Shown here: piece by piece, positions 1 through 64,000 of the stretch | Position numbering within the stretch: position 1 is the first letter of the stretch | Layout of the letters: every line of letters starts with the position of its first letter | Sequence record: NC_041936.1 | Length of the DNA: 64,000 bases | Source of the DNA: Escherichia phage ECD7 | Direction: 5' to 3' (one strand) | The notes under the pieces: model-generated | Databases searched by the model: none | The model's input: the letters and a program-made list of their open reading frames with translations, nothing else | What the model was told of the DNA's origin: nothing | Translations under genes and position numbers: made by a program

Positions 1-386
1 ATAACGTGATGGGTAAAGCCCGTGTTATTGAAGGGGATAAAGGCGCAGGTGATAAACTTGCTGCACTGATTCGCGCTGGCTGGATTCCTGGCGTTTCATC
101 CCGTGGATTGGGTCGTTTGAAAGACTCAGGTCGCGGATACAATATTGTACAGGAAGGTTTTGTGTTGACGGTTGGTGTTGATGTTGTATGGGGTCCGAGC
201 GCACCAGATGCGTGGGTAACTCCGGTGGTTGAGTCAACGGATAGCGATTCTAGCGCGTCAGACGCACCAGAAAGCGATAAAACCGAAAAAGTGACTAACC
301 CTACAGCCTCACAACAAAACATCGTAGAATCGAATAATAGCGCGTTTATGGCGCTCGCAGAAGCGTTATCTAAACGCTATAAATAA
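1..386 (+). CDS. 21: prohead core protease gp21, C-terminal part (5' end outside window)
   Basis: ORF runs to window edge; motifs VSSRGLG and SAPDAWV resemble T4 gp21 C-terminus; followed by 22 and 23 as in T4. Confidence 0.6.
   Translation, partial: NVMGKARVIEGDKGAGDKLAALIRAGWIPGVSSRGLGRLKDSGRGYNIVQEGFVLTVGVDVVWGPSAPDAWVTPVVESTDSDSSASDAPESDKTEKVTNPTASQQNIVESNNSAFMALAEALSKRYK
378..385 (+). promoter_or_regulatory. T4-type late promoter motif TATAAATA upstream of gene 22
   Basis: exact TATAAATA about 33 nt before the ATG at 418. Confidence 0.5.
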
Positions 387-417
387 TAACGTCGTTATCA
401 ACAAGAAGGTTATAACC

Positions 418-1212
418 ATGCTTAAAGAAATGCTGCTCGAAGAAGCAAAACAGATCACCGTAGACGTTGCTCTCGATGACCTGTTTGAATCCGTCGAACT
501 GTCGCCGGAAGTAAAAGAAAATTTTGGTACTATCTACGCTCAGGCGGTAAAAGCTAATGCTGTTGCACTGGCAGAAAGCCACATTGAAAAAATCGCCGCT
601 AAAGCCGATGAACTGGTAGAATCAAAGGTCGAAGAAGCACGCACCGAGATTGAAACCAAACTGTACGAAGATGCAGATAAATTCCTGAATCACTTAGGCG
701 CTAAATGGCTGGCGGAAAATAAAGAAGCCGTTACCCGTAATATTAAAGCGGATCTGTGCGAATCCCTGATTGGTTCTCTGAAAGATGTTTTCGTTACTCA
801 CAATGTTGTAGTACCGGAAGAATCTGTAGACGTTGTTTCTGAACTTGACGAAGCACTCAAAGAAGAAAAAGAAAAAACCTCCGAACTCTTTGATGCCAAA
901 CTGCAACTTGAAAGCGAAATTCGTGGCATGAAGCGCGAACAAGCGATCAATGAAAGCACTCGTGATCTTTCCGATACTCAGAAAGAAAAAGTAACCGCGC
1001 TGATTGAAGGTCTGGAATATAGCGAAACTTTCGATAAGAAATTAACTGCAATTGTCGAAATGGTTGCTAAGAAAGAAGACAAACCAGCGAAGATTGAAGA
1101 ATCACTAAATACTGATGCCGACAAGCTGAATGTTATTGCAGAAGCTGTCGAAGAATCAGAGAAAAAGGCAACTGTAGATTCCGGCGTATCCCGCTACCTG
1201 AATTTCATCTAA
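418..1212 (+). CDS. 22: prohead core scaffold protein gp22
   Basis: 264 aa acidic coiled-coil-like protein between gp21 and gp23; size and position match T4 gp22. Confidence 0.8.
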   Translation: MLKEMLLEEAKQITVDVALDDLFESVELSPEVKENFGTIYAQAVKANAVALAESHIEKIAAKADELVESKVEEARTEIETKLYEDADKFLNHLGAKWLAENKEAVTRNIKADLCESLIGSLKDVFVTHNVVVPEESVDVVSELDEALKEEKEKTSELFDAKLQLESEIRGMKREQAINESTRDLSDTQKEKVTALIEGLEYSETFDKKLTAIVEMVAKKEDKPAKIEESLNTDADKLNVIAEAVEESEKKATVDSGVSRYLNFI

Positions 1213-1230
1213 TGTAATTCAAATCTACTT

Positions 1231-1238
1231 TATAAATA
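1231..1238 (+). promoter_or_regulatory. T4-type late promoter TATAAATA upstream of gene 23
   Basis: exact TATAAATA 34 nt upstream of the gp23 ATG. Confidence 0.6.
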
Positions 1239-1271
1239 CTTTAGGTTAACAACAAACAAGGTTTAAAGAAC

Positions 1272-2858
1272 ATGAAAACTACCAAAGAACTGATGGAAAA
1301 ATGGTCCCCGCTGCTGGAGAACGAAAAACTGCCGGAAATCGCAACTGCGTCTAAGCAGAAACTGGTTGCTAAAATTCTGGAATCTCAGGAAGCGGATTTT
1401 GCTGTAGACCCGATCTATAAGGATGAAAAAGTTGTTGAAGCATTTGGTGGCTTTATCACCGAAGCAGAAGTTGCTGGCGACCACGGTTATGACGCATCTC
1501 AGATCGCGGCTGGTCAGACTACTGGTGCAATCACCAACGTAGGTCCGGCTGTTATCGGTATGGTTCGCCGTGCTATCCCTAACCTGATCGCATTTGATAT
1601 TTGTGGTGTTCAGCCGATGAGCACTCCGACTAGCCAGATCTTTGCAATCCGTTCTGTATACGGTCCTAACCCGCTGGCATCTCAGGCGAAAGAAGCATTC
1701 CATCCGATGTATGCGCCTGATGTGTTCCATAGCTCTCTGGCTGCTAAAGGTGCAACCACTGGTTCCCCGACTGGTACTCCGTTTGCTAAACTGGAAATCG
1801 GTACTCAGATTGCATCTGGTGATATTGTTCACCACACCTTCGCAGAAACTGGTATTGCATATCTGCAAAACGTTACCGCAGACGCAGTAACCCCTACCAA
1901 AGCAGGTCAAGAAACCGCAGACGAAACTGTTATGAAGCTGATGGAAGAAGGTAAATTGGCTGAAATCGCTTATGGTATGGCTACTTCCATTGCCGAAATT
2001 CAGGAAGGCTTTAACGGTTCCAGCAATAACCCGTGGGCTGAAATGTCAATGCGTATTGACAAACAGGTTGTTGAAGCGAAATCTCGCCAACTGAAAGCCC
2101 GTTACTCTATCGAAGTTGCGCAGGATCTGCGTGCTGTACACGGTATGGATGCTGACGCTGAACTGAATGCTATCCTGGCTAACGAAGTTCTGCTTGAAAT
2201 CAACCGTGAAATCGTTGACGTCATCAACTTTACCGCTCAGGTTGGTAAGACTGGTATGACTCAGACCGTTGGTTCTAAAGCTGGTGTATTTGACCTGCAA
2301 GACCCGATCGATACTCGCGGTGCTCGTTGGGCTGGTGAATCCTTCAAATCTCTGATCTACCAGATCGACAAAGAAGCTGCTGAAATCGCTCGTCAGACTG
2401 GTCGCGGTGCGGGTAACTTTGTTATCGCTTCCCGTAACGTTGTAAACATTCTGGCTTCTGCTGATCAGGGTATCAGTCTTGCTATGCAGGGTGCTGCAAA
2501 AGGTCTGAATACCGACACCACTAAAGCTGTTTTCGCTGGTGTTCTGGCTGGTAAGTACAAAGTGTTCATCGACCAGTATGCTCGTCAAGACTACTTCACC
2601 GTAGGTTACAAAGGCGACAACGAAATGGATGCTGGTATCTACTATGCTCCGTATGTTGCTCTGACTCCGCTGCGTGCAACTGACCCGCAGTCTTTCCACC
2701 CGGTTCTGGGCTTCAAGACTCGCTATGGCATCGGCATTAACCCGTTTGCAGACAGCAAATCCCAGGCACCGTCCGCTCGCATCACCTCCGGTATGTTGAG
2801 CAAAGACAGCGTAGGTAAAAACGCATACTTCCGTCGTGTATGGGTTAAAGGTTGCTAA
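1272..2858 (+). CDS. 23: major capsid protein gp23
   Basis: 528 aa; long colinear similarity to recalled T4 gp23 (e.g. GPAVIGMVRRAIPNLIAFDICGVQPM, DAGIYYAPYVALTPLR, KNAYFRRV). Confidence 0.95.
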   Translation: MKTTKELMEKWSPLLENEKLPEIATASKQKLVAKILESQEADFAVDPIYKDEKVVEAFGGFITEAEVAGDHGYDASQIAAGQTTGAITNVGPAVIGMVRRAIPNLIAFDICGVQPMSTPTSQIFAIRSVYGPNPLASQAKEAFHPMYAPDVFHSSLAAKGATTGSPTGTPFAKLEIGTQIASGDIVHHTFAETGIAYLQNVTADAVTPTKAGQETADETVMKLMEEGKLAEIAYGMATSIAEIQEGFNGSSNNPWAEMSMRIDKQVVEAKSRQLKARYSIEVAQDLRAVHGMDADAELNAILANEVLLEINREIVDVINFTAQVGKTGMTQTVGSKAGVFDLQDPIDTRGARWAGESFKSLIYQIDKEAAEIARQTGRGAGNFVIASRNVVNILASADQGISLAMQGAAKGLNTDTTKAVFAGVLAGKYKVFIDQYARQDYFTVGYKGDNEMDAGIYYAPYVALTPLRATDPQSFHPVLGFKTRYGIGINPFADSKSQAPSARITSGMLSKDSVGKNAYFRRVWVKGC

Positions 2859-2943
2859 TATAAGCCATTCCTGAAAAACTCCGGTCGGGTGCAATACCCG
2901 ACTTATCATAAACCTTATGACAGTGTAAAGTGTTAATTCCAAA

Positions 2944-2973
2944 GGGAAGACTCGAAAGGGTCTTCCCTTTTTG
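2944..2973 (+). terminator. rho-independent terminator after gene 23
   Basis: GGGAAGAC/GTCTTCCC stem followed by TTTTT; a second weaker hairpin lies at 2884-2903. Confidence 0.7.
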
Positions 2974-3356
2974 CGTATTATATCCCGTTATAAATAGGGT
3001 TGCAAGCTATATTCTATTGGGAGCGAAAATAGATACACACAACAAAGACAGGAAGATGCAGAACATCGGGGGTCGCGAGCCTAAATCCGGTGGCTATGAT
3101 ATGTGTAATTGCTTTTGATGCTGGATTTATTAAAACACAACAAACAATTCCACCAATTTTCGTAGTAACTGCATGGCAAAGGACCAATGAATGAAATGAG
3201 CGTTCATGTTGATATTGGGTCGGATAGATTTGGTAGATATACAGATCTGGTGTATGTCGACCTTGTTATGGCATTCCAGCGTGACGCTAGCGGTAATTTT
3301 TGGTTTTGGTACGCTGTTCCCTGAATTAACCCAAAATTCTCCATAAGGAGGAATGC

Positions 3357-3509
3357 ATGAGTAAGAAAGAAAACAGCTATGTTATGACTCGTAAGGAATA
3401 CAACGAATTGATGTTAGCATTAGCTTATGCAATTATTCGTTCTGATCATGCAATTAATCTGGTAAACAAAGTTAACCGTAGCGTTGATAATGTTTCTAGG
3501 AAGAAGTAA
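3357..3509 (+). CDS. small hypothetical protein (50 aa)
   Basis: ATG preceded by AAGGAGG RBS; below the ORF-track size cutoff; followed by a terminator. Confidence 0.35.
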   Translation: MSKKENSYVMTRKEYNELMLALAYAIIRSDHAINLVNKVNRSVDNVSRKK

Positions 3510-3518
3510 GTTTATTTT

Positions 3519-3548
3519 GGAATCCTTCGGATTCCTTTTTCTTTTTTT
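3519..3548 (+). terminator. rho-independent terminator
   Basis: GGAATCC-TTCG-GGATTCC hairpin followed by a T-run. Confidence 0.55.
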
Positions 3549-3549
3549 G

Positions 3550-3557
3550 TATAAATA
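3550..3557 (+). promoter_or_regulatory. T4-type late promoter TATAAATA upstream of gene 24
   Basis: exact TATAAATA 38 nt upstream of the ATG at 3595. Confidence 0.55.
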
Positions 3558-3594
3558 TGATATATCCATTAAGGCAAATACAGGATTCATAAAC

Positions 3595-4836
3595 ATGACT
3601 CATATTTTTACTGAACTGTTGCGGGAATCTACTTCCTCAGTAGCTAACCAGACAGCGCGACCGCAACTATTATCATTAACTCGCGCGGTAAACAACCTGA
3701 TTTTCTCTGATCTGGTAGCAATCCAGCCAACGGATCAACCAGTATCTGCATTGTACGGCCTACGTTATCTTAATCGTGATGGTCAGATGACTTTCCGAAC
3801 TGCTGCGACCTACGGTGGCGCGGCTGGTGATCGCACAGAGATTGAAGAGTTTTCAAAAGAAAAATCTTATGACGAAGGCGCACTGTTCAAATCAGGCGAT
3901 GTTGTATACGAAGTTGTGACCGCTGGTACAGTCGGTGAAGATGCCGAAACTCCAGAATCTGCAATCTTTAAAGGCGTAATGACAAACAAAATTCGTTTCT
4001 ATAGCGATTGTGCATCGGTAGAATACTTTGAAGATAAAAACACCGAAATTTCGTCTACCTCTATGCAGTTTGATAAATGGCAGGTTAATGTAGGTTCCCG
4101 TAAACTGAAAACCTCGTTCACCACTGAATTAATGCAGGATCTTGAGGCAAGCCAAATCAACTCTGAAAACTCTGTAATTGATCTTCTGGCTACTGTTGCT
4201 TCCGAAGAGATCAACAAAGATATTATTCAGAAGTTGATCACTGTATCATCTCGCTATAAAATTAAAGGGATCACCCCTGATGGCGTACTTTCTCTCGTTA
4301 GCGTTCAGGATGCACCAACACAAGCGCGTGAACTTTACCGCTATGCTTGCGAGATGAGCAATCAAATGTTGCGGACTTCCTCCTTTGCTGGTACATACGT
4401 TTTGGCGTCTTCTCGCGTGGTTGGCCTCCTGCAATCTACCGGATGGATGGAAGAAACCGACAATGCTCTAAGCGAAGGTCGTCTACGTTGCGGTCTGGAA
4501 GTGTACGCAGACACGACAACACCTTTCGATTATATGCTCGTTGGTTGTAAGCACATGATCGGTGATATGGAGAGTGTAGGTTCTTTGTTCTACTCCCCAT
4601 ATACAGAAGCCGACGGCGCTGGCGCGTATAAGAGTGTAATTGACCCTAATAGCTTCCAGCATCATGTAGCTATTATGAATCGTTATTCACTCTCTGTCAA
4701 CCCATACACATCAAAAGTTGATCAGGAAGAACACCAGGTCATCAAGGGTGACGATTGGGGTAAAATGGCTGGACGTTCAGAAATGTCCTACATTTTAGGA
4801 ATCGAACTGCCACCGCTTGAGATTGACAACGCTTAA
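3595..4836 (+). CDS. 24: capsid vertex protein gp24
   Basis: 413 aa from Met at 3595; colinear with recalled T4 gp24 (ELLRES..., GITPDG, FYSPYTE, ANPYT); the track ORF begins upstream at 3484. Confidence 0.9.
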   Translation: MTHIFTELLRESTSSVANQTARPQLLSLTRAVNNLIFSDLVAIQPTDQPVSALYGLRYLNRDGQMTFRTAATYGGAAGDRTEIEEFSKEKSYDEGALFKSGDVVYEVVTAGTVGEDAETPESAIFKGVMTNKIRFYSDCASVEYFEDKNTEISSTSMQFDKWQVNVGSRKLKTSFTTELMQDLEASQINSENSVIDLLATVASEEINKDIIQKLITVSSRYKIKGITPDGVLSLVSVQDAPTQARELYRYACEMSNQMLRTSSFAGTYVLASSRVVGLLQSTGWMEETDNALSEGRLRCGLEVYADTTTPFDYMLVGCKHMIGDMESVGSLFYSPYTEADGAGAYKSVIDPNSFQHHVAIMNRYSLSVNPYTSKVDQEEHQVIKGDDWGKMAGRSEMSYILGIELPPLEIDNA

Positions 4837-5424
4837 CTAAATATCTAACCAAGACAAGTCAGATCCGCCCAAGATTTTTTCGACGGCGGATCTATTTTCT
4901 TGATGATATAAGTTAAAACATGGTATCCCATGTCTACGGGCAACATAAACAGCAATTCGAGTTCCTCCCGAAACGATTCCATTAACTTCTTTCGCCCAAA
5001 ATATCACACAATCTACAGGGTCATCAAGTGTCTCACCTAAGACTTGAGCAACATTTCTAGAAAACAGATTTTGCATGTATAACGGTATAGAACGAGGATT
5101 ATCATAAACGTGTTCTAATTCATCCATCGCCAGATTTTTTTGTTCTAAGGTTTGCCATGCAATCACATCATGACCGTTATGCTTGTGGTCATAAAACTTC
5201 CAATTTGGAATGAAAATTTTTCTATAATCTGGATCGTAATACTTCATGAAAGCATTGTCCATACCGTAAGCCCCTCCAGAATGCGCTACAACGCGATTTT
5301 CTGACAATACCCTCCCAATGGTACTAGCCATTATCAAAATGTCGCTAGGCGCTTTTCTAGAGCCGATTAAAGCACATCTACGAAGTGGTTTTACTCCAAA
5401 TAGATCTTGTAACTGGTCAAACAT
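4837..5424 (-). CDS. DprA/Smf-like (SLOG Rossmann-fold) protein
   Basis: 195 aa; IGSRKAPS...VAHSGGAYGMDNA and later SRNVAQVLG...VSGGTRIAVYVARRHG resemble the DprA Rossmann domain; occupies the T4 rnlB slot. Confidence 0.5.
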   Translation of the reverse strand: MFDQLQDLFGVKPLRRCALIGSRKAPSDILIMASTIGRVLSENRVVAHSGGAYGMDNAFMKYYDPDYRKIFIPNWKFYDHKHNGHDVIAWQTLEQKNLAMDELEHVYDNPRSIPLYMQNLFSRNVAQVLGETLDDPVDCVIFWAKEVNGIVSGGTRIAVYVARRHGIPCFNLYHQENRSAVEKILGGSDLSWLDI

Positions 5425-5576
5425 AATATTTCCTCCATAGAAAGCAATATCATACTACAAGTTAATAACAAATACAAGTATCCGCGTAGCGGAAGCGAGC
5501 ACAGCGAGCAATAAAACACTTCCAGTAATTGATTAATAAATGTTCGAAACAAATTTTTATTATTCTATAAGATAAG

Positions 5577-5602
5577 TCTTCGTTTTGATCATAATTTAAT
5601 CA
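5577..5602. repeat. direct repeat copy 1 (TCTTCGTTTTGATCATAATTTAATCA)
   Basis: identical 26-mer recurs at 5726-5751 in a ~410 bp ORF-free AT-rich interval. Confidence 0.8.
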
Positions 5603-5725
5603 TACATGTAAAAACTACACAAAAGGATATCGCTTCGCGAACTCCTACGGAGTATAACATTTGTGTTACAATATGTAGTGATTAATAATTAACCAAAGAT
5701 ACATTTTCTATGTTCTAAAGATCTT

Positions 5726-5751
5726 TCTTCGTTTTGATCATAATTTAATCA
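5726..5751. repeat. direct repeat copy 2 (TCTTCGTTTTGATCATAATTTAATCA)
   Basis: identical to 5577-5602; flanking bases also similar. Confidence 0.8.
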
Positions 5752-5804
5752 AACAGTATTAATATTGTGCACATGTAAACTAAAATTATGTTAATAACAG
5801 ATAC

Positions 5805-5828
5805 AAAAAAGCCGCCCCAAAGGACGGC
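5805..5828 (-). terminator. rho-independent terminator (minus strand)
   Basis: GC hairpin GCCGCCCC..GGACGGC with A-run on plus (U-run on minus), just downstream of the 5838-6275 gene. Confidence 0.55.
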
Positions 5829-5837
5829 TAATGTTAA

Positions 5838-6275
5838 TTATTTGTTGATAACGATCTGATTTCGGCGAATGGTAACATTACTCTTAGAGATGATCAGATC
5901 ATCCGGCACTACGTTAGTTTTGTATGGTTGGAAGCGAACAAGCATCTGATTGCGTTTAGACCCTTCCTTAATCTTGATTTCCATCTGGATATTGTTGCCT
6001 ACGTGAGCAACCGCAATTTCACCTTTATTCTCATAGACCCACTTGCTGGTAACGTCTCCAGCAAAAGCCTTAATAACTTGCAATGCTTCGTCGTATGCGG
6101 TAGAGCTGTGAACTTTCAGAAGGCCAGCCGTAGCAAGACGTGAGCAGGTGATCGCCGGAGATTGCCAAACATCAACATTAATTTGCTCAATCAGAGTAAC
6201 ACCGCCCTGATCAACTGCTTTGAATGCTTCGAACATTGCCTTTTTCATTGCTACGTGGTTTTTACGGAATTTCAT
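5838..6275 (-). CDS. hypothetical protein (145 aa)
   Basis: ORF followed by a terminator; no recognisable motif. Confidence 0.5.
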   Translation of the reverse strand: MKFRKNHVAMKKAMFEAFKAVDQGGVTLIEQINVDVWQSPAITCSRLATAGLLKVHSSTAYDEALQVIKAFAGDVTSKWVYENKGEIAVAHVGNNIQMEIKIKEGSKRNQMLVRFQPYKTNVVPDDLIISKSNVTIRRNQIVINK

Positions 6276-6321
6276 AATTAGTCACCTCTATTGATTAGTT
6301 ATTCAGAATATTAATTACAAA

Positions 6322-6597
6322 TCAGGACATTGCCCGTTTGAATGCGTCCATTATAACAGTGTTATTTGGCATGTCAACACGTTTTTGAACTTTATTTTTA
6401 AATTTTTTGTTGATGTGGTGTTTACGATAAACAACCTTTTCACGGTTGGCGTAAGCCTCGCGTGCGTCTTTTACCATCAACCATGCCTTAGCCGCATCTT
6501 GTCCGCTGATCCCGCCAATCTTCTTAGCAATATCAACAAAATTAAGACCGTGGTCTTCGCGTAGCATGTAAACCATTAACGCTGTTTTCTTGTCCAT
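6322..6597 (-). CDS. hypothetical protein (91 aa), start chosen at internal Met
   Basis: ATG overlaps the stop of the upstream gene (TGATG coupling); the track ORF extends further 5'. Confidence 0.4.
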   Translation of the reverse strand: MDKKTALMVYMLREDHGLNFVDIAKKIGGISGQDAAKAWLMVKDAREAYANREKVVYRKHHINKKFKNKVQKRVDMPNNTVIMDAFKRAMS

Positions 6598-6794
6598 CAC
6601 TTCGCCCCATTGACGATTAACAGGATAGTGATTAGCACCGGAAACTGGATCATGATAGTGCCAATAAACCGGATAAATGCATTTTCTGACTTCCACACAT
6701 GACATGCGACTAGCTGATAGACCATTGTTGAAACCAGAACTAGGATATAAACCGAAAGCGGTGTAACTTCGATTAGTCGGGAAATCTCATTCAT
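6597..6794 (-). CDS. small hydrophobic protein (65 aa)
   Basis: hydrophobic, membrane-like sequence; GAGGTGA RBS upstream of the ATG. Confidence 0.4.
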   Translation of the reverse strand: MNEISRLIEVTPLSVYILVLVSTMVYQLVACHVWKSENAFIRFIGTIMIQFPVLITILLIVNGAK

Positions 6795-6954
6795 ACTTCA
6801 CCTCATACATTCATAAACACAACAACGAATAATACAGTAACAGTTATCAACGCCATTTTCAACCCCATATTCATAATATGTTCTTCGCCTCACTATGGAC
6901 AGTAGCATGTCGATGCGTGCCATTATAGACATCTAAATCGCTCTGTCAAGCACA

Positions 6955-6984
6955 AAAACAAAAAAGCCACCCCGAAGGATGGCT
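6955..6984 (-). terminator. rho-independent terminator downstream of hoc
   Basis: AGCCACCCC-GAAG-GATGGCT hairpin with A-run on plus. Confidence 0.6.
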
Positions 6985-6995
6985 GATAGATTTCA

Positions 6996-8210
6996 TTAAG
7001 CAGGATGCGTTTCACGAATGCGTAGAACTCGCTCTAACGTATCTCGGTCCAGTTTATGTAACTCTTTGGAATGATACATGAAACCATTGCGAGATTCCAT
7101 GCAAGTGCAATCACTATATTTTTCTTCCGCTGCCGCGATTGTCTCCAGATCTTTGGCGTACTTGCTGGTTGAATAAACTTCTCGATCACGCCACTCTAAC
7201 CCAGACTCATTGAATTTAACAATCTCGTCAAATACCCACCATCCAATGTAGATAAATGAAGTTTTGCGCCACGGGATCGGGTGTACGTAACGAAACATTT
7301 TAACAACTTCCATTGAACATTTTCGGCTTGTACTTGCTGCAACTTCTACTGTTTCATCTTCGATCTGTTGATATAGTTTAGCAACACACCAGAATTTGGC
7401 TGTGTCATCGTAAGTAGCACTCTCTTTGAACAGATGACCGTCTGGAGTGATAGAAAATCCTTCCAGTGCTTCGCCGACCTCACTACCGATCAGAGTCGGT
7501 GACATTTGCCCTTCGCGCTGCAAATACCAGTTATATTTGATCGTCAAATTAGGCATACCGCTAGAATCGCCTACAATGTCCTCTGACACAACATAATTAA
7601 GTGATATCTCATTACCTAGTGCCACGGTCTTTGATTCCACCACATCCTGATCTACGTTCATTGTTGCCAGCATTATTTTAGTCGATGCGCTAGCGGCTGA
7701 ATCTTCCGACTCGCCCCACACTTTTACAGTATACACGCCGTTTTTATCTGCTGTAAATTCTTGGATCGTAATATCCTTTTTTGTGTCTATAACGTCATCG
7801 CCCTTACTCCAACTATAATGTAGTTCATAGTTGTCTGCTGGAGTCTTCCCACCAGAAAAATTTACTGTTGCATGTAATTCTACGTCTTTTTGTGATGATA
7901 CGTAGAAATGCTGCGGTTCGGTGATATTTACGATTAATTCAGCTTCTTCCATGAGGAAAACTTCAGATTCTACTGATGTCATCGTATCGGTATCTTGTAC
8001 CGTTACTTTATAGCTACCCGCATTTTCACTTGTTGCGTCTGCTACAGTTAGCGTAGCTGTGCTATTTTCATGCGGTTGGTCGTCTTTTGTCCATGTATAT
8101 GTCAAATTGCTGGGTAATGGTTCGTCACCCGCTACAGTCGCCGTTAAGGTGAAACCATCTCCAGCAAGAAAACATCTTTTGTTAGATTGTATTGATACTG
8201 TGAAAGCCAT
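6996..8210 (-). CDS. hoc: highly immunogenic outer capsid protein Hoc
   Basis: 404 aa; Ig-like N-terminal repeats; C-terminus YVHPIPWRKTSFIYIGWWVFDEI...ESRNGFMYHSKEL matches recalled T4 Hoc capsid-binding domain. Confidence 0.85.
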   Translation of the reverse strand: MAFTVSIQSNKRCFLAGDGFTLTATVAGDEPLPSNLTYTWTKDDQPHENSTATLTVADATSENAGSYKVTVQDTDTMTSVESEVFLMEEAELIVNITEPQHFYVSSQKDVELHATVNFSGGKTPADNYELHYSWSKGDDVIDTKKDITIQEFTADKNGVYTVKVWGESEDSAASASTKIMLATMNVDQDVVESKTVALGNEISLNYVVSEDIVGDSSGMPNLTIKYNWYLQREGQMSPTLIGSEVGEALEGFSITPDGHLFKESATYDDTAKFWCVAKLYQQIEDETVEVAASTSRKCSMEVVKMFRYVHPIPWRKTSFIYIGWWVFDEIVKFNESGLEWRDREVYSTSKYAKDLETIAAAEEKYSDCTCMESRNGFMYHSKELHKLDRDTLERVLRIRETHPA

Positions 8211-8305
8211 ATAAAGCCACTCCCATCGAAAATCCGAATTTAATTAATTGAAATAGTTGATTGTCATCAACCAGATAACCATTGCGAGATTCCAATACAT
8301 GAGTA

Positions 8306-8470
8306 TTAGAATAGTGATGCAACGAGGCCGAAATAATATCGATCTCGTCTGGGTATTTGTTCTGCTATAAAGTCTGCTGTACTAACAACAATCTTTAACA
8401 GAAGTGGATGACCAACGGAGCCATAAACCGGACCTTCTGTTTGATGTAATACATTGATTTTGTTAGACAT
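8306..8470 (-). CDS. small hypothetical protein (54 aa)
   Basis: ATG preceded by GGGAGA RBS; below the ORF-track cutoff. Confidence 0.3.
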   Translation of the reverse strand: MSNKINVLHQTEGPVYGSVGHPLLLKIVVSTADFIAEQIPRRDRYYFGLVASLF

Positions 8471-8549
8471 GTAGTCTCCCTTTTTAATTGCATAACGGAA
8501 CTACAATTAAAATTATAACAAATATTTCACAACTTTTATCACCCAAAAA

Positions 8550-9275
8550 TTACTTGAGTGTGTGGAATTGGCTATGTTTAGTCTCTCGCACCTTGACAGA
8601 CCCATCGCGTTTGATATAATAGATCAGTGACTTGAGGGTGTCGTGTACATACGCGTGCGGGAAACGCTCTGGATACTTCTTCCAATCTGGAGTATTAACG
8701 ATCCAGTCGAAAATCCACCACGGGCAGGAGTAGTAACCACGACCGCCACCGATCAAGCAAATGGTCGGACGGAAGCCAGTAAGATCGCAAAATGAATCAG
8801 TGTCATTTGCTGGGGAACGATGTTCTGCTTCGTCAGAGAAAATGTTTGCTACCGGAGATTCCACTTTAACTTCCGGTGCTTCTTCAACATCTGACTTAAC
8901 TTCTTCGACCACTGGTTCAACTGCTGGAGATTCTTCTTTTGTTTCTTCAATGACGATCTCAGGTTCTTTCATTGCTTCAACCAGAGACGGGTCAACTTCG
9001 TCGAATACCACTTTATCATCTGCGGTGTCTGCTGCCAGAATAAGATCGTTAATACTGGTTCCTTCTGCCGGAGTTTCTTCTTCCATTTCGGAAGCCAGTT
9101 TAGTTAATTCGGTTTCTACGAACTCGATCATGTTCTCTAGTGATAAAGTCTTTTTGACCTTAATATCAAATTGTTTTGCGTAGTCAGCTAATTCTGTTTT
9201 AGCTGTTTTCTGTGCTTCTTTGTCGTCGGACGCCGCAATAGCGCGGAGTTCTTCGAAATATTCTTTATCAAACAT
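8550..9275 (-). CDS. inh: Inh-like protein (candidate prohead protease inhibitor)
   Basis: 241 aa between hoc and uvsW as in T4; acidic low-complexity middle and Cys/Trp-rich C-terminus; assigned by position and size only. Confidence 0.4.
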   Translation of the reverse strand: MFDKEYFEELRAIAASDDKEAQKTAKTELADYAKQFDIKVKKTLSLENMIEFVETELTKLASEMEEETPAEGTSINDLILAADTADDKVVFDEVDPSLVEAMKEPEIVIEETKEESPAVEPVVEEVKSDVEEAPEVKVESPVANIFSDEAEHRSPANDTDSFCDLTGFRPTICLIGGGRGYYSCPWWIFDWIVNTPDWKKYPERFPHAYVHDTLKSLIYYIKRDGSVKVRETKHSQFHTLK

Positions 9276-9301
9276 GTTATTCTCCTGATTGGGGGTGTTT
9301 G

Positions 9302-9309
9302 TATAAATA
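9302..9309 (+). promoter_or_regulatory. T4-type late promoter TATAAATA upstream of uvsW
   Basis: exact TATAAATA 37 nt before the uvsW ATG. Confidence 0.45.
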
Positions 9310-9345
9310 TTTGTATACTGTATTTATTGAGTGAGGCTATTCGCT

Positions 9346-10848
9346 ATGCAAGATATTAAAATTCACTTTCTGAACTATTCCCATGTTCAAATTGAATGTA
9401 GCGATTCAATTTTATTAGAAATGCGAGATTATTTTAGTTTTGAAGTCGAGGGAGCGCGGTTTCAAAAAAGATTTAAGTATGGTGGATGGGATGGGCGTAT
9501 TCGTCTTTTAGATTACAACGGAAAGCTGCCAATCGGCCTAACTAAAACCGTGGGAATCTTCGCTAAAAATATGGGCTATAGCGTATGGGTAGATCCTCGC
9601 TTATTCGAAAAAGAACAAGTTACAGAAGAAGAAATTACAAAATGGTGTAATGACTTAGAATTATATTCCGGTGCTAACAGGATCACCCCGCATTGGTATC
9701 AATCAAAGGCTGTCTTTGAAGGTATTCATCATAAACGCCGTATGTTAGTTTTGCCTACGTCCGCTGGTAAATCTGCGATTGCTTGTATGTTGTCTCGCTG
9801 GTACTTAGAGAACTACGAAGGGAAAGTGTTGATCATCGTTCCTACCACGTCGCTAGTGCTGCAAATGCGTGATGATTTTGTTGATTATCGCCAGTTTCCT
9901 TATGAAGCAATTCATACTATCATGAGCGGTACTAGTAAACACGTAGGTGATCGCCTGATCGTTGTTAGTACGTGGCAATCTGCATGTAAACAACCTCGTG
10001 AGTGGTTCCAGCAATTTGGGATGGTTATTGTTGACGAATGTCACAAAGCCACTGCTAAAAACCTGCTAAACATCGTTACTGATATGGATCATTGCCAATT
10101 TAAGATCGGCATGACTGGTTCCCCTCGTGACGGGAAAGCTAACATGATGCAGTATGTCGGGCTTTTCGGTGACATTTCCAAGATCGTGAGTATTGACCGC
10201 CTGATGGAAGAAGGCCAGGTGACAAAACTGAAAATTAACTGTCTTTTCCTTCGTTATACCGATGAGGAATGTAGCGCGGTTAAGGGTAGAGAATATGCGG
10301 AAGAGATCAAGTATATTACGTCTAACCCACGACGTAATAAGTTTGCTTGTAATTTGGCGCTAAAACTCGCTAAGAAGGGCGAAAACGTATTCCTGATGTT
10401 CCGCAATACTAAGCACGGAAAACTTATGTATGACGCGTTACAGAAGGTACACGACAAGGTTTATTATATTGACGGTGGAGTTAAGACAGAAGAACGTGAT
10501 GAATTTAAGAAATTAGCGGAAGGGGAAACCGGGATCATTTGTGTTGCGTCTTATGGTGTGTTCTCTACTGGTGTTTCAATTAAGAATTTGCACCATGTTA
10601 TTTTCGGTCATCCAGTGAAGGAATCAACTATCGTTCGTCAGAGTATCGGTCGTGCATTGCGTAAACATGGTTCGAAAGACATTGCAACGGTCTGGGATCT
10701 TATAGATCATCTGGCGGTGAAGACAAAGAGCAAGAATGCTAAGAAACAGTTTAGTCACCTTAATTATGCTCTTAAACATGCCCTTGAAAGAATAAAAATT
10801 TACAACACCGACCGATTCGAATATGTCACGAAAACCATCGAGATTTAA
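9346..10848 (+). CDS. uvsW: UvsW DNA/RNA helicase (SF2)
   Basis: 500 aa from ATG at 9346 (the track ORF starts at an upstream GTG); N-terminus DIKIHFLNYSHVQIEC...GWDGRIRLLDY and Walker A PTSAGKS match recalled T4 UvsW. Confidence 0.9.
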   Translation: MQDIKIHFLNYSHVQIECSDSILLEMRDYFSFEVEGARFQKRFKYGGWDGRIRLLDYNGKLPIGLTKTVGIFAKNMGYSVWVDPRLFEKEQVTEEEITKWCNDLELYSGANRITPHWYQSKAVFEGIHHKRRMLVLPTSAGKSAIACMLSRWYLENYEGKVLIIVPTTSLVLQMRDDFVDYRQFPYEAIHTIMSGTSKHVGDRLIVVSTWQSACKQPREWFQQFGMVIVDECHKATAKNLLNIVTDMDHCQFKIGMTGSPRDGKANMMQYVGLFGDISKIVSIDRLMEEGQVTKLKINCLFLRYTDEECSAVKGREYAEEIKYITSNPRRNKFACNLALKLAKKGENVFLMFRNTKHGKLMYDALQKVHDKVYYIDGGVKTEERDEFKKLAEGETGIICVASYGVFSTGVSIKNLHHVIFGHPVKESTIVRQSIGRALRKHGSKDIATVWDLIDHLAVKTKSKNAKKQFSHLNYALKHALERIKIYNTDRFEYVTKTIEI

Positions 10849-10853
10849 TAAAT

Positions 10854-10878
10854 AGGGGCTTTAATGCCCCTTTATTTC
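10854..10878 (+). terminator. putative terminator after uvsW
   Basis: GGGGC-TTTAAT-GCCCC hairpin followed by TTTATTT. Confidence 0.5.
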
Positions 10879-10892
10879 TACGGAGATTAAAA

Positions 10893-11129
10893 ATGATTAG
10901 CTTTAAACGTTTTTTGGTTGAGGCCGCTATTGACGGTTTCATGCGTAAGATTTATTCTTGTAATACTATCGAGGGATTAAATGAACTTGAGGAATATTAT
11001 GAGAAGCGCAAGAAAGAAACAGAATTGAAACCTGCTGATGATATTTCGATCCGTGATGCCATCGCTGGACGCCGTAAGCAATTGGAAGCGGACAACGAGC
11101 CAGAAGAGGAGCCGGAAGAGGATTTTTAA
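10893..11129 (+). CDS. uvsW.1: UvsW.1-like small acidic protein
   Basis: 78 aa ORF directly after uvsW, as in T4. Confidence 0.6.
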   Translation: MISFKRFLVEAAIDGFMRKIYSCNTIEGLNELEEYYEKRKKETELKPADDISIRDAIAGRRKQLEADNEPEEEPEEDF

Positions 11130-11134
11130 GATAT

Positions 11135-11159
11135 AAAAAAGCCCCATCAATGATGGGGC
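11135..11159 (-). terminator. rho-independent terminator (minus strand) downstream of the uvsY cluster
   Basis: GCCCCATCA/TGATGGGGC hairpin with A-run on plus. Confidence 0.55.
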
Positions 11160-11192
11160 AAAATAAACCAATTAAAATCGGTTATCAACAAA

Positions 11193-11369
11193 TTACATTA
11201 ACAGCATTGTTTGCTCTACGAGTTGTTCTTGTTCTTCGCCGTTCGCATCTTCACTAATCGAACGTTCTGTTACTAGCTGTAAGCAGTAGCCAGTGTGAAC
11301 AACGCCGTTTTCTGTCTGGACTGCTAACGCATCCTCGACAGGTTGTTTACAACAAATACAGATTTTCAT
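11193..11369 (-). CDS. small Cys-rich protein (58 aa, MKICICCKQP...)
   Basis: ORF below the track cutoff, directly downstream of uvsY; position matches the T4 uvsY.-1/-2 small genes. Confidence 0.4.
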   Translation of the reverse strand: MKICICCKQPVEDALAVQTENGVVHTGYCLQLVTERSISEDANGEEQEQLVEQTMLLM

Positions 11370-11390
11370 AAAAATTCCTCCTGCATGTAT

Positions 11391-11798
11391 TTAGCGACCA
11401 GATTCCAGCATACGCAATTCTATAGCATTCTTGATCGCAAATCCACGAGATTTAACGATATCAAGTGCGCGACCAGCAAAATCCATTACCATCTGGTAAT
11501 ATGCAATTTTCGTATCAAGCGGTAAGATCTCGTCGTCTGCTGCCATGACAACTTTCAATTCTGATTTCTCATATTCAGCACGACACCAGTCATCACTACG
11601 GTTAGTGTAAAAGTCAAGACGATTTTTCATAGCCTTTTTCTTTTTAGCCTCAAGAGCAATCGTCTCTCTTTTCGCCTCGCTGTAAATCCTTAACCACTTT
11701 GAGTATACTACCGGATTATTCAGCGCCTCCCATTGCAACTTAGTCGCATCGATCTTCATGTCAGCTTCTAATTGTTCTTTCAAATCGTTTAGGTCCAT
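11391..11798 (-). CDS. uvsY: UvsY recombination mediator
   Basis: 135 aa; KLQWEALNNPVVYSKWL...KSRGFAIKN resembles recalled T4 UvsY. Confidence 0.9.
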   Translation of the reverse strand: MDLNDLKEQLEADMKIDATKLQWEALNNPVVYSKWLRIYSEAKRETIALEAKKKKAMKNRLDFYTNRSDDWCRAEYEKSELKVVMAADDEILPLDTKIAYYQMVMDFAGRALDIVKSRGFAIKNAIELRMLESGR

Positions 11799-11845
11799 AA
11801 TATCCCCTTATTCACACTAAGACCTATATCATATCACACACAAAA

Positions 11846-12232
11846 TCACTTTGCAAGTCTTATGCGTAGTTGTTCAAGATCATCTGGGTTATCTATTACT
11901 GAAAAGTAGATTGATACTATGATTGAGTTATCGTCGTACTGCGGAGTTACTTCTACTGTCAGGTTTCGGACCCGTGGTTCATAGTTTCGGATCGCCTCAT
12001 TGATGTTTTTTGATAAGGTATCCACTGTCAGTGGGTTCATGTTCTCAAACAGTGATTTATTGAGATCGCATCCAAACAGTGGATCAAATGGACGAGATCC
12101 CTTGCGAGTAGTCACGATCAGTAGAATAGAATCCTTAACCGCTTTAATCCCTATGTTCTTTTTAACGTCGTTATTCCACGATCTGGATATATTGAGATCC
12201 AAATCAGTATACATCTGATTAATAGTTGCCAT
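11846..12232 (-). CDS. 25: baseplate wedge protein gp25
   Basis: TTRKGSRPFDPLFGCDL...RNYEPR...FSVIDNPDD matches recalled T4 gp25; start set at MATINQ. Confidence 0.9.
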   Translation of the reverse strand: MATINQMYTDLDLNISRSWNNDVKKNIGIKAVKDSILLIVTTRKGSRPFDPLFGCDLNKSLFENMNPLTVDTLSKNINEAIRNYEPRVRNLTVEVTPQYDDNSIIVSIYFSVIDNPDDLEQLRIRLAK

Positions 12233-12240
12233 GTTATACC

Positions 12241-12870
12241 TCAAAGAATTTTAAGGAAACTGGATAGACCTGATAATGAATATACACCAGATTCCCCGCA
12301 TTCGCACTTGATCGGTACTGCCAGCGTGATTTGATTTCTTGTTAGCTCGTCGATCACTTCTTCCACTTTATCCGTGGTAAGCATATCCAGCACGCGGTCA
12401 AAGTCCTGTGCGTTCAGGTCGTCTATATTGAATTGCTGATCGCCGATCACGATATATTCGATACATGCAATTACCATCTGCATAATATCAACATCTTCTG
12501 TAAACTTAGGTTGACGAAATTTTATTTTTACTTGCCCTAAGTCCAGAATATACGGTTCAACTTCTGGTATCTGTGTGCGTGAAACATCAAGAGAGTATAC
12601 TTTCTCTTTATTGCATACACCACACACCCAAGTAGCATCAATTTTCATCTTATTGAGGCTGTGACACCATAAGAGAAGAAAAATATATTCTGCTTCGCAT
12701 TTCTCTAGCTCTAATGCATTGATCCCCGTACATTCATGTATGATCTCTATAACAACCTCTGACAGCTTGCCAGTCTCTTTTGCTGCTACCAGTTTTTGAA
12801 ATTCGCCGAAGGTGAAAGCACGGGCGTGTATCAACTTTTCGCCTAATTGGATCTTGAAAAAGTATTGCAT
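12241..12870 (-). CDS. 26: baseplate hub subunit gp26
   Basis: 209 aa between gp25 and the divergent gene 51, as in T4. Confidence 0.75.
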   Translation of the reverse strand: MQYFFKIQLGEKLIHARAFTFGEFQKLVAAKETGKLSEVVIEIIHECTGINALELEKCEAEYIFLLLWCHSLNKMKIDATWVCGVCNKEKVYSLDVSRTQIPEVEPYILDLGQVKIKFRQPKFTEDVDIMQMVIACIEYIVIGDQQFNIDDLNAQDFDRVLDMLTTDKVEEVIDELTRNQITLAVPIKCECGESGVYSLSGLSSFLKIL

Positions 12871-12912
12871 AATAAAACACCCTTTATAAACACATAGAAT
12901 TATTTAGTATTT

Positions 12913-12920
12913 TATAAATA
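12913..12920 (+). promoter_or_regulatory. T4-type late promoter TATAAATA upstream of gene 51
   Basis: exact TATAAATA 21 nt upstream of the ATG. Confidence 0.5.
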
Positions 12921-12940
12921 CCCGAAAGGGGGATTATACC

Positions 12941-13711
12941 ATGAATATTATCAGAATAAAACTACCGGAAGGTGTGCAGAGATTTAAACCATTCACGGTA
13001 AAAGATTATAGAGATTTCCTTCTGGTGTCAACTGAAATTAAGATGAATCCAGAAGAAGAACAAACGATTCTTGATGAGCTATTAGAAGAAATATATCCAG
13101 AAGTAGATCCGGCATTTCGTGAATATATTTTCCTGAATGTCTTTACTAGTTCAATTGGTAAAACTAAAATACCGCTTTGTTTTACTTGCCCGACTTGCAA
13201 CAAAGAAAGAAAAATGTTGCTTAACTTACAGGTTGAAGCACTAAAACCAATCGTTCTAGAGGCCGCAGGGCTTAAAATAACTTTCCGGTATGTTAAACCA
13301 TCAACCGACTATGCAAAAACGTTTCTGGATGCGATAGAGCGTGTATCTGATGGTATTAATGATTATCTATGGACTGAATTACCGGAAGAAGTTAGAGAAC
13401 AGGTTATCGATTCAATCTCATTTGCTGAATTTGAAGAAGTTGTTAAGCAGATGCACACAATCAAGATCGAACAAAAGATATCTTGTTGTGAAAGTCATGA
13501 CCTGAAATACATAGGTCTTCTTCCATTATTCAAATTGTTGTTGAATCCAGATGAGTTATTCATCTTTTATCGAATAAACCATCTATTGGCAAAATCAAAT
13601 TATTCTATCAGTGATCTTATGGATATGTTACCGGTCGAGAGAAACATTGCACTGACACTGGTCGAGAAAGACGTAAAAGAGGCAAATAATGCAAAGAACG
13701 GGGTTTCCTAA
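12941..13711 (+). CDS. 51: baseplate hub assembly protein gp51
   Basis: 256 aa, first gene of the 51-27-28-29-48-54 array in T4 order. Confidence 0.75.
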   Translation: MNIIRIKLPEGVQRFKPFTVKDYRDFLLVSTEIKMNPEEEQTILDELLEEIYPEVDPAFREYIFLNVFTSSIGKTKIPLCFTCPTCNKERKMLLNLQVEALKPIVLEAAGLKITFRYVKPSTDYAKTFLDAIERVSDGINDYLWTELPEEVREQVIDSISFAEFEEVVKQMHTIKIEQKISCCESHDLKYIGLLPLFKLLLNPDELFIFYRINHLLAKSNYSISDLMDMLPVERNIALTLVEKDVKEANNAKNGVS

Positions 13712-14798
13712 TGTCTCAATAAAACTTTATCAGGATTATGAGGCATTTCTAAATCATCGCTTTATAGAATTGGGTGCTACCTTTGTTACAATGACTCTGC
13801 GTGATTCTATTCGTGGGGTGAACGAAGGATTGTTGCAATTCTATGATAATAAGGCGATGCATACAAAATTAAACGGGAGAGAGATCATTCAGATTTCGCT
13901 ATCAACTGCTAATACAGATGAAGTGTTTAACCGAATCTATGGGATCTCTCATAGTAATGTAACAATTGACCAAAAATCCGACAACATTTTAACATTCCAG
14001 TTAAAGAGCTATCACGAAACACTAAACCTTAAATTTTCCCGCTCATTGACAAATAACGCTGTTAATAACGTAACTAGCATGATTGATGCCATCTATAAGG
14101 AAGTTCCTTTATGGAAACCTACTATAAAGGGTGATAACGTTGTTATTCCTCGTTGTCCGTGGGTTAGTACCATAAATGACTATATGGATTTTGTGAGGGC
14201 ATACGGGCAAAGCGTAGAAACCGAGTCTTTCGTGTATTGCTGGGAAGATTTTGATGGTATAACGATCGCTGGACACGATACAATATTAAAAAATGAGCCA
14301 ATACCAGCTATAATCTGTGAGCCTAGACTCATGGGGCAATTTATTGATATGTCGCCTAATCTGATGGTTTTTAATTTCGAGTGGCAGACTAAGAGCAATG
14401 CTAAAGTTAAAAATTCATTTAGCAATGTGACATACACAACTATTGATTTTGTTACTAAGCAGTATAATAAAATTATTGTTGGTAATGGGGATAATATTGC
14501 ACACTTTGCTCATGGTGGAGCTTATGGTGATTTAACTTATAAGAATGCGTTTTTGGAAGGGTCTAAACTCGCCACAATAGAACAATATGATTCATATGCT
14601 ACCGCCGTGTGTCACGGTAATTTTTCGTTGCGCCCCGGTATGGTTATTCGATTCTTTGATGAGAAGCAACAAGCACGCAATGATTTTATTGTTGACGAAG
14701 TGGTGCATGAAATTAGCCGAGAGCAATCATTAACTCACCTGTATATGATCGGTAACAGCGAAGAATTACAGGAAGTCAAATTTGAAGGTAAGATATAA
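13689..14798 (+). CDS. 27: baseplate hub subunit gp27
   Basis: 369 aa; N-terminus resembles recalled T4 gp27 (PNVSIKLY...MTLRDS...EGLLQFYD). Confidence 0.85.
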   Translation: MQRTGFPNVSIKLYQDYEAFLNHRFIELGATFVTMTLRDSIRGVNEGLLQFYDNKAMHTKLNGREIIQISLSTANTDEVFNRIYGISHSNVTIDQKSDNILTFQLKSYHETLNLKFSRSLTNNAVNNVTSMIDAIYKEVPLWKPTIKGDNVVIPRCPWVSTINDYMDFVRAYGQSVETESFVYCWEDFDGITIAGHDTILKNEPIPAIICEPRLMGQFIDMSPNLMVFNFEWQTKSNAKVKNSFSNVTYTTIDFVTKQYNKIIVGNGDNIAHFAHGGAYGDLTYKNAFLEGSKLATIEQYDSYATAVCHGNFSLRPGMVIRFFDEKQQARNDFIVDEVVHEISREQSLTHLYMIGNSEELQEVKFEGKI

Positions 14799-15316
14799 TG
14801 ACAGAAACTAAACCTATGTTAAAATTTGTTGTTCCTGTAAAAAAATTAGAGATAAACGGGAAACATATCAAGATCCCAAAAATGGGGATTAAGCAACATC
14901 GATTATTAAAAGATGTTCGTAGCTGTGATGAAACATTAAAGATTCTTCTTGATTCAATCTGTCCTGGGTTAAACGCTGCCGAGTCTGAATTGGTTATGCT
15001 TAACCTTTGTGCGTTTAATGGTAAGTGTCTGGAAGAAAAAGACGGTCTTAAGCTGTCTGATGTGTATATTTGTACAGAGACTGAATTTACTTTAAATGGT
15101 AAAGTCTTTAAATTTAAAAATCCAATGTATACTTCTGACCCCATTATCGATGACGCTGATTTCTTGAGTCATCATTATCACGATCCTAGTGTAGACTTCC
15201 ATGATTTCCCAGCTTTTATTATGGATTGGGCTACAGGATTAAGAAAAACTATTGCACTGGATACACCGGAAGGTACTATCTATGGTGGAATTAACATATT
15301 GGATCGCCTATCATGA
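14798..15316 (+). CDS. 28: baseplate distal hub subunit gp28
   Basis: 172 aa, coupled to gp27 and gp29; size and position match T4. Confidence 0.75.
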   Translation: MTETKPMLKFVVPVKKLEINGKHIKIPKMGIKQHRLLKDVRSCDETLKILLDSICPGLNAAESELVMLNLCAFNGKCLEEKDGLKLSDVYICTETEFTLNGKVFKFKNPMYTSDPIIDDADFLSHHYHDPSVDFHDFPAFIMDWATGLRKTIALDTPEGTIYGGINILDRLS

Positions 15317-17046
15317 ATGACGCATTAACATCATTTCGCGGGATGCGCAAGGAAGCGGAAGAAAACCCGATTGATAAACTTAACAAATTAGATAAACTTG
15401 ATTCTATTGATAATTTGCAAGCCGCTACCGAATTGGTGGCGGAGACAGTAGAACAAAAATCTAATGAAGTTGTTGGTGCGGTAGAGGATAACACCGCAGC
15501 CAATGAATTGACGGCAGAAAATACACAATCTACCGCTGGCAATACCAAAAAAACTTATGAAGAATTGCAAAAACTCAATAATTTCTCTTCTCAGATGAAT
15601 GAGAAATTACGTGGTTTTGGTGTTATGATGGAACGTAGATTTGGTGTTGTCAGTAAAATGGCTAGCGGTATTGGTGCGATTGAAGAAGCACTGAAAAAAC
15701 CGGAACAACCGCAAACAATGCCATCACCTCAGCCAGTTTTGCCTACTGTACCGGAACAGCCTAATAATGACAACTATCAAGGTCTTCCAAAGAAAAAACC
15801 AGATGTTGAGGAACGGAAGAAAAAGAACGCCACAGATAAGCGTAATGCCGATTCTATGGAAAATCTTCTTAAAGTTGTTCGTGGAGGATTTAAAGAAACC
15901 ATAGGTATCTCTAATAAGGTCTTAGGGATGTTATTTAAGATCACCTTGACCGCTATGGCAGAAGCCGCAAAATGGGGTGCTATTTTGATGGGTATTGTTT
16001 TTGTCATTGATACCCTGATGGTTCATTTCAGATATTGGAGCGATTTATTCGAGACAAAATTCAGTGAATTTATGGATAAAGCCGGAGAATGGGCTGGACC
16101 AATTAGTGATATTCTAACAACTATTCGTCAAGTTCGAGATTATTGGTCTAAAGGCGAATATGGAGAGTTAATTAAATCTCTTGTTATGGGTATTGGTGAT
16201 GCATTCTATAAAACCTTTATCCAACTTGATCGAATTATCACTACTGGTATTGCTAAAATTCTTCGCATGATCCCTGGTATGGGTGATTATGCCGATAAGT
16301 TAGAATACGGTGCTTTAAAGTCTGCTGTCGCTCAAGGCTATACGCCAAATGAAAGAGAACTCGAATTAATGGATAAGGTCGAGTCTGAACATGAAGAAGA
16401 CAAATATGGAGAGCGTACTGGTTGGACCGGAAAAGCCCGTGATATTGGCGAAGCTATTGGGGATTCTATTAAGGATAAAGTTAACGAAGGTCTTGTTAGT
16501 CTGGGCTGGCGAGATCAAAAGGATGTTGACGCAGAGAAACGACAAGAAGAATTAAAACGCGGGGAATATAAGTCTGTTTCTGCTGAACAACGATCTGCTA
16601 GTCGTAAACTTAGAATTAAAAGCGAGGGCGCGATCAATAATATTAATGAAGTTATGGAGAATTTGAGCGGTGACTATGACAAAGAAAGAATGGGAGAGTT
16701 GAAAAAGGATATTGATGTTTACCGTGAGCAAGTTCAAGATCCTACATTAGTTGAAAGTGATCGTTCTCAGTTAGAGCGTCTTATTGAAAAATTTGATGAG
16801 ATGTATGCTGATAAAACTAAGGGTGCGGTTCCAGCTAATCCTGTTCCTGCAACTGAAACGGAAACAGCAAAACAAGCGGAACGTACTGAACAAATGCAGA
16901 AACAAGCTGCAATCCAGCAACAAACGACAAATCAGACCTCAAACGTAAATAATACACAAATTGTAACAAACAATAGAACTGTTAAACAGGGTGCACCAAC
17001 AACTAGAATTGATGCCCCCGGTACAATTAATATGGGGAACTTTTAA
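15313..17046 (+). CDS. 29: baseplate hub / tail length determinator gp29
   Basis: 577 aa, size and position match T4 gp29. Confidence 0.8.
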   Translation: MNDALTSFRGMRKEAEENPIDKLNKLDKLDSIDNLQAATELVAETVEQKSNEVVGAVEDNTAANELTAENTQSTAGNTKKTYEELQKLNNFSSQMNEKLRGFGVMMERRFGVVSKMASGIGAIEEALKKPEQPQTMPSPQPVLPTVPEQPNNDNYQGLPKKKPDVEERKKKNATDKRNADSMENLLKVVRGGFKETIGISNKVLGMLFKITLTAMAEAAKWGAILMGIVFVIDTLMVHFRYWSDLFETKFSEFMDKAGEWAGPISDILTTIRQVRDYWSKGEYGELIKSLVMGIGDAFYKTFIQLDRIITTGIAKILRMIPGMGDYADKLEYGALKSAVAQGYTPNERELELMDKVESEHEEDKYGERTGWTGKARDIGEAIGDSIKDKVNEGLVSLGWRDQKDVDAEKRQEELKRGEYKSVSAEQRSASRKLRIKSEGAINNINEVMENLSGDYDKERMGELKKDIDVYREQVQDPTLVESDRSQLERLIEKFDEMYADKTKGAVPANPVPATETETAKQAERTEQMQKQAAIQQQTTNQTSNVNNTQIVTNNRTVKQGAPTTRIDAPGTINMGNF

Positions 17047-18104
17047 TGAAAATTAGTGTTATCAATGATGCCGTTGATAGCTTTAAAGCGGGGGTTAAAA
17101 CCTCCGCTGGTTTTACCTCAAAAAATAAAGGGAAAACATTAACCGCTCAATTCCCCGCTGAACGTGCTAGCGGTAATGATGCTAGCGGTTATTATATCAA
17201 CGACTTATATAATAATGGTCTGTTATTCACTGCATACGATTATACATCTCGTACTACTGGATCGTTGCGTGATTTCAGGAAAAAGAAAAATGTTGCTAGC
17301 GGTTTTGGCGGTAGCGTTAATATCGCTGGTTTTGATTTAAATTTGGGAGGGAGAAATGCTGCATTTGACCGCGAGGCAATTGCTAATATTCTTCTTCCTC
17401 GTAGTCAATCTGACGTTGACGCTGCTAGCCATAAGTTTAATGATGTTGGTGAATCTGTCATTTCTCGCGGCGGTGGTACTTTAGGCGGTGCTCTTTCTAA
17501 TATGGCATCTACTGCCGTTTTTGGTGGTATCGAAAGTATTACTGGTGGATACCTTGCCGATCACGGTGAACAGATTTATAATACTGCGCGAAGCATGTAT
17601 GCTGGTGCTGACGCACGAACTAAAAACTACGTATGGCATTTAACCCCACGTAGTATTGAAGACCTTCGCAATATTCTGATCATATACGAAACGTTTTTAG
17701 AATTGTCTTATGGATCTAGTGGTATTTCCAGCACCGCAAAAGAATTAAAAGCGGAAGTTGATGCGTGGTATAAAAATACACTATTGAGAAAATCCACCCC
17801 AGAGGAAGCGAAGAGAAATGATACTCTGTTTGAAGGGATCACCGATTTTCTATCAAACGCAATTACTGTATCTAACCCGACAATATGGATGATCTCTAAC
17901 TTCGGTAAGCGTACATCGTTTGAAGGGCGTAGCGATGCATTTGGTCCCGCTCAGATCTCAAGTGTACGTCTGGACAAGTCGCCGGATGGTAAGTTTAATG
18001 GCCTTGCTATTTCTCCTAACTTGCCGAGTACCTTTGTTCTGGAAGTATCATTTAGAGAGATCTTGACACTTTCCCGTGGTACTATATTTGGGAGTGCGGT
18101 ATAA
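17046..18104 (+). CDS. 48: baseplate tail tube cap gp48
   Basis: 352 aa, position and size as T4 gp48. Confidence 0.8.
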   Translation: MKISVINDAVDSFKAGVKTSAGFTSKNKGKTLTAQFPAERASGNDASGYYINDLYNNGLLFTAYDYTSRTTGSLRDFRKKKNVASGFGGSVNIAGFDLNLGGRNAAFDREAIANILLPRSQSDVDAASHKFNDVGESVISRGGGTLGGALSNMASTAVFGGIESITGGYLADHGEQIYNTARSMYAGADARTKNYVWHLTPRSIEDLRNILIIYETFLELSYGSSGISSTAKELKAEVDAWYKNTLLRKSTPEEAKRNDTLFEGITDFLSNAITVSNPTIWMISNFGKRTSFEGRSDAFGPAQISSVRLDKSPDGKFNGLAISPNLPSTFVLEVSFREILTLSRGTIFGSAV

Positions 18105-19036
18105 TGTTTGATTTAAATGATTTTAACGAACAAGCCGCTAACCTTGACTTTCAGCGATCCAACTTATTCAGCGTGGCATTTGCCACCACTCCAAGTAATA
18201 AGACACAAGCGATCCTAGAAAGTATGGGCGGTGCGGTATATGATATTATACCAAATGCATTAAATGACTATTTCGGGATTACTCGTGGTGATTATACTGA
18301 CGCATTAACAAATCTTGCTGTACAGGGTGTTAGGCGTGCTGTTGATTCATCCGGTGTCAAAAAGTATCTTTTAGGTGCAATGTCATCCCGCGTAGTTCAA
18401 TCTCTTCTGGGGCAATTTGATGTTGGTACATATGCGCTTGACTGGTTCAATATGGCATATAAGACAAGCGGTCTTCTGGTGTATGCTGTTAAGGTTCCAG
18501 AAAACAGATTGAATTATGAAATGGACCGTAACCACAATGCACCAAACATTCGAATTACCGGACGTGATTTTGATCCGCTTGTGTTGAGCTTTAGAATGGA
18601 CTCTAGCGCATCAAACTATAGAGCAATGCAAGATTGGGTTAACTCAGTAGAAGACCCCGTCACAGGGCTTCGTGCGCTTCCTGTTGACGTTGAAGCGGAT
18701 ATTCAGGTCAACTTACATAACCGAATGGGAGTCCCTCACACGATCATGATGTTTAATGGTTGTGTTCCTGTTGGTGTGAGTGCACCGGAATTAACCTATG
18801 AAAACAACAACGAAATTACAACATTCGATGTTACTTTTGCGTATAGGACTATGCAAACTGGTGCTGTAGGAGAGCAAGCCGCGCGAGAATGGATTGAGGA
18901 TAAGGCAATAAACGCAATAACAAACACTTTCGGCAATAATTTACTTGATAGTGGGTTATCTGCTGCTGGTAATGCTTTATCGCGTCTAAATGGCGTTGGT
19001 GGGCGTGTGGTGAATACTGTCACCAACTGGTTCTAA
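18104..19036 (+). CDS. 54: baseplate tail tube initiator gp54
   Basis: 310 aa, position and size as T4 gp54. Confidence 0.8.
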   Translation: MFDLNDFNEQAANLDFQRSNLFSVAFATTPSNKTQAILESMGGAVYDIIPNALNDYFGITRGDYTDALTNLAVQGVRRAVDSSGVKKYLLGAMSSRVVQSLLGQFDVGTYALDWFNMAYKTSGLLVYAVKVPENRLNYEMDRNHNAPNIRITGRDFDPLVLSFRMDSSASNYRAMQDWVNSVEDPVTGLRALPVDVEADIQVNLHNRMGVPHTIMMFNGCVPVGVSAPELTYENNNEITTFDVTFAYRTMQTGAVGEQAAREWIEDKAINAITNTFGNNLLDSGLSAAGNALSRLNGVGGRVVNTVTNWF

Positions 19037-19043
19037 TAAGCGA

Positions 19044-19076
19044 AAGGCGGGGATAATCCCCGCCTTTTTATTTTGC
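19044..19076 (+). terminator. rho-independent terminator after gene 54
   Basis: AAAGGCGGGGA/TCCCCGCCTTT hairpin followed by a T-run. Confidence 0.65.
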
Positions 19077-19553
19077 TAAATCATTGCAATATTTTAGTGC
19101 CTTAGTTTGAAATTCTGCGCTGTTAAGTTCTTCATAACGGTCATAATCACCGTTTAATGCTGCCTTTCTTGCTTCTTGCTCTATCTGCATGTCAGACATG
19201 ATAATACAGCGATCCCGCGCTTTCATCTTCTCAAGTTGTATAGACTCTTCTTTCTGCTTGCGCAATTCTTCTTGACGCTTCTTTTCTTCTTGTGCTTTCT
19301 CTTCCCGCGCTTCTTTGATTGCATCCTTGAACATCTGCGTTTGTGGTGCTAAACCAACTTTAACGCGATCCACGTCTCGACGTTCCATTTTAGAAATAAA
19401 GCATGATTCGATCTGATCATCACTTGCATATGCTGCTTTACATTCACGAAGCAAGAAAACCGGATCTGATTTAGCATTCATCATAGCTTCCATGTTGGCA
19501 CAACCAGTAAGCATGAATGCAGCCGCAAGACCAATCAGTTTAATCATTTTCAT
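19068..19553 (-). CDS. putative lipoprotein (161 aa)
   Basis: signal peptide with lipobox LTGC; charged coiled-coil middle; translationally coupled to the upstream ADP-ribosyltransferase. Confidence 0.6.
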   Translation of the reverse strand: MKMIKLIGLAAAFMLTGCANMEAMMNAKSDPVFLLRECKAAYASDDQIESCFISKMERRDVDRVKVGLAPQTQMFKDAIKEAREEKAQEEKKRQEELRKQKEESIQLEKMKARDRCIIMSDMQIEQEARKAALNGDYDRYEELNSAEFQTKALKYCNDLAK

Positions 19554-20374
19554 TTAGTCACCTCACCGAAAATTGTAAATTGTCTACGATTCTCATCGCC
19601 GAAAGATTCTACTACGTCGTTTACCTTGACGCAAGTCCCGCGCGGTAAAATTACTTCACATTCGCAAGGGTTCCATGCAATTGACCCAACAACAAAACCT
19701 TTATGATCTTTTACGTCAATTACCCATGATACATTACAAGAATGTTGCATCTTTCCGGTCATTGATTCATATCGATTCTCGCAATAAAGGCTAGTGCTGT
19801 TTGATAGCCATCCTCCAAAGATGATTGGTGTCATGCTGGTTGACACAAAGTTTTTAAAGGTAAATTCCTTATCTTCAATAATACGCTCTATTGTCTGAAT
19901 GTCAAGATGTTGACCGCGATAAAGAGTACCGTTTAACTTTTCGGTTTTATCCATGACACAATCCATCAAATCAACAATCTCTGATATCTCATCGGTCATG
20001 TCTTCTTCCCCTAAGAGAGCACCATTTACCCATTCGTATTGTTCGGACACATAATCACAGATTGCATTATATTCTGCTGGGGTTATGTTGTTATGTTTGT
20101 AATGTTTGAATACATTATCTCCAAAGTCTTCGGAGTGTACTTCATACATCACATTAATGATTTTCTTGACAAATCCATAATCTTGTGTCTCACGCTCAAG
20201 GAAGCGGATAACCTTCACATAATCATCAAAGTTAATCTGATCGCTGATCATCTCAGTGATCATGTAACCATTAATCCCCTCAATGTCATATGTTTCGATG
20301 TAATTATCCATACGTTCCATCATTGATTCGCGTGATTCTTCTGAAAGACGAAAATCCTGTAATTTCTTGAACAT
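19550..20374 (-). CDS. ADP-ribosyltransferase (Alt/Mod-like, 274 aa)
   Basis: R-S-E triad: LYRG, FVSTS, CECE; same motifs as the Alt C-terminus (ILYRG, YVSTS, KECE). Confidence 0.7.
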   Translation of the reverse strand: MFKKLQDFRLSEESRESMMERMDNYIETYDIEGINGYMITEMISDQINFDDYVKVIRFLERETQDYGFVKKIINVMYEVHSEDFGDNVFKHYKHNNITPAEYNAICDYVSEQYEWVNGALLGEEDMTDEISEIVDLMDCVMDKTEKLNGTLYRGQHLDIQTIERIIEDKEFTFKNFVSTSMTPIIFGGWLSNSTSLYCENRYESMTGKMQHSCNVSWVIDVKDHKGFVVGSIAWNPCECEVILPRGTCVKVNDVVESFGDENRRQFTIFGEVTK

Positions 20375-20390
20375 TTTAAACCTCCCATAT

Positions 20391-20428
20391 AACAGAAAAC
20401 GGGGCTAGTATAAAACTAGTCCCCGTTT
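20391..20428 (-). terminator. stem-loop, putative terminator downstream of alt
   Basis: AACGGGGCTAGT/ACTAGTCCCCGTT hairpin with a U-rich tail on minus. Confidence 0.45.
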
Positions 20429-20452
20429 GAGTCAACCATTATTTCTTAAAAA

Positions 20453-22504
20453 TTACATTTTAAATTTATCTGGCATTGCGTCTACAGATACCAGATCAGC
20501 GATAAGCTGACGTAGAGTTGCCTTATCTGCTTTCTTACGTTCGGTTTTAGCTTCGCTAATGAAGCTGGAGAAAGACAGGTCAGAAGCAGGTTTAACAACA
20601 CCCTCACGGATGAATGCATCACCGTCCGCGATCATCTCACCAGATTCTTGTAATGCTGCCAGTTCACTTTTGTTCATAATATGTGCCTCAATGTAATAAG
20701 TTTCTTGTGAATCCGTCGATGCCGTAGCACGAGTTACCGTATCAAAGGATAACACAACACCGCGAGGAAGTAAAATCTCGCATTCTTTGTAAGCAAATGC
20801 TTTGTTACCTACTGGCAATACAGGGATGTTTTCCGCGCCAGCGATAGAGAAAGCAACATTAGCGCCACCTTCACCGCGAGAGCCAGCCATAGAATCAACA
20901 CCAGCAACGGCACTAGCCACGTTTGCATTCCAGCCACCAAAAATATTAGGCGCAAGGGAAGTGCTCACATAGTTTTTAAAGTAAAACGCTTTTTGCTTAC
21001 GTGCAGTTTCCCACATTTGCGACCGGAAGTCCATACCACGATACAGAATAGTACCCGGATCAAGTTTAACACCATAGTTAGAGAAGGCATTATCCAGTGC
21101 ATCGCACATCTTGACCAATTCTTCTGGATCTGCGATTCCCTCAAACTCTTCCAGCTTGCGATCAGTTAGGAAGTTGTTCATATTGATGTATGCTGCATCG
21201 GCATATTCGCTCAACACAAAACCTTCCGCGCCCGGCAGATCAAGATCAATATCTGCCATCATTTCACCCATGTTGCTAGCAATTGCTTCAAACATACCGG
21301 ACGCAACATTACGAAGGGCATCGGTTTTAATCTGGGTGATATGACTACGCAGCATTTCAGCTTTTACATCTGCTGGCATAGACTGGTCTACTCGATCCAT
21401 TGCCAGGGCGGTGATCTTGTTTTCGAATACTTCCTCGCTCATGATTTCTTTTAAGCGTTTGATTGAGGCTGCGATAACTTCCGCAGACAACGGATCATAT
21501 TGATCCTGAACTTTTACCAGTTCGCTTACTGCGTATTTTGCATCGGCTTCGCTTTCAAAAATAGTACGCATGAAACCATAGCGAGTGATAATATCACTTG
21601 TCCAGTCATTCAGAGAACGGGCGGTTGAACGTTCTAAGGCTTGACGGTCAATCAGAGTATTAAACTGTTTCTTAGGTTCGGCTTCGGTGATATCTTCTTC
21701 CGGTTTAAGATTAATTTTTTCTGGATGATTCACGTAGTCGCTGTTATAGGTCGCTTGAGTTTTCAGCATTTCTTCTTTAGTCAAACGAGATTTAGCCGCT
21801 ACGCGTTGTTCTGCTTCCGCGTTTCGTTCTTCTTCTGACACAAGACTAGCCGCATACGCCTCATCTTTAGTCAGAGATTCACCAGTAGCCTTAGATACCC
21901 AGCGATCACCTAAATCACTTTCTACTTTAGTGAACAAGGATTCATCAAGTTTAATCCCTTTAATCTTATCAATCGCCATCCCGCGACGTTTGACAACAAC
22001 TAAAGCGATCTTTTTGCTGGTCATTACTTCCTGCTGGAATACTTCAAACTTCGGTGTACGACGCACCAAACGCTCTATAACGCGCTTAACCAGTTCGGTC
22101 TTACCTTTCATGCGGGATACGTTAAAACGGAACATAACAGCGTCTAATTGCGCTTTACGGGCTGTTTCCATAACCACATCAAAAGCACTTGCCATAACTG
22201 CAATCGGGTTATCACCTAGACCATTTTTAAGCTGTACAATACGACCGCTTTTGTTCATTTCACACAGTACAACGTGTGCGGTCTTGTCACCCATACGAAT
22301 AATTTTAGGTGTTTTGTTGGTGAAGTTGCAAAGACGGACAATCACATCTTTATCGCGTGTCTGTACTGCAAAAAGCTGTTTAGGATTCTGCTTAGGCTTT
22401 AAGCATTGTACCGGAGCAATACTGCCAAAGTTTTCTTCCTCTTCCGTCAACAGCCATTTCTCGAAAGATTCAATCATTAGATCGTCGATTTCTAAGTTAA
22501 ACAT
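20453..22504 (-). CDS. alt: Alt ADP-ribosyltransferase (packaged internal head protein)
   Basis: 683 aa (T4 Alt is 682); C-terminal ART motifs; position after gene 54 as in T4. Confidence 0.85.
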   Translation of the reverse strand: MFNLEIDDLMIESFEKWLLTEEEENFGSIAPVQCLKPKQNPKQLFAVQTRDKDVIVRLCNFTNKTPKIIRMGDKTAHVVLCEMNKSGRIVQLKNGLGDNPIAVMASAFDVVMETARKAQLDAVMFRFNVSRMKGKTELVKRVIERLVRRTPKFEVFQQEVMTSKKIALVVVKRRGMAIDKIKGIKLDESLFTKVESDLGDRWVSKATGESLTKDEAYAASLVSEEERNAEAEQRVAAKSRLTKEEMLKTQATYNSDYVNHPEKINLKPEEDITEAEPKKQFNTLIDRQALERSTARSLNDWTSDIITRYGFMRTIFESEADAKYAVSELVKVQDQYDPLSAEVIAASIKRLKEIMSEEVFENKITALAMDRVDQSMPADVKAEMLRSHITQIKTDALRNVASGMFEAIASNMGEMMADIDLDLPGAEGFVLSEYADAAYINMNNFLTDRKLEEFEGIADPEELVKMCDALDNAFSNYGVKLDPGTILYRGMDFRSQMWETARKQKAFYFKNYVSTSLAPNIFGGWNANVASAVAGVDSMAGSRGEGGANVAFSIAGAENIPVLPVGNKAFAYKECEILLPRGVVLSFDTVTRATASTDSQETYYIEAHIMNKSELAALQESGEMIADGDAFIREGVVKPASDLSFSSFISEAKTERKKADKATLRQLIADLVSVDAMPDKFKM

Positions 22505-22545
22505 TTTATATCCTCTAGTTGATAACCTATAAACCTATATTTATG

Positions 22546-22570
22546 AAAAAGGGGCTTAACGCCCCCTTTT
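22546..22570 (-). terminator. symmetric GC hairpin terminator
   Basis: AAAAGGGGC-TTAA-CGCCCCCTTTT. Confidence 0.55.
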
Positions 22571-22571
22571 A

Positions 22572-22784
22572 TTATAATGCACCATCAAGCAATTGCTCTA
22601 AGGTGTATCCTGAATAGTCTTTTTCAATCAGGATATATTTTCCTACTCGTTTAATCCAACCGCGCATTTCAACGTATTCTGCGTAGTTGATGGTGCGAGT
22701 TGTTCCATCTTCCAGTAATGCAGTACCGATTTCGTTGATGCGGTCATAAGTTACGTCGGTAATGATGATTTCGATGTTAGCCAT
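22572..22784 (-). CDS. small hypothetical protein (70 aa, MANIEIII...)
   Basis: start set at the internal Met downstream of its own promoter; the track ORF runs into the promoter. Confidence 0.4.
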   Translation of the reverse strand: MANIEIIITDVTYDRINEIGTALLEDGTTRTINYAEYVEMRGWIKRVGKYILIEKDYSGYTLEQLLDGAL

Positions 22785-22820
22785 TTGATACTCATTAGTA
22801 GTTCGTTTCGGTATGTGTGC

Positions 22821-22849
22821 ATTATAGGGGATCACCGATCCCTTGTCAA
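22821..22849 (-). promoter_or_regulatory. sigma70-like early promoter with palindromic spacer (PeSL-type)
   Basis: minus strand TTGACA - 17 nt GGGGATC..GATCCCC spacer - TATAAT. Confidence 0.6.
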
Positions 22850-22857
22850 CAACTTTT

Positions 22858-23376
22858 TTAGTTATTTTTTAATTGCTCATCTTGCAATAGGGCAATCACA
22901 TGCTGGCGATGTTCTTCCGATTGAGGCACACCGAAAAAGTTTGTTTTGTAGAAATACTCTAATCGGTCTTCTCGTGTGCTCTCTTCCATCATGATCGCGG
23001 GTAGTCCGAGATTTCGGAAACGTCGCTTTTCTGCTGGCGTAAAATCACTGTAATACAGCATATAATCATCATTACCAGCAATGCTAAACTCATCCTTCAT
23101 GAAAGAGAATATTGCGTTTAAACGCTGTTTACCGTCCACGATTTCGATTTCATAGCGAGAGCCATCATCAATCTTAGCCATTGCGATAGCACCAACCGGA
23201 AAATCATTAATCAGGTTTTCGATAAACATACGTTTGTTTTCTGTGTCCCATACCAAAGGACGCTGATAATCTGGGTTCATGTTGATATAGCCATCTTCTA
23301 ACCATGCTTCGTAAACAGAGATGACAAAGTTTTTAGTATTGGTATAGTAACGGCGTTTAGGCGTTAAACGGTTCAT
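22858..23376 (-). CDS. DUF262 (ParB-like / GmrSD N-terminal domain) protein
   Basis: DYQRPLVW and IVDGKQRL motifs typical of DUF262; start at internal Met with AGGAG RBS. Confidence 0.55.
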   Translation of the reverse strand: MNRLTPKRRYYTNTKNFVISVYEAWLEDGYINMNPDYQRPLVWDTENKRMFIENLINDFPVGAIAMAKIDDGSRYEIEIVDGKQRLNAIFSFMKDEFSIAGNDDYMLYYSDFTPAEKRRFRNLGLPAIMMEESTREDRLEYFYKTNFFGVPQSEEHRQHVIALLQDEQLKNN

Positions 23377-23377
23377 A

Positions 23378-23707
23378 TTATAGTCTCCTGAATGGATCAT
23401 CACGTAAATCAATATCTTTTAAGAACTCATCCCATGAATGGCGGATATTGTTCTTAATTCTCCAGATAAGCGCAGGGATTGAACGCTCTCCCATCTGGAA
23501 GTAAGGATCATATGATCCGTATGCCCAATATGCTACTACAATTCCACAATCAGCGCAATAGTATTCTATTTCACTTGCTGGCGACCAAAGTCCATCAATA
23601 TGATCAGTGATCTTGCTTTCGATGTTATGGCTATGACAATCAGGGCAACGGATGCAATGACCTTGTTTATCGTAATTTGACGTTAGAGAATACTTAAACA
23701 ATCTCAT
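23378..23707 (-). CDS. zinc-ribbon protein (109 aa)
   Basis: CxxC...CxxC (CIRCPDC ... CADCG); TAATG coupling to the methyltransferase-like gene. Confidence 0.5.
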   Translation of the reverse strand: MRLFKYSLTSNYDKQGHCIRCPDCHSHNIESKITDHIDGLWSPASEIEYYCADCGIVVAYWAYGSYDPYFQMGERSIPALIWRIKNNIRHSWDEFLKDIDLRDDPFRRL

Positions 23708-24423
23708 TATAGATCCTTATTGGCTTCAAATACTGCCTTTGCGAATCCTCGCGGCGTAAGTGACCTGATAGTCTTTGTTCTGGTTCCTTTCCCGCCTAGC
23801 TTAGAATGCTGTTTGCTGTACCCTTTATTAATCTGCAACGGTTTCTTTTCTGGCATTATAAAGCCTTGTCCGGTCCATAAGCAAGTCTTTTTCGGGTACA
23901 TATCACGGGCGGCAATATACTCAGGAAACGTAGGATGCTTATCATCTTCCGGCAAATAACCGCCATATTCCCACGGATGGAACATGTAATCAGGCTTACG
24001 CCACATACTAGAGATAACGCTTACAGGATTCTCTATCATATAGGGAACTCCTAGCCATTCACCCAAATAAGCGGTTATTTTAGCTGCCCGTACATCATGA
24101 ACTTGAATCAATGGTCCTTGTTCTCGTTTCTTTCGTTCAAAGTGTGCAGCGCCACTAACAGCTAAATTGGTGCACGGTGGGAATGCAAATATAATATCCG
24201 GTTTCCCCCATTCAAGGTCCATTGCTCTTTCCAGCCAGTTCAAATCAATCCAGGTGTTTACATAGGTAATGTTTGGATGTTCAAATCTGGTATTATACTT
24301 TTTGTATGTACCGTGGTCGGCGTCATCCGCATTAAAGCAGACTACCTTATGACCTGCTTTAGCCCATTCTAGCCCCATTATCCCCGATCCGTCAAAGTTG
24401 CAGAATATTAATTTTTGTTTCAT
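23707..24423 (-). CDS. cytosine-5 methyltransferase-like protein (238 aa)
   Basis: N-terminal FxGxG (FCNFDGSGIMG), catalytic-type FPPC, and ENP motif in the order of C5-MTase motifs I, IV, VI; short for a DNA MTase. Confidence 0.45.
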   Translation of the reverse strand: MKQKLIFCNFDGSGIMGLEWAKAGHKVVCFNADDADHGTYKKYNTRFEHPNITYVNTWIDLNWLERAMDLEWGKPDIIFAFPPCTNLAVSGAAHFERKKREQGPLIQVHDVRAAKITAYLGEWLGVPYMIENPVSVISSMWRKPDYMFHPWEYGGYLPEDDKHPTFPEYIAARDMYPKKTCLWTGQGFIMPEKKPLQINKGYSKQHSKLGGKGTRTKTIRSLTPRGFAKAVFEANKDL

Positions 24424-24665
24424 ATACGACCCTTTAACCCAGCACAGATTTTAGTCGGTTCTTTACCGTGCCACATTAAGTAAAGTCCGTTAGTGCGGCC
24501 TTGTTTTGTATATGATTCTTTTCTGATCTTCTTATAGTATCGTGCTTCCTCAGCCGATTGTTTAGAATGCCGATCATAAAGGAAGAGGAACAAAGGCCAA
24601 CCATTAGCGGCCTTAATGCAGTTATTAAGAAATTCCTTATTGCGTTTAATTAATTTTCTTTTCAC
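24420..24665 (-). CDS. small basic hypothetical protein (81 aa)
   Basis: ATGA-coupled within the operon. Confidence 0.45.
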   Translation of the reverse strand: MKRKLIKRNKEFLNNCIKAANGWPLFLFLYDRHSKQSAEEARYYKKIRKESYTKQGRTNGLYLMWHGKEPTKICAGLKGRI

Positions 24666-24913
24666 GCTGCCCCCATTGGTTTGATAGTAACAGAATCTAA
24701 AAGACCTTTGTTAGCCAGTTCGCGGCAAGTTTTCAGATCCGTAACTTCCCAGCCAGCCGCAATCAGGTTATCAATGAGGCTGTTAGCAACTTCCTCGCTC
24801 ATGAAAGAGCACTGTTTGCCGATGGTGTAGCGCACACGCTGTAATTTCAGTTTACGGAAGCCTTTAACGTTCAGGTCTTTAGCGATTTTCTTTGCGGTTT
24901 CGATGTTAGCCAT
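24662..24913 (-). CDS. small hypothetical protein (83 aa)
   Basis: first ORF behind the promoter at 24954-24982. Confidence 0.5.
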   Translation of the reverse strand: MANIETAKKIAKDLNVKGFRKLKLQRVRYTIGKQCSFMSEEVANSLIDNLIAAGWEVTDLKTCRELANKGLLDSVTIKPMGAA

Positions 24914-24953
24914 TGTTTGATTCTCCTAAGTGGTATCTCGTCTTGATGGTTGT

Positions 24954-24982
24954 ATTGTAGGGGAGTTATCCTCCCCTGTCAA
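24954..24982 (-). promoter_or_regulatory. sigma70-like early promoter with palindromic spacer
   Basis: minus TTGACA - 17 nt (GGGGAGGATAACTCCCC) - TACAAT. Confidence 0.55.
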
Positions 24983-24996
24983 CACTTTTTATAAAA

Positions 24997-25164
24997 TTAT
25001 TTGTTAATTTCTGGTGCGTTGCTCGGATAGTAACCTTCTTTAACGCCCAGGTATTTCGCAACCATCCCTACAATCTTCTGTGCTACTACAATGTCAAATT
25101 TCAGATAATCTTCGCCGTGGGTTTCAATGATATATGCTTCACATGCTGCTTTAGTCTCGAACAT
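24997..25164 (-). CDS. small protein (55 aa), paralog of 28255-28422
   Basis: MFETKAACEAYIIETHGEDYLKFDIVVAQKI...; 50/55 residues identical to the second copy. Confidence 0.5.
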   Translation of the reverse strand: MFETKAACEAYIIETHGEDYLKFDIVVAQKIVGMVAKYLGVKEGYYPSNAPEINK

Positions 25165-25197
25165 TTTGATTCTCCTATTTCGTTTCGGTATGGGTGT

Positions 25198-25227
25198 ATT
25201 ATAGGGGATCTCCCGATCCCCGTCAAC
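25198..25227 (-). promoter_or_regulatory. sigma70-like early promoter with palindromic spacer
   Basis: minus TTGACG - GGGATCGGGAGATCCCC - TATAAT. Confidence 0.6.
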
Positions 25228-25240
25228 AACTTTTTTAAAA

Positions 25241-25522
25241 TTATTCGTGATTAGTTTCGATGTTGTGCATTTTGCACCAGTTCAGCCAATCGCCCAGATC
25301 TTGATAGTTGATGCTTTTATCTGCTGCCATCGTTTTTGTCTTGATACCCATATGTGCGTTATGAGTAAGCATTTTTACAGTGAACTCAATTTTATCGCCT
25401 TTAGCTTTAACATCAACCAGTTTGGTCCACTGGCTACCAGCGCCGCGAATGTTCATGCCAACGATGTTTCCGATGTATGCTTCTTTGTTTTTCAGGATTT
25501 CGGTTGCTTTGATGAATTTCAT
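25241..25522 (-). CDS. small hypothetical protein (93 aa)
   Basis: ORF with its own promoter. Confidence 0.5.
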   Translation of the reverse strand: MKFIKATEILKNKEAYIGNIVGMNIRGAGSQWTKLVDVKAKGDKIEFTVKMLTHNAHMGIKTKTMAADKSINYQDLGDWLNWCKMHNIETNHE

Positions 25523-25555
25523 TTTTGATTCTCCAGTTCGTTTCGGTATGGGTGT

Positions 25556-25584
25556 ATTATGCTATGTTCTTACTTTGGTGTCAA
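25556..25584 (-). promoter_or_regulatory. sigma70-like early promoter (no palindrome)
   Basis: minus TTGACA - 17 nt - CATAAT. Confidence 0.5.
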
Positions 25585-25591
25585 CAACTTT

Positions 25592-25861
25592 TTAGATATT
25601 TTCAGAAATAAATTTTAAAACTTGACGTAAATGTTTCTCATCTTTGATAGTCGCCGGAAGTTCTTCTTTTACTTCCTGTGCAAGATAGATATTTCCGTTC
25701 CAAGTGAAAGATCCGTCTTCGTTTACGCGATAGCTGAACATCCACTCGCAATCATTTTCGATTTCATATACACACAGAAGGGTGTAATCGTTAAAGCTAT
25801 TGATTTCAAGGTCGAAGCCGTGACGTTTTGCAAAGTTGGTAGTGGTTTTAGTCAGTGCCAT
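25592..25861 (-). CDS. small hypothetical protein (89 aa)
   Basis: ORF with its own promoter. Confidence 0.5.
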   Translation of the reverse strand: MALTKTTTNFAKRHGFDLEINSFNDYTLLCVYEIENDCEWMFSYRVNEDGSFTWNGNIYLAQEVKEELPATIKDEKHLRQVLKFISENI

Positions 25862-25901
25862 TGTTTGATTCTCCTAAGTGGTATCTAGTTTCGATGGGTG
25901 T

Positions 25902-25930
25902 ATTATGCTATACACAGGATCTGGTGTCAA
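25902..25930 (-). promoter_or_regulatory. sigma70-like early promoter
   Basis: minus TTGACA - 17 nt - CATAAT. Confidence 0.5.
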
Positions 25931-25954
25931 TGCCTTTTTTAAAATTTTATGCAA

Positions 25955-25980
25955 TAAAAAAGCCGACGCTATGGTCGGCT
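25955..25980 (-). terminator. rho-independent terminator
   Basis: AGCCGAC/GTCGGCT hairpin with A-run on plus. Confidence 0.55.
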
Positions 25981-25987
25981 AATAAAA

Positions 25988-26296
25988 TCATTTAGACAAA
26001 TAATCATTCTGTGCAATCCGGTCGGCGTATGCTGGTGTTATGTCAATCGCCAGCACTTTAACGCGTGCTTTCTTGCGACCTGGGTTTTCTCGTAACCAGT
26101 GCTCATGACCGTGAATATTTTTATACTGCGATGCTTCTTCGAAGGTACGGATCGGACCTGGGTAATCAGCGTAAAGGATCTCTAGATCTTCGGTGATGTA
26201 AAAATATACATCGTAATTGCTGTTCTCTAGCTTAAGCAGAGACTTTCGGAACATTGGGAGATTTTCGCGGGTAAATTCAAAGATATTATCTTTCAT
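25988..26296 (-). CDS. HxHW-family small protein, member 1 (102 aa)
   Basis: YDVYFYITEDLEI...HGHEHWL...KVLAIDI; shares the family motif with five paralogs. Confidence 0.55.
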   Translation of the reverse strand: MKDNIFEFTRENLPMFRKSLLKLENSNYDVYFYITEDLEILYADYPGPIRTFEEASQYKNIHGHEHWLRENPGRKKARVKVLAIDITPAYADRIAQNDYLSK

Positions 26297-26319
26297 AGTA
26301 TTATCCTCAATAGTTGGAT

Positions 26320-26340
26320 GAAAAGGGGCGTTAACGCCCC
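26320..26340 (-). terminator. GC hairpin (terminator or attenuator)
   Basis: GGGGCG-TTAA-CGCCCC between two same-strand genes. Confidence 0.4.
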
Positions 26341-26346
26341 CATATA

Positions 26347-26634
26347 TTAAAACAGTCCTTCCTGTACACCGTAGTAGAGTTCGTCGCTGATAATTTCATT
26401 AATGCGACGGTGTGCATATTCCTGATTTGCGAAGTTGTCAGCAAGTTCTACTTTAGTTTCGCCGTCATGAGTCCATTTAGTGATAACTTTACCATCTGCA
26501 AATTTGAAGTTGAACTCTTTAGCTACTGCATCGCGTACCAGACGTGCAAACTTATTGTTGCGGATTGCATTGTCGGTTTCGTGTGCAGCGTGAGCAAATT
26601 TGTTAACTTTCAGAGTGATAGTGATGTATGCCAT
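26347..26634 (-). CDS. small hypothetical protein (95 aa), paralog of 29640-29951
   Basis: shared segment AKEFNxK. Confidence 0.5.
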   Translation of the reverse strand: MAYITITLKVNKFAHAAHETDNAIRNNKFARLVRDAVAKEFNFKFADGKVITKWTHDGETKVELADNFANQEYAHRRINEIISDELYYGVQEGLF

Positions 26635-26680
26635 AATTTGATTCTCCTAGTTAGAAAGTGTATCTCGTTTCGATGGGGAT

Positions 26681-26709
26681 ATTATGCTATACCCCCGATC
26701 TGGTGTCAA
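26681..26709 (-). promoter_or_regulatory. sigma70-like early promoter
   Basis: minus TTGACA - 17 nt - CATAAT. Confidence 0.5.
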
Positions 26710-26715
26710 CACTTT

Positions 26716-26994
26716 TTATAAAATAATTTTTTGATATTTTTCTATGATGTTCGTGTAAGTCACATCAACCGCTAGCACCGTTGCTTCGAATCCACCGTTT
26801 AGCCAATGGCTATGATCATGGTCGTGAAAGAAACCTAGTCCAGTACGAAGACCTTCTTTATATTCTGCGCGTACATTCAGTTTGTCGTCGATAAACAGAT
26901 AAAACCATGAATTTTTACTAGGATTGATGATACAACCTTTCAGATTAGGGAGAATATCACGACTAAGAATAAATTTATCACCTACTTTGAACAT
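26716..26994 (-). CDS. HxHW-family small protein, member 2
   Basis: WFYLFIDDKLNV...HDHDHSHWL...VLAVDV; start set at ATG with RBS (the track start is GTG). Confidence 0.55.
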   Translation of the reverse strand: MFKVGDKFILSRDILPNLKGCIINPSKNSWFYLFIDDKLNVRAEYKEGLRTGLGFFHDHDHSHWLNGGFEATVLAVDVTYTNIIEKYQKIIL

Positions 26995-26998
26995 AATA

Positions 26999-27319
26999 TT
27001 AGTCCTCACTTATAAGGTCAAACCAATTGTTTTTCGCATAATGCTTAATGCGTGCTTGATCTGCTTCCGCTGGTGATAGATTCCATGCAACCACTACAAC
27101 TTCTGACGCATCGTCATCAGTTTCTGATACCCAATGATTGTGATTCATACAGTTATTTGCTATCGAGTGAGCAAATGATTTCATCACTGGAGACGTATAA
27201 TCATAGTAACGGATTTTCAGATTTTCATCAACATACAAATAGATCGTATAAGGTTTATATTCAGTAACCAGTAACAGACAGTTACGCAATTCTGGGAAAA
27301 TCTTTTTAGTTAATTTCAT
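26999..27319 (-). CDS. HxHW-family small protein, member 3 (106 aa)
   Basis: YTIYLYVDENLKI...NHNHWV...VVVAWNL. Confidence 0.5.
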   Translation of the reverse strand: MKLTKKIFPELRNCLLLVTEYKPYTIYLYVDENLKIRYYDYTSPVMKSFAHSIANNCMNHNHWVSETDDDASEVVVVAWNLSPAEADQARIKHYAKNNWFDLISED

Positions 27320-27521
27320 ATTCTAGTTCTCCGTAATACACAGTAATCCATTTTTCTTCATACTTTGTATCTTTCCAGCACACAACCCCGTTTACTGTGC
27401 AATCTTTGGAATTGACGAATGATTCATATTGTTCTGCATCTTCCATCATTTCATGAGCGGTCTTTTCATCGAATATATCGCAGATCGCTTTATATGCTCG
27501 ATAATCTTTAAATTTGCTCAT
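27306..27521 (-). CDS. small protein MSKFKDY..., tandem paralog a
   Basis: N-terminus MSKFKDYRAY shared with the adjacent gene. Confidence 0.45.
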   Translation of the reverse strand: MSKFKDYRAYKAICDIFDEKTAHEMMEDAEQYESFVNSKDCTVNGVVCWKDTKYEEKWITVYYGELEYEIN

Positions 27522-27523
27522 AA

Positions 27524-27733
27524 TTAACACCACTCAAGAGTTTTTGAAAACACATCTATCCATTGTTGAGTATATGCGGTTTCTTTCCATGATACAATAC
27601 CAGTCGAATAATGGTTTTTGTTTCCAGAAAAGGACGGGCATTTTGATGCATCTTCCATCATCTTTTCGGCGAACTCTGGTGCGTATACTCGCAAGATCTG
27701 TTGATATGCTTTGTAGTCTTTAAATTTGCTCAT
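27524..27733 (-). CDS. small protein MSKFKDY..., tandem paralog b (69 aa)
   Basis: N-terminus MSKFKDYKAY; W...W.....W pattern shared. Confidence 0.45.
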   Translation of the reverse strand: MSKFKDYKAYQQILRVYAPEFAEKMMEDASKCPSFSGNKNHYSTGIVSWKETAYTQQWIDVFSKTLEWC

Positions 27734-27998
27734 AATCGTTAACTACCTTATCAGCTTCTTTTATTGTTTTTACATCAACTGCGATAATACGTAAAGGTTC
27801 GTCGAAGGTCCACCAATGATCGTGAATATCAGCTTGTGATTTATCACCAAAGGAATCACGAATATCATTTTTACATTTATAGCTAATGTGACCGTTATAG
27901 TCAACATAAAGGTAATTATCGAAAATCGGCGTTTTTAAGATCATACCGAAAAATCTTTCTTTGTGTGTCTTATCCAGCGTTGCAGTAATTCGCATCAT
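27720..27998 (-). CDS. HxHW-family small protein, member 4 (92 aa)
   Basis: NYLYVDYNGHI...HDHWW...IIAVDV. Confidence 0.55.
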   Translation of the reverse strand: MMRITATLDKTHKERFFGMILKTPIFDNYLYVDYNGHISYKCKNDIRDSFGDKSQADIHDHWWTFDEPLRIIAVDVKTIKEADKVVNDYEQI

Positions 27999-28010
27999 AA
28001 TATATTCCTC

Positions 28011-28190
28011 TTAGAAAGGGATGGTCATTTCTTGAGCTTGTACATTCTCGTTAGGATTAAACTTCATCCAACCGATATTGTCTACCAGCATATACACATT
28101 TTTATCATATCCTACGTGAGTAGTCAACACTAAATGTGCTTTACCTTCAACGATGATTTCCATGTACTTCTGAACTTCGATAGCTTTCAT
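28011..28190 (-). CDS. small hypothetical protein (59 aa)
   Basis: ATG with GGAGA RBS; below the track cutoff. Confidence 0.35.
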   Translation of the reverse strand: MKAIEVQKYMEIIVEGKAHLVLTTHVGYDKNVYMLVDNIGWMKFNPNENVQAQEMTIPF

Positions 28191-28222
28191 TTTGATTCTC
28201 CGTTTGTTGTCTTGATGGGAGT

Positions 28223-28251
28223 ATCTTACTACTCCCTTTAATCATTGTCAA
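28223..28251 (-). promoter_or_regulatory. promoter-like element with conserved stem-loop (weak -10 TAAGAT)
   Basis: minus TTGACA - 17 nt - TAAGAT overlapping the GGGAGTAGTAAGATACTCCC palindrome; 30 bp identical to 63911-63940. Confidence 0.4.
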
Positions 28252-28254
28252 CGA

Positions 28255-28422
28255 TTATTTGTTAATTTCCGGTGCGTTGCTTGGATAGTAACCTTCTTTA
28301 ACACCCAGATATTTTGCAACCATTCCGGTGATCTTCTGTGCCACTACGATATCGAATTTCAGGTAGTCTTCACCGTGGGTTGCTACAATGTATGCTTCGC
28401 ATTCTGCTTTAGTCTGGAACAT
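28255..28422 (-). CDS. small protein (55 aa), paralog of 24997-25164
   Basis: MFQTKAECEAYIVATHGEDYLKFDIVVAQKI... Confidence 0.5.
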   Translation of the reverse strand: MFQTKAECEAYIVATHGEDYLKFDIVVAQKITGMVAKYLGVKEGYYPSNAPEINK

Positions 28423-28455
28423 TTTGATTCTCCTTTATCTCGTTGGTATGTGTGC

Positions 28456-28484
28456 ATTATAGGGGATCACCGATCCCCTGTCAA
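28456..28484 (-). promoter_or_regulatory. sigma70-like early promoter with palindromic spacer
   Basis: minus TTGACA - GGGGATCGGTGATCCCC - TATAAT. Confidence 0.6.
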
Positions 28485-28489
28485 CAACT

Positions 28490-28783
28490 TTATAATGCTT
28501 TATATGCGTATTTCATAAATTTGTCTGCCACTTCATTGGCATGTTCAGATTCTACGCCTGATTCGAGAACAATAGCTAGGTCGGTTTCGTCATTCCCGCC
28601 GTACCAATGATTTGATGTTCGATTTTTTTCAATTGGAAATTGGTCACTTTTATCTGTGCGACAAAATACATCTAAATGCTCGTCGATGTAAAAGATCCAA
28701 TCTTCATAAAGAATAACGGTATTAGCCAGATTTTTATTGCCTTCAACGAAAGGTTCGGCTACAAACAAATTAGTATGTTCCAT
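28490..28783 (-). CDS. HxHW-family small protein, member 5
   Basis: WIFYIDEHLDV...SNHWY...LAIVLE; start at internal Met with GAGGA RBS. Confidence 0.45.
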   Translation of the reverse strand: MEHTNLFVAEPFVEGNKNLANTVILYEDWIFYIDEHLDVFCRTDKSDQFPIEKNRTSNHWYGGNDETDLAIVLESGVESEHANEVADKFMKYAYKAL

Positions 28784-28799
28784 AGTAATTTCCTCAAAA

Positions 28800-28991
28800 T
28801 TATACAGCTTCGTAAACTTCCCAATGTCCAACACCAGCACGCTTAACGAAAAGGTTTTCTTTGATGTTATTCATAAACGTCTGGATGGATTTAATGCGGT
28901 TTGAAGGTTTCCATTCTTCGTTGGCATTGCGTCGATACATCATAACATTACCAGTTCGCTTATATTCAGCAACCATTTTAAGACCACACAT
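28800..28991 (-). CDS. small hypothetical protein (63 aa)
   Basis: ORF in the early cluster. Confidence 0.4.
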   Translation of the reverse strand: MCGLKMVAEYKRTGNVMMYRRNANEEWKPSNRIKSIQTFMNNIKENLFVKRAGVGHWEVYEAV

Positions 28992-29048
28992 AATATTATC
29001 CTCAATTTGCGGGAGAGTATTACCCCTCCCAATGATTGTTATGTTATA

Positions 29049-29369
29049 TCACACAAAATGGCGTGTCAATGCTTCTTTTGCGGTTCCGCTAAGACTTTCG
29101 ATCTCGCCTGGCATAACATCAACCGCCAGAACTTCTACAACATCCTCGGACCCTAACCAGTGAGTATGGCCTTTGTAGAACTTGATAACCAGACTACCTT
29201 CCTCGTCCCATTTAACGCTATCGCTAGCCCACCACACATCACCGTCGATAAAGTTGATGTAAAGCACACTACGCAACATTGAATTAATTACTTTCAATAC
29301 TGCGCCTTTCATCTCTTCCACGGTATGGTCTTCCATTTTGAAGACCATACCTACCTGAACTTTTGCCAT
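29049..29369 (-). CDS. HxHW-family small protein, member 6 (106 aa)
   Basis: VLYINFIDGDV...GHTHWL...VLAVDV. Confidence 0.55.
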   Translation of the reverse strand: MAKVQVGMVFKMEDHTVEEMKGAVLKVINSMLRSVLYINFIDGDVWWASDSVKWDEEGSLVIKFYKGHTHWLGSEDVVEVLAVDVMPGEIESLSGTAKEALTRHFV

Positions 29370-29386
29370 TTAGTCACCTCTCTTTA

Positions 29387-29566
29387 TTACATAACAATCA
29401 CGCCAGCCGTTGAAAGTTGATGTTTCAACTGAGCATTTTCTGCTACCGTCAAATCAATGATTTCTTGTGACGCTGCAATCATATATCCATTGGTGATATT
29501 GTTTTGCATCAGTTCAATGGTTTCTTCGTTGTAGCGGATTTTAGCGATGATTTCGTTGAAGTTCAT
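29387..29566 (-). CDS. small hypothetical protein (59 aa)
   Basis: ATG with GGAGAATC RBS-like context; below the track cutoff. Confidence 0.35.
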   Translation of the reverse strand: MNFNEIIAKIRYNEETIELMQNNITNGYMIAASQEIIDLTVAENAQLKHQLSTAGVIVM

Positions 29567-29600
29567 GATTGATTCTCCTAGTTCGTTTCGGTATGTGTGT

Positions 29601-29630
29601 AGTATAGGGGATCTCCCGATCCCCTGTCAA
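29601..29630 (-). promoter_or_regulatory. sigma70-like early promoter with palindromic spacer
   Basis: minus TTGACA - GGGGATCGGGAGATCCCC - TATACT. Confidence 0.55.
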
Positions 29631-29639
29631 CAACTTTTT

Positions 29640-29951
29640 TTAAAGTTTTTCCATGATAACGGTCATAATTACATCTTCTGCGCGAGCGGTCAGATTATCA
29701 GCGTCAGCATGTGGGCGGTTGGTTGTTACAGAGATAACACCGTTGCGCACTGGTTTGATATTGATATCAAGATGATCCGCGAAACGTTCGCCAGTTACAG
29801 AATGAATTTTGGTGTTAAATTCTTTTGCCAGTGCCTTGCGAACTTCACGAATCAGGGTAGCGTTTTTCAGTTGGTTCTCCGCGCTCATGGTCTTCTGGGT
29901 GTTCATGGTTCCGTCGAAGTCAATCATTGGCAGCGTTACGATGTATTTCAT
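29640..29951 (-). CDS. small hypothetical protein (103 aa), paralog of 26347-26634
   Basis: shared AKEFNTK segment. Confidence 0.5.
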   Translation of the reverse strand: MKYIVTLPMIDFDGTMNTQKTMSAENQLKNATLIREVRKALAKEFNTKIHSVTGERFADHLDINIKPVRNGVISVTTNRPHADADNLTARAEDVIMTVIMEKL

Positions 29952-29996
29952 TTTTGATTCTCCGTTTAAGAAAGTGTGTTTCGTTTTGATGTGTGT

Positions 29997-30025
29997 AGTA
30001 TAGGGGATACGTGATCCCCTGTCAA
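29997..30025 (-). promoter_or_regulatory. sigma70-like early promoter with palindromic spacer
   Basis: minus TTGACA - GGGGATCACGTATCCCC - TATACT. Confidence 0.55.
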
Positions 30026-30038
30026 CAACTTTTTTGAA

Positions 30039-30515
30039 TTATTTTTCTTGATGCTCGCGCTCGTACTTTTCGAAATAAAATTCTACTGGCTGGTCATGAA
30101 TTGACAGCAAGCCAAAGCGTTTAGCCGCTCGCAATCCCATATTGCGCTGAATGTACTTCTGGAAGTTCTCGCGTATACACTTACGCCAGTATTCTAAGCC
30201 CATACAGCTTTTATAAAGATTGCATTGTACACACGCCGGATTCATGTTATCAAGTATATCATGTTCCGGTTTATGCATTCCTACAACCTTATACTTCCAC
30301 GACCCATCATCATTACGGGCAATTCGTCCATTTTCATCATAGACTACCTTTGAGCGTCGCAATACTGGTTTGATATGGTCTGCGTGCCAGCGATCCCCTA
30401 GTTCCTCGCCACAATAGGCACAACGCCCACCGTATTTCATTTTCAGGATCTGGCGTTGCTCTTTCTTTGACAATTTTTTAGGTTTAGGGGCTTTCGCCCC
30501 TTCATTATCACACAT
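30039..30515 (-). CDS. HNH endonuclease (158 aa)
   Basis: CAYCGEELGDRWHADHIKP ... CVQCNLYK HNH zinc-finger nuclease motif; overlaps the 3' end of ligase by 8 nt. Confidence 0.65.
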   Translation of the reverse strand: MCDNEGAKAPKPKKLSKKEQRQILKMKYGGRCAYCGEELGDRWHADHIKPVLRRSKVVYDENGRIARNDDGSWKYKVVGMHKPEHDILDNMNPACVQCNLYKSCMGLEYWRKCIRENFQKYIQRNMGLRAAKRFGLLSIHDQPVEFYFEKYEREHQEK

Positions 30516-32010
30516 CGAATACCTCTTTTACTGTATTTGCAGTGGTCTTGTCGTAGCGAATACGTTTGATGATTGGGAGAAATAAAGAGAACTCCGGTTC
30601 ATCTTCTTTACGTGATTTGCTGCGGATATACCCGTTGCATGTCATCTCAATGACTTTTCCAATCAGGTTATGACGGTCAGTCCATAACATTTCTCGGTCG
30701 AGTTCATTTCGACGATCGAACGGAATTACACGTTCAGTACCATCATCACCTTTTTCGGTTGTAGTGTCGGTTAATCCCGATCCGGTGTTAGTCATCATTC
30801 GTCCGCACGCACTACGGACAGTAAAACCGCCTACCTTATTGGGGTCTTTACTATGCGGATATACATCAACAATTTCCGCGTCGAAGTCAATCACTTCTTT
30901 AAATTTAACCTGATCTTTACTACGGCGATCTTCAAATACACCATGTAAATTTTTAAGGATAATACCTTCTAAGCCCATGTTTACATAGCGATGATATACT
31001 TCGCGAGCTTCATCGATATTGTTAACTACAGTGTTTTCGATTATCTGAACACGAGGATCGTTAAGTTCTTCAACAATCTGTTTTAGCTCTTCGAATCGAT
31101 CTTTATATTGCTTCGTTGCTTTCTCGTTTCCGTAATACACATCACGGTCGATAACATCCCAGACAGTGTAAACAATACATTGGGCTTCTTCTTTTGGAAT
31201 AGTTCCTTTCAGTGATTTGTTGAGGATACCATTTCCGGTCTGACGATCTGCAACAACGGATTCTTTCACCGCTTCCGCTACTGGCGTTAATGGCATTTCC
31301 TCTTCTTCAAATATCCATGACAGAGTACCATCATAAACGCTCTCAACGAAGTTCTGCGCTGGTGTTTGCGAAAGGGTAGGCATATATACCAATTCGCCAT
31401 CTAGAACAATTCCACGGCCTCGTAGACTCTCTAAAACCGCAAACAAATCATCAAGCCCTTGATAGGTATTACCTGAACGGGTATAGATTGCTAATGTTTC
31501 CCCGTCAATATCAGCCATACCACGAGCGCCATCGCTTTTAAGTTGTGCATACGCCGGATATTTGATATTGGCAATGGTCTTATCAGAACATGACGATGCA
31601 AGGTGGCACGGCTGCTGGGGGATCAGTTTCTTCCATACCTTGTTTGCAGTGGTAGCGGAACAACCGCATTCCAGGTCACGATTCAGGACCATCATTGCAA
31701 CTTTAGCATCATCTTCTGACAAGCAAGTCAGAGTATCGGTAACTAGCTGTAATGCTGCATTACCAGTTACTTGACGTGTGGCAAGTTTATTTTTAAAGAC
31801 TTGTAATGCACCGGATAAAGACAATACAGACGAATAGCGCGATGGTTTATCGTATTTCTTTACGCCAAACGTAACCTGTTTGCAATATGCCAGATAAAAG
31901 CATTCTTTCAGTGTTTCATTGCTTGCAGATTCTTTCAGGATCTTTTCTTTCAGCGATGTTTTGTCTGTTGCTGCAAGCTGATTAATGATATTAAGAATTG
32001 ACATTTTCAC
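30508..32010 (-). CDS. 30: ATP-dependent DNA ligase gp30
   Basis: 500 aa; GLEGIILKN, KGTIPKEEAQC, FKEVIDFDAEIVDVYPH colinear with recalled T4 DNA ligase. Confidence 0.9.
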   Translation of the reverse strand: MKMSILNIINQLAATDKTSLKEKILKESASNETLKECFYLAYCKQVTFGVKKYDKPSRYSSVLSLSGALQVFKNKLATRQVTGNAALQLVTDTLTCLSEDDAKVAMMVLNRDLECGCSATTANKVWKKLIPQQPCHLASSCSDKTIANIKYPAYAQLKSDGARGMADIDGETLAIYTRSGNTYQGLDDLFAVLESLRGRGIVLDGELVYMPTLSQTPAQNFVESVYDGTLSWIFEEEEMPLTPVAEAVKESVVADRQTGNGILNKSLKGTIPKEEAQCIVYTVWDVIDRDVYYGNEKATKQYKDRFEELKQIVEELNDPRVQIIENTVVNNIDEAREVYHRYVNMGLEGIILKNLHGVFEDRRSKDQVKFKEVIDFDAEIVDVYPHSKDPNKVGGFTVRSACGRMMTNTGSGLTDTTTEKGDDGTERVIPFDRRNELDREMLWTDRHNLIGKVIEMTCNGYIRSKSRKEDEPEFSLFLPIIKRIRYDKTTANTVKEVFDV

Positions 32011-32470
32011 CTCGTTTTGTTAAACGTTCACGAATATCATTGAGGATACTACAAAATTCTGATTCGGTCAATATGGTCTTTAACGGATCAGTTCCACCTA
32101 TACTATGACGTAATTTCTTATTTCCGGTAGCGAGTAATGCTTTACAAAATTCTGGGTTATTCCGTGCCATCGTAACAAATGCCAGGTGCACCAGTCTGTA
32201 ATAATGCTCACTCATTCGATGAATCGGGCGACCCTGAAAATATAGCATGTGATTCTCAATCTTTTCAGTCCTTCCGGTTCTTTTTGCCTTGCCACCGTGC
32301 ATCAAAAAGATTTCTCTTTGCTTTTCTGGATTCTTGAATCTTAATCCCTGTAAAAATCCTTCTGTGCTGTTAATATCGCAACCAAATAGACGGAATGGTC
32401 TTTTATTGAAGTTGCTCAATTCACCCGATGGATAAGGTCCACCCGCATAGATATCAATTTCAGAAGTCAT
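31991..32470 (-). CDS. NADAR (YbiA/DUF1768)-like protein
   Basis: ELSNFNKRPFRLFGCDINSTEGFLQGLRF and ALLATGNKKL resemble NADAR-family signatures. Confidence 0.5.
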   Translation of the reverse strand: MTSEIDIYAGGPYPSGELSNFNKRPFRLFGCDINSTEGFLQGLRFKNPEKQREIFLMHGGKAKRTGRTEKIENHMLYFQGRPIHRMSEHYYRLVHLAFVTMARNNPEFCKALLATGNKKLRHSIGGTDPLKTILTESEFCSILNDIRERLTKRGENVNS

Positions 32471-32624
32471 TGAAACTAATCTCGCTAATCATAGAGAACG
32501 GATCATAATCGTCATGAGGAATATCGATAGTAATCGAATGAGGATTTACCCATACACCAAACTGGTCTTCTTCGGTGAATACTTCGGTATGGATTTCTTG
32601 GATGTTTACATTCATAGTTTTCAT
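32460..32624 (-). CDS. small hypothetical protein (54 aa)
   Basis: ORF below the track cutoff, overlapping the NADAR gene start. Confidence 0.3.
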   Translation of the reverse strand: MKTMNVNIQEIHTEVFTEEDQFGVWVNPHSITIDIPHDDYDPFSMISEISFNDF

Positions 32625-32706
32625 AATAAAAATTCCTTAATAATCAATAACTTACAAAATCATATAGCCAAAATATAGCGGGATTATTACCCGCCGTTTA
32701 AAATCA

Positions 32707-33030
32707 TTAACCGTAAACTACCACAATATTCTGTTTGTGCGTTACAGTCCATTTCAGGTCGATCTCTTCTTCCTTCTTAACGCCGTTAATAACGTCTGGA
32801 TGAGGAACTTTATTAAGTTTCCCATGAGGAAGCAATACAGTCTTGCCCAGCAATTCTTTATCAACGTTATCACCGATATCAATAATCTTACCGACTAAAG
32901 GAATCTCTCCCATAGTTCGTTTTTGCTCGATGATAATACCAAAATCGCTCTTTACTTCGGTCCCTGCGCTTTCCGCTTTAGCTTCAATGATCACATAGTC
33001 ACCAAGTGCTTTAGGAGTTTTAACGGTCAT
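32707..33030 (-). CDS. 31: co-chaperonin GroES analogue gp31
   Basis: 107 aa; GDYVIIEA...IIIEQKRTMGEIP...KVPHPDV pattern parallels recalled T4 gp31. Confidence 0.75.
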   Translation of the reverse strand: MTVKTPKALGDYVIIEAKAESAGTEVKSDFGIIIEQKRTMGEIPLVGKIIDIGDNVDKELLGKTVLLPHGKLNKVPHPDVINGVKKEEEIDLKWTVTHKQNIVVVYG

Positions 33031-33066
33031 AATTTTCTTACCTCTTCAATTCATCTCAATAGTAAA

Positions 33067-33684
33067 TTATTTATATTTCGCGACCTTTGGATTTCGCCGC
33101 AGACCGGAATGTATTTGCGCTATACAACAATAAGAAACATTAAACATATCAGCTATAATTTGCTTCTTAACTTTTCCTTTAAGCCGCATTATTTCTTCGA
33201 CTTGCGCATTTGTCAGTTTTGCCCGTGAGTGGTTTTCACCGACATTGTTATTGAGTCCAGTTCTAAATGAATGTCTCATATTTTCTAGTAAGGTTACTAT
33301 TTCTAGATTCCACACATAATTGCAGGTTTTTACACCATTGATGTGATTAACCTCAAGTCCGGTAACGTCTCCTAGAAATGCATTTGCTACAAGTCGATGT
33401 ATCTTTTCGGCTTTAACTGAGATTTTACCATTGTCTTTTTGTTTTGACAATGTTGAATAATAATATCCATATCGGTCTAAAATTGGTTTTATTATTTTAC
33501 CAGCCCGTTTTTGTTTTACGAGCTTAATATTACCGGGAGAAACTTCTCTATAAAATTCGATACTTCGGTCAATAGATCTCAATCTACCATAATTAGAGAT
33601 TTCATACCACGGATAACCTACAGCTTGTCTCCATTCTTCCGGCGCTGGTAATACGATATTATCATCTTTTGTTTCCATTGTCAA
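33067..33684 (-). CDS. HNH homing endonuclease (NUMOD4 + HNH_3 type)
   Basis: WYEISNYGRLRS and EVNHINGVK...NLE motifs; freestanding between 31 and cd. Confidence 0.65.
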   Translation of the reverse strand: MTMETKDDNIVLPAPEEWRQAVGYPWYEISNYGRLRSIDRSIEFYREVSPGNIKLVKQKRAGKIIKPILDRYGYYYSTLSKQKDNGKISVKAEKIHRLVANAFLGDVTGLEVNHINGVKTCNYVWNLEIVTLLENMRHSFRTGLNNNVGENHSRAKLTNAQVEEIMRLKGKVKKQIIADMFNVSYCCIAQIHSGLRRNPKVAKYK

Positions 33685-34007
33685 CTGCCACCGTAAATTT
33701 CAACGATCTGCGCTGGAGTCAGCCCGTCTACATTAATCAGACTATCAAGCCCAATACTACGGAAACCTTCAACTGCAATTTCATATACTGGCAAAGATGT
33801 TTCTGATTCTTTACGCGGTTTTTCAACATTAGGAACTAACCACTTTTCGTATGTTTCGAAAGGCATCAGTGCCGGATCTCGCGTAGCGATCATATCTCGG
33901 ACAGTACCATCTTTCTTAGTAAACTGCAAAGAGTGAGTACCGACAGAAAACATTTTCTTTAGTGCTTCACGAAGTGCGATATTATCAATTTGTTCAGTCA
34001 TTATCAA
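33681..34007 (-). CDS. hypothetical protein (108 aa)
   Basis: ORF coupled to the cd operon. Confidence 0.45.
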   Translation of the reverse strand: MIMTEQIDNIALREALKKMFSVGTHSLQFTKKDGTVRDMIATRDPALMPFETYEKWLVPNVEKPRKESETSLPVYEIAVEGFRSIGLDSLINVDGLTPAQIVEIYGGS

Positions 34008-34500
34008 TACCCTTCAAATCAGTCAATAATGCTTTTGGAATACGCGTAACCGTAATGTCGGCTTTATCCAAAATATCAGCCCAATCACACCCACCATTTC
34101 GATCATATGTGTCGCAATAGTATAGATGTTTAATTCCACTGTTTGCAATTGCTTTAGCGCAATCTGGACACGGTGAAGCAGTACACCACATACTAGCGCC
34201 TTCAATCGATACACCGCTACGGGCAGCAAACAAAATAGCATTTAATTCAGCATGGATCTCGTTTTTCTGTGACCATGCACTATGTTCTGGTCGTTTTTCT
34301 GGGATCATTTTGCCGTCATCATCCAGCCAACCGCTTTTATGTGCATGACAGCTACAATTTACTTGCCCTGCTGGAGTGCCGTTAAATCCAGTAGAAATGA
34401 TTCGCCCGTCTTTTTCGATCAGTGCGCCTACCTTCCACGAAACGCATTTAGAGTTCTTTGCGATTAGATAGGCGATCTGCATGTAAGTTTGTGACAACAT
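33994..34500 (-). CDS. cd: dCMP deaminase
   Basis: HAELNAI ... PCPDC zinc-binding deaminase motifs; 168 aa. Confidence 0.85.
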   Translation of the reverse strand: MLSQTYMQIAYLIAKNSKCVSWKVGALIEKDGRIISTGFNGTPAGQVNCSCHAHKSGWLDDDGKMIPEKRPEHSAWSQKNEIHAELNAILFAARSGVSIEGASMWCTASPCPDCAKAIANSGIKHLYYCDTYDRNGGCDWADILDKADITVTRIPKALLTDLKGIDND

Positions 34501-34521
34501 AATATAATCCTCACATATTAA

Positions 34522-34725
34522 TTAACCGTATACGCGAAAGTATTCTACCGATCCGTCACTATACTGTTTTACATTGAATGTATTCACACCATGATCATTG
34601 CTCATAATGACATATACACTGCGACGCTCATCACCAAACGGGTTAACTGGTGCGGGTTCAATTTCAACATTAAAACCACGTTTAGCAAGTGCTTCGCCTA
34701 ATTGCTTGAGTTTATCGGTAAACAT
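34522..34725 (-). CDS. small hypothetical protein (67 aa)
   Basis: ORF between pseT and cd. Confidence 0.4.
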   Translation of the reverse strand: MFTDKLKQLGEALAKRGFNVEIEPAPVNPFGDERRSVYVIMSNDHGVNTFNVKQYSDGSVEYFRVYG

Positions 34726-35624
34726 TAAAAGTCTCCGTAGTTAACCTGAAAACATTCTACACCAATTGAGCGGTACATGTCAACCACTTGATCACGGTCA
34801 TCTACTGCCAAAACAACATGATAACGCGGTGCAATTTCAGAGAAGAAAATCTCTTTCTTTACTTCATGATCAGGACGACGATCATTAGTTTCACGTTGAA
34901 AGTGATCACTAGGTTCGATACCTTGTTCACGCAACCATTGCAGAGTATCTTCTTCGCAAACATCCTCACGTCCTGAGCATGTAATGATACGATAACCATT
35001 ATCACGATACAGTTTAAGCATTTCGATCACTTGCGGACGCGGTTTATCTTCTTTGACCTTTGTCCAGTCAAACGGATGACGACCGCCCTTATCCGCTAAT
35101 GTCCCATCAATATCAAAGATCACTGCCTTTGGCAGCATGGTATTCGGTTTGTATACTTCTTGACCCATATATTCCTGCATCAGATAAAATTGGTTACGCA
35201 AATGAGATAGCGGAATTGCTTTCTCTCCGCGATAGAAATTACGTTTCTTTAGTGTCTCAAATGATTCATTGAACACTTGCTCAGTATACACCGCGTTAAA
35301 TTCTTTTGCAAGTTCTTTATAGAATACACGATGTTTTTCTTTCAGGTTAGTATCAGAGATAATGATACTTAATCCGCGTGATAGAGTCTCGCGAGCAATC
35401 ATTCTCTGAATAGACTCTACCAGCTTTTCTTTTTCCTTAGTATACTTGTATTTCAAAAGTGAGTCAACACCAAACAACATAAGACGAAGATCATCACGAT
35501 TCACATTACGATAATTACTAAACCGTTTACATGTTTCCATAGCCCATGTAGTTTTACCGGACCCAGAACAACCAACGGTTAAAATCACTTCACATTTCGG
35601 CATTATTTCTCCTTCGGTTTGCAC
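34725..35624 (-). CDS. pseT: polynucleotide 5'-kinase / 3'-phosphatase
   Basis: Walker A GCSGSGKTT; HAD-type DIDGTL; C-terminus VECFQV..GDF colinear with recalled T4 Pnk. Confidence 0.9.
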   Translation of the reverse strand: MQTEGEIMPKCEVILTVGCSGSGKTTWAMETCKRFSNYRNVNRDDLRLMLFGVDSLLKYKYTKEKEKLVESIQRMIARETLSRGLSIIISDTNLKEKHRVFYKELAKEFNAVYTEQVFNESFETLKKRNFYRGEKAIPLSHLRNQFYLMQEYMGQEVYKPNTMLPKAVIFDIDGTLADKGGRHPFDWTKVKEDKPRPQVIEMLKLYRDNGYRIITCSGREDVCEEDTLQWLREQGIEPSDHFQRETNDRRPDHEVKKEIFFSEIAPRYHVVLAVDDRDQVVDMYRSIGVECFQVNYGDF

Positions 35625-36055
35625 CGTTCCTCATTAAGTTCTTTGCGATAATAACACATGATCAACTTACTTTCAAGTGTATATCTCTTAATATCCGCAA
35701 GCCAGACTCTGAATTTTTGGGAGTCCTCCCACGACATAGAAACTCTAGGTTTACCGTCTATTGTATCCACTTTCAGGTCAATGTCAACTTTTTCTATTGG
35801 TGCTGGTAGTGGAGGATGTAATTTCGGTTCCTGTGAATAATGGTCCATTGTACACGAAGAAAGAGCAAATACAATAGGTACAGCGAAGACATGGATTATG
35901 GCGGTCTGAAAATTCTTATGTGCTTTCTTAAACATCCAGTGTATCACGAAAATTGAAAACACCATCAGGATAATAATGCTTGCACCTATCCCCAGATAAT
36001 CAACCAGATTAAAATTGCTTATCTGCTCTTGCGTAGGCAATATTTCTATGCTCAT
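35603..36055 (-). CDS. membrane protein (150 aa)
   Basis: N-terminal transmembrane helix. Confidence 0.45.
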   Translation of the reverse strand: MSIEILPTQEQISNFNLVDYLGIGASIIILMVFSIFVIHWMFKKAHKNFQTAIIHVFAVPIVFALSSCTMDHYSQEPKLHPPLPAPIEKVDIDLKVDTIDGKPRVSMSWEDSQKFRVWLADIKRYTLESKLIMCYYRKELNEERCKPKEK

Positions 36056-36375
36056 TTAGTAGCCTCCTTTAATTCTTCGGTAAACTCCTTAAATGAATCA
36101 TTAAGCTGTTTCTCTACCAACTTGGGTTTTTGTGCTACTACATAGCCTCGTGTAGCGTCTTTCATTGCTTTGTTTTGTTCTTCTGCAAACTTAGTTCTTA
36201 TTCCGTACATCTCCTTTTGTAGTGAGTCTACAACCTTCATCTTTTCATCTGTCTTTTTCTTATACTCTGTAAATTCCTGATTCAGTCGATCTACCTCCTT
36301 TTTATTTTCCCACCACATATTGCCACCTACCCCCAGCAACACAGATATGATAACAATGTATATCAGCTTTGACAT
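36052..36375 (-). CDS. membrane-anchored coiled-coil protein
   Basis: start set at MSKLIYIV; the track ORF N-terminus overlaps the terminator. Confidence 0.4.
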   Translation of the reverse strand: MSKLIYIVIISVLLGVGGNMWWENKKEVDRLNQEFTEYKKKTDEKMKVVDSLQKEMYGIRTKFAEEQNKAMKDATRGYVVAQKPKLVEKQLNDSFKEFTEELKEATK

Positions 36376-36389
36376 ATTACCCCCAACGA

Positions 36390-36413
36390 CAAAAGGCGGG
36401 GAACTAGCCCCGC
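36390..36413 (-). terminator. rho-independent terminator downstream of rnlA
   Basis: GCGGGG/CCCCGC hairpin with A-run on plus. Confidence 0.55.
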
Positions 36414-36419
36414 TTATTA

Positions 36420-37589
36420 TTACCAATCAATCTTATCAGCCGGAATCAGTTTCTTATAATTCCGTAGATAGTAAGTTTTCATTGAAGCCAGAATACGGTC
36501 ATAATCAAGACCATCAAATGCAATCATCAGACACATGAAAATATATGATTGTGCATCACCATGTTTACGTGATTCGATAGTCGCATTGGATGCATATGTC
36601 TTTCTGTCTTCTCCCGCGTGTGCGTTATAAAATTCTGTTGCTGTCGTAAAGGCATTGCGAAGAATGGACCTGAATGCTTCCTCGAATAGCTCGATTCGTT
36701 CCAGTGCTTCCGGTTCGCCTTCATATGCAGCACGCAAATCATCGGTTTCGCTTTCTACGACATAGTAGATCAGGTTATTAGGAAACATCGATGTGTTTTT
36801 AATGTTATGCACACCAATATACCATTCACTCTTCACCTTGAACATTTGACCGTCTTTAGTGCGTGCAACAATTCCTTCGATACCTTCTGCGGTCCGAACT
36901 TCATCAAGAATATTGCTAAAACGCGCTGAATCAACCTGTAACGCATTTACCAGATGAGGACGTAGGATTGCGTCAGAAAATAGCATTTGATGCGGTACGT
37001 ACTCTCCTGTGACGTTATGGCGTACATTCAGAAGTGTTAGCGACGGTTCAGAATATTCTACAACAATTCGGTTGCTGGGTGCTGTATATTCAAAGTTGAA
37101 AGTATAATCAGATCCAATATCGGCGATCTTAGCGCGTAGATCCGCATACTTCTCTGAATACAGAAGACCGTTTGCTCTCTCTGCCTGGCTTGAGTACAAG
37201 GCCGCTTTAGACTTCAACTGAACATAGCCGTTATCAATGTATGTGCTTACTAGACTACCGTCCATTTTGTCCATGACCATTTCCACATCTTCCGGCTTAA
37301 AGCGAGCGCGATCATTCTCACCTAAATTAAAAAACTTCTCCATAGGACGAGATGCAATGCGGACAGGTCGGTCTTTATCATCGATTTCAAACATGATCCC
37401 GCGACACTCTAACGCATCTGGTTTATTCCACATTTCCGGTTTGCTCAAGTACAGATAACTAAAAATGCGCATACGGGTTTGCATCGCCGTAATTTCATCT
37501 TTGTAATAGAACGTATCAGATCCGTCACATAGTGTCATCAGATTTTTGAACAATGCTAAAACTTTTTTGTTGTTTTCTTTTGTTGACAT
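36420..37589 (-). CDS. rnlA: RNA ligase 1
   Basis: adenylylation motif KMDGSLVS; LECRGIMFE...PVRIASRPMEKFFNL colinear with recalled T4 RnlA. Confidence 0.9.
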   Translation of the reverse strand: MSTKENNKKVLALFKNLMTLCDGSDTFYYKDEITAMQTRMRIFSYLYLSKPEMWNKPDALECRGIMFEIDDKDRPVRIASRPMEKFFNLGENDRARFKPEDVEMVMDKMDGSLVSTYIDNGYVQLKSKAALYSSQAERANGLLYSEKYADLRAKIADIGSDYTFNFEYTAPSNRIVVEYSEPSLTLLNVRHNVTGEYVPHQMLFSDAILRPHLVNALQVDSARFSNILDEVRTAEGIEGIVARTKDGQMFKVKSEWYIGVHNIKNTSMFPNNLIYYVVESETDDLRAAYEGEPEALERIELFEEAFRSILRNAFTTATEFYNAHAGEDRKTYASNATIESRKHGDAQSYIFMCLMIAFDGLDYDRILASMKTYYLRNYKKLIPADKIDW

Positions 37590-37986
37590 AATTTGTGTTC
37601 CACTCTGGTTTAAATTTGGTGATCAAAACAGGTTCTTCGATATCGGCAGTGCTTATAATATCCTTACCTGTTGGATTTTCTATGTACAACTCAAAGCACT
37701 GGCGGTAATAGAATGTTACTGTCTTCCCTTCCTCTAGCGCCTTATGAATATTCTTACTCTTGCGAGTATCCGCCGTTGGTGTCTGTCTGTTAATGCTAGT
37801 CCGGTAATAATTGATCCGCTTTCTGAGATTAACAGTCTGACCAATGTATACCAGTTCATCATCAACCGCAATAGCGTAAAGAACATTTAAACGGTTCTTC
37901 TGAGGCGGTAGAATCACATCACCATCTTTACACTCTAAACATGAATATTTAACGAATCCATAGTTTTCTATTAGCTCATTAATCAT
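37525..37986 (-). CDS. denA: endonuclease II (GIY-YIG)
   Basis: VLYAIAVDDELVYIGQTVNLRKRINYYRT nearly identical to recalled T4 DenA; C-terminal extension overlaps the rnlA start. Confidence 0.85.
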   Translation of the reverse strand: MINELIENYGFVKYSCLECKDGDVILPPQKNRLNVLYAIAVDDELVYIGQTVNLRKRINYYRTSINRQTPTADTRKSKNIHKALEEGKTVTFYYRQCFELYIENPTGKDIISTADIEEPVLITKFKPEWNTNYVNKRKQQKSFSIVQKSDDTM

Positions 37987-38003
37987 TATCCTTTCCTCAC
38001 GTC

Positions 38004-38030
38004 ACAACAAAGGCGGGATTTCTCCCGCCC
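38004..38030 (-). terminator. rho-independent terminator
   Basis: GGCGGGA/TCCCGCC hairpin with A-rich run on plus. Confidence 0.5.
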
Positions 38031-38036
38031 ACCTTA

Positions 38037-38435
38037 TTAACTTTCCAGAATATCGCGAGCTTCGTTACGCTCCTTGATGATTTTCAGGACAAATTCCAGT
38101 TTTTCTTTGTTCAGTGTTCCGTTTTCCATTGCTTCTTTGACGGTAAACACTCCGCCACCTTGCCCGTATACAGTGACAGTGATTTCACCTAACATCGTGG
38201 TATGAAAACCGCCAATTTTCGGTGATTCGAACGAAACAATCACCTCGCGGACAGTATTACCGTCGTTGATTTCTGAGAGGGTAATGTCGTTTTTGTAGGC
38301 GGTTGCCTTAACCATACGGATCAGCATAGTCTGATCTGGGGAGATGGTCATTTTGTCCATTGCATGTTGCAATGCAGCGTAACCGAAAACTTTAACGAAG
38401 TCCAGAACGTCTTTGCGAGTTTGAAATTTAATCAT
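38037..38435 (-). CDS. hypothetical protein (132 aa)
   Basis: ORF behind a palindromic promoter-like element. Confidence 0.5.
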   Translation of the reverse strand: MIKFQTRKDVLDFVKVFGYAALQHAMDKMTISPDQTMLIRMVKATAYKNDITLSEINDGNTVREVIVSFESPKIGGFHTTMLGEITVTVYGQGGGVFTVKEAMENGTLNKEKLEFVLKIIKERNEARDILES

Positions 38436-38476
38436 CTTGATACTCCTTAGTAAGTTAGTTTCGTTTCGATGGGGGT

Positions 38477-38505
38477 ATATTACTACCCCCGTTCCATGCT
38501 GTCAA
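38477..38505 (-). promoter_or_regulatory. promoter-like element with stem-loop
   Basis: minus TTGACA then GGGGGTAGTAATATACCCCC palindrome; -10 approximate. Confidence 0.4.
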
Positions 38506-38724
38506 CTACTTTTTAATGACAAGTTCGAATTTTGCTACCTTGCGTCCTCGTTTATTGAAAGCAACCCACGGACGGGTTTCAATGTAGAACAATTCTTCAC
38601 CAATAATGAATACTGGCTGATTGTAAAGGCGACCCATCAGGTCACGCTGGCGAATGGTAGTAGATTCGTATACTTCGCCTACTACAAAGTGTTTGCTGAT
38701 AGAGTCGGTGCAGATAAATTTCAT
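38506..38724 (-). CDS. small hypothetical protein (72 aa)
   Basis: ORF behind the promoter at 38758-38786. Confidence 0.45.
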   Translation of the reverse strand: MKFICTDSISKHFVVGEVYESTTIRQRDLMGRLYNQPVFIIGEELFYIETRPWVAFNKRGRKVAKFELVIKK

Positions 38725-38757
38725 TTTGATTCTCCTTTGTTTCGTTTCGATGGGAGT

Positions 38758-38786
38758 ATCTTACTACCCCCGTTATTCAGTGTCAA
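38758..38786 (-). promoter_or_regulatory. promoter-like element with conserved stem-loop
   Basis: minus TTGACA - 17 nt - TAAGAT within a GGGGGTAGTAAGATACTCCC-type palindrome. Confidence 0.4.
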
Positions 38787-38794
38787 CTACTTTT

Positions 38795-39013
38795 TTACTT
38801 GTTGTATTCATTCCACCATTGGGTGAGCTTATCAATTATTTTTGTGTTTCTATCCAACTTATCCCACCGTTTTCGAGGGTTTATCAACCGGAATAGGTAA
38901 GGTGTACTTGTTAAGTGGACTCGGTCAATATAGTGATTGATGTACTGTTTTTCGATTCTAAGTTTCATCTTTTTACGATGAAAATATGCAATAACTTGTT
39001 CTTCTGTTTCCAT
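38795..39013 (-). CDS. small hypothetical protein (72 aa)
   Basis: ORF behind the promoter at 39038-39066. Confidence 0.45.
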   Translation of the reverse strand: METEEQVIAYFHRKKMKLRIEKQYINHYIDRVHLTSTPYLFRLINPRKRWDKLDRNTKIIDKLTQWWNEYNK

Positions 39014-39037
39014 ATGTTCCTCCGTTTCGATGTGCGT

Positions 39038-39066
39038 ATTATGCTATGGCAAGATCCGATTGTCAA
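39038..39066 (-). promoter_or_regulatory. sigma70-like early promoter
   Basis: minus TTGACA - 17 nt - CATAAT. Confidence 0.5.
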
Positions 39067-39075
39067 CGCCCAATA

Positions 39076-39102
39076 ACAAAAAAGTCGCCACTATGGGCGA
39101 CT
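39076..39102 (-). terminator. rho-independent terminator
   Basis: AGTCGCC/GGCGACT hairpin with A-run on plus. Confidence 0.55.
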
Positions 39103-39113
39103 TTGAACAAACA

Positions 39114-39590
39114 TTAATCATGACCGTGATTGGCAATGTCCGCGCGTGTCTTATCTTTGTGATTTCCTACGTCAAAGACACGATAGCCGTTTTCTCTAAG
39201 AACTTTAATCACTTCTGGGTTATCCTCAAAGACTCCGACAACTTCATCTTTATCAAAGGATTTAATTACCTCTAATTTGATGTGATAGTCTTTACGGGAA
39301 TCATTGCGACCTCTCATAAAGATTTTATCGAAACACACATCATTAGCGATCAGCCATTCCACCGTTTCTATGTAAGCATGTGAACTTCGTCCGGTGAGGA
39401 TGTAAATCAAATGCCCGTTGTCGGAAAGAGCATTAATAACACGGATTACATCGTAAATGGGGGAATCTCCCCCACATGCCTTGTTATATTCGATCCATGA
39501 CTCGACTTTATCAAGATTTTCGGTTGGCATCTTTGCTAGTCGATGTGTTGGATCTGTGATCGTAAAATCTAAATCGACAAAATATATCAT
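39114..39590 (-). CDS. HAD-superfamily phosphatase-like protein
   Basis: N-terminal DLDFTIT (DxDxT) HAD motif; coupled downstream of nrdB. Confidence 0.45.
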   Translation of the reverse strand: MIYFVDLDFTITDPTHRLAKMPTENLDKVESWIEYNKACGGDSPIYDVIRVINALSDNGHLIYILTGRSSHAYIETVEWLIANDVCFDKIFMRGRNDSRKDYHIKLEVIKSFDKDEVVGVFEDNPEVIKVLRENGYRVFDVGNHKDKTRADIANHGHD

Positions 39591-40747
39591 AGATATTTCC
39601 CGAATCGGTTGTAGTCATCGTCTGTTAAATCGGTATTAACCTGAGATACCAGATACATAATCTCTACTTCTTGCGCCGCGTTTTGAACTTCGTCAGAGTT
39701 TAACCACTTACGCATCCACGGTAAAGGATGACGACGAACACTAAACGGGCTTTTCAGTCCGGCAGCACGCATACGGGAATCTGCCAGGTATTCTACATAG
39801 GTTTTCAGAATTTCCGGTGACAGGTTAGGAATTGCCCCCATTGCGAATAAGTGGTCTACCCATTCTTTTTCTTGCTCGACAACATCCAGAAAGATTTTCG
39901 TTGCTTCGTCTTCAAGTTCTTCCGCAATCTGTTTCCACTCATCACCGTCAGCCCCCGTTTGCCATTGACGAATAATGTATTGTGTGCCTTTTAAGTGAAG
40001 TTGTTCATCACGCGCAATAAATTTCATGATCTTCGCGTTACCTTCAAGTAAACCACGTTCGGCAAAGCTGAAAGTACATGCAAAGGAAACATAGAAACGG
40101 ATTGCTTCCAGTGCATTAACGCAGTGTGCACACAGATAAATCGAAGCCATCAGATCTCGTTTTGTATCTTCAAAAAATCTTCTTGCATCATCTAATGCTG
40201 TCTGGTCGTCTCGTTCTTCCCAATAGCGGAGATCTTCTTTTGCATTCTCATACTTACGAATCCAATAAAGAACATCGTCATAGTATTGCCCGATAGATTC
40301 CGCTCGCTTCATGATAGCAGGGTTATCGATGATCTGGTCAAACTCACTAGCCGGATCAATAAAACAGTTACGCATAATGTGAGTATAACTGCGGCTATGA
40401 ATTGTCTCGCTGAATGTCCATGTTTGCAACCATGTATCGAGAGTCGGATCAGATACAATTGGACCAAATGCTGCGGACGGTGCGCGACCTTGAATAGAAT
40501 CAAGCAATGTCTGATACTTCAAGTTTTCTGTAAAGAAACGTTTTTCAACATCGCCCATATTCAGATATTGAATGCGGTCGGTTGCAAGTGAAATCTCTTC
40601 TGGACGCCAGAAAAATGACAATTGCTTTTCGATCAGTTCTTCAAATACTTGATGACGCTGAATATCATAGCGAGCGATACCCAACCCACTACCCAGAAAC
40701 ATCGGTTCGTTCATAATATCAACATGTTCGCGGTTAAATACGCTCAT
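39587..40747 (-). CDS. nrdB: ribonucleotide reductase small subunit
   Basis: 386 aa (T4 NrdB about 388); diiron-ligand style E..H pattern; position after nrdA; no intron-sized interruption. Confidence 0.85.
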   Translation of the reverse strand: MSVFNREHVDIMNEPMFLGSGLGIARYDIQRHQVFEELIEKQLSFFWRPEEISLATDRIQYLNMGDVEKRFFTENLKYQTLLDSIQGRAPSAAFGPIVSDPTLDTWLQTWTFSETIHSRSYTHIMRNCFIDPASEFDQIIDNPAIMKRAESIGQYYDDVLYWIRKYENAKEDLRYWEERDDQTALDDARRFFEDTKRDLMASIYLCAHCVNALEAIRFYVSFACTFSFAERGLLEGNAKIMKFIARDEQLHLKGTQYIIRQWQTGADGDEWKQIAEELEDEATKIFLDVVEQEKEWVDHLFAMGAIPNLSPEILKTYVEYLADSRMRAAGLKSPFSVRRHPLPWMRKWLNSDEVQNAAQEVEIMYLVSQVNTDLTDDDYNRFGKYL

Positions 40748-40762
40748 TAATTCACCTCACTA

Positions 40763-40930
40763 TCACTTTTTAACACAAAAGAACTTAGTATTTCTGTTTA
40801 TTTCGATATCCTGTTGCAACTCCTGCACGGCTTCAAAACAACTTTGATGTGATGAAAACTCTACGCTGGTAACAGTTCCTTTATTATATGACCCGACACT
40901 AACGGAAAGCAATAACCATAATGTAGCCAT
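40763..40930 (-). CDS. small protein MATLWLL... (55 aa), tandem paralog
   Basis: shares MAT(L/V)WLL...SS(V/I)EF...Q.C...F.C with the adjacent ORF; TAATG coupling. Confidence 0.4.
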   Translation of the reverse strand: MATLWLLLSVSVGSYNKGTVTSVEFSSHQSCFEAVQELQQDIEINRNTKFFCVKK

Positions 40931-41103
40931 TAGTTCACCTTCTGCTTTTCAATGCAATACAGATTCATAAAGCGTTTATTGTCTTCGCGTATAATCTCGC
41001 GAGCTTTAACGCAATCCTGCTTTGTTGCAAATTCAATGCTTGACATATTTCCGTAATTATACATTGAATTGCTTATTGCAATCAATAACCATACAGTAGC
41101 CAT
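40930..41103 (-). CDS. small protein MATVWLL... (57 aa), tandem paralog
   Basis: see paralog; hydrophobic N-terminus. Confidence 0.4.
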   Translation of the reverse strand: MATVWLLIAISNSMYNYGNMSSIEFATKQDCVKAREIIREDNKRFMNLYCIEKQKVN

Positions 41104-41270
41104 TATCCGACAACCTCAAAACATTTATCATCAGGAAGAATAGCCCATTCTACGCCGTATTCATCCTTAACGTAGTAGCAAGTCCCATCATGTCGAGCAT
41201 CATATTCATCACCGACAACAAAGCTATCAGCTAGTTCAAAATCTACAGCAACACATTTTAATTTGGTCAT
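41103..41270 (-). CDS. small hypothetical protein (55 aa)
   Basis: start at internal Met downstream of the promoter at 41303-41330. Confidence 0.4.
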   Translation of the reverse strand: MTKLKCVAVDFELADSFVVGDEYDARHDGTCYYVKDEYGVEWAILPDDKCFEVVG

Positions 41271-41302
41271 AATAAAATCCTCACTTGTTTTTGATGGTTG
41301 TA

Positions 41303-41330
41303 TTATAGCGGGGATTTCTCCCCGCGTCAA
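41303..41330 (-). promoter_or_regulatory. sigma70-like promoter with palindromic spacer
   Basis: minus TTGACG - GCGGGGAGAAATCCCCGC - TATAAT. Confidence 0.55.
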
Positions 41331-41338
41331 CACTTATT

Positions 41339-43582
41339 TTACAGCTTGCAAGATGAGCACTCGCTAGCGTCTTCCGTACCATCAGCACCATCACGCACGT
41401 TAGCGTAATACAGTGTCTTGAGGCCGTAATATTGAGCAAACAACATATCATCTAATACATCAGCAATATCGACTTTACCAGTCTTATAAGTGCTTGGATC
41501 GTAGGATGTGTTGGAACTAATCGCCTGATCTACAAACTTCTGCATGATCGCTGCCAGTGTCAGATAAGGCTTGTTACCTTTCTTGATCAGTGTCCAAAGC
41601 AGGTCAATAACATCAGCATTATTCTCTACGTTCGGAATAACCTGATTAAATTGCCCTTCTTTCGATCCTTTAACCGATACAATCCCGCGAGGCGGTTCAA
41701 TACCGTTTGTGCTGTTAGACACCTGAGAGGACGACTCACAAGGCATCAGCGCCGAAAGCGTACTGTTACGAATGCCATATTTTTTCAGGTCTTCGCGAAG
41801 TTCTTCCCAATCCATCTCATACACAGGATCAACCAGTTCATCTACTGTCTTTTTGTACCAGTCGATAGGCAGTTCACCGCGACCATAACGTGTTTCGTGC
41901 ATCAGTTCGCAAGCACCCTTCTCTTTAGCCAGTTGTACACTAGCCTTAATCAGAGCATATTGCAAGCGTTCAAACGTTTTATGCGTAAACTCGTTAGCGT
42001 CTTCATATGTGAAGAAATTATCCGCCAGATATGATGCAAAGTTAGTCACACCAACACCCAGAGAGCGACGTTTTTTGGCTGTCAGAGCTTGTTCTACAGG
42101 ATAATCCTGGTAATCTAACAGGTTGTCAAGTGCACGCACCATAACCATAGCAATGCGTTCTACTTCTTCCATATTTTCGATATCAAAGTTTCCTAAAACA
42201 TATGCTGCCAAAGTACATAGGCTGATCTCTGAATCATCACGACCCATCGGTTTTGTTGGCAGAGCAATTTCACAACACAGGTTAGATTGTTTAATCGGTG
42301 CTACATTACGAATAAACGCCCCGTGATTGTTCATGTTGTCTGTGAACGCTGGATAGATTCGACCAGTGTTAAAACGTTCAATTGCCACCGCTAAAAACAG
42401 GTCTTCGGCTTTAACACGAGTTTTACGAACACTCGGATCTTTTTCCAGTTTTTCGTAAAGCTGGCGGAAACCTTCCTCATCTCGGAAGTACAGATCCCAC
42501 AACAAGCCACCTGCAACATCTGGACTAAACAGAGTAATGTAATCCCGTTTGAGGAATCGCTCTACCATCAGGTTATTAATCTGTACGCCGTAATCAAGAT
42601 GACGAATGCGGTTATCTTCTACCCCTTTGTTGTTCTTCAACACAATCAGACTTTCAAACTCTAAATGCCACATTGGGTAATAGAGAGTCGCCGCCCCGCC
42701 ACGAATACCGCCTTGTGAACATGACTTAACGGCAGTCTGAAAATGTTTCCAGAATGGGATAACGCCAGTATGACGAACTTCACCATGCCCGATCTTAGAT
42801 CCTTCCGCACGAATCATGCCAGCGTTGATACCGATGCCAGCACGCTTGCTAATATACTTGATGATTGCATTTGCGGTTTCATTAATACCCTGCAATGAAT
42901 CATCAGATTCGATCACCACACACGAACTAAATTGGCGTGTTGGGGTACGCACACCAGCCATAATCGGAGTAGGCAGAGAAATTTGCTTATTAGCAACAGC
43001 ATTATAAAAATCAATCACATGTTCAAGTCGATTTTCTGTCTCTTCTTGATGTAAGCACATACCGATCAGCATATACGCAAATTGCGGTGTTTCAATGATT
43101 TTCTTAGTGCTGCGATCCTGAACAAGATATTTCTCTTTTAACTGCATCGCACCAGCATAGGTCATTTTAAAATCAAGTTTATGGTCGATGAATTTCTCCA
43201 GATATTCCACTTCTTCACGGGAATACTTTTGCAGAATTTCGCGATCATATTTTCCGGTTGCAATATTACGCTCAATATGGCTATAAAAATCAATAGGTTG
43301 GAATTGACCGTATACTGATTTACGAAGCGCGAACATTGCAAGGTTACTTGCTACATATTGATAATCAGGTGTTTCTACAGTAATGTTATCTGCGGCGACC
43401 TTAATCAATACTTTCTGGATATCATTGGTAGACATACCTTCTGTCAGAAGTGGTTCAACCATATCAAATAATTCATATGGGTCAACGTTATGACCTTCGG
43501 CTGCCGCTTCCAGAATTTTCATTACTTTTTCTTTTTCAAACGGAACAGTCAGACCGGAAGACTTAACAACATTTTTAATCAT
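41339..43582 (-). CDS. nrdA: ribonucleotide reductase large subunit
   Basis: 747 aa; ATP-cone N-terminus; catalytic region NLCCEIALP; C-terminal CSSCKL-type redox tail. Confidence 0.9.
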   Translation of the reverse strand: MIKNVVKSSGLTVPFEKEKVMKILEAAAEGHNVDPYELFDMVEPLLTEGMSTNDIQKVLIKVAADNITVETPDYQYVASNLAMFALRKSVYGQFQPIDFYSHIERNIATGKYDREILQKYSREEVEYLEKFIDHKLDFKMTYAGAMQLKEKYLVQDRSTKKIIETPQFAYMLIGMCLHQEETENRLEHVIDFYNAVANKQISLPTPIMAGVRTPTRQFSSCVVIESDDSLQGINETANAIIKYISKRAGIGINAGMIRAEGSKIGHGEVRHTGVIPFWKHFQTAVKSCSQGGIRGGAATLYYPMWHLEFESLIVLKNNKGVEDNRIRHLDYGVQINNLMVERFLKRDYITLFSPDVAGGLLWDLYFRDEEGFRQLYEKLEKDPSVRKTRVKAEDLFLAVAIERFNTGRIYPAFTDNMNNHGAFIRNVAPIKQSNLCCEIALPTKPMGRDDSEISLCTLAAYVLGNFDIENMEEVERIAMVMVRALDNLLDYQDYPVEQALTAKKRRSLGVGVTNFASYLADNFFTYEDANEFTHKTFERLQYALIKASVQLAKEKGACELMHETRYGRGELPIDWYKKTVDELVDPVYEMDWEELREDLKKYGIRNSTLSALMPCESSSQVSNSTNGIEPPRGIVSVKGSKEGQFNQVIPNVENNADVIDLLWTLIKKGNKPYLTLAAIMQKFVDQAISSNTSYDPSTYKTGKVDIADVLDDMLFAQYYGLKTLYYANVRDGADGTEDASECSSCKL

Positions 43583-43649
43583 ATTACCTCACTTCATATT
43601 TTAGCAGGAACAAGTTTATCCTCCATAACGGGGCTTTCGCCCCCTTTGT

Positions 43650-44882
43650 TTATACTGCCATTTGAGCGGTGATCGCTGGATGGCTTTGATAGTTGTGAAT
43701 TTTAAAGTCTTTCGGAGTCTTTGTCAATACCTCATCTAAAGATTTAAATTCCGGCAACTCAATTGTTGGTTTATCAAACGGAACACGGTTTAACTGTTCC
43801 ATAACTTGATCAAAATGGTTTTTGTAAATGTGAGTATCTCCGCCGGAGAAAATCAGTTCACCAACTTCAAGGTCGCACATTTTCGCTATGATGTGAGTTA
43901 ACAGCGCATAGCTGGCGACGTTAAAGGGCAAGCCCAAAAAGCTGTCTACGCTTCTCTGAAACCACATGCAAGATAGTTTACCTTCATTGACGTAGAATTG
44001 CACGAAAGGATGACATACACCTAATACAGCATTATGTGTTCCTTGTACGTTCCATGAGTCAATAATGATCCGGCGATCCGTTGGATTGTTTTTAATTTGT
44101 TCAATCACGTTTTGTAACTGGTCTTCCCAAATCTTCGGGCGATAGACATATTCTTCATCGTCTTTAGTGCTCGATGTGTCTACGTCCATACTAGCAAAGA
44201 TCGTGGTATCTGGTGCTAAAATATCCCCACCCAGATAATCACTATCAAGCAGATAACCGAAATAACCATCATCTACCCATTCCTGGAATCCCCACAAGCA
44301 ATATGCATCATTAACAAAATTAGATTGAGTCTTCCAGTGGTCTGCTACTAAGAATAGATTATATTCAGAATCAAACTCTTCATAACGCATACCACGCCAG
44401 ATAGCACATAAACGGTCTTCTGTTTCATTGGTTGGCGTAAAGTCTTCTACCCACGGGTGCTTAAATGTATGTGTATATTTGCTCTTAACGCGCTTAATTT
44501 TGACTTCCCCGTGTGGATGAATCGGTTTGCGTCGCCACGCCATACCATACATATTGCCAACATTATAGCCGTTGAATCGTAGCGGATTCTTTTCTTTCAT
44601 ATCAAGACAGTTGCCGCGCCAAATGTCGAAGGCTTCTTCGTCAAACCGACCGCGTGTAATTTCCTGTAAGCGACGGCGGTCAAGTGATCCCTCCATAAAC
44701 CATAGCAACTCGCCAATTACAGAGGCTGTAGCCATCTTTTTAGTGGTCAGTAATGGGAAACCCTTGCTTAAATCAATTCGCATCTCTGCGCCGAATTTAG
44801 AGAGCGTACCTACCCCCGTGCGGTCTTCACGAGGCCAGCCATTATCAAGAACATCACGCAACAGTTTCAAATATTCTTTCAT
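43650..44882 (-). CDS. td: thymidylate synthase with large internal insertion
   Basis: DRTGVGT, LLWF, RRIIIDSWN, VCHPF, QRSVDSFLGLPFNVASYALLTH and C-terminus PKDF..NY.SHP....MAV match TS/T4 Td; about 120 extra residues between MAWRRK and DQLQN. Confidence 0.85.
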   Translation of the reverse strand: MKEYLKLLRDVLDNGWPREDRTGVGTLSKFGAEMRIDLSKGFPLLTTKKMATASVIGELLWFMEGSLDRRRLQEITRGRFDEEAFDIWRGNCLDMKEKNPLRFNGYNVGNMYGMAWRRKPIHPHGEVKIKRVKSKYTHTFKHPWVEDFTPTNETEDRLCAIWRGMRYEEFDSEYNLFLVADHWKTQSNFVNDAYCLWGFQEWVDDGYFGYLLDSDYLGGDILAPDTTIFASMDVDTSSTKDDEEYVYRPKIWEDQLQNVIEQIKNNPTDRRIIIDSWNVQGTHNAVLGVCHPFVQFYVNEGKLSCMWFQRSVDSFLGLPFNVASYALLTHIIAKMCDLEVGELIFSGGDTHIYKNHFDQVMEQLNRVPFDKPTIELPEFKSLDEVLTKTPKDFKIHNYQSHPAITAQMAV

Positions 44883-45123
44883 CCCACATCACCTTTTTCT
44901 TGTTGATTGCTTTCTTACGCAGTTTTGCTACTGTCTCGTCAATATTGATAAAGACAACGCCCGGATCGAATACAGTAACAGGTCTTGAAATATCGCTATT
45001 TTCCTGTACTGGAAGCCATGATGCTTTAGCTTCATCATAGAGATATTGTAAACCGTAATAATCTACGGCTACTGCGTAGTTTTCACTGGTAGCCGTCCAT
45101 AATTGAATAATACCGACTTTCAT
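44854..45123 (-). CDS. hypothetical protein (89 aa)
   Basis: ORF between frd and td; start at internal Met. Confidence 0.4.
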   Translation of the reverse strand: MKVGIIQLWTATSENYAVAVDYYGLQYLYDEAKASWLPVQENSDISRPVTVFDPGVVFINIDETVAKLRKKAINKKKVMWDERIFETVA

Positions 45124-45216
45124 TATTGTTCCCGTCCGCAATGTAAACACCGACTACCAGCAAACATCAAAGATTCACCACAATGTTTGCACTCATAATC
45201 TGTCAGAATTTTCATG

Positions 45217-45798
45217 TTACGCCTTCTTACGTTCTAAAATTTGTTCGCTGATCAGGTAATTATCAAGGAAGTAATTATGTTCTTCTTTTGTTGCAAAGTC
45301 AAAATATAATTCCTGAATCATTTCCTTAGAGATACCAACATCATATTCAAATGGATCGTTGACCCCTGAACGTTGAACATACGTTAACACAATACGGTCC
45401 GCAAAGTCAACTGCTTTTTCAATCAGGGAAGGTCCACCGATAACACTTACCAAACCTTGCGTTTTCTCCAGGACTTTTAACAGATCCTTTAATTCGTCAT
45501 CATTAGTAATTGCGGTATACACATCTGGTTGGTCGCCGTTTTTTGTTTTCGGTTCTGGCTTGCTGGTATCGGTGCTAACAACCACATTCAAACGTCCCCA
45601 AAGTGCTTTAGGCAGACTTTCAAAGGTGTTACGTCCCATTACTACCGCAGCAAAATCAACATCGCCAATAGTGCGGATTTTAAAGTTTTCCATATCCTTT
45701 TTGATTGGACGATCCCACGGTAAACCGCCTTTAAAACCAAACGCCCAATTTTCATCTGACATTTTAGTGTTGCCAATCGCAAATACACATTGAATCAT
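45217..45798 (-). CDS. frd: dihydrofolate reductase
   Basis: FGFKGGLPW...MGRNTFESLP DHFR-like N-terminal motifs; position upstream of td as in T4. Confidence 0.8.
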   Translation of the reverse strand: MIQCVFAIGNTKMSDENWAFGFKGGLPWDRPIKKDMENFKIRTIGDVDFAAVVMGRNTFESLPKALWGRLNVVVSTDTSKPEPKTKNGDQPDVYTAITNDDELKDLLKVLEKTQGLVSVIGGPSLIEKAVDFADRIVLTYVQRSGVNDPFEYDVGISKEMIQELYFDFATKEEHNYFLDNYLISEQILERKKA

Positions 45799-45812
45799 AA
45801 TATAATCTCCTA

Positions 45813-46142
45813 TCAAATCAGTTTGAAATAGTTGTCTTGCACGTTTTCTTCTGTGATTGCCGTTTTAAATTCTTGACCGTTATCCGGTGTTATGACATAG
45901 CGGTCTGAATAATCACGCCATCTTTTCAGCATACTGACGCCAACATTAACACCATTTTCCCAGAAACGGAAGGTAATCATTTTTGTTTCATATCGGTAAT
46001 CACTTTGAATCAAGCTACCATCACCGCGACGTGATTCATAAACCGTAATACATTCACGGTTAGCGGCTTTAAGGCATTCTTCAATAGTGCCACACGAGAC
46101 AATTTCTGTTGAGTCATCTACGATTTGTTCTACAGTCCACAT
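45813..46142 (-). CDS. hypothetical protein (109 aa)
   Basis: ORF behind the promoter at 46174-46201. Confidence 0.45.
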   Translation of the reverse strand: MWTVEQIVDDSTEIVSCGTIEECLKAANRECITVYESRRGDGSLIQSDYRYETKMITFRFWENGVNVGVSMLKRWRDYSDRYVITPDNGQEFKTAITEENVQDNYFKLI

Positions 46143-46173
46143 AATATAATTCTCTCTTCGTTTCGATGTTTGT

Positions 46174-46201
46174 ATTATACATCATCTGTATTCGGTGTCA
46201 A
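46174..46201 (-). promoter_or_regulatory. sigma70-like promoter
   Basis: minus TTGACA - 16 nt - TATAAT. Confidence 0.5.
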
Positions 46202-46527
46202 CCTTTTTGTTCCATGAAAAGCGGTGCTGTTTCTTCTTTCAGTTTAATAACTAGCGCGGAAACTTCATCAAGAAAATCTTTTTCCATATGAGCAAGCATT
46301 GATTTAGAATCTTTGATGACTTTCAAAGAATATTCACTTAGATTTCCTTTTCCTAACAATAATGCAGGATACACACTATGTGGGATCTCGATTTCATGAT
46401 ATTCGCTCATAGTATAATATTTGTGAATTTTTAAATCTATATTTCTTCGTTGTACGTCTACATCAGCAATGACATACAGAAGTTCAATTTTATCACTTTT
46501 CTGGGAAAGGGTAGCATTCAAAAACAT
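46198..46527 (-). CDS. hypothetical protein (109 aa)
   Basis: ORF behind the promoter at 46557-46584. Confidence 0.45.
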   Translation of the reverse strand: MFLNATLSQKSDKIELLYVIADVDVQRRNIDLKIHKYYTMSEYHEIEIPHSVYPALLLGKGNLSEYSLKVIKDSKSMLAHMEKDFLDEVSALVIKLKEETAPLFMEQKG

Positions 46528-46556
46528 TGTTAATCCTCCGTTGTTTCGATGCTTGT

Positions 46557-46584
46557 ATTATACAACCTCATCTCAGCATGTCAA
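46557..46584 (-). promoter_or_regulatory. sigma70-like promoter
   Basis: minus TTGACA - 16 nt - TATAAT. Confidence 0.5.
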
Positions 46585-46610
46585 CACCTTTTTCATAAAA
46601 TTTTAGGCAA

Positions 46611-46636
46611 TAAAAAAGCCTCCCCGAAGGGAGGCT
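46611..46636 (-). terminator. rho-independent terminator downstream of gene 32
   Basis: AGCCTCCC-TTCG-GGGAGGCT hairpin followed by a U-run on minus. Confidence 0.7.
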
Positions 46637-46646
46637 GTAAAATTCA

Positions 46647-47593
46647 TTACATCGCTAACAGAGAGTCCAGGTCATCCAGATCAGAAGCGGAGGAAGTACC
46701 GCCACCCAGGTCCAGAGATGCCATCAGATCATCAGCGGAAGAATCTGACGCTGTGCTAGTTGCGGTAGTACCAGCGTCGAATGCATTCATCTGTGCATCG
46801 AAATCATCAAGCTGGCTGTTAATCGCTGCCGCAGCACCAGAAGCCGCAGTACCAGCTACCAGCTTACGCCTTTAACTTTCTTAAATTTAGCATCCAGTTC
46901 CTCGAAAGATTTAAACTGGTCTTTTGCTACGATAACATCAATATCTACCATGTTTTCGAACAGATATTTCTGGAATGCTTCATCTTCGATGTTCGGAATC
47001 GCTGATTGCTGCATGAAACGTGAATCATCGTAGTTCAGGAATTTATCTACTTTCTTAGCTTTCAGAAGGAAGTTAGCGCCTTCGAACGGACATACGATGT
47101 TTACAGGTTTTTCGCCCAATTCCGTGTTTACGTTGCTCATTGCCAGAATCTTGTCATAAATTTTCTTACCGAAGCGGAATTTAAATACTTTACCTTCGTT
47201 TTCCGGCGCTTTCGGATCTTTCATGACCAGAATGTTTGCGAAGTAAGAAGATTTACGCTTAACATCTTGATATTCTTTATTGTTGGTGTTGTACAGGTCA
47301 TTTTCGCTAATGTATTTGCACACAGGGCAAGAATCAAAATCACCGTGGGTGCTAGGGCAGTTTTCCCAATAATACTTACCATTTACTTTGAAAGAATGGT
47401 TTACAAGGTTGATGATCGGTAAACCGTCTTCGGTGCGTGCCGGAAGAAAACGAATCACCGCTTCACCGTTACCCGCCGCGTCAGTTTTAATCTTCCACTC
47501 TTTCGGATCTTCTTTGGAGAAGCCGTTGCTACCTTTCAGTGCTGCCAGTTGAGCTTGCAGTTTGGAAGAATCTTGACGACGAAAAATGTTCAT
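46647..47593 (-). CDS. 32: ssDNA-binding protein gp32; reading frame interrupted near 46856-46871 (apparent frameshift)
   Basis: N-terminal/core part (47593-46856) matches recalled T4 gp32 ([53 protein letters not shown]); the acidic C-terminal tail is encoded in the -1 frame down to 46647; start placed at the second Met with AAAGAGG RBS. Confidence 0.8.
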
Positions 47594-47635
47594 AATTATA
47601 CCTCTTTTATACATTAACTATTAATTTGCTAGATT

Positions 47636-47663
47636 ATTATACAGATTTAAATTTACTTGTCAA
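47636..47663 (-). promoter_or_regulatory. sigma70-like promoter upstream of gene 32
   Basis: minus TTGACA - 16 nt - TATAAT, overlapping the 3' end of gene 59. Confidence 0.5.
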
Positions 47664-48340
47664 CTATTTGTTTCGGCTTTTAATTGAGATATTTCTTTAC
47701 ACTCTTTAACTACTTTAACAAATAATGCTCTTGCTTTTGCGGCGTCAATAACAAGTAGTTTCTTGTACGCCTTCATTTTAACACTATAAGTTTGCCAAAT
47801 CAAGTCTTTGGCTACCTTGTCGTGTTCGTCGATTATATTTAGAAAGCTATCTAACAACATAAACGACTCAAACGATATAATCCGATTTTGCAGTAGTTTA
47901 AAAATACCGCTTGTTTCGGTTGCGGGATTATATGTAATTAGCTCTTTAAGAGTAACCCCGCGTTTCTCTGAGAAGTATACCAGACTTTTAATGTCATCGT
48001 CAAATCGTGTTGCAGCATCAGTGATCTTACCGATATACTCCATGTAAAATCCGTATGCGTCAACATCAGTGATTTCACCTACCCATGCATCGGTATTAGC
48101 TACCAGATTGCTTAGGAATAGGAAGTATAATTCTCTTAGATTGTACTTTTCCGCTAATTTTGCGAAATAATACTTATCTCTGCGTTTATTGAATGCGGCA
48201 TCAGACAACCGCATCCTCCAATTGTATTTTACGCAATCATAACGCCCGTTCATGTGAGCTTTCATCATGCAATATAACATATACACAGATTTAGCATTAA
48301 TTCGCATATCTGGATCTGGAGGAAGACGGTTTCTGATCAT
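47660..48340 (-). CDS. 59: helicase loader gp59
   Basis: 226 aa; KSVYMLYCMMKAHMNGRYDCVKYNWRMRLSDAAFNKRRDKYYF colinear with recalled T4 gp59. Confidence 0.85.
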   Translation of the reverse strand: MIRNRLPPDPDMRINAKSVYMLYCMMKAHMNGRYDCVKYNWRMRLSDAAFNKRRDKYYFAKLAEKYNLRELYFLFLSNLVANTDAWVGEITDVDAYGFYMEYIGKITDAATRFDDDIKSLVYFSEKRGVTLKELITYNPATETSGIFKLLQNRIISFESFMLLDSFLNIIDEHDKVAKDLIWQTYSVKMKAYKKLLVIDAAKARALFVKVVKECKEISQLKAETNS

Positions 48341-48349
48341 ACATACCCC

Positions 48350-48619
48350 TTAAATATCGAGAGTGTTGGTCGGTTCGTCGATCACTCCCTTCCTGAGCGT
48401 TCTATTTACTATACATTCTTGTGTGATCTTGTCAATAATGGACACAGGAATATACTTCTGATAGTGACCATATTCGATAGAGTTTTCCTCTACAAACTGC
48501 GTTGTCGCTTCAAGATAAGTCAATCCCTCTTCAACAACCAGTTTTTCGATTGCAAGACCGTTTGCTGTTTTGTTCGCGGCTTTTACCGCATGTTCATTAA
48601 GCATTGAACACCCGATCAT
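48350..48619 (-). CDS. 33: late transcription accessory protein gp33
   Basis: LTYLEATTQFVEENSI resembles recalled T4 gp33; position between 59 and dsbA. Confidence 0.7.
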   Translation of the reverse strand: MIGCSMLNEHAVKAANKTANGLAIEKLVVEEGLTYLEATTQFVEENSIEYGHYQKYIPVSIIDKITQECIVNRTLRKGVIDEPTNTLDI

Positions 48620-48872
48620 AGAGTTCTACCGCTTCGTCGCGTTCTGCTTCGAAGGTTTCGCGCTGTTGCTGGTGATACAGTTTAAACAGAATGCCCCACA
48701 TTTTACCATCTACGCCTAATTCTTCTTTAGCACGCTGCTTGATCTCTTTGATCTTATCGCCATATGCTTCTTGAATGGTTTTCTGATCGCTGGCTTCTTT
48801 AATCAGTTGTGCCAGGGTATTTCCGTGCACTGCTTCGTCGAATACTACTTTTTCTTTTTTCTGTTCAGTCAT
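48597..48872 (-). CDS. dsbA: dsDNA-binding protein DsbA
   Basis: VFDEAVHG..LAQLIKEASD ... ELGVDGKM ... ETFEAE..E.VELYD parallels recalled T4 DsbA. Confidence 0.75.
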   Translation of the reverse strand: MTEQKKEKVVFDEAVHGNTLAQLIKEASDQKTIQEAYGDKIKEIKQRAKEELGVDGKMWGILFKLYHQQQRETFEAERDEAVELYDRVFNA

Positions 48873-48876
48873 AATA

Positions 48877-49482
48877 TTAACCCTCTTTCGTCATTAATTG
48901 AAAACCACGTTCAGCTTTTGAGATTTCGCTAGGACGTAAATCGTCACCCACATATTCTAGCATCATTTCTCGGATAATGTCAAGTGCTTTTTCATCACCT
49001 GATTTTAACTCGAACTCAAGTTCATAATGAGCAGTGTCGCCCATTCCTTCGCCTACTTTGCCATAATAGAAAGTGTCTTTGCACATTTCCACTATACCGC
49101 AACCCAGATCTAGAGTCAATGACTTGCGATATGTCATTACTTGCATTATTGTAGTGATATAGTCTGAGTTTACCCCTAGACTATCAATAAAATGGACGAA
49201 CTCATCCCAATTTGAAAATGTCATTTCCTCGCGGTTGAATAGTCCAGATTCATTATCACCCATTTTGACCATGATCTCTGATTTTCTACAGTCAAGTCGT
49301 GCATAAATTCCTTTTTGACGTAGCGCATGGTCTTCGGTATCATAATAAAATTCGTGTTTTAATATGTTATCTCGGTCTACGATATTATAACCGTCATACA
49401 TTGCTACCCACAAATCACAGATGGTTTCGACGCCAATTTGTGAGTGTGCATAGTATTTTAATTCAAGTTCTTTCATAGTCAA
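48877..49482 (-). CDS. CYTH-like (triphosphate tunnel metalloenzyme / class IV adenylate cyclase-like) protein
   Basis: N-terminal ExExK (KELELKY) and C-terminal acidic strand YELEFELK typical of the CYTH fold; 201 aa; no gene recalled at this position in T4. Confidence 0.45.
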   Translation of the reverse strand: MTMKELELKYYAHSQIGVETICDLWVAMYDGYNIVDRDNILKHEFYYDTEDHALRQKGIYARLDCRKSEIMVKMGDNESGLFNREEMTFSNWDEFVHFIDSLGVNSDYITTIMQVMTYRKSLTLDLGCGIVEMCKDTFYYGKVGEGMGDTAHYELEFELKSGDEKALDIIREMMLEYVGDDLRPSEISKAERGFQLMTKEG

Positions 49483-49485
49483 CCC

Positions 49486-50433
49486 TTAGAACTCACCAAT
49501 TTTCTGCAACATTTTAACTAACGCATTTGTTACAAAATAATTATAAATTTTACCGCGTGGTGCTGGTTTAGATTTCTCCCATGCCAACAAAATTTCATAT
49601 TCGATGTTATCAGGAATAAATTCAAAATCAATAAGTTCGCGGTTTTCGTCAAAGCGTCGTGCTTCTTCCTCTGTCATCAAAGACTTTGGATCTTCGGCAT
49701 CGAAAATTTGCTCTAACCATTTGGTTGCAATTGGTTTAGCTCGTTCCCCTTCCAGTCGTGAGATAATGAAATCACTACGGCACTTGATAGAAGCTACACC
49801 GTCTTTTGCGTCACCCTTAACACATTTTACCATAAGGTCTTTGTAAGGGCTACCATATTTGCATTTCTTCCATGCTTTCTGTACTGGCGCCCACTGTTTC
49901 ACATTTTTGTATTTGTGCAACTGTGTGTAGTCACCATCGCCGGAGTTGATTAGCACCTGGCGACCTTCTACAGAAAACTTTTTAGTTAACACAGCTATTA
50001 TATCATCCGCTTCAACTTTGTCAACCTTAATAACGTGATAAGGCATATTCTCTTTAAACTCTTCGGTGATCTTATTGATCGCAGCAAAGATCATCTCCCA
50101 ATCACGCGGATCTGCGTCTCGTTTTTCCTTACGGTTGCGTTTATAGTAAGGGGCGATATCACGTCGCCAGTAACCTTTGCTTGAATCAAAAGCAAGTACC
50201 GTAATAGGGTATTGCTCTTTGAATTTTGTCATATTATAACGCATGGTGTCAAGAATAAGATGACGGATCATGCCTTCATTAATAGGATCTTCCGGTTTAA
50301 AGGTATGCGAGATAGTAGCAATCATAAGCTGCGACATATCAATCAAATGCACACCCTCCGGCAGTTTATCTTCTGGATCATCGAAGAAATCATTAAGTGT
50401 AGCGGTAGTTTTTGTAAACGGGTTATACGTCAT
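49486..50433 (-). CDS. rnh: RNase H / FEN-type 5'-3' exonuclease
   Basis: GYWRRD, YYKRNR, EADDIIAVL, GDGDYTQLHKYKNVKQW colinear with recalled T4 RNase H. Confidence 0.9.
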   Translation of the reverse strand: MTYNPFTKTTATLNDFFDDPEDKLPEGVHLIDMSQLMIATISHTFKPEDPINEGMIRHLILDTMRYNMTKFKEQYPITVLAFDSSKGYWRRDIAPYYKRNRKEKRDADPRDWEMIFAAINKITEEFKENMPYHVIKVDKVEADDIIAVLTKKFSVEGRQVLINSGDGDYTQLHKYKNVKQWAPVQKAWKKCKYGSPYKDLMVKCVKGDAKDGVASIKCRSDFIISRLEGERAKPIATKWLEQIFDAEDPKSLMTEEEARRFDENRELIDFEFIPDNIEYEILLAWEKSKPAPRGKIYNYFVTNALVKMLQKIGEF

Positions 50434-50435
50434 AA

Positions 50436-50621
50436 TTAAGTTCTCTCCACTCTCACAACAACATATTCGCCAAACGAGTTAGATACTTCACGATCATACC
50501 CATATTTCTCCATAACTCGCAGAATTGCATTGTTTAATTCGGCGCGGAAATAATTGTAATCCTTATCAGGGATTCTGTCAACTACCCATTTTGCACCTTC
50601 TGACAAATCAACTTTAACCAT
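50436..50621 (-). CDS. small hypothetical protein (61 aa)
   Basis: ORF immediately upstream of rnh. Confidence 0.4.
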   Translation of the reverse strand: MVKVDLSEGAKWVVDRIPDKDYNYFRAELNNAILRVMEKYGYDREVSNSFGEYVVVRVERT

Positions 50622-50659
50622 AATATATCATCCTCTTTTGTTTCTATCAAGCCTCATTT

Positions 50660-50667
50660 TATAAATA
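50660..50667 (+). promoter_or_regulatory. T4-type late promoter TATAAATA upstream of gene 34
   Basis: exact TATAAATA 29 nt upstream of the ATG. Confidence 0.55.
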
Positions 50668-50695
50668 TGAACATACTATAAAAGGAGACCCAATA

Positions 50696-53600
50696 ATGGC
50701 AGATTTTTCTCAACATTTCAAGGCCACATTTGGCTTTGACGCTGGTAATGAAAAGGTCGTCAATGTAGCATTGGCTGATAAGAATGTCAACACCGATGCG
50801 GTCAACGTTGAATTTTTCAATTACCATAATGGTATTACTCAGTATGACACAACTCGCGGTTATGATCAATACGGAACTACAATCTATCAAAACCGTCCGT
50901 ATTATGCAAAAGAAGATATCACAAAGCCAGCAGGTGATTTTGACCCGACTAAATGGCAAGCACTGCGCACGGACCCACGTTGGGATTATATTGCAGCAAC
51001 TTCCGGTGATACTCCTTTACAGTCTGGTGATTATATCGCAGCAGATGGTCAATTTGCAAACTTGACTTTCTCTATGCCAACTAAACCAGCAGAGGGAGAC
51101 ACTATAACAGTAAAAGATATCGGTGGCAAGTGTGGTGTTAACGAATTATCGTTCTTGAGTTCAGGACATGAGTTTTACCATAACGGTAATGTGTATAACC
51201 GAAAATGGTATTGCACTACCCCGTATGCAATGAACTATTTCATCTTTGTTCGTAATCGTTGGCATGTTTATCAGACAGGAACAGAGCCACGCGGGGTGTA
51301 CGCACAGCCAGCGATTGATGCTATTCAAATGCAGAATGGTGATCAGGTCTTTCGTCGTAGTTCGTTGGGTAATATTACCTTAGTGCTTCCTAAGTTTGCC
51401 AACAATGGCGACATGATCCAGACTACAGACCTTGACGGATTAACCGCAACCAACCACGTTACGGTTAAAGTTCATGAGCACGCAGAAGAACAATCAATTG
51501 GCACGTCCGGTCTAAAAGAGATTATCGGTAAGCGTAGCGGTCATGGTGTATTCATCTTTGACAAGACGGAAAACTTATGGCGTTTGTGGGATGGTGATCA
51601 GTCTGTTCGTCTTAAACCGATCATCGATGACACTCGCTTGCAACCTAATAGCTATGTTGCCGTATTTGGTGATCGTGATGTTACTCTGACGCTGCCGACC
51701 AATGTCGAGCCGGGTGATCGTATTCAAGTTTCTATGCAGTATATGCACGGAAACCAGACTTGCCGAATCATTACCTCAGAAGAGGATACAAAAATCCTTA
51801 TGCAGAAAAACATGGTTCAGTTTCCTAAGCGTAGCGAGTACCCATTCAATGGGACCGATACATGGACGGGAGTTTCTGAATTGTCTTTCAACGCTGCAAA
51901 TGATTATGTACCTTATCTGGAGTTCTCTTATTCAGAAGGTGATGATGGTAAGAAATACTGGTTGGTGGCACATGCTCACCCGATTGTAGAACGAGTAGAT
52001 CCGACTCGTAAAGACCGTGTTGGTGTAATTGCACTGGCTACCCAGACTGAAACGAATAAAAACCATGAAGAGAATCCTAGCGACGAAGTTGCAGTAACAC
52101 CAAAAATGCTGGCTAATAAAACCGCCAACGAAACTCGACGCGGTATTGCTCGAATTGCAACTCAAGCGGAAACGCATCAAGATACTGGTTCCAACTTCCT
52201 GGATGATGTTATCGTTACGCCTAAAAAGTTAAATGACTGTGTTGCTACCGAAGCCCGTCGTGGTGTGATGGAAATTGCAACCCAGCACGAAACCAATGAA
52301 GGTTTAGACGATACCCGCGCTATTACTCCTAAGAAATTAGAAGAACGTCGCGCTTCCGAAGATCTCGCTGGTATTGCTGAAATTGTTCAGGTTGGCGGTA
52401 GTGCTGCCGCTCGACGTGGCGAAGCTGGTACAGGGATCTATAACATCAACGACCATGCTAAAATTGTTACGCCAAAAAACATCAACGAGGTCAAGGCGAC
52501 CGAAACTTCCCGTGGTGTTGGCTATCTGGCAACTGACGCGGAAGTGCAAGGGGCTACAGAATCAACCCCGCAAGATGCTTTACTAATCACGACTCGCACG
52601 CTAACGAAACGTACTGCTACCGAATCGCGCACTGGTATCGCTGAAATTGCAACACAGGAAGAAACAAACTTAGGTCAAAGTGATAACCATATCATCACGC
52701 CTAAAAAGCTGCATACTCGCCGCGCAACGGAAACTTTACACGGTTTAGCAGAAATTGCAACTCAGCCGGAATTTGACGCAGGTCTTGACGATGCTCGCAT
52801 TTCTACCCCATTGAAGATTAAAACCTTCTTTGAGAATGCACAGCGTTTGAAAGTAGATCCGACTCAGGGGCTTAACCTTACTGGTGATTTGTGGCAAGGT
52901 ATCATGATCCGCGGTCTGGACGCAACCGAAGACACAAAAGGTGTCGCTAAAGTTGCTACTACTCAGCTTACGGATGCTGGTCAAGATGATACTACAATCA
53001 TCACGCCTAAAAAGCTGCAAGGCAAAAAGGCCACAGAAGGTAAAGAAGGTATTATCCGAGTTGGTACTCAAGCCGAAACCGTGGCTGGTACACTGGCTAA
53101 TGTAGCAATTTCTCCGAAGAACTTCAAATATGTTGTTCAGACAGAGGATACATGGAAAGCAACCGAAGCGCGTCGTGGTTTCTTGAAAGTTGCCACTCAG
53201 GAAAACTGTTTTGTTGGTGATAATCTGCAAGGTTCTACTCAAGAACTAGGAAACTACCAGCATGACGGAATTGCTGTTACCCCGAAAGGATTAAACTACG
53301 CACTTGCTAATTTCTTACCTAAGATGGCAACCGCTCAGAATAGTTTGAAATTAGGTAACGTAGAGGCCGCTAAATGGGCGCGTAGAGACATTGACCAGAC
53401 CATAGAGAGCAATTACACGTTTAATAAAAACGTTAACGTGAAGGGCGATTTAGAGTGCTTAAAATCAGGTTCCTTTGAAACTCTGTATGTGACTAAGAAC
53501 TCTACTGATGATCCGAGTAATGGTCATCTGGTGTTGGGTGAGCGTGGAGTTGACGGTCACACCGGAATTACTCTGCATGGCACAACCGCATCGGAAGGCA

Positions 53601-54436
53601 TGAAAAACTCCTGGTCTATTATCGTTGGTGGTACTGGAACGGCGCAAGCAGTTAATAGTGGCGCTATCGCTTTCGGTCAAATCAATGATGGTGGAGTCGT
53701 CGAGCATTACGCCTTTGCTATGGAACACACTGGCGACGCGACAGCATATAGAAACTTAATGGCAGGTCGTAACCTGTATGCAAAACAAGGCGGTTTATAC
53801 ATTGTTGACCTGTCTAATCCGGCAATGACTCGTTCCTCAGATGGTATGCTGAATATCGGTCACGGTGGAAGTGTTAACATCAAGGCAGGTCATCAAACGT
53901 TAACTACAGAGATCGCCGGACAGAAATATCAGATCGTACACGCAGGAAACGCCGACGAAGTTCTTAACCGTCGGTTTGTTAAGAATGCTGGCGATACAAT
54001 GGTCGGTAAGCTGACTATGGATAATGCGCCTATTGTTTCTGTTAAGCATGAAGCTAGCGCGGCAACCGCTCCGGCAATCGGTAACATCGGTTTCTGGAAT
54101 ATGCGAGTTACTACCCAGAACATCAAAGAAACTTATCCAGAGAAGAAAAACGGTACTCTGATGCAATGGGGTACTGACGCGGACGGGCTTACCCAGCTTT
54201 GGTCCCCTGATGGTACTCATAAACATTATATCCGTTCCGGTACTGGTGGTCAATGGACCGCATGGGGTGAAATTTACACCAAACAGAATAAGCCTACCGC
54301 TCAGGAAATCGGGGCAGTTGTTGCAGAAGGTGGTTTAATGAACTCTATGACGGTTCGTGATTGGATCAAAGTTGGTAATGTTAAAATCATCGCCAATAAT
54401 CTGACTCGTACCGTAGACTTTATCTGGGAAGACTAA
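50696..54436 (+). CDS. 34: long tail fibre proximal subunit gp34
   Basis: 1246 aa; GDTITVKDIGGKCGVNEL, FPKRSEYP, RRGIARIATQAET, ISTPLKIKT and C-terminus NVKIIANNLTRTVDFIWED colinear with recalled T4 gp34. Confidence 0.9.
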   Translation: MADFSQHFKATFGFDAGNEKVVNVALADKNVNTDAVNVEFFNYHNGITQYDTTRGYDQYGTTIYQNRPYYAKEDITKPAGDFDPTKWQALRTDPRWDYIAATSGDTPLQSGDYIAADGQFANLTFSMPTKPAEGDTITVKDIGGKCGVNELSFLSSGHEFYHNGNVYNRKWYCTTPYAMNYFIFVRNRWHVYQTGTEPRGVYAQPAIDAIQMQNGDQVFRRSSLGNITLVLPKFANNGDMIQTTDLDGLTATNHVTVKVHEHAEEQSIGTSGLKEIIGKRSGHGVFIFDKTENLWRLWDGDQSVRLKPIIDDTRLQPNSYVAVFGDRDVTLTLPTNVEPGDRIQVSMQYMHGNQTCRIITSEEDTKILMQKNMVQFPKRSEYPFNGTDTWTGVSELSFNAANDYVPYLEFSYSEGDDGKKYWLVAHAHPIVERVDPTRKDRVGVIALATQTETNKNHEENPSDEVAVTPKMLANKTANETRRGIARIATQAETHQDTGSNFLDDVIVTPKKLNDCVATEARRGVMEIATQHETNEGLDDTRAITPKKLEERRASEDLAGIAEIVQVGGSAAARRGEAGTGIYNINDHAKIVTPKNINEVKATETSRGVGYLATDAEVQGATESTPQDALLITTRTLTKRTATESRTGIAEIATQEETNLGQSDNHIITPKKLHTRRATETLHGLAEIATQPEFDAGLDDARISTPLKIKTFFENAQRLKVDPTQGLNLTGDLWQGIMIRGLDATEDTKGVAKVATTQLTDAGQDDTTIITPKKLQGKKATEGKEGIIRVGTQAETVAGTLANVAISPKNFKYVVQTEDTWKATEARRGFLKVATQENCFVGDNLQGSTQELGNYQHDGIAVTPKGLNYALANFLPKMATAQNSLKLGNVEAAKWARRDIDQTIESNYTFNKNVNVKGDLECLKSGSFETLYVTKNSTDDPSNGHLVLGERGVDGHTGITLHGTTASEGMKNSWSIIVGGTGTAQAVNSGAIAFGQINDGGVVEHYAFAMEHTGDATAYRNLMAGRNLYAKQGGLYIVDLSNPAMTRSSDGMLNIGHGGSVNIKAGHQTLTTEIAGQKYQIVHAGNADEVLNRRFVKNAGDTMVGKLTMDNAPIVSVKHEASAATAPAIGNIGFWNMRVTTQNIKETYPEKKNGTLMQWGTDADGLTQLWSPDGTHKHYIRSGTGGQWTAWGEIYTKQNKPTAQEIGAVVAEGGLMNSMTVRDWIKVGNVKIIANNLTRTVDFIWED

Positions 54437-54468
54437 TTAAAGGGGGCGAAAGCCCCTATGGGGTTATT

Positions 54469-55608
54469 ATGACACAAGATATAGAATTACGCAATACTGG
54501 AATTAGGTTTGCGCATTTCGACGAAGACTCTGCGACATTTACCAGCATTTCAGAAAATAACTCTGTGATGTATAAGCTGGAAGTGCGCGGATCTAATGCG
54601 GATTCTACCAAACCAGCAAGGATTAGATTTAATGGAGTGGAGATCGTTGGCACTGGCTATGAAAATGGCCTAAATTTTAAAGTTCTTACTCCAACTGGAC
54701 AACTACACGAAGAAAAGGTATTCTATGGTCGCGGTGCTGTTTTGGCAATGCGTGATTATCTTTCTTTGCTGAAAGGTGACTATATCATTGCGATGGCAAC
54801 GCATGGAGAATTGTTTGCAGATCCGATAAGTGATGATGTATTTTCTAAGCTGGGATCTGTATCATTCCCGAATCACATTTTGTTACAGCAAATGCCTCGT
54901 GTATCATATGCAGCAATTTATTCTACTAAAATGGGTAAAATTGTGTGCGAAGGTATGCAAGCGACCCACGGGGAAGGACAAGATTCATCTATACAAATTG
55001 AGAAAGTCTATGATACTATAGATGATCTTGCTATAACAGGAACACCACAACGATTTTTAGATTATCCGGTTGAGTATGTTAGCGAAGATGCCGAACATTT
55101 CGAGCTAATACAATGGCCTCACGATGAGATCAGCGCCCCACTTGAGGATTTTAACATAAAGGCAGGTGACAAACTATCAATATCCTTTGAATTGTTCCGT
55201 GATAGTGCCGCAGCCGCAGCCAACGTAACAGCGCGTTTCTATCACAACTACTTCACCGATGGACAATATCAAACTGGTGTTCGATACAATGCCAGCAAAA
55301 AAGACCAATGGGAAAAGTTTGAAGCCGTCTATACCGTACCGGAAGGAGTTGATAGTGTAGTAACTGGTTGTATCAGATATCCAACCAACTCAAGTGAAGG
55401 TATTGTTAAAATTAGAAACATACTAATAACGCCGATCAGTGGAGTCGTCAAAACTACTGGTCCTACTTCATTTGGTGTTAATGGTGTTAGAACAACTCAT
55501 ATTCAGGATAACGGTGATTTTACTAACCCTGTAATGAGTCTTCTTAAACTGCCTAGAGATAATAAACACATCACATCCAACAACTTTAAAGAGTTCGATG
55601 TTGATTAA
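54469..55608 (+). CDS. 35: long tail fibre hinge connector gp35
   Basis: 379 aa directly after gp34 (T4 gp35 is 372 aa). Confidence 0.7.
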   Translation: MTQDIELRNTGIRFAHFDEDSATFTSISENNSVMYKLEVRGSNADSTKPARIRFNGVEIVGTGYENGLNFKVLTPTGQLHEEKVFYGRGAVLAMRDYLSLLKGDYIIAMATHGELFADPISDDVFSKLGSVSFPNHILLQQMPRVSYAAIYSTKMGKIVCEGMQATHGEGQDSSIQIEKVYDTIDDLAITGTPQRFLDYPVEYVSEDAEHFELIQWPHDEISAPLEDFNIKAGDKLSISFELFRDSAAAAANVTARFYHNYFTDGQYQTGVRYNASKKDQWEKFEAVYTVPEGVDSVVTGCIRYPTNSSEGIVKIRNILITPISGVVKTTGPTSFGVNGVRTTHIQDNGDFTNPVMSLLKLPRDNKHITSNNFKEFDVD

Positions 55609-55619
55609 CATTTTTAACA

Positions 55620-55650
55620 AGCCGATCCTCGTGGTCGGCTTTATTTTTAT
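55620..55650 (+). terminator. rho-independent terminator after gene 35
   Basis: GCCGATC..GGTCGGC hairpin followed by a T-run. Confidence 0.6.
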
Positions 55651-55769
55651 ACAGTTGGTTAAATTATAACCAAAACGAAGAAAGATCTTTAGAATATAGA
55701 AAAGTTTGTTTCGGTTAAAAATTAGTCAGTGCCTACGGCACGTCGCGAAGCGATATTTTGTTAACATTC

Positions 55770-55777
55770 TATAAATA
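55770..55777 (+). promoter_or_regulatory. T4-type late promoter TATAAATA upstream of gene 36
   Basis: exact TATAAATA 34 nt upstream of the ATG. Confidence 0.55.
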
Positions 55778-55810
55778 CTCGGAACTATAACTAATTTTTG
55801 AGGTTACTTT

Positions 55811-57301
55811 ATGGCAGATTTGAAATATGGATCTACTGTAGGTGGATCTCCCATTTGGACGCAAGGAAACTTGACGATCCAGCCAGCGGGGGATCAGCTT
55901 TTCTACAAAGGTCATAAAATCTATACCGCTTTTGATAGACCTTCGGCTACCGATTTTGATGCTGTTAGTGCATCCGAAGGTGGAACATTTCAAAAGCAAG
56001 TTCATTTCGAGGAAGGTTTAAGCGTAGGTAGCGCATCGGCTGGAGAAACCAAAAAGAATGGTATCTTTAAAGGTCAGAGTGACGCTGCTAATTTTGACGG
56101 CGTAAGCTGGGGTTTGCATTCATGGAAGTCAATCGGCTTTGTTAATGCCCGTGATGGCGTTATTATGGCGTATATTGACACCACAACGGGCGAATTTAAG
56201 TCTAAAGGGACTATCGAAGGGACAACCATTAAAGACACAGGTCAACGCGTCTATAGCCCTGTTAATAAACCAACGAATAATGATTTAGATTTGGTGTCTC
56301 GTCGCGGTGATACTCTCACAGGAACATATAATTTAAACACTGTCACTGTTAAACTATCGGTTGATTCGAAATTAATTGCAAGGGAACGTGATTTAATTAA
56401 TTTTGATGCGACTAAGATCTATTATGGTAACGTTCTTGATACGTTGGTCTTCCGAAGTAAAGATGAGCCTACCATTTTTGTTAATGGCAAAGAAGGTCGT
56501 TTTTATCACACCAACAATAAACCAACTAAAGCCGATGTTGGACTAGGAAATGTCACCAATGATGCACAGGTTAAACGTGCTGGTGATATTATGGAAGGTA
56601 ACTTGCAAGCGCCTAGAATGTTGGCGACAAACGATCCTGCTGGTCCTAATGAATTGGTTCGTTTGAGCTACTTTGAGAGAAAATCAATGGTAGCAAATCC
56701 AACCATCATAGGAAACGTTGATTGGAACACTCTTATTAATCGCGGTATCTATCGTGTGGAAAATGCTGGGTCGGGTACTAATAAACCGTCTGATAGCTAT
56801 TATAACGGCGTTTTGATGGTATATCGCCCAGAAGATGCGGTCGGCACTCGTCGAATTGTTCAGGTGTATTATCCTGAATCTATTGACCATCCGATGTGCT
56901 GGCGTTCTTGTTCTAATGAATCATGGACTGCATGGAACTATGTAGATCACCGTAAATTAGCCGATATTCGCTATGTTAACGTAACTGGCGATACCATGAC
57001 AGGACCGTTAACTGTTCCGGCTGCAAACGGTGTTAGAACGGCTAAAACTAACTATAACGGGGATAACTGTTATGCGGCGTTAAGCGGTGCTGATGGTACT
57101 GCTATGATTCACCGCATTAGTGATATTAAAGGGACCGAAAAGCTGGGGATCACCCACGACTCAAAGGTCGTGTTTTTCCGTTCTAGAAACAATACTCAAA
57201 CCGTGGACCGCTATCAGCTTTATCATGAAGGCAATAAGCCTACTCCGGCTGATGTTGGAGCGGTTCCACTTAATGCGGTGATTGATTTTGGTACTTTCTA
57301 A
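55811..57301 (+). CDS. 36: long tail fibre distal-half subunit gp36 (enlarged)
   Basis: 496 aa; repeated NKPT..D(V/L)G fibre motifs; position between 35 and 37. Confidence 0.65.
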   Translation: MADLKYGSTVGGSPIWTQGNLTIQPAGDQLFYKGHKIYTAFDRPSATDFDAVSASEGGTFQKQVHFEEGLSVGSASAGETKKNGIFKGQSDAANFDGVSWGLHSWKSIGFVNARDGVIMAYIDTTTGEFKSKGTIEGTTIKDTGQRVYSPVNKPTNNDLDLVSRRGDTLTGTYNLNTVTVKLSVDSKLIARERDLINFDATKIYYGNVLDTLVFRSKDEPTIFVNGKEGRFYHTNNKPTKADVGLGNVTNDAQVKRAGDIMEGNLQAPRMLATNDPAGPNELVRLSYFERKSMVANPTIIGNVDWNTLINRGIYRVENAGSGTNKPSDSYYNGVLMVYRPEDAVGTRRIVQVYYPESIDHPMCWRSCSNESWTAWNYVDHRKLADIRYVNVTGDTMTGPLTVPAANGVRTAKTNYNGDNCYAALSGADGTAMIHRISDIKGTEKLGITHDSKVVFFRSRNNTQTVDRYQLYHEGNKPTPADVGAVPLNAVIDFGTF

Positions 57302-57305
57302 TTTT

Positions 57306-57330
57306 AGCGGGGATTATCTCCCCGCTTTTC
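57306..57330 (+). terminator. rho-independent terminator after gene 36
   Basis: AGCGGGGA/TCCCCGCT hairpin followed by TTTT. Confidence 0.6.
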
Positions 57331-57371
57331 TAAATAATATTATTCTAATAACCGTTTAAGGATTTTATAAA

Positions 57372-60314
57372 ATGGCAGATTTAAGCAGAATCCAATTTAA
57401 ACGCACTAGCACTAAAGGTCGTAAACCTGATGCTAGTACGATGAATCCGGGGGAATTGGCAATCAACCTTGCGGATCAATATCTTCTTACTAAAAATGAT
57501 TCCGGTGCTATTATCAATTTAAGTTGTCCTCCGGTGTATGACCGCGATGTTACAATGGCGGGTAAGGTTAAAGGTAATAATTATATCTTAAGTAAAACCG
57601 CCAACTATTTGGAAGACCAGACAGCGAGAGATCTTAACTACTTTGGCGCTTTCTGTACCAATGGTCTTGATGGTCTTCTCGAACTCACGCTAAACGTTCC
57701 TCACTCTTCCGGTGTCCAACATGGTCGAGGATTTACTTTCCAGTATGGGCACACTGGATCGCGCGTAGAAACTTATGGATATAATGCACAAGGACAAAAA
57801 GCATTTAGCTATAAAATGTATCACGAAGGTGATAAACCAACTCCAGGAGAATTGAACGTTTATAGCAAACAAGAAGTTGACCGTATGTTTGTTAAAACCG
57901 TTAAACTTGCTACAGTTCCTGTTGATATAGTTGACGGTTATTTTAAATTAGCGACTGCGATGATTCCGCAAAACGGTCGTAGCGTATTTTTCCGTATTCA
58001 TGGTGGTAACGGATATAACGTTACTGCATACGATCAAGTTGATATTGTAGAAATTGTTATTCGCAGTGGAAATAATCGTCCTAAAGGTGTTAACGTTATT
58101 GCATACCGCCGAAATACAAACAAAGCATTTGATGTTTTGGCTGTTAATACTTCTGGTGATAACTATGATATCTACGTGAAATATCAGCGTTACACTGATA
58201 ACGTTATTGTTGAATTTGGTAAAAGTGTTGATGTTGATCTGGTAGTCCATGACGTTCCAGATTTTGTTGTTGATCGTCCTGTTGGCGATAATGTTATTGG
58301 CGGTCGCGCGGTAACTCTTTTCAACACCGAAAACAAACGAGGTGTGTTGAGTTTTGACGACAACACACAAAATAGTTATGATATTGTTCACTTGAGTAAT
58401 GATAGGGGTACTGGACGGAAATATATTCGTAAATTCCGTAGCAACTATAACGAAATGATCTGGCATGAGACGGTTCAAGGTTCTACTTATCGACTCGCCA
58501 CGGGTAGTACAGATGCCCAGGAGATTCTATCCGTTGAATCTAGTAGCTCTATTGCTGGGACTCATAAAGGTAATATTCTTTCTGGTCGAATGATGTTGGG
58601 TGGCGGTAGTAATGTTATTACCTTGCGGCGTCCTGCTGGTCAATCCAACCATATTACGTTTCAAGATAATCGGACTGGATCTATTACCCGTCAAGGGTGG
58701 ATCGGTTATGGTAATGCTGATACTAACGTTTTTGAATGGTATAGTGATGTAGGTGGTACTTCTATTCGTCACCACATCGACGGACAGATCGAACTTGCAA
58801 CCGGTAACACAAAACGAGTTTATACTAACGCTCAATTCATCTCAATGAATAGCAACGCCTACCGTATGCTATACGGTAATTATGGTGCATTCTGGCGTAA
58901 TGACGGCGTTAAAGTTTATCTTCTTTCTACTGCCGAAAATGATAAATTGGGTGGATGGAATAGCTATCGTCCATTCATTTATGATTTAACTTCCGGTAAC
59001 GTTCAATTAGGCGGTGATGGTAACGAAGATGCATTAACGTTAGAACTTGCTTCTCGTGCCGCTCGCTTTAGTAATGACGTTTACATTAAGAAAGGGCATT
59101 TGACTTTCGACGCTGGGCGCTCTGGATCTCGCGATTACTTCCGGTTTAACCATTGGGGTGATAGCAATAATGCCCGTGATAACATTCTATATCTAGAAGA
59201 CAGTAAAGGTCGACATTTTAGCACCGAGCGTAATATGGCAACGGGTGCATTAAAAGCCGACTTCTTAGGCGATCTTGAAGTTGGTGGTAAGTTGACATGG
59301 GGTAAAAATACAGCTACATCTAGCTTTAATATTCGTGCATGGGGTAGTGATTCTCGTAAGCAAGTATTAGAATGCGCGGATGAAAGTGGTTGGCATTGGT
59401 ATACCCAACGTGCTGGCGGTCCAGGTACTGAATTAATCGATTTTGCCATTAATGGTACTGTTAAGCCTAAAGCAATTCACACTGGCGGTAATATTACCCT
59501 GAACGGTCCTGATATTGAGTTTAAACGCGCTGGCAATAAGCACATCTGGTTTAGAGATCCAGACGGTTTAGAGTTAGGCTTGATGTACTGCGATGATGCT
59601 GGTGCTATTCGATTCCGTGGTCAGAAACAAGCCCAAGCGTGGAAATTTGCAGATAAAATGATCCAGTTGGAATCTGGTACTGTAACCGGTGGCGGTAATG
59701 GCCTGATTCGTGGTGAAGTTGCTGGCGGTAGTTGGGCTAGCTGGCGTGACCGTGCTGCTGGCCTTATGGTTGGGTGTCCTCAATCCACCAACTCGGCACA
59801 TAACGTATGGAAAGCGACGCATTGGGGTAAATATCACATTGCAGCAATGGCTGTACATGTTCCTGATGGTACTATTACCAATGCTTTAGCTCGCCTAAAC
59901 GTTCATGACGCCAACTTTGACTTTAGCGCATCCGGTGACTTGTCGGCAGGTCGTAACGGTTCGTTTAACGATGTGTATATTCGTTCTGATGCTCGCCTTA
60001 AAATCAATAAGGAAGAGTATAAGGAGAATGCCACCGATAAAGTTAATCGCTTGACGGTATACACCTATGACAAGGTTAAATCTTTAACCGACCGTACTGT
60101 CATTGCTCATGAAGTTGGTATTATTGCTCAGGATCTTGAAAAAGAATTGCCGGAAGCCGTAACAACTTCTAAGATCGGCGACCCAGATAATCCAGAAGAG
60201 ATCTTAACAATTTCTAACTCTGCTGTCAACGCTCTTTTAATTAAGGCGTTTCAGGAAATGAGCAAAGAATTGAAAGCCGTTAAAGCTGAACTAGCAGAAC
60301 TTAAAAAGAATTAA
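57372..60314 (+). CDS. 37: long tail fibre distal subunit gp37 with C-terminal intramolecular chaperone domain
   Basis: 980 aa; N-terminal MADL and fibre repeat motifs; C-terminal domain begins at SDARLK. Confidence 0.75.
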   Translation: MADLSRIQFKRTSTKGRKPDASTMNPGELAINLADQYLLTKNDSGAIINLSCPPVYDRDVTMAGKVKGNNYILSKTANYLEDQTARDLNYFGAFCTNGLDGLLELTLNVPHSSGVQHGRGFTFQYGHTGSRVETYGYNAQGQKAFSYKMYHEGDKPTPGELNVYSKQEVDRMFVKTVKLATVPVDIVDGYFKLATAMIPQNGRSVFFRIHGGNGYNVTAYDQVDIVEIVIRSGNNRPKGVNVIAYRRNTNKAFDVLAVNTSGDNYDIYVKYQRYTDNVIVEFGKSVDVDLVVHDVPDFVVDRPVGDNVIGGRAVTLFNTENKRGVLSFDDNTQNSYDIVHLSNDRGTGRKYIRKFRSNYNEMIWHETVQGSTYRLATGSTDAQEILSVESSSSIAGTHKGNILSGRMMLGGGSNVITLRRPAGQSNHITFQDNRTGSITRQGWIGYGNADTNVFEWYSDVGGTSIRHHIDGQIELATGNTKRVYTNAQFISMNSNAYRMLYGNYGAFWRNDGVKVYLLSTAENDKLGGWNSYRPFIYDLTSGNVQLGGDGNEDALTLELASRAARFSNDVYIKKGHLTFDAGRSGSRDYFRFNHWGDSNNARDNILYLEDSKGRHFSTERNMATGALKADFLGDLEVGGKLTWGKNTATSSFNIRAWGSDSRKQVLECADESGWHWYTQRAGGPGTELIDFAINGTVKPKAIHTGGNITLNGPDIEFKRAGNKHIWFRDPDGLELGLMYCDDAGAIRFRGQKQAQAWKFADKMIQLESGTVTGGGNGLIRGEVAGGSWASWRDRAAGLMVGCPQSTNSAHNVWKATHWGKYHIAAMAVHVPDGTITNALARLNVHDANFDFSASGDLSAGRNGSFNDVYIRSDARLKINKEEYKENATDKVNRLTVYTYDKVKSLTDRTVIAHEVGIIAQDLEKELPEAVTTSKIGDPDNPEEILTISNSAVNALLIKAFQEMSKELKAVKAELAELKKN
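59985..60311 (+). other. intramolecular chaperone (peptidase S74-like) autoproteolytic domain at the gp37 C-terminus
   Basis: SDARLKINKE ... VGIIAQDLEKELPEAV ... LLIKAFQEM ... coiled-coil tail; pattern recalled from endosialidase/T5 fibre chaperone domains. Confidence 0.6.
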
Positions 60315-60356
60315 GGAAAATTCCCAGGGAAGGGAAACTACTAAGGAGAAACGGCT

Positions 60357-60596
60357 GTGGTCTATAATATCATCATTGGTGCTTTGTCTAATTTCGGAAT
60401 GAAATTATTGTCAAAGTTAATTAGTGAAAAGATGCTCACTAAAATTTTCTTCTACTGCGCTCGTCGTCTTGCGGCTTATACCAATACGCCAATTGATGAT
60501 CGTTTTGTGGAAGAACTTTATAAGGAGTTTAATAAAGATCAGTCAGAAGATAGTAACGAGCAAGATAAACCTAGTGATAGTCAAGTACCTAAATAA
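60357..60596 (+). CDS. small hypothetical protein (79 aa, GTG start) in the gp38 slot
   Basis: AAGGAG RBS upstream of GTG; hydrophobic N-terminus, acidic C-terminus; not gp38-like. Confidence 0.4.
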   Translation: MVYNIIIGALSNFGMKLLSKLISEKMLTKIFFYCARRLAAYTNTPIDDRFVEELYKEFNKDQSEDSNEQDKPSDSQVPK

Positions 60597-60629
60597 GAGT
60601 ACACTGTCATAGTTATCTTAGGGCATTAT

Positions 60630-61286
60630 ATGCAAGTTTCTGAAAAAGAGAAAGACTTTGCTATCTCAAATGTCCTGCGCGCTATTTTCACAACTAAAAG
60701 CACGGAGTTGCTCGTACTTCGTGTTTTTGCTGCCGTCGTGTTGTCCATATTGGCATTTGTCGTTTATAGTAAAAACGAGTTATTTGCGCTTTATAAAGAG
60801 ACTCGTTATGAGACTTATGCTCACATTCTCCAGGTAGAGAAAGACCGCAATTTTGATAATGCAGCACAGGAGCAGTTACAGATAGTTCATGTGTCGGCTG
60901 ATGCCGATTTTTCTGCTGTTTTTAGTTTTCGTCCGAAAAACCTAAACTATTTTGTTGATTTGGTGGCATATGAAGGAAAGCTACCGCACACAATCGATGA
61001 AAAAAATTTAGGCGGATTCCCTATCAATAAAACGAGTGAAGAATATCGTAGGCATCTTTTAGGTAAATCATATTTTACCGATAAAGATTTCCAGTATATT
61101 CCATCAAGAGAAAAGAAATTAGAGAATATCGATATAGGTTTCATGTATTCTTGTCCTATATTCAATCTCGATAATGTCTATTCTGGTAGTATCGCCATTT
61201 CATGGAAGAATAAACCGGATATTGACATTGAGAATTTAGATACTCTTTGCAATCAATCTGCCAGAATCCTCGGAAGGATTAGATAA
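60630..61286 (+). CDS. t: holin T
   Basis: 218 aa; YETY, LQIVHVSADADFSAVFSFRPKNLNYFVDLVAYEGKLP, YSCPIFNLDNVYSG, ARILGR colinear with recalled T4 holin. Confidence 0.9.
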   Translation: MQVSEKEKDFAISNVLRAIFTTKSTELLVLRVFAAVVLSILAFVVYSKNELFALYKETRYETYAHILQVEKDRNFDNAAQEQLQIVHVSADADFSAVFSFRPKNLNYFVDLVAYEGKLPHTIDEKNLGGFPINKTSEEYRRHLLGKSYFTDKDFQYIPSREKKLENIDIGFMYSCPIFNLDNVYSGSIAISWKNKPDIDIENLDTLCNQSARILGRIR

Positions 61287-61292
61287 CTTAAA

Positions 61293-61323
61293 GGGGAAGC
61301 CTTTCGGCCTCCCCTTCTTTTTA
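61293..61323 (+). terminator. rho-independent terminator after t
   Basis: GGGGAAGCC-TTTC-GGCCTCCCC hairpin followed by a T-run. Confidence 0.6.
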
Positions 61324-61569
61324 TTGGCGCATAGAAGCCCCTGAATCACATTTTGACGCTGTATGATGAAAACAGGTAGCGTACCAGTCATCGGCTTGTT
61401 TGTCTTCGTCAGAAAACGCGTAATTGCGTTGTATGCCGTTTTCTACTTTGACCAGTGCAATAGCTGTTTCTGGAAGATCAATCAATCGGACAAAATCGCC
61501 ATCTTCCCATTCTACACGAGCAATATCATAACCCATCTCAAAGTATACAATCGCTTGTTCTAATTTCAT
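61321..61569 (-). CDS. hypothetical protein (82 aa)
   Basis: ORF in the coupled minus-strand array. Confidence 0.4.
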   Translation of the reverse strand: MKLEQAIVYFEMGYDIARVEWEDGDFVRLIDLPETAIALVKVENGIQRNYAFSDEDKQADDWYATCFHHTASKCDSGASMRQ

Positions 61570-61898
61570 TCTGGAAACTTCCCGTAAATGTTCTCTGCCA
61601 ACATACGCGCATCGCTAATGATATCTTTCATGCTATGACCGTAGTGTTCAGCCATTGAGTTGACACAATCAACAAAGAAATTATAACGGCGACGGTTTAA
61701 GATTTCTTCTCTGCTATAGTTTTCATATTTGACGGTCGAGTGTGCTTTCTCGATTGCCTTGATTGCTATATTGACTTCATTGATAATGGTTTTAGCATTG
61801 TATGCGCCACGACGGATCAGGATATTTGTCAATTCTCTTGCAATATCTTGCAATTCTTCATATTCATGTTCAAACATAATCAACCTCTCAAAATACAA
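61566..61898 (-). CDS. hypothetical protein (110 aa)
   Basis: ORF in the coupled minus-strand array. Confidence 0.45.
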   Translation of the reverse strand: MYFERLIMFEHEYEELQDIARELTNILIRRGAYNAKTIINEVNIAIKAIEKAHSTVKYENYSREEILNRRRYNFFVDCVNSMAEHYGHSMKDIISDARMLAENIYGKFPE

Positions 61899-61901
61899 TC
61901 C

Positions 61902-62246
61902 TTACAGATGAAAACCTGTTACGATCACCGCATCGATCTTACCGCTAGGAATAAACGGTTCGCCCTCTTTTATTTCAACTTTGAATTGATGCCATTTCGC
62001 TAATACTTCTTCCGGTACACCCAGCGATTCGGCGTCTGCTTTAGTTTCATCCATAATCCAACTAGGCTGCATGAGAGCATAGTTTACATAGTCCATTTCT
62101 GGGGTCATGTCATCAATGTTAATATATTTGCAGTTGACGCGTTTCAGAATTTCAAATTCTTTATTGTCAACCTGTACCATGTATAATTCAGTAGTTTCTG
62201 GAATCAGTTCCCACACAATCAGTACATTTTTCATAGTTCGCCTCAC
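61902..62246 (-). CDS. hypothetical protein (114 aa)
   Basis: ORF in the coupled minus-strand array. Confidence 0.45.
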   Translation of the reverse strand: MRRTMKNVLIVWELIPETTELYMVQVDNKEFEILKRVNCKYINIDDMTPEMDYVNYALMQPSWIMDETKADAESLGVPEEVLAKWHQFKVEIKEGEPFIPSGKIDAVIVTGFHL

Positions 62247-62611
62247 TTAACAAACATTTTCTTTAATGCTTTCAGGATCGTTGCTTCCGGCGCTTCTTCC
62301 GGTGGAGGAAGCAATTCTACCACTTCCTCTTCCAACTCGATATAGTCTACCAGATATTCTACATAGAATGCAAGTGCTTCCATGAAATTAAATGCTACAT
62401 CCGATTCACCACAAGCGCCTACATGCATTGTATAAACATCACTGCGATCAAGTTTGTGGATGCTTCCCAGATAGTTTCGGTTATACCAGACTTCCCACAC
62501 TTTCAGCTTTCCGGTTTTGGTTGCTGTTTTATAATCGGTTTCGTAATGATGCAATTGACGTTGCAAATCATTGATAATAACACATTTTTCGTAATTGTTT
62601 TGAATTTCCAT
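62243..62611 (-). CDS. hypothetical protein (122 aa)
   Basis: ORF in the coupled minus-strand array. Confidence 0.45.
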   Translation of the reverse strand: MEIQNNYEKCVIINDLQRQLHHYETDYKTATKTGKLKVWEVWYNRNYLGSIHKLDRSDVYTMHVGACGESDVAFNFMEALAFYVEYLVDYIELEEEVVELLPPPEEAPEATILKALKKMFVK

Positions 62612-62621
62612 GATGTAATCC

Positions 62622-62813
62622 TCACTTATCGTTAAGAAGTTCTAAAACTTTCTGTCGTACTTTGTCAATATTAGTTGATTCAAAAACTGTACGGTATCCC
62701 CAGCTTTGACCGTATGAGCGGTTGCAATCTCCATATCCCCATTGTTCAACCTGGTAGTATTCAAGGAATGGATGCTGCCGAACTATGATACCATCGCGAT
62801 TAAAAATTACCAT
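62622..62813 (-). CDS. small hypothetical protein (63 aa)
   Basis: ORF in the minus-strand array. Confidence 0.4.
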   Translation of the reverse strand: MVIFNRDGIIVRQHPFLEYYQVEQWGYGDCNRSYGQSWGYRTVFESTNIDKVRQKVLELLNDK

Positions 62814-62836
62814 AATATAATCCTCACGTCAACAAC

Positions 62837-63124
62837 TTATTTTCGGTTGTGGTCACGATATGTTTTAAAATATCCCTCGTACCACGGTAAAATATCTGGA
62901 TTTTTACCACTATACAGACTTTTAACCATCATGTCAATAAGGCCATCTGGTGTTTGATAGTTTCCAGCTTTTATAAGCTCTCTGATTAAAATCTCTCTGT
63001 ATATGTCTTTCGGATCTTCGTAATCAACTTGTATTGTGGTTGTGGTCTCATTCAATTTTGTTTCTGGAGTATCTCGCATTGCATCCCACCAATCTTTTGT
63101 GACCTTAATGTTATTGAATTGCAT
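62837..63124 (-). CDS. hypothetical protein (95 aa)
   Basis: ORF in the minus-strand array. Confidence 0.45.
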   Translation of the reverse strand: MQFNNIKVTKDWWDAMRDTPETKLNETTTTIQVDYEDPKDIYREILIRELIKAGNYQTPDGLIDMMVKSLYSGKNPDILPWYEGYFKTYRDHNRK

Positions 63125-63135
63125 AATTTAACCTC

Positions 63136-63894
63136 TTACTTGCAAACGTATTGATCTACATCAATTGCGCCACCGAATGTGGGATGACGTTTTTCAAATC
63201 GAATAGTTCCGTCGTTTGGTTCGAAAACGGAGTATTCATATAGATCTTTCTTGCCAACATTCTTATAAAACCCACCTTTAGTCATAACGGTTTCTTGTAC
63301 GTTTGCTTTGTGTACGTTGTATTCGTCAATGTATACAAAATCAACCATCTTCCCATTTTTAATGGTTACTTTAAGATCTCCTGGCTGGTTTCCATATTTT
63401 GCATACAGTGGAGCCTCTTTAATTTTTGTGGAAATTCCATCTTTCATACTCCACTCATAACGAACGGTGCATTGATAGGTAAAAGTTTCGACCTTCGGTT
63501 CTTCTACCACTTTTGCTTCCTGTTTCGGTTGTTCTTCTTCAACCTTCGCAGAAGTCTCTGAATCTCTCTCTGACTCGGTTTCTTCTTTAGGTAATACATT
63601 CATCAAGTTTTGGATTTGAGCGTTATATACAACCTCCAGTGGCTGAATCTGCCCGATATTGATCATTGTATCACGAACAGTTTTATTCCAGTTGCGTTGC
63701 TCTTGTTTAAGAGACGGATCAATCTTAACAGCCTTAACATATACCTCATGAAGTTTCGAATCCAGTGCGGAGATTGACTCATTAGCACAAATAAACTTCT
63801 CTGATTTGGTAGTGGCTTTAGCGCAATCAAAGGACGCAGCATTAGCACCGAAAGCAGTAGCGGAAAGAACGATAGCAGCGATAATGTTTTTCAT
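63136..63894 (-). CDS. secreted DUF1311 (LprI-like) domain protein
   Basis: signal peptide MKNIIAAIVLSATAFGANA; FDCAKATTKSEKFIC...LDSKLHEVY resembles the DUF1311 N-terminal signature. Confidence 0.5.
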   Translation of the reverse strand: MKNIIAAIVLSATAFGANAASFDCAKATTKSEKFICANESISALDSKLHEVYVKAVKIDPSLKQEQRNWNKTVRDTMINIGQIQPLEVVYNAQIQNLMNVLPKEETESERDSETSAKVEEEQPKQEAKVVEEPKVETFTYQCTVRYEWSMKDGISTKIKEAPLYAKYGNQPGDLKVTIKNGKMVDFVYIDEYNVHKANVQETVMTKGGFYKNVGKKDLYEYSVFEPNDGTIRFEKRHPTFGGAIDVDQYVCK

Positions 63895-63928
63895 AATATA
63901 TTCCTCAATGTTTTGTCTTGATGGGAGT

Positions 63929-63957
63929 ATCTTACTACTCCCTTAATCCGGTGTCAA
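63929..63957 (-). promoter_or_regulatory. promoter-like element with conserved stem-loop (TTGACA / TAAGAT)
   Basis: 30 bp identical to the element at 28206-28236. Confidence 0.4.
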
Positions 63958-64000
63958 CTACTTTTTAAATTTCTTCTACAGTAAAGTCTTCAATGTTGTT

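Follow-up and report, generated by a model that had tools for sequence, protein, structure and literature searches.

A one-base frame break between the core and the acidic tail of gene 32 in the genome deposited for Escherichia phage ECD7, probably an error of the record

In the genome of Escherichia phage ECD7 as deposited, the reading frame of gene 32, the gene for the phage's single-stranded DNA-binding protein (SSB), gp32, is broken between the DNA-binding core and the acidic C-terminal domain. Is the break an error in the record, a genuine deletion in the phage, or a site at which translation is recoded? We examined it within a window of 64,000 nucleotides (NC_041936.1; GenBank KY683735.1). 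ECD7 belongs to Krischvirus and is an RB49-like, T4-type coliphage; its gene 32 can be compared both with that of T4 and with those of close relatives.

As written in the window, gene 32 lies on the minus strand (46856..47593) and comprises 245 codons and a stop, running in frame 0 from the ATG at 47593-47591 to a TAG at 46858-46856. The 245-residue product spans a putative N-terminal cooperativity region and the whole of the OB-fold/Zn core; its residue 245, a tryptophan, is a product of the frameshift. The protein has been deposited in this form (ASJ80327.1 / YP_009602199.1). The acidic tail is encoded in the -1 frame. A TAA at 46874-46872 closes this frame, which from 46871 on is open until it terminates with a TAA at 46649-46647 (46647..46871, minus strand; 74 codons plus the TAA). 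The tail proper begins at 46861 and extends downstream for 71 residues, 12 of which are aspartate or glutamate and none lysine or arginine. Because the TAA at 46874-46872 and the TAG at 46858-46856 bound the overlap of the two frames, the change of frame can take place only within 46856-46871, an overlap of just 16 nt. The original prediction had the frame from 47593 stopping at this TAG, the acidic tail in the -1 frame from 46871 to 46647, and the switch confined to these 16 nt. The first was reproduced exactly on the window sequence, the second in its coordinates and its peptide strings, and the third from the stop positions in both frames.

The product is a gp32 by several measures. It matches the PF08804 profile at 172.8 bits (cut-off 26.8) over residues 41-241 and profile positions 1-208 of 208, and once the frame is repaired (see below), residues 3-313 match T4 gp32 (8GME) with a phmmer E of 4e-111. 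The four zinc-site residues, His64, Cys77, Cys87, and Cys90 in T4 numbering (PMC3012046), are all identical in the alignment. The N-terminus aligns to T4 residues 1-21, and the LAST motif K-R-K-S-T of T4 (PMC12893549) is here R-R-Q-D-S, a sequence common to all relatives. Gene order (dsbA, 33, 59, 32, then frd, td, nrdA) is alike in the window and the annotated relatives. The locus thus resembles that of T4 in its His/Cys/Cys/Cys zinc ligands, OB-fold core, acidic tail, and placement of the gene between gene 59 and frd; it differs in that core and acidic tail stand in different frames and in that the tail is only loosely similar to T4's.

By alignment, the break maps to about T4 residue 242, past the crystallised core (22-239) and ahead of the acidic domain, the limits of which are given as 240-301 or 254-301, varying by author (PMC3012046, PMC5892887, PMC10484735). 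It takes away the entire A/C-domain. In T4 gp32, it is on this domain that gp59, gp61, RNase H, UvsX, UvsY, and Dda dock (PMC3012046, PMC3016280). A paper title cited elsewhere (Hurley et al. 1993) states that assembly of the T4 replication machine requires it.

Comparison with gene 32 of the closest relatives, which had been proposed as a check, locates the lesion to a single base. We compared 24 loci, namely those of phages Brandy, G2248, JK32, and phiS and 20 more reached via the neighbouring gp59/dsbA proteins; they come from isolate genomes and ENA/NCBI metagenome contigs, and removal of two duplicates left 22 independent relatives. In each of these 22 the frame is unbroken, and gp32 is a single open reading frame (ORF) of 313-324 aa in which core and acidic domain form one polypeptide. 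This is not so in the window as written. The junction is in-frame and 36 nt long in 24 of 24 loci (22 independent) and 35 nt long in the window. A 90% identity cluster gives a similar picture: among 15 listed of its 25 members, ECD7 contributes the sole short protein, the other 14 being 310-324 aa. A contig index queried for an independent copy of ECD7 gave no match for the truncated product or for two ECD7-type neighbours. One of the loci (L015; ENA ERZ27258095 contig k141_83816) carries a gene 32 that is only about 80% identical to those of the window and Brandy.

The window is short of exactly one base in the alignment with Brandy, G2248, JK32, and phiS, reading GTA AGC TGG TAG where they read GTA AGC CTG GTA GCT. 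The lesion, at a single C (46862..46862, minus strand), is the loss of 1 nt where the codons for Ser244 and Leu245 meet; two bases are present there in all relatives, in the form AGC-CTG, AGT-CTG, or TCT-ATG, at a Ser/Leu or Ser/Met boundary. The break had been proposed to be a one-base indel parting the gp32 core from its acidic domain, and against the 22 independent relatives it is indeed a deletion of 1 nt. The deletion produces a perfect tandem 7-mer, AGCTGGT AGCTGGT (46851..46864, minus strand), in the place of which Brandy-type relatives have the imperfect repeat AGCCTGGT AGCTGGT.

Insertion of one C in silico gives an ORF of 315 codons, rejoins core and acidic domain in one polypeptide, and yields a protein identical to Brandy gp32. 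Residues 1-244 of the window product and its 71-residue tail are each 100% identical to the corresponding parts of Brandy gp32 (residues 1-244 and 245-315), so the two-frame gp32 is not a chance arrangement. The window and Brandy are about 97% identical overall and 99.7% identical in the gene 32 region. The repaired gene differs from Brandy's by two synonymous substitutions in the core and by none across the 71 tail codons; with no nucleotide difference in the tail, this part of the gene has therefore not decayed. Across the relatives, the last ~30 residues of the tail are nearly invariant.

Signals flanking the gene also speak to its extent. A Shine-Dalgarno-like AAGAGG (47601..47606, minus strand) lies 7 nt 5' of the gene 32 ATG, and upstream of the gene is a sigma-70-type promoter-like site (TTGACA/16 nt/TATAAT; 47636..47663, minus strand) that matches the consensus at 12 of 12 positions. 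An intrinsic-terminator-like hairpin of eight pairs, six of them GC, with a T-run (46617..46636, minus strand), stands 11 nt past the stop of the tail frame and carries a terminator annotation in G2248; no other minus-strand terminator-like site was found within 46450-47750. Since this promoter and the only minus-strand terminator in that interval bracket the full-length gene, the transcription unit is that of full-length gene 32. A second perfect (12/12) sigma-70 consensus promoter (TTGACA, 16 nt, TATAAT) is found at 46557-46584 on the minus strand, directly upstream of the next gene downstream of gene 32.

Could ribosomes bridge the two frames? Programmed recoding, in which full-length gp32 comes from a ribosomal shift of -1 (or +2), or from a hop, within 46856-46871 while the zero-frame stop also gives a truncated form, would accommodate two features of the site: the frames overlap by those 16 nt only, and the shift window has a UAG stop immediately after it. 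A stop codon in the A-site can stimulate frameshifting. The overlap contains no slippery heptamer of the form X XXY YYZ, nor does gene 32 elsewhere; the gene also has no A/T run of six or more and no G/C run of five or more, so that a site for transcriptional slippage is absent as well. On hand inspection, the P-site codons AAA, GGC, GUA, AGC, and UGG all re-pair poorly in the -1 frame, and a 7-nt hop between the AGC-UGG repeats would lead into the +1 frame and to a stop after 10 codons. A stimulatory downstream RNA structure was not detected: the minimum free energy is -35.2 kcal/mol, that of shuffled sequences averages -33.0 (z = -0.71), and 52 of 200 shuffled sequences fold at least as well. 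The two-frame layout is conserved in none of the 22 independent relatives. Genes with programmed -1 frameshifts, such as E. coli dnaX (tau/gamma) and the phage tail chaperone (G/GT), likewise have overlapping frames, a short zero-frame product, and a possible longer one; unlike the window, they have a slippery heptamer, stimulatory elements, and conservation among relatives, three features of which none is found here. Programmed recoding is thus not supported, because heptamer, homopolymer, RNA structure, and any relative with this layout are all missing, and we regard it as highly improbable.

A split gene, in which a start inside the gene yields the acidic tail as a small polypeptide of its own that works in trans, is also conceivable from the reading frames, as the ATG at 46790 opens an ORF of 47 codons in the tail frame. 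No Shine-Dalgarno-like sequence precedes this ATG (upstream GATGATTTCGATGCACAG), there is no promoter-like site inside gene 32 on the minus strand, and the ORF would miss the first 27 residues of the tail. We consider separate translation of the tail unlikely because its only ATG has no ribosome-binding site and would omit those residues. Moreover, this organisation is seen in no relative, and a free acidic peptide would be expected to compete with recruitment to single-stranded DNA, not to support it. Taken together, we give the split gene almost no credence.

Comparison of the window with its relatives revealed several differences at other loci. The gene for the homolog of gp28, a baseplate hub protein (14798-15316, plus strand), shows a one-base frame difference from Brandy (L005:16062-16430) near window position 15094. 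The window ORF, of 172 aa, matches 43 other Krischvirus records at 99% or more, so this frame break belongs to the Brandy record and not to the window; a frameshift in the window's own gp28 was accordingly rejected. At 8251-8470 (minus strand; junction at about 8360-8364), about 2.3 kb of sequence present in Brandy (L005:7310-9632) and G2248 is missing. The missing stretch encodes the main part of an 846-aa protein that carries several immunoglobulin-like domains (Pfam Ig_3, Ig_2, I-set). Of this protein the window retains about the first 34 and the last 37 codons, in different frames; the neighbouring 404-aa Ig/PKD paralogue (6999-8210) is intact.

The distal long-tail-fibre region (57372-60311, plus strand) is the most divergent part of the window, at 73-82% protein identity. 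It forms one reading frame, open from stop to stop (57360-60314), and corresponds to a single 1014-aa gene in G2248 and to two overlapping annotated genes, of 545 and 448 aa, in Brandy (L006:25641-28570). A GC-rich palindrome, GGGGATC...GATCCCC followed by GTCAACAACTTTTT, recurs between the genes of a small-gene cluster (at about 24965-24985, 25205-25230, and 29610-29630), and many small indels between the window and Brandy gather around its copies.

Against about 95 Brandy coding sequences and all G2248 ORFs, no other frame-broken gene was found in the window. A generally error-prone assembly was therefore rejected as an account of the gene 32 break.

Two readings are left for closer weighing: that the C is missing only from the sequence record, or that it is missing from the DNA that was sequenced. 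In the latter case the deletion would be a very recent slippage or misalignment event, either fixed in the lineage of the sequenced plaque or prevailing in a mixed lysate. The window sequence as given reads so. That a perfect tandem AGCTGGT AGCTGGT has arisen out of an imperfect repeat is a plausible signature of replication slippage or templated misalignment, and the intact state of the other genes in the window means that random error is not pervasive. The identity of the tail is equally compatible with a very recent event and with an artefact. All of the PF08804 core is preserved in the truncated product, and T4 tolerates a small C-terminal deletion, delta-PR201, which takes out five residues (292-296; PMC5892887).

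The protein expected from a real deletion has a counterpart in T4. gp32*I (G32P*I) is a proteolytic fragment of T4 gp32 without the C-domain (residues 254-301), and the window product, residues 1-244 plus W, likewise consists of the N-domain and core with no acidic domain (PMC5892887, PMC12893549). Such a gp32*I-like product would bind single-stranded DNA cooperatively, would destabilise duplexes more strongly, and would not dock partner proteins. The parallel ends there: gp32*I is an in vitro cleavage product and is not genome-encoded, and no T4-like phage among the relatives examined encodes it.

Several observations make a real deletion unlikely. It would remove a tail that is strongly conserved in all relatives and that, in T4, serves as the interaction hub for replisome and recombination proteins. 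No other phage or metagenome contig in the collections searched carries it: the deleted junction had no match in viral, metagenome, or genome contig collections. ECD7 is a therapeutic phage used at 1e9 to 4e10 pfu/mL (PMC10223927, PMC7277081), and stocks of 4e10 pfu/mL are hard to square with a crippled replisome.

The break is probably a single-base error in the deposited ECD7 genome, one C having been under-called in a CC dinucleotide, as judged from comparison of the sequences. This reading is favoured because the lesion is unique to one record and the tail behind it is untouched, because the lost domain is strongly conserved and is a hub of the T4 replisome and yet ECD7 grows well, and because promoter and terminator bracket the full-length gene. 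It is favoured further because the neighbouring Brandy record is itself frame-broken by one isolated base, in the gp28 homolog. The two cases are alike in that each consists of an isolated 1-nt indel in one conserved gene, with perfectly conserved flanks and with other relatives intact, and in both the error is a presumed one. Counting against an error is the CC dinucleotide, which is not a classic long-homopolymer error site. We infer that the phage DNA has the C which the record lacks. The original prediction had offered sequencing error, genuine frameshift, and recoding without choosing among them; of these, the error is now favoured by context, the genuine frameshift stands as its main rival, and recoding is not supported, with no slippery site, homopolymer, or stimulatory structure and an arrangement found in none of the relatives.

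If the record is in error, the phage itself would carry an ordinary 315-codon gene 32. Its gp32 would then be built like that of T4, with an N-terminal segment for cooperativity, an OB-fold core that contains Zn and binds single-stranded DNA, and an acidic, disordered tail by which replication and recombination proteins are recruited. The consequence would be curatorial: a phage used in patients has a truncated SSB annotated under KY683735 / YP_009602199.1, this truncated SSB is already in UniRef, and the GenBank/RefSeq entry needs correction or a flag.

There is no new mechanism in the gene 32 break of ECD7. It is very unlikely that ECD7 is truly deleted and nevertheless reaches 1e10 pfu/mL, in which case either a Krischvirus replisome works without the gp32 acidic domain or enough full-length protein comes from a low-signal -1/+2 event of an unconventional kind at AGC-UGG-UAG. 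Should the deletion prove real, ECD7 would serve as an experiment of nature on whether a T4-type SSB can do without its acidic C-terminal domain in vivo, a matter relevant to replisome assembly.

What the first reader, a model, noticed from the sequence alone, without database searches (positions are those of the whole stretch)
57372..60596. Distal tail fibre gp37 ends in an intramolecular chaperone domain and there is no gp38
The last ~109 residues of gp37 (from SDARLK at 59985) match the autoproteolytic intramolecular chaperone pattern of endosialidases and T5-type fibres (GIIAQDLEKELPEAV, LLIKAFQEM, coiled-coil tail). In T4 the fibre tip needs the separate gp38 chaperone or adhesin. Here the gp38 slot holds only a 79 aa unrelated ORF (60357-60596). 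This predicts self-chaperoned trimerisation with C-terminal cleavage, and a receptor-binding tip formed by gp37 residues just upstream of 59985.
Basis: partly seen in the sequence, partly recalled or inferred. Interest (0 to 1): 0.5.

Follow-up and report, generated by a model that had tools for sequence, protein, structure and literature searches.

The report
Self-cleaving tail fibre, adhesin encoded elsewhere
The tail-fibre protein of this RB49-like E. coli phage does end in a self-removing folding domain, but that is the usual design for relatives of phage T2: cleavage exposes a docking site for a separate receptor-binding protein (gp38), whose gene in this phage group sits about 100 kb away, outside the window, so the finding is ordinary and already published.

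Summary
The window is a Krischvirus (RB49/Phi1-like), 94.6% identical to Phi1 across g37 to t.

**What holds up.** gp37 (57372-60314, 980 aa) carries a Peptidase_S74 intramolecular chaperone at aa 872-980 (Pfam E=1.3e-11). It has the Ser872/Lys877 dyad, and a predicted fold that matches solved chaperone domains. The slot between g37 and holin t holds only a 79-aa ORF, and no gp38 relative lies anywhere in the window.

**What does not.** "No gp38" is true of the window, not of the phage type.
- RB49 and all listed close relatives encode a true gp38 adhesin (PF05268 E=7e-72, plus Gp38_N) about 105 kb from g37. By synteny that is about 49 kb before the window start.
- gp37 ends in DVYIR|SDARLKI, the motif published as the cleavage site and gp38 docking tip of T2-type fibres.
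- In Shigella phage CT01 the same tip and chaperone (59% identical) is followed directly by g38.
- Among Krischvirus gp37s the chaperone and tip are the most conserved parts, not the variable ones.
- Published RB49 host-range mutants map to gp38.

**Verdict.** This is a T2/S16-type fibre tip with a displaced adhesin gene. Self-chaperoning and cleavage are supported; gp37 as the receptor binder is not. All of this is already described (Trojet 2011; Efimov 2022).

The parts
55770..55777 (+). T4-type late promoter motif TATAAATA upstream of g36. No further copy lies before g37, the 79-aa ORF or t, so g36-g37-ORF79-t look like one late transcription unit.
   Evidence: pattern search; terminator-like hairpin 55619-55641 after g35
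55811..57301 (+). g36, distal hinge connector of the long tail fibre (496 aa)
   Evidence: phrog_16472 and phrog_1425; RB49 annotation
57372..60314 (+). g37, distal long-tail-fibre subunit precursor: 980 aa, 108.4 kDa. The predicted mature form is aa 1-871, 96.2 kDa.
58713..58982 (+). Gp34_trimer-like trimerisation domain in the gp37 shaft (aa 448-537)
   Evidence: Pfam PF21446, E=9.7e-24
59970..59984 (+). DVYIR (aa 867-871), the last strand of mature gp37. It is the predicted docking face for the gp38 N-terminal domain. The scissile bond is Arg871|Ser872.
   Evidence: Invariant in 8 Krischvirus gp37s and nearly so in 31 homologues. Same motif as described for T2-like fPS phages and S16 (PMC7917993).
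59985..60311 (+). Intramolecular chaperone / Peptidase_S74 domain (aa 872-980, 12.2 kDa). The catalytic Ser872 is at 59985-59987 and Lys877 at 60000-60002. The domain ends in a C-terminal helix.
   Evidence: Pfam E=1.3e-11. PDB 6F45 S16 gp37 alignment. Invariant S/K. The AF2 model matches 7DC3, 3GW6 and 3GUD.
60357..60596 (+). 79-aa ORF in the position where T2/T4 have g38 (= RB49ORF251w/Dc5, phi1p252). It is a small three-helix protein with a hydrophobic N-terminus. Its function is unknown and it is not a gp38 relative.
   Evidence: phrog_402, E=4.6e-20. PF26925 on all homologues..
60630..61286 (+). t, T-type holin (218 aa)
   Evidence: PF11031, E=5.3e-61; phrog_860

Best explanation
This is the distal half of a T2/T6/S16-type long tail fibre in a Krischvirus (RB49-like phage).

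**Proposed mechanism.**
1. gp37 is made as a 980-aa precursor.
2. Its C-terminal 109 residues form a trimeric intramolecular chaperone that nucleates folding of the triple beta-helical tip.
3. Once the trimer is correctly folded, Ser872, activated by Lys877, cleaves the Arg871-Ser872 bond and the 12-kDa chaperone leaves.
4. The newly exposed flat end, formed by three copies of DVYIR, is the docking site for one copy of the gp38 adhesin.
5. The glycine-rich C-terminal domain of gp38 binds the receptor (OmpA or certain O antigens in RB49-like phages).

In this phage group g38 is not next to g37. It lies about 105 kb away and so outside this window. The old g38 slot holds an unrelated small ORF.

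**Shown here:** the domain, the catalytic dyad, the fold, the absence of g38 from the window, its presence at a distant locus in all close relatives listed, the conservation pattern, and the co-occurrence of the same gp37 end with an adjacent g38 in another T-even phage.

**Inferred from homology and literature:** actual cleavage, gp38 capping, and gp38 as the receptor binder in this particular phage.
For: - **Identity of the phage.** The window is 94.6% identical to Phi1 over g37-t and similar to other Krischvirus genomes.
- **Chaperone domain.** Peptidase_S74 matches aa 872-931 at E=1.3e-11, above the curated cut-off.
- **Catalytic dyad.** Ser872 and Lys877 (Ser+5) match T5 pb1 Ser1264/Lys1269 (PMC4690869). 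They are invariant in 31 homologues.
- **Fold.** The AF2 model of aa 760-980 (pLDDT 77) hits the MyRF ICA domain 7DC3 (E=7e-5, TM 0.69 on the target), the endosialidase chaperone 3GW6 and 3GUD.
- **Best PDB sequence match.** This is the gp37 chain of the S16 gp37-gp38 tip complex, 6F45 (E=1.7e-5).
- **Docking motif.** gp37 ends in DVYIR|SDARLKI. This is the motif given as the cleavage site and gp38 docking strand in T2-like phages (PMC7917993).
- **gp38 exists in relatives.** RB49p079 is a true gp38 adhesin: PF05268 E=7.3e-72 and PF21721 E=6e-18. Homologues at 80-100% identity occur in Phi1, JSE, GEC-3S, Makalu_001-003, E26, Sf20, ELT3, SSG23 and others. In all, 26 of the 30 best g37 matches appear among the 40 gp38 hits listed.
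- **Co-occurrence elsewhere.** Shigella phage CT01 has a gp37 C-terminus 59% identical to the window's, including S74, immediately followed by g38 and then t. Its gp38 is also 59% identical to RB49 gp38, so the two partners have diverged in parallel.
- **Conservation pattern.** Mean pairwise identity among 8 Krischvirus gp37s is 0.975 in the chaperone and 0.77 in the last 41 aa before Ser872. It drops to 0.38-0.48 in the shaft segments 401-480 and 681-720.
[quoted passage not shown] RB49 gp37 has a self-cleaving chaperone and is capped by gp38, and host-range mutations map to gp38 E230K/Y231S (PMC9569957). Krischvirus gp38 variants determine receptor use (PMC12032242).
Against: - The rest of this phage's genome is not available, so the presence of g38 in this particular isolate is inferred from relatives and not seen.
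- The best database genome is only about 95% identical, so gene loss cannot be formally excluded.
- Cleavage has not been demonstrated biochemically for any Krischvirus in the papers I could read.
- The third conserved tryptophan of the gp38 attachment domain is a tyrosine in RB49 gp38, so the docking geometry may differ slightly from S16.
- The Arg 'folding sensor' described for T5 and K1F could not be assigned from sequence alone.
Confidence: 0.9

Rival explanations
1. The phage has no gp38 at all. After the chaperone is cleaved off, the gp37 residues just upstream of Ser872 form the receptor-binding tip, as in the T5 L-shaped fibre pb1.
For: No gp38 relative is present in the 64-kb window. 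The g38 slot holds an unrelated ORF. In T5 pb1 the domain upstream of the chaperone is indeed the receptor binder (PMC4690869).
Against: - All close relatives listed have a displaced g38.
- The tip motif DVYIR is invariant and is the known gp38 docking strand.
- The same tip is followed by g38 in CT01.
- The variable parts of gp37 lie in the shaft and not at the tip.
- RB49 host-range mutants map to gp38.
Confidence: 0.03
2. The 79-aa ORF in the g38 slot has taken over a gp38-like role, as a new small adhesin or a dedicated fibre chaperone.
For: - It occupies the g38 position and is co-transcribed with g37.
- Its homologues in Ounavirinae, Crifsvirus A24 and Aeromonas LAh_6 also lie next to tail fibre or needle genes.
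- Trojet et al. raised this kind of possibility for small ORFs after g37 in other phages.
Against: - It is 95-99% identical in most Krischvirus records, whose gp37 and gp38 vary. That is the opposite of adhesin behaviour.
- It has a hydrophobic N-terminus and an acidic disordered tail.
- In a Vibrio phage its homologue follows a lysozyme gene and not a fibre gene.
- The upstream genes share no common domain, and none has S74.
- It shows no similarity to either gp38 type beyond an 11-residue chance match.
Confidence: 0.04
3. The S74-like domain is retained in the mature fibre, either as a degenerate non-cleaving domain or as a purely structural C-terminal knob.
For: Cleavage was not measured here. 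Some S74-family members are processed inefficiently.
Against: - Ser872 and Lys877 are invariant across 31 homologues, and the Pfam match begins exactly at the Ser.
- The domain is 97.5% conserved.
- In S16 the equivalent 113 residues are autocleaved (PMC7917993).
- A retained chaperone would block the gp38 docking face.
Confidence: 0.03

Closest known systems
RB49 / Phi1 / JSE (Krischvirus) long tail fibre locus
   Same: The gene order is the same: g34-g35-g36-g37, a 79-aa ORF, then t. gp37 is 76-93% identical, the chaperone is nearly identical, and the small ORF is 95-99% identical. The displaced g38 is published for RB49 (PMC3157838).
   Different: The differences are allelic, mostly in the gp37 shaft (aa 401-480, 601-720). 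This isolate is not identical to any genome in the collection; its best matches are about 95-98%.
Salmonella phage S16 / T2 / T6-type fibre tip (gp37 with cleavable chaperone, capped by the gp38 adhesin; PDB 6F45)
   Same: gp37 ends in a Peptidase_S74 chaperone and is cleaved just before the Ser of the SD.R.K motif. The cleaved end docks a monomeric gp38 with a polyglycine sandwich domain. Shigella phage CT01 shows the same gp37 end at 59% identity, with an adjacent g38.
   Different: Here g38 is not adjacent to g37 but about 105 kb away in relatives. The residues upstream of the last five differ from S16. RB49 gp38 has Tyr in place of the third docking Trp.
T5 L-shaped tail fibre pb1 and K1F endosialidase (founding members of the intramolecular chaperone family)
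   Same: The C-terminal chaperone fold is the same, as are the Ser / Lys(+5) dyad and the expected self-cleavage after trimer folding.
   Different: In those proteins the domain upstream of the chaperone is itself the receptor-binding or enzymatic part. Here it is a docking platform for a separate adhesin.
T4 gp37 with the gp38 chaperone
   Same: Overall fibre architecture and gene order g34-g37, followed by t.
   Different: T4 gp37 has a C-terminal needle receptor-binding domain, has no S74 domain, and needs a Tfa-like gp38 chaperone. The window gp37 gives no gp37_C match, and no T4-type gp38 is in the window.

Membership tests
Peptidase_S74 / intramolecular chaperone (endosialidase, T5 pb1, GA-1, MyRF ICA) | Match to the family profile above the curated threshold, at the extreme C-terminus of a fibre or spike protein | tested here: met
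   PF13884, E=1.3e-11, 45 bits against a cut-off of 22, over aa 872-931 of 980. All 31 homologues carry PF13884.
Peptidase_S74 / intramolecular chaperone (endosialidase, T5 pb1, GA-1, MyRF ICA) | Nucleophilic Ser at the domain start, with Lys five residues downstream | tested here: met
   S872 and K877 in SDARLK. Both are invariant in 31 sequences. The equivalents in T5 pb1 are S1264/K1269 (PMC4690869).
Peptidase_S74 / intramolecular chaperone (endosialidase, T5 pb1, GA-1, MyRF ICA) | Mixed alpha/beta fold ending in a long C-terminal helix (coiled coil in the trimer) | tested here: met
   AF2 monomer model, with pLDDT 79-95 over the chaperone part. Foldseek hits: 7DC3 at E=7e-5 and TM 0.69 on the target, then 3GW6 and 3GUD. 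The model is a monomer, so trimer packing was not modelled.
Peptidase_S74 / intramolecular chaperone (endosialidase, T5 pb1, GA-1, MyRF ICA) | Autoproteolytic release of the domain after trimer folding | not testable with these tools
   Needs protein chemistry. The expected products are 96.2 kDa and 12.2 kDa.
T2/T6/S16-type fibre tip (gp37 + gp38 adhesin) | gp37 ends in the docking strand followed by the cleavage motif (S16 DLNVS|SDRRIKK; fPS phages DVYIR|SDGRLKI) | tested here: met
   DVYIR|SDARLKI at 59970-60005; PMC7917993.
T2/T6/S16-type fibre tip (gp37 + gp38 adhesin) | A gp38 adhesin gene (Gp38_N attachment domain plus GP38 polyglycine domain) in the genome | tested here: inconclusive
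   Absent from the window. Present in RB49 at 45367-46143 (PF05268 E=7e-72, PF21721 E=6e-18) and in the close relatives listed. The corresponding region of this phage lies outside the window.
T2/T6/S16-type fibre tip (gp37 + gp38 adhesin) | g38 immediately downstream of g37 (the canonical gene order) | tested here: not met
   The slot holds an unrelated 79-aa ORF. The same holds in RB49, Phi1, JSE, GEC-3S, ELT3, SSG23 and W115. This is a known displacement (PMC3157838). It bears on gene order, not on the mechanism.
T2/T6/S16-type fibre tip (gp37 + gp38 adhesin) | gp38, not gp37, determines receptor specificity | not tested
   Literature only: RB49 host-range mutants E230K/Y231S in gp38 (PMC9569957); Krischvirus gp38 variants and receptors (PMC12032242). 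Indirect support here comes from the conserved gp37 tip.
T4-type gp37 (C-terminal needle receptor-binding domain folded by a Tfa-like gp38) | gp37_C / needle domain at the C-terminus and a T4-type gp38 chaperone gene | tested here: not met
   The window gp37 gives no PF12604 or PF20744 match. tblastn of T4 gp38 against the window finds only chance-level hits, with E>=0.67.

The most novel reading that the evidence does not exclude
This particular isolate, unlike every sequenced relative, has lost the displaced g38. It would then use the cleaved gp37 end, or the gp37 shaft, directly for adsorption. That would make it a natural gp38-less T2-type fibre.
Probability: 0.03. Interest if true: 0.5.

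Novelty: already known. Interest (0 to 1): 0.08.

Why it matters
It matters mainly as a caution for annotation and host-range prediction.
- A C-terminal Peptidase_S74 domain on a T-even gp37 does not mean the fibre is self-sufficient. It marks the T2/S16 design, in which a separate gp38 adhesin must be looked for, possibly far from the fibre locus.
- For Krischvirus phages, which are candidates for phage therapy, receptor specificity should be read from the displaced g38 and not from the gp37 tip.
- Nothing here changes current understanding.

Tried and rejected
- **Candidate g38 ORFs in the window.** I scanned ten window ORFs of 209-299 aa with Pfam for a hidden gp38. All but two had other clear identities. 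The two without a match (8550-9275 and 23707-24423, both on the minus strand) have no glycine-rich motifs. A six-frame search for glycine-rich stretches also found none.
- **ORF79 as a remnant of T4-type gp38.** BLAST found a shared EELYKEF heptapeptide (T4 gp38 aa 105-124 against ORF79 aa 40-59; pairwise E=0.001, but E=1.2 against the window). The profile comparison gave 0.65% probability over 11 columns. I rejected this as a chance match.
- **A common upstream partner for ORF79.** I checked whether the ORF79 family always follows an S74-bearing fibre gene. It does not. The upstream genes are a T4 gp37-like fibre, an Ig-domain protein, an Sf6-type needle knob, an unannotated structural protein and a lysozyme.
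- **Structure of ORF79.** The model had low confidence (pLDDT 59), so I did not run a fold search on it.
- **Family names for ORF79.** Local Pfam and NCBIfam gave no name for it. The precomputed family PF26925 is not in the local copy.
- **Papers not held.** Desplats 2002 and Hyman & van Raaij 2018 are not in the library.
- **Locus files.** Some locus files (for example L002 and L016) were not present in the Python sandbox. I passed those sequences in by hand instead.
Full report
**What is in the sequence.** The region is the long-tail-fibre module of a T-even relative:

| Gene | Window coordinates | Size |
|---|---|---|
| g34 | 50696-54436 | 1246 aa |
| g35 | 54469-55608 | 379 aa |
| g36 | 55811-57301 | 496 aa |
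| g37 | 57372-60314 | 980 aa |
| small ORF | 60357-60596 | 79 aa |
| holin t | 60630-61286 | 218 aa |

Family searches confirm the identities. DNA comparison places the window in the genus Krischvirus. It is 94.6% identical to phage Phi1 over g37-t, and 86-93% identical, with gaps in coverage, to RB49, JSE, GEC-3S and others. It is 95-98% identical to them elsewhere, and no genome in the collection is identical to it. T4-type late promoter motifs (TATAAATA) lie before g34 (50660) and g36 (55770). None lies between g37, the small ORF and t, so these genes appear to be co-transcribed.

**Checking the observation.** Residue 872 of gp37 begins at 59985, and the sequence there reads DVYIR-SDARLK.
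- Pfam Peptidase_S74 ('chaperone of endosialidase') matches aa 872-931 at E=1.3e-11, well above the curated cut-off.
- The only significant sequence match in the PDB is the gp37 chain of the Salmonella phage S16 gp37-gp38 tip complex, 6F45 (E=1.7e-5). The alignment runs through the chaperone.
- In an alignment of 31 database homologues, Ser872, Asp873, Leu876 and Lys877 are invariant. Ser plus Lys at +5 is the catalytic arrangement described for T5 pb1 (Ser1264/Lys1269) and the K1F endosialidase (PMC4690869).
- An AlphaFold2 model of aa 760-980 (mean pLDDT 77, and 79-95 over the chaperone) finds three relevant structures. These are the MyRF ICA domain (7DC3, E=7e-5), the K1F chaperone (3GW6) and 3GUD, titled 'a novel intramolecular chaperon'.

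The chaperone domain is therefore real. The 79-aa ORF is also real, with a good ribosome-binding site. It is unrelated to both kinds of gp38. No gp38 relative exists anywhere in the window.

**Where the interpretation goes wrong.** In the T2/T6/S16 class of fibres the two belong together. Published work on S16 and on T2-like Yersinia phages states that the last ~113 residues of gp37 are autocleaved, and that this exposes the docking surface for gp38. It gives the cleavage site as DLNVS^SDRRIKK in S16 and DVYIR^SDGRLKI in the fPS phages. In that account the three DVYIR strands form the flat tip that receives the conserved tryptophans of gp38 (PMC7917993; PMC6851490). The window gp37 has exactly DVYIR^SDARLKI.

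A direct example came from the protein search. In Shigella phage CT01 the gp37 C-terminus is 59% identical to window aa 760-980 and includes the S74 domain. It is followed immediately by a gp38 adhesin (Gp38_N + GP38) and then holin t.

**Where gp38 is.** RB49 carries a 258-aa gene at 45367-46143 on the minus strand. Its product matches Pfam GP38 at E=7.3e-72 and Gp38_N at E=6e-18. It is 59% identical to CT01 gp38. That is the same divergence as between the two gp37 tips, as expected for partners.

The gene lies about 105 kb from g37 (151717 in RB49). Aligning g34 (window 50696, RB49 145039) shows that the window corresponds to roughly RB49 94-158 kb. The g38 locus would therefore lie about 49 kb before the window start.

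tblastn finds this gp38 at 80-100% identity in Phi1, JSE, GEC-3S, Ec_Makalu_001-003, E26, Sf20, ELT3, SSG23, TB34, Whisky and others. In all, 26 of the 30 best g37 matches are among the 40 gp38 hits listed. The other four are simply not in the part of the list shown. One of them, FL37, is reported to have g38 away from the holin (PMC12032242).

[quoted passage not shown] Efimov et al. state that RB49 gp37 carries a self-cleaving chaperone, after whose removal a gp38 monomer attaches. They also isolated RB49 host-range mutants with E230K and Y231S in gp38 (PMC9569957).

**Conservation pattern.** If the residues upstream of Ser872 were the receptor binder, they should be the variable part. Among eight Krischvirus gp37 proteins the opposite holds:

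| gp37 segment | Mean pairwise identity |
|---|---|
| Chaperone (aa 872-980) | 0.975 |
| Last 41 residues before Ser872 (final 11 invariant) | 0.77 |
| Shaft, aa 401-480 | 0.46-0.48 |
| Shaft, aa 681-720 | 0.38 |

**Most likely mechanism.** gp37 folds from its C-terminus, with the chaperone as template, and trimerises. The Arg871-Ser872 bond is then cut by Ser872/Lys877, releasing a 12.2-kDa fragment from a 96.2-kDa mature chain. One gp38, encoded elsewhere, caps the exposed end and binds the receptor.

The domain, the dyad, the fold, the synteny and the conservation are shown here. Cleavage, capping and the receptor role are inferred from homology and from the literature on S16, T2-like phages and RB49. 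The one gap is that the rest of this isolate's genome is not available, so its own g38 has not been seen.

**The 79-aa ORF.** It belongs to phrog_402, and all homologues carry the precomputed Pfam family PF26925.
- It is 95-99% identical in most Krischvirus records (51 of the 57 records above 90% identity). Homologues of 32-50% identity occur in Ounavirinae (Felixounavirus, Mooglevirus, Kolesnikvirus), Vibrio phages, Crifsvirus A24 and Aeromonas LAh_6.
- It always lies in the late region. It usually follows a fibre or needle gene, and in one case a lysozyme gene. It often precedes a putative holin or an adaptor gene. The upstream genes share no common domain.
- The family shares the motif F..KLL....E......FF..A......T.T..DD.F. 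It has a hydrophobic N-terminal segment and is predicted, at low confidence, to form three helices.
- Its function remains unknown. Its near-invariance argues against an adhesin role.

**Comparison with known systems and novelty.** The locus is an ordinary member of the Krischvirus / T2-type fibre design. It passes the tests for the S74 chaperone family. It matches the T2/S16 tip design in everything except gene adjacency, which is a known feature of RB49-like phages. It does not match the T4 design: there is no gp37_C domain and no Tfa-like gp38. The finding is already known and its interest is low.

Noticed in passing
window 60357-60596 (+); related loci L009 3992-4186, L010 4004-4213, L011 2504-2686, L012 2492-2692, L013 2492-2701: The 79-aa ORF between g37 and t belongs to a widespread family of small phage proteins (phrog_402 / PF26925). 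Members occur in Krischvirus, Ounavirinae, Vibrio phages, Crifsvirus and Lahexavirus. The family has a hydrophobic N-terminus and the conserved motif T.T..DD.F. It always sits at the structural/lysis junction of the late genes. It is nearly invariant within Krischvirus, and its function is unknown.
   Followed up: partly
window 60474-60530 (ORF79 aa 40-59) versus T4 gp38 aa 105-124: The heptapeptide EELYKEF is shared between the ORF in the g38 slot and the T4-type gp38 chaperone. The match falls exactly in the syntenic slot, but the profile comparison gives only 0.65% probability of homology. It is probably chance.
   Followed up: yes
protein P0035 (303 aa, from an E. coli assembly contig of 25.7 kb, alignment A2): One called protein joins a gp38 N-terminal attachment domain and part of the GP38 glycine-rich domain to a gp37 tip plus S74 chaperone (Pfam PF13884 + PF05268 + PF21721). 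It could be a recombinant or a mis-assembly of adjacent g37/g38 sequences. I did not examine it.
   Followed up: no
L002 (RB49) 46144-46200, upstream of the displaced g38: The displaced g38 of RB49 is preceded by a terminator-like GC hairpin (gccccttaattggggc followed by a T run). No TATAAATA late promoter lies within about 60 nt. How this late structural gene is transcribed among small minus-strand ORFs is not obvious from the sequence.
   Followed up: no
window 55811-57301 (+): gp36 is 496 aa here, more than twice the roughly 220 aa of T4 gp36. It matches the Phage_T4_gp36 profile only weakly, below the cut-off. The distal half-fibre is therefore partitioned differently between gp36 and gp37 than in T4.
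   Followed up: no
window 63136-63894 (-): This 252-aa ORF has an apparent signal peptide (MKNIIAAIVLSATAFGANA) and an N-terminal LprI (lysozyme inhibitor-like) domain, PF07007, E=1.1e-5. It corresponds by position to RB49ORF260c. It is a secreted phage protein of unknown role close to the lysis gene t.
   Followed up: no
L015 (Logan contig SRR19667677_2106) 1392-4921: A fibre gene pair, an 844-aa protein with Gp34_trimer followed by a 306-aa protein with S74, has a C-terminus 63% identical to the window gp37 tip. No g38 lies downstream within 4 kb, and the neighbours have no Pfam matches. This may be another lineage with a displaced or absent adhesin gene.
   Followed up: no
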